Assembly (NCBI GenBank): GCA_044236265.1
Contig: JBIIGV010000064.1
Coordinates: 1 to 16,575, forward strand
Reading direction: 5' to 3'
DNA: 16,575 bases
From: Oligoflexales bacterium
GTDB lineage: Bacteria > Bdellovibrionota_B > Oligoflexia > Oligoflexales > RGVZ01
Made by a program: the position numbers and the translations under genes. The notes under the pieces are model-generated. The model was given only the letters and a program-made list of their open reading frames with translations. It made no database searches and had not been told where the DNA came from. Shown in pieces: positions 1 to 16,575 of this stretch (its first letter is position 1; every line of letters begins with the position of its first letter).

Positions 1-1
1 A

Positions 2-1339
2 GTCCGCCAAAACGAATGGATCAAAGATGGTGATAACAAAGCTTCGTCCGAAGCATCCAACGGATTTGATGGCGCCGACGCTAGTCTGCTCACTTATATT
101 GCCAGTCACGGCGTCACTAGTAGCGGCGTCTACAAAGCACTCGCAGGTTCAAAAAATGCTGGTGGCTGCTACATTCCAACCACAAGTTTAGAGCTTGGCA
201 ATAATACGAGCCGTTATACCATCCTTTCCACATGCCAAGGCTTAAAAATTGGAACGGGCGACTACCCCGAGTCGAGCGGAGAAAACCCAACGAGAACCTG
301 GAAAAACGCTGCAAAAGGACTTAATTGTATTTTCGGCTATTCAAACAATATGGCTGACGCTGACCAGTACGGCGAATACCTCCTTGCCAACCTGAAAGAT
401 GGCAGTACATCCCTGTCTAAGGCATTCATGGACGCCTCCGAATCGGTTTCTGCTGATAATATCCCTGCCGTCCTCTGTTATGGGTCAAGCGAGCAAGATG
501 CAGCTGACTACATCGAGGAAAATAAGACTTTTGAGTCACAATCACGTCCTAACGCAGCATCAGCCTGGGTCTATCGAAAAGTATATGCAGCGAGCAAAGG
601 CCCTTCTTTAAAGTCCTCAATCCCGGCGGCTTTAAAGCTGGTTCCCGTCAAATTAAACATCGAAAAATTTGCTAAGTCATTGGTTGGGGGCGGCGCAACC
701 AAGTCAGTTTCTGGCAGGATCACCACCTTCTCATCAAATACAGGCGTTGCAACTTACAATGAAAAAACGGGAACGTTAACGGTGAAAAACTTTCTCGCAG
801 CAGATGCCAGAGGCGACGCCGTCCCATCATTAGAGGAATCGCAACAAATCGCCGAGCACGCTTTAAAGCTAACGGGTCTCAGCAAGGTCGATCGTTCCTT
901 GCAATTGGCTTCGTTCGCTGAAGAGCGCATCGGAGGGGTGCAGGGCGCGGGTAAAATCACATCCCGTAAATTTACGTTCAAGCAAAACCTCGCGGGAGGA
1001 CAGTCGCTATCGCAGCAAGGTAGCGTCGACGTAACCGTTGGATCTGGTGGCGCCATCACAGAAATCAAAACGGCCCTCGTAAAAATCGACCCAGCGTTTA
1101 CGCCCTCGAGCCGCCCCACAAACCTCGCGTCTCGAGAGGTTGAATTAGAAACAAGTGCGCTTGATCAGGTTGCCATGCGCGCCCCTGGCGCAAGCTACAA
1201 GGTCATCAAGAAAAGAATTGGCTACGATGCTGGTAACTTCATGAAACGCAATCAGATCGCTCCAGCAGTGATTGAGTTTACTGTTGAAGCGTACAAAGGT
1301 GACTTTAAGCGCAACTTTGTCCAAAAAATTGCCCTTTAA
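2..1339 (+). CDS. 5'-truncated protein with a caspase-fold (clan CD, DUF6345-like) peptidase domain and a C-terminal propeptide-like (FTP/YcdB-like) alpha/beta domain
   Basis: The frame of ORF 350..1339 stays open back to position 2 (VRQNEWIKDG...DGADASLLTYIASHG...RYTILSTCQ...TWKNAAKGLNCIFGYSNNMAD), so the ATG at 350 is internal. His-Gly at 107-112 and Cys at 233-235 each follow a hydrophobic strand, as in the clan CD dyad. The family name comes from motif recall, not a search. Confidence 0.65.
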   Translation, partial: VRQNEWIKDGDNKASSEASNGFDGADASLLTYIASHGVTSSGVYKALAGSKNAGGCYIPTTSLELGNNTSRYTILSTCQGLKIGTGDYPESSGENPTRTWKNAAKGLNCIFGYSNNMADADQYGEYLLANLKDGSTSLSKAFMDASESVSADNIPAVLCYGSSEQDAADYIEENKTFESQSRPNAASAWVYRKVYAASKGPSLKSSIPAALKLVPVKLNIEKFAKSLVGGGATKSVSGRITTFSSNTGVATYNEKTGTLTVKNFLAADARGDAVPSLEESQQIAEHALKLTGLSKVDRSLQLASFAEERIGGVQGAGKITSRKFTFKQNLAGGQSLSQQGSVDVTVGSGGAITEIKTALVKIDPAFTPSSRPTNLASREVELETSALDQVAMRAPGASYKVIKKRIGYDAGNFMKRNQIAPAVIEFTVEAYKGDFKRNFVQKIAL

Positions 1340-1360
1340 AAACCAAGTCATTAATCAAAT

Positions 1361-1395
1361 TCTCTGGAGGATCTGCCGACTCCAGAGATTTTTTT
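1361..1395 (+). terminator. Rho-independent terminator downstream of the first gene
   Basis: Perfect 9-bp stem TCTCTGGAG (1361-1369)/CTCCAGAGA (1380-1388) with a 10-nt loop, followed by T7 (1389-1395), starting 22 nt after the stop at 1339. Confidence 0.85.
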
Positions 1396-1456
1396 ATCCC
1401 CGTTCTGGCGATTGAAAACATCCAAGATGATTACTCTTTCCTCTGGCAGCAAAACA

Positions 1457-1476
1457 TGCCATACTTTTATATGGTA
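1457..1476. promoter_or_regulatory. Putative LexA operator (SOS box) upstream of lexA: TGCCATAC-TTTT-ATATGGTA
   Basis: Imperfect palindrome (extends to 1455-1478) ending 32 nt before the lexA ATG. It is 17/20 identical to the palindrome upstream of imuA. A -10-like TATAGT (1483-1488) and RBS GGGAGA (1495-1500) lie just downstream. Confidence 0.8.
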
Positions 1477-1508
1477 TGCCGTTATAGTCCATTTGGGAGA
1501 CCGATCAC

Positions 1509-2168
1509 ATGGATAAGCTAACACCAACCCAGATGAAAGCCCTGACATTCATACGTTCTGCGATGGAGTCAACGGGCAGCGCCCCAACACTGCGTGAAAT
1601 CTGTCAGTTCATGGGATACTCCGCAGTAGGTAGTGCGCAGGACCTGATCTCAGCACTGCGACGGAAGGGCTTTTTGGAGGAACCCTCCAAACAGGCTGCC
1701 CGCGCCATTGTCCCAACTGTTGCGGGCCGGGACATCACTCCAGCGCAAGACAGCGAAGACGATGATCCGTTTACCCTCATACTTCCATGCCTTGGCGCCG
1801 TTCCAGCCGGTAACCCCATCGAAGCCATTGAAGACCGTATTGGAACGCTTCGCATGTCAACTAGCATGCTACCCAAACCCACACCCCCGCGTGCGGCTTT
1901 ATTTGCGCTTCGCGCAAAGGGTGAAAGCATGATCGGAGCCGGAATTATGGATGGAGACTGGCTTGTTGTCGCCAGTCAGCAGACCGCACCAACTAACTCA
2001 ATTGTCGTGGCTCGCCTGGAAGGCGAAGCGACCGTCAAGCGCCTTATGAAAGATCGCCAACGTGGCTGGTTTTTAAAACCAGAAAACCCAGAATTCAAAC
2101 CTGTTTTTGCTGAAGATCGCTCATTTGAAGTTATTGGACGAGTTGTAGCACTGCAAAGAAGCTTTTGA
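1509..2168 (+). CDS. lexA: SOS transcriptional repressor LexA (winged HTH plus S24 autopeptidase)
   Basis: N-terminal LTPTQ...PTLREI...LRRKG wHTH, Ala-Gly cleavage site in VPAGNP, catalytic Ser in GESM-IGAGIMDGD, catalytic Lys in EATVKR, C-terminal PENPEF...IGRVV. Confidence 0.96.
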   Translation: MDKLTPTQMKALTFIRSAMESTGSAPTLREICQFMGYSAVGSAQDLISALRRKGFLEEPSKQAARAIVPTVAGRDITPAQDSEDDDPFTLILPCLGAVPAGNPIEAIEDRIGTLRMSTSMLPKPTPPRAALFALRAKGESMIGAGIMDGDWLVVASQQTAPTNSIVVARLEGEATVKRLMKDRQRGWFLKPENPEFKPVFAEDRSFEVIGRVVALQRSF

Positions 2169-2189
2169 TTTTTTATCTTTGGTGAAAAT

Positions 2190-3524
2190 CTACACTGCTA
2201 CTTTGAGTGCAACTTTTGGATGATAAAGACCCGACTGTTGACTCAATGATTTGAGCGAGTGTTTGGGACTGCGGACTTCGCAAACAAGTTGCCTGACCTT
2301 TGTAAGCCCTAGGCCCTTCAACTCAGCAAATCTTAAATCGGACAGTGAAAACTCGCGCTGAAGAAGTTCTGCCGTTTTTTCGCTAACCAGTATCTCACCA
2401 GGATCAGCATTTGTCTGAACTCGACTGGCAACGTTGACAGCATCGCCCCACATATCAAAGCTAATCCGCTTTCCGGTTATAACACCAGCAATAACTGGCC
2501 CAGAGTGAATACCGATCCTGATATTCAAGTCTGTTCCGAATTTTTGATTAAATTTCGCAACCTGTTTGATCAAAGCTAAAGAGAATCTCGCAATTCTCTG
2601 CGCGTGATCTGGCGCACTCTGTGGGCATCCGCTGGCAGCCATATACGCATCACCAATAGTCTTTATTTTTTCAACACCGTAGTGATCAGCAAGTCGATCA
2701 AACTGGTTGAACAACTCGTGTAGCATAGCCACCAGCTGCTTGGGCGGCAGGCCTGATGAGATCTTGGTGTAGTTAACAATATCAGCAAACATAATTGTCA
2801 CGTTTTTGTAATCACGTGCCATGTTGGACCCGGTAGCCTTCAATTCACGGGCAACTTGAGCTGGGAAAACGCGAGCAATCAGTTTGTCTGCGACTCTCTT
2901 TTTTCTCTCGATGTCCTTCTCAAGCTTAAACTGTGTCCGGGCAATCATGCCTTGATCAAGAGAAATAAAAACACCTAGACCATTTGCCAAGCTTAATTGG
3001 GTTATGATCTGCCAATTTGGTAACTCCGCAAATGCCGGTATTTTTGCGCGCAAGTAGAGAAAAAACAAAGACGAAACAAGACCCGTCAATATCGCGTAGA
3101 CCGGACTTAGTTTTTCCAAAGCATAACTGGCAATGATCACCAAAACGGGAACGACTTGCGTCTGCAGAATCATACCTTTGTTAGGAAGGTAAGGTGCGTA
3201 GAGCGCCATGAATATATATAGAATAAAGACCGGGAAAACCGGAGTCATGTAGTTCGCGAACAGACGCCAACGGTTTCGCGCATCCAACAATATATAATTA
3301 AAAACAATCCAGCCCTGAAACAAACCAAAATAAAGCCCCACGTTGGGCGACTGGATGGTTTTGTAGCGAGTGATAAGGTAGAACATCCAAGTGCAAAGGG
3401 AGACGAGGATCAATGCCAGTTTAAATCGAGGACTATATAAATCCATTTGGCGATACTGGAATTCCATTTCCTGATTTGATTTGAGTACACCCAAACCAGT
3501 GGAGAAATATGGTAGTCCAGCCAT
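2190..3524 (-). CDS. Membrane-bound class III adenylate/guanylate cyclase (adenylate-type signature)
   Basis: Several hydrophobic TM segments in the N-terminal half. Catalytic motifs MFADIVNYT, EKIKTIGDAYMA (Lys, ATP-selective), RIGIHSGPV, FDMWGDAVNVASR. RBS GAGGAG 7 nt upstream of the ATG. Confidence 0.93.
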   Translation of the reverse strand: MAGLPYFSTGLGVLKSNQEMEFQYRQMDLYSPRFKLALILVSLCTWMFYLITRYKTIQSPNVGLYFGLFQGWIVFNYILLDARNRWRLFANYMTPVFPVFILYIFMALYAPYLPNKGMILQTQVVPVLVIIASYALEKLSPVYAILTGLVSSLFFLYLRAKIPAFAELPNWQIITQLSLANGLGVFISLDQGMIARTQFKLEKDIERKKRVADKLIARVFPAQVARELKATGSNMARDYKNVTIMFADIVNYTKISSGLPPKQLVAMLHELFNQFDRLADHYGVEKIKTIGDAYMAASGCPQSAPDHAQRIARFSLALIKQVAKFNQKFGTDLNIRIGIHSGPVIAGVITGKRISFDMWGDAVNVASRVQTNADPGEILVSEKTAELLQREFSLSDLRFAELKGLGLTKVRQLVCEVRSPKHSLKSLSQQSGLYHPKVALKVAV

Positions 3525-3775
3525 GAAGAAGCTCCTCGATGATAAATAACCACATGAAAATCATTCAAAGCTTGTGTCCGGTGCAAGAAGGATCGGCAGC
3601 TCACTCAGCGCAATCAAGAAATGCTAAATTTATCAATGGGATCAGATGTTTGCCGAAGTAATTACCCAGGATGCTTTGGACTCAAGACTCTCATAATCTC
3701 AAGTTGATGCCCTAAGTTGCCCCGTGAATGCGCCGGCATGACTCGGAGGCACGCTCAAAACGCCATTAAACCACT

Positions 3776-3796
3776 GAAAATAATGCTGTTATTTTC
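3776..3796. promoter_or_regulatory. Inverted repeat GAAAATAA-N5-TTATTTTC in a divergent intergenic region, possible transcription-factor site
   Basis: Perfect 8-bp arms with a 5-nt spacer, ending 64 nt upstream of the 3861 ATG. AT-rich, so chance is possible. Confidence 0.35.
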
Positions 3797-3860
3797 TCTT
3801 TACAGGCCCCCTTGGCTTGAGTAGGTTGCGCCCAGCATCACCGCCATAAAGGACCAACTT

Positions 3861-5012
3861 ATGATTAAGAGCCTCAAATCACTTGCTTTGCTTGCAATGA
3901 TCGTTTCCCTCGCAGCTTGCAGCCGAGGCGAGATTGCACGCACGTCGACAAAAACCGTCGACATTCCGCAAACGCCAGTAAAGAGTCAGGGACATGTTGG
4001 TTTTTGTTGGTCTTACGCAACAATCGGACTGATTGAAAGCATCATACTTCGCAAAACAGGAATCCAGATGGACTTAAGCGAAGAGAGCTTGGGATTTTAC
4101 CGCATGGCTGAAGAGCTACATGCATTATCTCAGAAGGTTGAGGCCGCAGAGGTTGCTGATGCTGACCTCGTCAAGAAAAAGGTTTTTGAAGATCTCGAAG
4201 GTTGGGATGTAACTTTCAATCCACTATACAATCCTGGTCTTTCAGTAAGAAATGCACTTCAGCTTGTGCGAGACTTCGGAGTTGTGCCCGAAAGTTCGTG
4301 GTCCTACAAGTTTAGGGACGGCGATCAGGAAACTGCCTTGCTACAACATATCTATGCTGGCTTTGCAAAGCTCATGAACACACATGGCCGCTCAAAAGTA
4401 ACTTGGGAGATGATCGTGGATCTTCTCGCGGAAAAAGAGGCTTTTGGCAGCAAACCACCTTCAACGTTCGACTATCTGACGCCAAGCGGTGAGAAAAAAA
4501 CATACGACGCCAAAGAATTCATCGCAGATGTCGCCGGATTTACAGTTGACGATTACACCTACATGATTCCGGATGCCACCATAGGCTACGATCAGATTGT
4601 GAAAGCTATCAAACTGACGCTCGAACGTGGCCTAGCAATTCCATTGAGCTACATGATTTATGAAGAAACCTTTAATGAATGGGACGCGTCCTATTCAGTG
4701 CAAGATCCAAATCGAGAGTTTAAACAAGACGGTGGGCACGTTGTGTTAGTAACCGACTTCGTGAATGTAGGCGGTCGTCCTGGAAGTGTGCCTCGCGATG
4801 AAATGCTGGCTGAAATGGCCAAGCCATCCTCGGCTTTGGATTATCTCATCGTAAAAAATTCGTGGGACTCACACCTTGCAAGTCCACTCCTTAGACAGCC
4901 TGGATATCACACGATGTATCAGAGCTACTTGCAACTTTTGGTAAAAAAGCCCGTTGATATAACCATTGTTGTCCCAAGAGACATCGCGTTTCAGGTGAGA
5001 TACGGCCGCTAA
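3861..5012 (+). CDS. Papain-like (peptidase C1) cysteine protease, predicted lipoprotein
   Basis: Signal peptide with lipobox LAAC. QGHVGFCWSY (oxyanion Gln and catalytic Cys), GGHVVLV (His), KNSW (Asn). Confidence 0.88.
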   Translation: MIKSLKSLALLAMIVSLAACSRGEIARTSTKTVDIPQTPVKSQGHVGFCWSYATIGLIESIILRKTGIQMDLSEESLGFYRMAEELHALSQKVEAAEVADADLVKKKVFEDLEGWDVTFNPLYNPGLSVRNALQLVRDFGVVPESSWSYKFRDGDQETALLQHIYAGFAKLMNTHGRSKVTWEMIVDLLAEKEAFGSKPPSTFDYLTPSGEKKTYDAKEFIADVAGFTVDDYTYMIPDATIGYDQIVKAIKLTLERGLAIPLSYMIYEETFNEWDASYSVQDPNREFKQDGGHVVLVTDFVNVGGRPGSVPRDEMLAEMAKPSSALDYLIVKNSWDSHLASPLLRQPGYHTMYQSYLQLLVKKPVDITIVVPRDIAFQVRYGR

Positions 5013-5084
5013 GGGTTCCAGTCGCCTCGGTAATGATGTAAAATTAATCAATACGATAGATTAACCCTAGACGATGGACGTCCG

Positions 5085-6134
5085 ATGGCACGACCTCCTT
5101 TGCGAGTTCTGGTCATATACGACTTGCCCGAACCTGTTTCGGAGCATGATGATCCTCGCTACCTGATTGATCATGACGATCGTCCAACAGAACGCGACGT
5201 CGTTCGCGCCATCAAGCGACTCGGGTTTGAACTGCACATCCACGGCGTGTTTAATGACATGCCAGGCCTTATCAGCAAGATCCTGTCTCTAAAGCCTGAT
5301 GTTATTTTTAATCTCTGCGAAACCTACCGCGGAAGCAGGTCTTACGAAGGCGATATTGCATCTCTGCTTGAGCTTTCCGGAGTTCCCTACACCGGATCAC
5401 GTCCCGCAGCGCTTCATCTTTGCAAAGACAAAGGAACGACCAAAAAAATTGCCGGCTGGGATAATATTCGAGTCCCGGCATTTAAGATGTTTTCGCGAGA
5501 CGACTTCAAATTCGAACCGTTCGTTGCGAACTTCCCTTTAATCGTAAAACCTCTGGACCGAGAAGCCAGCGAAGGCATTTCCAAGGCCAGCATCGTACAT
5601 GATTGGACGGACTGTGAAGATCGAGCCGCTTGGGTCGCCCACAAACTAAAGTCAGACGTGATCGTTGAGGAATTTATTCACGGCAGAGAAGTATATATTG
5701 GCGTGATTAATCGCAACGGCATCGTTGAAACTCTTCCGCCGCGCGAGCTTTTCTTTGATAACCTCGAAAAAGATGAGCCGATGATCGCGACCTACAAAGC
5801 AAAATGGGACGACAATTACCGGGCGCGCTGGGGAATTTCGACAAGTCGTGCAGCCAGTCTCTCCAAAACCCAACTTGAGATGCTATCGTCCCAAAGCCTT
5901 AAAATTTTCAAAAGTCTTGGTCTGCGCGGCTATGCTCGCATTGATTGGCGACTGACAACAGAAGGACTTCCAGTATTTCTTGAAGCTAATCCCAACCCTG
6001 CATTGTCCCATGACGATGACTTTGCAAAAGCGGCAAAATCAAGCGGCATACAGTATCAAGAGCTCATCTCTGACATCATCGCCGCATCTCTTGCTGAACA
6101 GCAATTAACGAGTAGCTCAAAACAGGCTGGTTAG
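5085..6134 (+). CDS. D-alanine--D-alanine ligase-like ATP-grasp protein (non-canonical Ddl paralogue)
   Basis: DVIFNLCE, LLELSGVPYTGS, CKDK, FPLIVKP..EASEGI, VEEFIHGRE, TYKAKW, RGYARIDWR, FLEANPNP. Lacks the N-terminal GGxSxE motif of housekeeping Ddl. Confidence 0.88.
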   Translation: MARPPLRVLVIYDLPEPVSEHDDPRYLIDHDDRPTERDVVRAIKRLGFELHIHGVFNDMPGLISKILSLKPDVIFNLCETYRGSRSYEGDIASLLELSGVPYTGSRPAALHLCKDKGTTKKIAGWDNIRVPAFKMFSRDDFKFEPFVANFPLIVKPLDREASEGISKASIVHDWTDCEDRAAWVAHKLKSDVIVEEFIHGREVYIGVINRNGIVETLPPRELFFDNLEKDEPMIATYKAKWDDNYRARWGISTSRAASLSKTQLEMLSSQSLKIFKSLGLRGYARIDWRLTTEGLPVFLEANPNPALSHDDDFAKAAKSSGIQYQELISDIIAASLAEQQLTSSSKQAG

Positions 6135-6141
6135 ATCTCTC

Positions 6142-6909
6142 TCAATGAACGTTGAGACTCTTCAAACGTCCAACATAGTATGAGGCGAGTGTTCGTCGCA
6201 TGCGTCGTGCATCAAAAATTCTTTGCTTTGATACACGCTTTGGGGTTTCCAGGCCGACGTCACGCATAAGCCTGTCGACAAATTCTAATTTTTTAAGTGC
6301 CACTGGAAATTTACTGTAGGTTTTTTTCCAGTGCGAATGTGGGTCAAGCCAGACGGCAAACGTTTCAGCAAAATCTTCGTCGGGATGAGTCTGAGCGTAT
6401 CCCCCGGGAAGATTTGTGACGTAATCTGGGTGCGACGAAAGTGTCGGAACAGAGTCGGGATCATATTTCCGCTTCGGATTTCCAAAAACTGCGCGCCAGT
6501 CGTCTCGCTTTGAAAGTCGGTAAGCGTGATCAACACAGTGTCCTGCTTCATGACGCATGAGACGCATAAACTCCGCGCGACTGCTACCTTCGACAAAACC
6601 AATGAGCTTTTGTTCAATCTGTTTTAAGCGCGAATCAGCAAGCCAAAAGGGGATCGCGATTGCAGTTGTACCACTCGGGCAAAACCATTCATCGCCCAAG
6701 TATGTATCAATTTTCAAATGAACGAGATGCTTGCGACGAAGTTCTGCGTGAAGTTGTGTGATCAAGTGATCAAATTTCGCAGCACTCATCTGAGGAGTAA
6801 GCTCTGAAACCGATCGCGACAAAAGAGAACGCGCTCCTTTGGGAACACGTTTATAAATATTTGCGACTACTGCTTTTTTTTTAACCATATCAAGTGCCAT
6901 ACAAGTCAT
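6142..6909 (-). CDS. Putative zinc-binding metallopeptidase (zincin, HEXXH)
   Basis: RHEAGH zinc motif and a downstream YAQTHPDEDFAETFAVWL motif. Start re-assigned from 7026 to the ATG at 6909 because GAGGTG lies 6 nt upstream and the longer start would run across the imuA promoter/operator. Confidence 0.82.
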   Translation of the reverse strand: MTCMALDMVKKKAVVANIYKRVPKGARSLLSRSVSELTPQMSAAKFDHLITQLHAELRRKHLVHLKIDTYLGDEWFCPSGTTAIAIPFWLADSRLKQIEQKLIGFVEGSSRAEFMRLMRHEAGHCVDHAYRLSKRDDWRAVFGNPKRKYDPDSVPTLSSHPDYVTNLPGGYAQTHPDEDFAETFAVWLDPHSHWKKTYSKFPVALKKLEFVDRLMRDVGLETPKRVSKQRIFDARRMRRTLASYYVGRLKSLNVH

Positions 6910-6992
6910 CGCTATCACCTCAAATGGGGCGATGCAACAATCGATGTAACACTTGCAGAGTGGGGGTTTTAAAGAATTGTGTGGCGTGAGGC

Positions 6993-7022
6993 TTGACAGA
7001 GATCGCCGAAACGTAATACCAT
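6993..7022 (+). promoter_or_regulatory. Putative sigma70 promoter of the imuA-imuB-dnaE2-smr operon
   Basis: Perfect -35 TTGACA (6993-6998), 18-nt spacer, -10-like TACCAT (7017-7022) coinciding with the left arm of the palindrome. Confidence 0.6.
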
Positions 7023-7036
7023 ACATTTGTATGGTA
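7017..7036. promoter_or_regulatory. Putative LexA operator upstream of imuA: TACCATAC-ATTT-GTATGGTA
   Basis: Perfect 8-bp inverted arms with a 4-nt spacer, overlapping the predicted -10 and abutting RBS GGAG (7038-7041). A second copy lies upstream of lexA. Confidence 0.85.
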
Positions 7037-7047
7037 CGGAGTCTTTT

Positions 7048-7746
7048 ATGGTAGCTGCTGAAGTCTTAGAAATATTGTCTGATAACCGCATCCGAACTGC
7101 AAGTAGCAACCACCCAAAGTCCTTGCCCGTAACCTCAGCCACAACCGCAAACAACCCTCAGGAGGTGAAATTATGCTTTGGAATCAGCGCTTTGGACGAG
7201 CTCTTCAGTGGTGGATTGGCATTTGGAACCCTCTTGGAAATGGGTATACCCTTCGGCAACGGAGGCCGCAGACTCTTGGTCCAATTTATAGCGGCCGCCA
7301 GCTCCGGAGCCTCCGACGGACAGAGGCACTGGTGTTTGTGGATCTCTGCAAGGCAGCAGCCCGCAGCGTACCCACCAGCCTGGCAGGCCCTGGGCGTCGA
7401 CCTGCAGCGCCTGCGCTTTGCCTGGTCCGCGTCACCAGTCGGCGATCTTAAGTTTGCTCTGTTAAACGATCTCTTTCGGGTCATTGTCATCGATCACCCA
7501 GCTCCTCTGAAACCGGACGATCATGTCTTTTTGGCGCAATGTGCGCGCCAGCATCGCAAGATCATTGTTGTCGCTCGTGATGGCTTTTTGGACCCAAGAG
7601 ACTCAAACACAGCAGCTAAGTATCGCTTAAATATATGGAGGCCGGCGCACCAAAACATTTTGGAGATTACACCGGTGCGCGGCCTCCATCGATCCACGAA
7701 GGTCTCATCATTTTTTCAGCATCCTAATTTCAAAATAGATCCATGA
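7048..7746 (+). CDS. imuA: ImuA-like RecA-fold mutasome accessory protein
   Basis: FGISALDELFSGGLAFGTLLE RecA-like start with degenerate Walker A (no GKT), YPPAWQALGVDLQRL typical of ImuA/SulA-like proteins, first gene before imuB-dnaE2. Start set to the ATG at 7048 (GGAG 6 nt upstream) rather than the TTG at 7027, which lies inside the operator. Confidence 0.82.
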   Translation: MVAAEVLEILSDNRIRTASSNHPKSLPVTSATTANNPQEVKLCFGISALDELFSGGLAFGTLLEMGIPFGNGGRRLLVQFIAAASSGASDGQRHWCLWISARQQPAAYPPAWQALGVDLQRLRFAWSASPVGDLKFALLNDLFRVIVIDHPAPLKPDDHVFLAQCARQHRKIIVVARDGFLDPRDSNTAAKYRLNIWRPAHQNILEITPVRGLHRSTKVSSFFQHPNFKIDP

Positions 7747-7791
7747 AGCATCTATTTAACAGTCGCTTCCCATTTAAAAACGAGTTTGATC

Positions 7792-9264
7792 ATGACGTAT
7801 CCCGTCCTCCCCTTTTCGTCCGCATTGTCTGGCGCATCCCGCCTAAGCAGCTTTGTAGCTGTTTATACGGATGCGCCAGATGGCGGAGATTTCCTGAGCA
7901 TCACACCACGGGTGATGCAGTGGAATCGTCATACGTATATTCTTGATCTGAGTCACGTGACTCAGTACTGGACACAAATCGCTGCCGAGCAAGACCTCTC
8001 GTTTATCGAGTTTTTACCGAAGCTATTTGAGAGTTTGTCTCATCGACCTTCATGCGTCACCATAGCTGATCATCCATGGCGGGCTCTAGTCGCTTTGTCG
8101 GTTGCATTAGAACGACCGACACTAAGCTTTCTTGATGTTCAAAGCCACCTTGGACGGAAAATTCTTCATGACGTTAGCTGGACAAACTGGCTAGCACTTT
8201 GTCGAGAGCTTCGTGATCACTTACTTGCAACTGGCAGCAAGAATATCCAAGCATCGTTTTCTGCAATGACTAAAACGATTGAGCGTATGCGCCTTTCTAA
8301 CATCTCCCAAATGGCTGATGTAGAAGCCACAGGCATGCAGCGCCGGTTTGGCAAGCTGATTGCCACCGCCTGGGATTGGACGTGGGGCAAACAAAAATCT
8401 CTCTTTGATGAAAGCTTTATCGATGGATTTCCATGGCAAGGAGTCACTTACAAAGAATCACCAAAGATCAGTCGCTACCTTGAGTCATCTCTACGAGAGT
8501 GGGACCACATCGCTCCACTCCTGTGTGAAGACCTTAATAAAATCTGCAATCTCAATTGCTGGACGTCCAGCGAACGAGTTGTAAGCCTGGAGTGGGTGCT
8601 GTCCTTTTCCTGCAGCCCATCCCTCCGCATCCCCGTCTTGTTCCGCCATCCGCATGCCCTCCACCGCGAATCCGGCCACCACAAGACAGCACTGCTCCAG
8701 GCCTTCTATTCTTGGCAAAACGCCATGCGCTCACGGAAAAAACCGGAGGCTGATGGCGAGACATATTTGAGTGATGATGCGGTGACAGAATGGAGTGTAA
8801 GTGTCGCTGAGCGACTGATCATGCCTTCCAGTGTTCAAAGCCTATTTAAAGACGACTTATCCACAGAGTCTGCACAGCTCAGAGATCTTGAAAATTCTCT
8901 TCCGGTTCCTCTAGTTAGCTACACCACAACCGATCACTGGTCTCCGGAAAGATCGTTTACACCAACACACTCACAAAACATAAAAGACCTACAAAACATA
9001 CCTTTTGGACATATTGCGAGGCTTGCCATGAACCAACGACGCCCTTTGTTTATGTATGACAACCCAGAGCCACTGGCCGAAAAGCATCAATCATCAGCCA
9101 TGGTATTTTGCGAGCGTCTGGCCACATCCTGGTGGACGGATACGGCACCCTCACCGCGCGGGACATGTCGCAATTACTATGTGCGCATGACCGACGACGG
9201 ACTATTACAATGGGTTTTTCAAAATGACGACGGGAGTTTATGTCTCCATGGACTCTACGGTTAA
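7792..9264 (+). CDS. imuB: ImuB-like inactive Y-family polymerase homologue
   Basis: Degenerate palm segment ITPRV...YILDLS, thumb-like MQRRFG, and a typical ImuB C-terminal domain (RRPLFMY..PEPL, ERLATSWW, RNYY, WVF...LHGLYG). Lies between imuA and dnaE2. Start uncertain (TTG 7786 or ATG 7792). Confidence 0.82.
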   Translation: MTYPVLPFSSALSGASRLSSFVAVYTDAPDGGDFLSITPRVMQWNRHTYILDLSHVTQYWTQIAAEQDLSFIEFLPKLFESLSHRPSCVTIADHPWRALVALSVALERPTLSFLDVQSHLGRKILHDVSWTNWLALCRELRDHLLATGSKNIQASFSAMTKTIERMRLSNISQMADVEATGMQRRFGKLIATAWDWTWGKQKSLFDESFIDGFPWQGVTYKESPKISRYLESSLREWDHIAPLLCEDLNKICNLNCWTSSERVVSLEWVLSFSCSPSLRIPVLFRHPHALHRESGHHKTALLQAFYSWQNAMRSRKKPEADGETYLSDDAVTEWSVSVAERLIMPSSVQSLFKDDLSTESAQLRDLENSLPVPLVSYTTTDHWSPERSFTPTHSQNIKDLQNIPFGHIARLAMNQRRPLFMYDNPEPLAEKHQSSAMVFCERLATSWWTDTAPSPRGTCRNYYVRMTDDGLLQWVFQNDDGSLCLHGLYG

Positions 9265-12200
9265 ACAAGAAGCATCCCATTGGATTGAGTGGCTCACGCA
9301 CACCAATTTTAGCTTTCTGCATGGAGCATCGCACCCTCACGAGATGCTTGAGACTGCTAAAGATTACGCTTATGCAGGCTTAGCTATCTGCGACTTTGAT
9401 GGCGCTTACGGACTTGCTCGCACGTACCGCCATTGGAAATCGATGGATGAAAACACGAGGCCCGCACTGTTTTACGGAGCCGAACTTCATCTGACCCAAG
9501 ATCATCATGAGCCGGTGATCCAGCAAAACACAATCGCCTTGATTGCACGCTCAGCCAGTGGCTACGGACACCTTTGCCAAATACTTACGCGTGCGCATCG
9601 TGGTGGGAAGCATAACGCCTATCTATCTTTAGAGGACCTATCATCCATGGTCCTAACAGATCTCAGCGTCATTATTCCTATGCGCGGCTTGCTGCGTAAA
9701 GACCCTGCAGCGTGGGAATCACAATGTCAGACACTTAAAAGCCTATTTAGTGCAGATGATACGTTTATGGCGTTTAGCTGCCATCTTTCAGCCTCAGAAG
9801 ATATCTGGAGTAAACGCGCTCTCCGTGTACAGAAAAATCTTGAGATCAAGCCTTTAGTCTCACTTGATCCTTTTATGCATGATCGCTCACGGAAAAAGCT
9901 ATGCGATATTCTGGCGGCTATTCGCACCAATCTTCGTCTCGATGAGGCCGTCGCCCATACATTTGTTAATGATGAGCGCACACTACTCACTGTAAATGAT
10001 ATTTATAAGCGCTTTCAAAAGTTTCCCTTATTCGATCAAGCGATACAAAACTCAAAAGAGCTTGCGGCTCGGTGTCACTTTTCTTTTGCTGAGCTTCGTT
10101 ACCGCTATCCGAAAGAGATGATTCCTCCTGGACATACGGCGCAGTCATATCTGACTGCACTCACTTGGGCCGGTGCCCAGGAAACATACGATCAGCCACT
10201 ACCACCAAAAGTACGTTCTCTGATTGAGCATGAGCTGCAGCTGATCGAAACCCTTGGTTTTGCCGATTACTTTCTAACCGTCTGGGACATCGTAGCCTGG
10301 GCAAGAAAGCAGAGCATTTTGTGCCAGGGGAGGGGATCGGCGGCTAACTCTGCTGTTTGTTTTGTGTTGGGAGTTACCGCTGTTGATCCGATGAAGTTTG
10401 ATCTCTTATTTGAGCGTTTTATCAGCGTCGAACGCGGAGACCCACCCGATATTGACGTGGATTTTGAGCATGAGCGCCGGGAAGAGGTGATTCAATACAT
10501 CTACAAGCGCTACGGCCGAGAAAAATCCGCCATGGTCGCTAACGTCATAACATTCCGGAAAAAAGGGGCTCTTCGTGCCTGTGGAAAAGCTTTGGGTATC
10601 CCTGATGAACTCCTGGGACAGGCCAGTGATTTTATGGCTTCAAGGGTGAACGCAGGAAAAACCATAAAAGACGTGGTCGAACAGCTAAAAGAAGACTCTC
10701 CCCTCAAAGACATACCCTGGGAGCTGTGGCTTGAGCTCACCAGCGAGCTAAAGGGTTTTCCCCGTCATCTTGGTATTCATTCAGGTGGCTTCATGATCGC
10801 TGACCGTCCCCTATGTCAACTGGTCCCCCAGGAACCTGCGACGATGGAAGGACGAACGGTCATTCAGTGGTGCAAAGACGACATCGAAGATCTTGGTTTT
10901 TTTAAAATTGATATCTTGGCTCTCGGCATGCTGTCAGCAATCCGCAAGGCTCTTAGTCTTGTATCTCATCAGTATCAGCAGCCACTCACACTGGCCACCA
11001 TACCCCAGGAGGACCCTGCCACCTATAAAATGATCCAACGGGCAGACACGGTCGGTACCTTTCAAATTGAATCACGGGCTCAGATGTCAATGCTGCCAAA
11101 ACTTAGGCCAAAGACGTTTTATGATCTTGTGATTGAGGTGGCCATCATTCGTCCAGGACCAATTCAAGGCGGCATGGTGCATCCGTTTTTGCGTCGACGC
11201 CATGGTCTTGAGCCTGTCACTTATCCAGATGAAAGACTAAGGCCCATCCTTCACCGCACCTTAGGGATTCCCATCTTCCAGGAACAAGTCATGCGCATTG
11301 CCATGGCGATTGGAGATTTCTCTCCGGGAGAAGCCAACGAGCTGCGTAAAAACATGGGTGCATGGTCCATGCGTGGAGATATCAACCCACGGCTCAATAA
11401 ACTGGCTATCGGTATGCAAAAAAATGGCATTGCCCCTGACTTTGCAGAGGCCATCTTGGCACAGATGAAAGGCTTCGCCGAATATGGATTTCCAGAATCG
11501 CACTCGGTATCGTTTGCGCTACTTGCGTATGCATCGTCTTATCTTAAGTGTCATTATCCAGCGGCCTTTTTTGCAGCATTGTTAAACTCACAACCCATGG
11601 GATTTTATTCGCCTCATGCACTCGTACAAGCCGCTAGAAGACAAGGGATAGCTGTGCTTCCGGTATGCGTCAATCAGTCCAGCTGGGCGTCAACATTAGA
11701 GCCCCTGTCACCAGGAAGCACGAGAGACTTTGCCATTCGTCTAGGCTTTGGACTGATCACAGGTCTTTCTAAAAAATCTGGAGAGCAAATTGAACGCACC
11801 AGAAAACGCCTCGGACCGTGGACCTCTTGGGAGCACTTTCTCCAGCACACTAAAATTCCTCGCCACGATCTTACGGCACTGGCCGCAGCCAATAGCTTTG
11901 CGGTCTTTGGACTATCGCGGCGATCGGCTGTATGGATTGCTGCCGCTGCACCACACGCTCAGTGGCTCGAAGATATAGACCTTTCTTCACGGCTACCCGA
12001 GGAGACACGGGAAGAATCCATTCAGCAAGATTTTGCCAGCTTTCAGACCTGTCTATATGCACATCCGGCTCAGTTTATTCGTGATGAAGCTTGGTGCTAT
12101 GAGGTGCCAACATCAAAGCTTAAACTCGCTAAAACTATCGAAGACATGATCCCTAATCAGGTCATCACCGTCTTTGGGATGATCTTGATTCAGCAAAGAC

Positions 12201-12481
12201 CACCAAGTGCCAACGGCATGATGTTTATTACCCTGGAGGACGAAACAGGATTTTTCAATCTTGCCATCACACCTGAAGTATTACAGCGCATTGGTCACAA
12301 AATATCAGGACAATCATTTTTATGTGTATCAGGAAAGCTACAAAGCAGCAGCGGAGCTCACTCCATCCTGGTCAAAGATGCCTTTGTGCCAAAAATTTCA
12401 AAGGCTGACGTCATCCCAATTCCTCCTCAACAAAATACTGGATACCCATCACCAGCTAAAGCAGCTATGATGAATTCATGA
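9248..12481 (+). CDS. dnaE2: Error-prone DNA polymerase DnaE2 (ImuC), C-family
   Basis: PHP start HTNFSFLHGASHP, GRGSAANSAVC, catalytic PPDIDVDFE and KIDIL, FQIESRAQM, YGFPESH, LLNSQPMGFY, OB-fold QRPPSANG..FITLEDETG. Start probably the ATG at 9248 (GGGAG at 9232-9236), alternative 9224. Overlaps the imuB 3' end. Confidence 0.96.
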   Translation: MDSTVKQEASHWIEWLTHTNFSFLHGASHPHEMLETAKDYAYAGLAICDFDGAYGLARTYRHWKSMDENTRPALFYGAELHLTQDHHEPVIQQNTIALIARSASGYGHLCQILTRAHRGGKHNAYLSLEDLSSMVLTDLSVIIPMRGLLRKDPAAWESQCQTLKSLFSADDTFMAFSCHLSASEDIWSKRALRVQKNLEIKPLVSLDPFMHDRSRKKLCDILAAIRTNLRLDEAVAHTFVNDERTLLTVNDIYKRFQKFPLFDQAIQNSKELAARCHFSFAELRYRYPKEMIPPGHTAQSYLTALTWAGAQETYDQPLPPKVRSLIEHELQLIETLGFADYFLTVWDIVAWARKQSILCQGRGSAANSAVCFVLGVTAVDPMKFDLLFERFISVERGDPPDIDVDFEHERREEVIQYIYKRYGREKSAMVANVITFRKKGALRACGKALGIPDELLGQASDFMASRVNAGKTIKDVVEQLKEDSPLKDIPWELWLELTSELKGFPRHLGIHSGGFMIADRPLCQLVPQEPATMEGRTVIQWCKDDIEDLGFFKIDILALGMLSAIRKALSLVSHQYQQPLTLATIPQEDPATYKMIQRADTVGTFQIESRAQMSMLPKLRPKTFYDLVIEVAIIRPGPIQGGMVHPFLRRRHGLEPVTYPDERLRPILHRTLGIPIFQEQVMRIAMAIGDFSPGEANELRKNMGAWSMRGDINPRLNKLAIGMQKNGIAPDFAEAILAQMKGFAEYGFPESHSVSFALLAYASSYLKCHYPAAFFAALLNSQPMGFYSPHALVQAARRQGIAVLPVCVNQSSWASTLEPLSPGSTRDFAIRLGFGLITGLSKKSGEQIERTRKRLGPWTSWEHFLQHTKIPRHDLTALAAANSFAVFGLSRRSAVWIAAAAPHAQWLEDIDLSSRLPEETREESIQQDFASFQTCLYAHPAQFIRDEAWCYEVPTSKLKLAKTIEDMIPNQVITVFGMILIQQRPPSANGMMFITLEDETGFFNLAITPEVLQRIGHKISGQSFLCVSGKLQSSSGAHSILVKDAFVPKISKADVIPIPPQQNTGYPSPAKAAMMNS

Positions 12482-12993
12482 GTCAGCCACCCAAAAAACC
12501 CTCAAAGCCAAAGAAAACCTTCACTCCCGAGTGGGAGGAGGAAGAGGAGATTCAGGATCAAAGCGAGCAGAACGCCCGCCTTCGCGAGGAGCAAGAGGCC
12601 CACCTCTTCCTGGAAGCTGTTCAAAAGCAGAAGTTCCAGCCCAAAGACTCTGAACAAGAACTCGAAAAAATTAAAAACGCCCAACGCACACAAAAATCAG
12701 CCAGCCGGCATACGATTGATCTTCACGGCATGACTGTAGCGGATGCTCAAGCTTATGTTGTTAGAACAATCCACGACATCCTAAGCCAAGCCAAGGGACA
12801 ATCTGTAGACATCAGAATTATCACCGGCAAAGGCCATCACTCCAAGGGACGCGGGCCCCAGCTTATTTCTGAAATTCATCATGTTGTAGAGTCCACATTC
12901 CGTCAGCGGATTGTCAGCATAGAAGTAAGCCCCCACGAACTGAATCTTGGGGGCGTCTATCTTAAGGGTCACTTTGACGTAAAAATGCGATGA
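12478..12993 (+). CDS. Stand-alone Smr (small MutS-related) domain endonuclease, SmrA/SmrB-like
   Basis: IDLHGMTVADA and RIITGKGHHS Smr motifs, N-terminal EAHLFLEAV helix. ATGA overlap with the dnaE2 stop (12478-12481). Confidence 0.9.
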   Translation: MSQPPKKPSKPKKTFTPEWEEEEEIQDQSEQNARLREEQEAHLFLEAVQKQKFQPKDSEQELEKIKNAQRTQKSASRHTIDLHGMTVADAQAYVVRTIHDILSQAKGQSVDIRIITGKGHHSKGRGPQLISEIHHVVESTFRQRIVSIEVSPHELNLGGVYLKGHFDVKMR

Positions 12994-13009
12994 ATATGTT
13001 ATAAAAGAA

Positions 13010-14104
13010 TTATCTAAAAATCTGAGTACCGTAGCAGGCGCCGCGAGAGTCTCTATGTACACCAACACCAATGGCACTAAATCCACCCAGCATATTGCGG
13101 CGGTGACCAGAGCTATTCCACCACTGGTTTACGAATGCTGATGCAGCGGCATCTTCGTTTCCGCGACTACAGAAATTATAGGCCACGTTCTCTGCTGACA
13201 TGGATACTGACGTGTTAAACTCCTGGCGATACACAGCTAAACGAGAGCCTGGAAAACCCTCGTGTCCAATGTCACCCCGGGCAGCCTGCTTTTTGGACCA
13301 ATCACGGGAAACAAAGGAAATCTTTGGATCATACGCCAACTCACGAAGACCGGACTGTCTGCGGTAAGCATTGGTCTTTTGTGCAATCAAATATTCAATC
13401 TTACAAATCACCGCATCACCCTTATAGCAATTTGGGTCTGCTGTAAGCTCTGGATTTGTCGCGGGCTGGTCTGAGTTATTGCTGATCGGACCAGACGAGT
13501 TTGGCAACGGCGATGTTCCATTGCTTGTACCGCTTGGCGTCAGGGTATTACTGGATGTTGATGGCGTCGGATCAAGAGGAACCCCTGATTGAGCACCTAA
13601 GGCTGCCGTGCCGTCAGCAGTGAAATATAGCAATACAGATACTGGAACCTTTCCGCCCTTGTTCTGGTCAGCGGTGATTTCGGTTCTTTTCCCGTCCATA
13701 TCGTTTGTTAAATAAATCGTCTCAAGCTTTGTTTTGTCAGCATTGGCTTTGCCCAAAGACAAGACAAACGTGTAAGCGCAGTTAGCTGTAATTTTTTCAT
13801 TGATCAAAACATCTGATCCGGTGAATAGACCAAACTTTTCTTTGTGGCTTACGGGCGTCGTCGTTCCGTTTGCACAGGTTCCACCCATGACGGAAAGGGC
13901 CCAAGCGTTGACCTTGTCGTCACCCATATAAGGTTTTAGCTTTGCAGGAATCGGCATTGATACCGATGACACGCGCGATACTCCAGCGCCAGCTCCGATA
14001 TCATCCATCGGTTTTAACCGACATGAAACGGCGAGTAATGTAAACCCAACGATCAAAGCGTGGGTTGCGACAGACGGACTCAGCGGGGAGATCAAGGTTT
14101 TCAT
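13010..14104 (-). CDS. CAP (SCP/PR-1) domain protein, probable lipoprotein with a Pro/Ser/Thr-rich linker
   Basis: Hydrophobic signal ending LAVSC, P/S/T linker, CAP motifs TNAYR...GHEGF, AENVAYN, QWWNSSGHRRNML, IGVGV...TQIF. RBS AAGGAG upstream. Confidence 0.88.
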   Translation of the reverse strand: MKTLISPLSPSVATHALIVGFTLLAVSCRLKPMDDIGAGAGVSRVSSVSMPIPAKLKPYMGDDKVNAWALSVMGGTCANGTTTPVSHKEKFGLFTGSDVLINEKITANCAYTFVLSLGKANADKTKLETIYLTNDMDGKRTEITADQNKGGKVPVSVLLYFTADGTAALGAQSGVPLDPTPSTSSNTLTPSGTSNGTSPLPNSSGPISNNSDQPATNPELTADPNCYKGDAVICKIEYLIAQKTNAYRRQSGLRELAYDPKISFVSRDWSKKQAARGDIGHEGFPGSRLAVYRQEFNTSVSMSAENVAYNFCSRGNEDAAASAFVNQWWNSSGHRRNMLGGFSAIGVGVHRDSRGACYGTQIFR

Positions 14105-14282
14105 GGTTTATCCACTCCTTAAAAACGACAATGCAGTCAAGCGTGTACAGCTGAATGCAAAGACCGGCCCAAGGATAGATAACAGTAATTTCAATATCTT
14201 ACGGAGATCTCGATAAACCTGTTGTGCAGACTTAGCAAACAACCTGTAATGATCTCTGACACCTAAACCAGGATCCCATCCT

Positions 14283-15008
14283 ATGATTTCTCTAACCGTT
14301 AAAAGCTTACCTGTACTAACCGACAACTTTATTCATGTACTGGTGAAAGACAGCAGTGCTGCGGTGATTGATCCCGCGGAGGCAGATGCGGTTGTTCAGT
14401 TCCTCAAGTCTCACAACCTGAATCTCAGTCATATTCTAATCACTCATCACCATGCTGATCACACAGGCGGCGTAAAAGAACTAACGTCTCTTTACCCAAA
14501 GACTGAAGTTATTGGATTTCTAGGAGACCGCCACCGCTTACCACCGTTATCTCAAACAGTAACTGACGGTAGTCAAATCACAGTCATTGGCATTGATTTT
14601 GACGTCTGGCAGCTTCCTGGACACACCACCGGTCACATTGCATTTATTTCCACCAACCAGCACATAGCCTTCACGGGGGATGTTCTGTTTGGCATGGGCT
14701 GCGGAAGAGTCTTCGAAGGAACCTATGAAGACATGTTTAGATCGCTGCAGAGACTGAAAACACTGACACCACAAACCAAAGTTTTCTGTACCCATGAATA
14801 CACCGTCAATAACGGGCGATTTTGTGAAACGATCCTCCCAAACCACGACGCCATCAAAGAGCGCTTGAAAAACTGCCTCACTATTCGAGAAAAAGGTGAA
14901 TTTACTGTACCACTAACGTTGAGCGAAGAACTCAACACAAACCCCTTTTTATTTGCCGAAAATCTGCAGCAGTTTTCTCACTACCGTGATGCCCGCAATC
15001 GATTTTAA
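14283..15008 (+). CDS. gloB: Hydroxyacylglutathione hydrolase (glyoxalase II)
   Basis: DNFI, VIDP, THHHADHTGG, PGHTTGH, FTGDVLF.MGCGR.FEG, CTHEYT, ELNTNPFL. Confidence 0.95.
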   Translation: MISLTVKSLPVLTDNFIHVLVKDSSAAVIDPAEADAVVQFLKSHNLNLSHILITHHHADHTGGVKELTSLYPKTEVIGFLGDRHRLPPLSQTVTDGSQITVIGIDFDVWQLPGHTTGHIAFISTNQHIAFTGDVLFGMGCGRVFEGTYEDMFRSLQRLKTLTPQTKVFCTHEYTVNNGRFCETILPNHDAIKERLKNCLTIREKGEFTVPLTLSEELNTNPFLFAENLQQFSHYRDARNRF

Positions 15009-15024
15009 ATAAAAATAATTAGAT

Positions 15025-15055
15025 AAAAAAACACCCTCCATGAGGAGGGTGTTTT
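15025..15055. terminator. Bidirectional Rho-independent terminator between convergent gloB and hydrolase genes
   Basis: Perfect 12-bp inverted repeat AAAACACCCTCC (15028-15039)/GGAGGGTGTTTT (15044-15055) with an ATGA loop. A7 run on the left, T4 run on the right. Confidence 0.9.
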
Positions 15056-15074
15056 CTATGATTAATTGCAGAGT

Positions 15075-15875
15075 TTAACGAAGATTTTCCATAACGAATT
15101 GGCGAACGTTAAACCAAACCGTGTAGTCCGACTCGATCGCCACATGGTTTGCAAACACTTGGAGGTTATAGTGAGCTGCTGGCATCGGACCAGATCCCAG
15201 GATCATGGCGGGCTGATGGTAGAGATTAAGCCAACGAGTACGAGTGTTAAGCTGGTACCACTCTGCTTGAGTGAAATCCCTAGGAGCCTCACGACAACCA
15301 TCGTCTCTTAGACGTTGACATGTTACGCGGCTCACTGGATCAAGCGATGCCAACAGAATCGGAACAGGAAGCGCACCAATGTAAGGGGAGGATGCCAATT
15401 TCATGGCTCTCCAGCCAGCATGGGAGTGGCCGATGATGATGATCTTGCGAACATTCTGCATTAAACTTCCGACCAAACCATCCAACTGGTTTTCATGCAT
15501 CGGTGCCATAGCGCGGCTTCCTCTAAGAACAAAATACTGCATCTGAGGACTTAGCCACTCGTAGCAGGTGTACACGACATTATCTGCAGGTGTGACCACG
15601 CCAGAGTTCAGAAACCAGCGATTAAATGAATCAAATAAGATGACATCCTTTAATCCTGGGACCACAGATGAAAAACCGTTGCGGTTACAGGTACCGTTAC
15701 CACCGAGCACAATATATAAGATTCCAGGCTGGACGACAGGAGTCACAACTCCGTTGTTCGGCGGGGGCATCGTAGCAGGGTTATAAGAAGGGGCAGGCTG
15801 AGCTGTCGCAACGTTAGCGGCAGCAAAAGCAATCAGTCCCAATGATAAACATACGGAAATTACAGTCTTTTTCAT
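15075..15875 (-). CDS. Secreted alpha/beta-hydrolase fold protein (putative serine hydrolase)
   Basis: Sec signal peptide, Pro-rich spacer, IVLGG oxyanion-like strand, IIGHSHAGW nucleophile elbow, SLDPV, C-terminal His (NHVAI). Confidence 0.72.
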   Translation of the reverse strand: MKKTVISVCLSLGLIAFAAANVATAQPAPSYNPATMPPPNNGVVTPVVQPGILYIVLGGNGTCNRNGFSSVVPGLKDVILFDSFNRWFLNSGVVTPADNVVYTCYEWLSPQMQYFVLRGSRAMAPMHENQLDGLVGSLMQNVRKIIIIGHSHAGWRAMKLASSPYIGALPVPILLASLDPVSRVTCQRLRDDGCREAPRDFTQAEWYQLNTRTRWLNLYHQPAMILGSGPMPAAHYNLQVFANHVAIESDYTVWFNVRQFVMENLR

Positions 15876-15956
15876 TTAAGGCTCCATAATTAGGCAGCCC
15901 GACTTCTAATAATGATCCCAAGGGAAGTCAATACTATTTAAAATTATTATAATAGG

Positions 15957-15997
15957 AATAAGGCTTTCCCTCCGCTAGGTCCGGAGAAAAGCCTATT
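15957..15997 (-). terminator. Imperfect hairpin downstream of the last gene, possible terminator or mRNA-stabilising stem
   Basis: Minus strand AGGCTTTTCTCCG...CGGAGGGAAAGCCT, with outer arms at 15961-15967 and 15988-15994, beginning about 12-15 nt after the stop at 16009. The U-tract is weak. Confidence 0.5.
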
Positions 15998-16008
15998 ATC
16001 ACCTGAAT

Positions 16009-16575
16009 TTACTTACAATAGCAGCCAACGGTAATGTCAGTTTTGTCATTATCCTGCTTCTGATGTCCCTTGGTATTCCATCCGTAGCAGCGACTACCGA
16101 CGCTATTCGACTGGTAGAACTCTCTCCCACCACCCCAAACTCCCTGAGTGTAGTTGATCCCAATAGCGTCACCGCGAACCTCACCACTTACACACCGATT
16201 TTTGTATTGGGAAGAAGGAATACTAACTCGACCAACCCCTGCACATACATTTTGGCAGACCCCGCCATTCGTCTGAACCCAAATAGGGATCGATTCCACA
16301 TGGGTAGCACATGTCGCCTGATCACCTGATGAGCCTTGTACTGTTGATGTAATCGTCTGAGCTGAAGCGCTGCAATTAATCAAACCTTCCCATGACGCAC
16401 CATTTTGGACCAAGGCCTTGCCTGCGACTGTAGGCGCACCCGCCAGAGGTCCACCAGTCGAATTGACAACAACCTTGCATTGCGTCGTGACATCAGAGGA
16501 GCGAGCAGCCGAAATCGAACAACTTGCCGGAATGACTGGTGGCACCGGGGGAGTTGCAACGGTCACAGACGCGGA
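16009..16575 (-). CDS. 3' part of a Cys-rich, probably extracellular hypothetical protein (start lies outside the window)
   Basis: The frame is open to the window edge (TCC GCG TCT GTG...). Pro-rich linker, a Ser/Thr/Val-rich region with 4 Cys, then a ~90-aa C-terminal domain with 6 Cys ending GCYCK. Confidence 0.7.
   Translation of the reverse strand, partial: SASVTVATPPVPPVIPASCSISAARSSDVTTQCKVVVNSTGGPLAGAPTVAGKALVQNGASWEGLINCSASAQTITSTVQGSSGDQATCATHVESIPIWVQTNGGVCQNVCAGVGRVSIPSSQYKNRCVSGEVRGDAIGINYTQGVWGGGREFYQSNSVGSRCYGWNTKGHQKQDNDKTDITVGCYCK

Follow-up and report, generated by a model that had tools for sequence, protein, structure and literature searches.

A CCATAC-N4-RTATGG palindrome as the probable operator of a LexA lineage in Oligoflexia and part of a sister Bdellovibrionota phylum

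The palindrome CCATAC-N4-RTATGG is very probably the operator of one LexA lineage, with a range (the class Oligoflexia and, in part, a sister Bdellovibrionota phylum) that is much wider than the one lineage considered in an earlier note on this DNA. We analyzed a stretch of 16,575 nucleotides from an Oligoflexales genome (the window), in which one copy of the palindrome is upstream of lexA and another is upstream of imuA. The earlier note had taken these copies for the lineage's LexA operator. Conservation at orthologous genes, a canonical set of SOS targets, and association with a single LexA lineage make this the best reading of the sequences, and we judge the box to be a new specificity within the known LexA/SOS system. 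The relevant features of the window are as follows.

1457..1476, no strand assigned: candidate operator copy 1, TGCCATAC-TTTT-ATATGGTA; the lexA ATG (1509) is 32 nt downstream
1509..2168, + strand: lexA, 219 aa, winged HTH and S24 peptidase; passed TIGR00498
6993..6998, + strand: TTGACA, the predicted -35 element of imuA; TTGAC is 17-19 nt 5' of the box in 34/52 imuA promoters
7017..7036, no strand assigned: candidate operator copy 2, TACCATAC-ATTT-GTATGGTA, perfect arms; TACCAT of the left arm (7017-7022) is the predicted -10
7038..7041, + strand: GGAG, read from the sequence as a probable ribosome-binding site, 6 nt 5' of the ATG at 7048
7048..7746, + strand: imuA-like gene, 232 aa from the ATG at 7048 (ORF finder start, TTG at 7027)
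7786..9264, + strand: imuB-like gene, start uncertain; named by its position between imuA and dnaE2 and by conserved neighbors
9224..12481, + strand: dnaE2 (imuC), error-prone polymerase; NF004225, 1181 bits (cutoff 939)
12478..12993, + strand: Smr-domain gene (PF01713); its ATG overlaps the dnaE2 stop

Both palindromes are real. The two copies are, as first described, identical at 17 of 20 positions with spacers of equal length (4 nt); the spacers differ in sequence, and the arms are complementary at 8/8 positions at imuA and 6/8 at lexA. The search by eye that had found no further full copy was also accurate: there are exactly two matches in the window at ≤3 mismatches. Shuffled versions of the window (n=200) had a mean of 0.02 such matches and reached two in a single shuffle, a test that is post hoc because the pattern was derived from the two sites themselves. 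The conserved core, as judged from the sites aligned here, is the 16-mer CCATAC-N4-RTATGG, with the extended form TACCATAC-N4-GTATGGTW. The core of the lexA copy (1459-1474) has one mismatch to CCATAC-N4-GTATGG. At imuA, the outer TA probably persists because TACCAT serves as the -10 hexamer.

The genes next to the boxes encode a canonical LexA and a probable, diverged mutagenesis cassette. The lexA product has domains PF01726 and PF00717, an intact Ala100-Gly101 cleavage site, Ser140 and Lys177, and the helix-3 region GYSAVGSAQDL, as expected of a canonical cognate LexA. It is the sole PF00717 match in the host genome, that of a member of the Oligoflexales (assembly 88.7% complete). A protein that carries the name of Pseudobacteriovorax antillogorgiicola is 59% identical to this LexA. 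In the imuABC row, only dnaE2 scored above cut-off, and the gene order fits. The imuA-like product matched NF033429 weakly and below the cut-off (E 0.0011), 13 of 22 orthologues match this family, and the family profile had a weak likeness to the genome's own RecA (hhalign probability 35%, E 4e-4). Profile searches with the imuB-like product gave no family match; 45 homologous stretches were found in the fetched loci, many of them directly 3' of imuA. The overlap of start and stop codons suggests that the Smr-domain gene is possibly co-transcribed with dnaE2.

The left arm of the imuA box coincides with a predicted -10 element. The arrangement TTGACA(6993)-18-TACCAT(7017-7022), which the earlier note had pointed out, is the top sigma-70-type match (10/12) between positions 1200 and 7800; there were seven such sites versus 8.1 expected, so the promoter scan proves nothing by itself. 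The left arm is also the -10 in 34 of 52 orthologous imuA promoters, and at imuA the dyad thus overlaps the site of RNA polymerase. These data could mean that there is no operator at all, and that what is conserved is a -10 hexamer (TACCAT) with a start codon downstream (the ATG of GTATGG). Two further observations favor this reading: several loci have the right-arm ATG as their first in-frame start, and at 12 of 30 lexA loci of other Oligoflexia only the arm with the start codon, the right one, is well conserved. We find this reading hardly credible. The right-arm ATG in the window is out of frame with imuA and opens a 7-codon ORF, although neither arm has a mismatch; conservation extends to both arms even where no -35 is found; and the sites cluster at SOS genes and are missing from loci of other LexA types. 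A divergent ORF (6142-7026, - strand) was left out of the list of targets because its probable start, near 6888-6918 and not at the ATG within the box, is outside the box.

The box is conserved upstream of imuA orthologues. We scored 41 imuA loci that were chosen without regard to the motif, and all had the core at ≤2 mismatches within 350 nt (9 exact, 24 with one mismatch, and 8 with two), compared to 32 of 3000 background windows. By contrast, the core was found at ≤2 mismatches at none of eight imuA genes in cassettes headed by a different LexA, several of which have other repeats at their own lexA. Across 51 imuA sites, the CCAT positions of the left arm were 100% invariant and the inner arm began with A (column 5) in 100%. 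Across the order, the exact core was present in 65/94 genomes (211 strand matches) versus 22/94 (38) for the reversed control. Sorted by LexA type, it was present in 59/71 genomes with this LexA and in 6/23 without it (control, 7/23).

Other SOS genes also have the box. In the host genome the core is also upstream of dinB and of an EI24/CysZ-recA operon, and the sites at imuA, lexA, the recA operon and dinB are four of the top five matches in a position weight matrix scan. The site at imuA-imuB-dnaE2 is perfect, those at lexA and dinB have one mismatch each, and that at EI24/CysZ-recA has two; the recA and dinB sites score within the range of shuffled sequence (five real matches at ≥16 bits versus 1-4 shuffled). 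An intragenic match (C102:3971, 18.1 bits) was taken as chance. Among the regulon members that had been proposed for a genome-wide scan, the recA operon was recovered, and uvrA was rejected in this genome, where its best match has five mismatches; three sampled sites in other genomes are at uvrA. In Oligoflexia, 28 of 60 recA upstream regions have the box within two mismatches (background 22/600), located ~160 nt 5' of the recA match in two genomes (G004 and G005) and ~900-1050 nt elsewhere. The box was found at 4 of 10 dinB loci of other genomes. In all, the targets found were lexA, recA, dinB, imuA/B, dnaE2, umuD, uvrA and the TIGR03916 radical SAM gene.

The motif changes with the DNA-binding helix of LexA. 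LexA proteins associated with the box have the helix-3 signature x-A-[VI]-G-[ST]-[AVI]-Q-D, which was picked after inspection of the data. In the sister phylum, the box was within 700 nt at 24/24 lexA loci with the signature and at 0/26 without it, counts that come from related genomes and are not independent. Nineteen of these 24 loci have the box within 300 nt at ≤1 mismatch. The 26 non-signature loci carry other boxes, including the published Bdellovibrio TTAC-N3-GTAA in two (G202 and G194). In a quick, midpoint-rooted LexA tree, the signature group had an SH-aLRT of 93. There were two exceptions to the pattern: one genome (G066) has a second-type lexA that bears a CCATAC-N4-RTATGG box, and one family (f12) has this LexA, with an identical helix, and lacks the box.

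A box at lexA itself is the rule in the genus and not in the order. The core was present at ≤2 mismatches upstream of lexA in 12/12 genomes of genus g1 that have a lexA locus, and in the Oligoflexales a box was within 700 nt of only 18/50 lexA genes (in the three groups of lexA genes, 18/50, 21/29 and 24/24). The 32 Oligoflexales lexA genes with no box of their own would fit a model in which a different damage-response regulator (e.g., a WYL/PafBC-like activator or a TetR/XRE repressor) accompanies this LexA lineage and binds the box, with LexA acting otherwise. So would family f12, in which the exact core was found in 0/8 genomes and 0/11 tested recA regions, and in which searches at lexA, recA and dinB, also with looser patterns, found no box and counts no higher than the control. 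In two further genomes, G005 and G027, recA has a 2-mismatch site (as does dinB in G005) and no LexA match was found; both assemblies are fragmented and 90-91% complete. Comparable regulators are known in other lineages, namely EppR (PMC12242105) and, separately, a WYL activator. We nonetheless think such a regulator quite improbable: the box lies over the -10 element, which is a repressor position, has a LexA-like span and spacer, tracks the LexA helix, and, in many genomes from two phyla, sits right at lexA.

If LexA binds the box, as we prefer to think, its specificity could still be an old one, with the box a spelling variant of the GTAC-N4-GTRC class (Pseudomonas LexA2) or of the cyanobacterial class, or the motif could already be catalogued or published. 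A Magnetococcus motif has CC..GG ends across an equal span, which favors an old specificity. The claimed difference from known boxes is only partial: the 16-bp span and 4-nt center are shared, 6/8 positions are identical to GTAC-N4-GTAC, and the Myxococcus xanthus consensus is compatible at 8/12 positions. Even so, we consider an old specificity unlikely. CCAT is invariant at the 51 imuA sites and the outer CC/GG is unspecified in GTAC-N4-GTRC (PMC5544203); other repeats are found at second-type LexA cassettes within the same order; B. bacteriovorus, whose box accompanies a different LexA helix, is the only member of the group among the 44 validated LexA proteins listed in 2021 (PMC8565304 Table S2). 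The motif did not turn up in the papers that we searched. Full-text searches by motif letters retrieved primers and unrelated text, including ATGGTA/TACCAT in cloning primers of PMC12242105 and scattered hexamers in Bacteroidetes promoters in six passages of the PMC8565304 supplement. ACCATAC-N4-GTATGGT in viral contigs (106 stretches) was, by a rough estimate, no commoner than chance for 14 specified bases and was set aside.

Seventeen LexA motifs were already recorded in 2021 (PMC8565304), and several known boxes share features with the one described here. The LexA2 box (PMC5544203) shares the 4-nt spacer, the TAC-N4-GT core and control of imuABC; here ATAC/GTAT replaces GTAC/GTRC, so that the first-position G is absent, the outer CC..GG is invariant, and the regulon is genome-wide rather than a single cassette. 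B. bacteriovorus is the nearest relative with a validated LexA, and its box, TTAC-N3-GTAA (cited in PMC8565304 and PMC3323433), has the inner TAC..GTA dyad in common with ours. In contrast to that box, the spacer is 4 nt and not 3, the arms are ATAC/RTAT and not TTAC, and CC/GG ends are added; TTAC-N3-GTAA was found here solely with LexA proteins with another helix. In addition, recA is reported not to be LexA-repressed in B. bacteriovorus, whereas many Oligoflexia recA regions have the box. PMC8565304 and PMC9705874 give the boxes of E. coli (CTGT-N8-ACAG) and M. xanthus (CTRHAMRYBYGTTCAGS), which share the 16-bp span, the initial C and the final G. In E. coli notation the core is CCAT-N8-ATGG, without CTGT/ACAG arms and matching at 4/8 specified positions, and the LexA helix here is unlike the beta/gamma type. 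The imuABC cassette is described as persistently LexA-regulated in PMC3901139 and PMC3323433, and the imuA-imuB-dnaE2 genes there are like those in the window in their apparent gene set, in a palindrome over the promoter, and in a lexA nearby. They differ in operator sequence, in the 4.9 kb between lexA and imuA in the window, with a box at each, and in that ImuA and ImuB of the window are too diverged for standard HMM cut-offs.

We propose that a LexA dimer would seat one winged HTH on each arm of the box. Because the left arm is the -10 of the TTGACA promoter at imuA, bound LexA would block RNA polymerase by occlusion. After DNA damage, RecA filaments would stimulate self-cleavage of LexA at Ala100-Gly101 via Ser140/Lys177, releasing imuA-imuB-dnaE2, lexA, dinB and EI24/CysZ-recA in the host genome, and genes with weaker sites would presumably be the first to be derepressed.

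Some boxes are in front of genes of mobile elements. In the sister phylum, genes for HNH nucleases and IS200/REP-type tyrosine transposases are directly behind perfect boxes, at 6/35 sampled sites by HMM and at two more by eye, and one genome (G199) has 19 perfect box sites. In Oligoflexales, a single TnpB gene and a single HNH gene have the same position. We suggest, tentatively, that the 20-mer may be a compact promoter-operator-start module (a -10 in the left arm, the ATG of a nearly leaderless gene in the right arm, and LexA over both) and for that reason is carried by selfish elements too, with f12 having lost the regulon and kept the repressor. If this is true, then the activity of selfish elements is coupled to the SOS response of the host, and the elements disseminate ready-made LexA-controlled promoters.

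The motif leaves the general view of how SOS control works unchanged. LexA is a textbook example of a regulator that changes its DNA target. How it rewrites that target while keeping its regulon is called an open question in PMC8565304. Closely related LexA helices with different boxes (the palindrome, TTAC-N3-GTAA, and direct repeats of the TTACGC and TACGG types) occur next to one another here and would make a panel for helix-swap tests of specificity. The motif would provide the SOS regulon of a whole class with cultured members and of part of a sister phylum; the one box published there, that of B. bacteriovorus, turns out to be one among several.

The lexA and imuA promoters of the window carry two copies of one palindrome. 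They lie where the earlier note had placed them, at 1457-1476, 32 nt ahead of lexA, and at 7017-7036, and share 17 of 20 bases, as it had claimed; arm complementarity is 8/8 at imuA and 6/8 at lexA. Its claim of no further copy also held: a search with this post hoc pattern at up to three mismatches returned only these two matches (0.02 expected). The 20-mer had three sites with at most two mismatches in the 3.25-Mb genome (G000) and 0, 0, 1, 0 and 0 in five shuffles.

Genes of the window:
1509-2168, lexA, above the TIGR00498 cut-off and with both Pfam domains
5085-6134, + strand, D-Ala-D-Ala-ligase-like ATP-grasp gene, between lexA and imuA
6142-7026, - strand, putative zinc metallopeptidase gene (PF15887), between lexA and imuA and convergent with the ATP-grasp gene
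9224-12481, dnaE2, above the NF004225 cut-off
12478-12993, Smr-domain gene, possibly an extra cassette member; it overlaps the stop codon of dnaE2

LexA retained Ala100-Gly101, Ser140 and Lys177 and was the sole PF00717 match in the genome, which is 88.7% complete. Its best-matching named relatives (79-92% identical) were mostly records labelled Oligoflexales or Pseudobacteriovorax, and a few carried other labels. Two genes precede dnaE2: an imuA-like gene, probably starting at ATG 7048 with GGAG in front (weak NF033429 match; 13/22 orthologues match), and an imuB-like gene named from its position, with no family hit.

The 16-nt core, CCATAC-N4-RTATGG (the box), was conserved upstream of imuA orthologues, which bears out the motif claimed for lexA and imuA. 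Within the order, 65/94 genomes had an exact core (211 strand hits), compared with 22/94 (38 hits) for a reversed control; across the phylum 80/130 genomes had one, all 80 in one class. An ImuA profile matched 65/130 genomes, and 64 were examined (G027 was left out, its contig ending 102 nt upstream). The 11 imuA loci fetched via a motif match, all with the box, were kept apart from the count. The remaining imuA genes with their own promoter, window included, had a core at up to two mismatches within 350 nt in 41/41 cases, versus 32/3000 random windows. Three imuA genes in an operon behind the main lexA had best matches of 1, 1 and 3 mismatches and a further box before imuB. Genus g3 (L093-L099) has a pair of boxes separated by about 700 nt: the first precedes imuA, and the second, at the end of imuA, lies on a TTGACA promoter for imuB. 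In the other order to which family f19 belongs, ImuA was matched in 0/33 genomes; the box there precedes umuD instead (f19 loci L184, L187, L188, L190, L191).

Damage-response genes were frequent beside the box. Genes adjoining sampled sites in Oligoflexia included imuA, imuB, dnaE2, dinB, uvrA, umuD, an EI24-recA operon and a TIGR03916 repair radical SAM gene, as well as HNH and TnpB genes and ORFs of no known identity; some exact matches are intragenic and probably due to chance. Boxes also preceded a TnpB, an HNH and an arginase gene (the arginase gene at a distance of about 110 nt), as well as two small unknown ORF families, both found in G080 and G081 (loci L156 in G075; L127 in G065; L121/L126 in G059 and G064; L169, L173, L175, L172, L176). 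At recA, 28 of 60 loci, picked from 118 to spread over families, had a site at up to two mismatches in 1.8 kb (background 22/600).

A weight matrix built from 47 distinct sites, all of other genomes, ranked imuA (30.9 bits) and lexA (27.6) highest in G000, followed by contig position C209:4683 (18.4), an intragenic site (18.1) and C218:6291 (16.6). The C209 site is upstream of an EI24/CysZ gene and then recA; the C218 site is upstream of dinB. These two are not significant alone, because shuffles reach 1-4 matches of at least 16 bits, and their standing as candidate targets comes from position and relatives: the recA site recurred at up to two mismatches in 6/8 genus members tested and the dinB site in 3/3. 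The regulon scan that had been suggested yielded a candidate recA operon site; uvrA had no box in this genome. In the region C209:4683-6423 (L349), the box precedes an EI24/CysZ-family membrane gene with recA behind it, a layout shared by several families. In the region C218:5649-7373 (L348), a methylpurine-DNA glycosylase (mpg) ORF runs divergently from dinB; the dinB box falls inside the longest mpg reading frame, near its 5' end.

The presence of the box followed the type of LexA. In eight genomes of the order, imuA follows the gene for another, only distantly related LexA (27-33% identical to that of the window), and no box at up to two mismatches was found in these eight cassettes, with up to 1150 nt searched; it was likewise absent in G034. 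Several of these cassettes have TGTAC/GTACA-type repeats at their lexA. The second-type lexA genes are mostly directly before imuA (L311-L319, in G070, G050, G049, G073, G042, G026, G013, G041 and G034), and these loci are probably mobile self-regulated cassettes. At one locus (L149, G066:C94) a main-clade box sits right at the start of a second-type lexA gene; cross-control of one LexA by another is possible there.

In a sister phylum, with a search set around the Bdellovibrionales-labelled record L073 (G130), exact cores occurred in 76/201 sampled genomes. LexA was matched in 60/81 searched genomes. Among the best 50 of these 60 loci, a box lay within 700 nt of lexA in 24/24 loci encoding helix 3 as x-A-[VI]-G-[ST]-[AVI]-Q-D versus 0/26 without this signature, counts that are not probabilities, because the signature was chosen after inspecting the data and related genomes are not independent samples. 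In a quick tree made from 130 LexA proteins before the last 20 loci (midpoint root), the signature proteins fell to the same side of a split (SH-aLRT 93). Non-signature lexA genes in G202 and G194 had a TTAC-N3-GTAA box, and others TTACGC- or TACGG-type direct repeats. TTACGCA-N4-(T)TACGC precedes lexA genes with FKSFGSVQRY- or FQSLGTVQNY-type helices (L503, L506, L508, L511, L512, L514, L554, L561, L562, L564, and L329 in G094), and a related TACGGA repeat occurs at L502, L507, L510 and L567; both are candidate further LexA boxes, unmatched in the LexA-motif literature consulted.

Among 35 hand-picked sister-phylum sites (no random draw), 20 were at HMM-supported damage-response genes (6 lexA, 4 TIGR03916, 4 dinB-type, 2 dnaE2, and one each of umuD, recA, PA0069-family radical SAM and a weak imuA). 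The remainder were at 3 HNH genes, 3 Y1 transposases, 2 cut-off relatives by eye, 1 DUF4160 and 6 of no family. Perfect boxes directly precede HNH-nuclease and IS200/REP-type tyrosine transposase genes in G199 (L539, L544, L549), G167 (L536, L541, L546), G220 (L547) and G149 (L528); G199 carries 19 perfect sites, of which 5 lie no more than 550 nt from a contig start.

Some observations count against a general LexA operator. Autoregulation of lexA is patchy, with a box at 18/50 Oligoflexales lexA loci and 21/29 in other orders. Eight genomes of family f12 (G044-G047, G049-G051, G053; L195-L202) encode a main-clade LexA whose recognition helix is unchanged, with the exact core in none of the 8, a recA site in 0/11, and looser pattern counts at or below control; the f12 LexA is an apparent orphan repressor. 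Loss of targets is a plausible explanation, because 6/8 of these genomes had no ImuA match and 2/8 only a second-type cassette. Outside f12, exact cores occurred in 59/63 genomes with main-clade LexA versus 6/23 without. G005 and G027, both fragmented assemblies, had weak sites and no LexA match.

The box overlaps the predicted promoter at imuA. In TTGACA-18-TACCAT the left arm of the palindrome is the predicted -10, 34/52 imuA promoters have TTGAC at a distance of 17-19 nt ahead of the box, and the left-arm core C-C-A-T is invariant over 51 aligned sites. The right-arm ATG is the first in-frame start at several loci; in the window it opens only a 7-codon ORF, out of frame. LexA binds as a dimer, occludes polymerase and cleaves itself when triggered by RecA (PMC8565304). 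Window-type LexA would bind the box, and the perfect imuA site would be the last to open.

The sequence of the box, its geometry, its conservation and its co-variation are direct observations, and from these we consider it very likely that CCATAC-N4-RTATGG is a real LexA-type operator. The box matches those of E. coli and M. xanthus in span, and shares its 4-nt centre with the Gram-positive and LexA2 boxes, but lacks the defining letters of each. The motif is not given in the parts available of PMC8565304, PMC7739468, PMC13148647, PMC3108266, PMC3901139, PMC9705874, PMC3789691, PMC3323433, PMC13416735, PMC5544203 and PMC12242105. Table S2 of PMC8565304 tabulates validated LexA proteins, 44 in all, of which only that of B. 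bacteriovorus belongs to this group, and our literature search returned no study of the SOS response for Oligoflexales or Silvanigrellales. On this comparison, drawn from papers rather than from CollecTF or RegPrecise and from the motifs of only some of the listed species, the sequence is likely undescribed. The earlier note's LexA operator of undescribed specificity is very probably an operator, kept at orthologues and tracking the LexA helix, and its novelty is probable. This is probably an undescribed operator sequence spanning two phyla, a variant within a known system, and the EI24/CysZ-recA layout would place a CysZ-like gene under SOS control.
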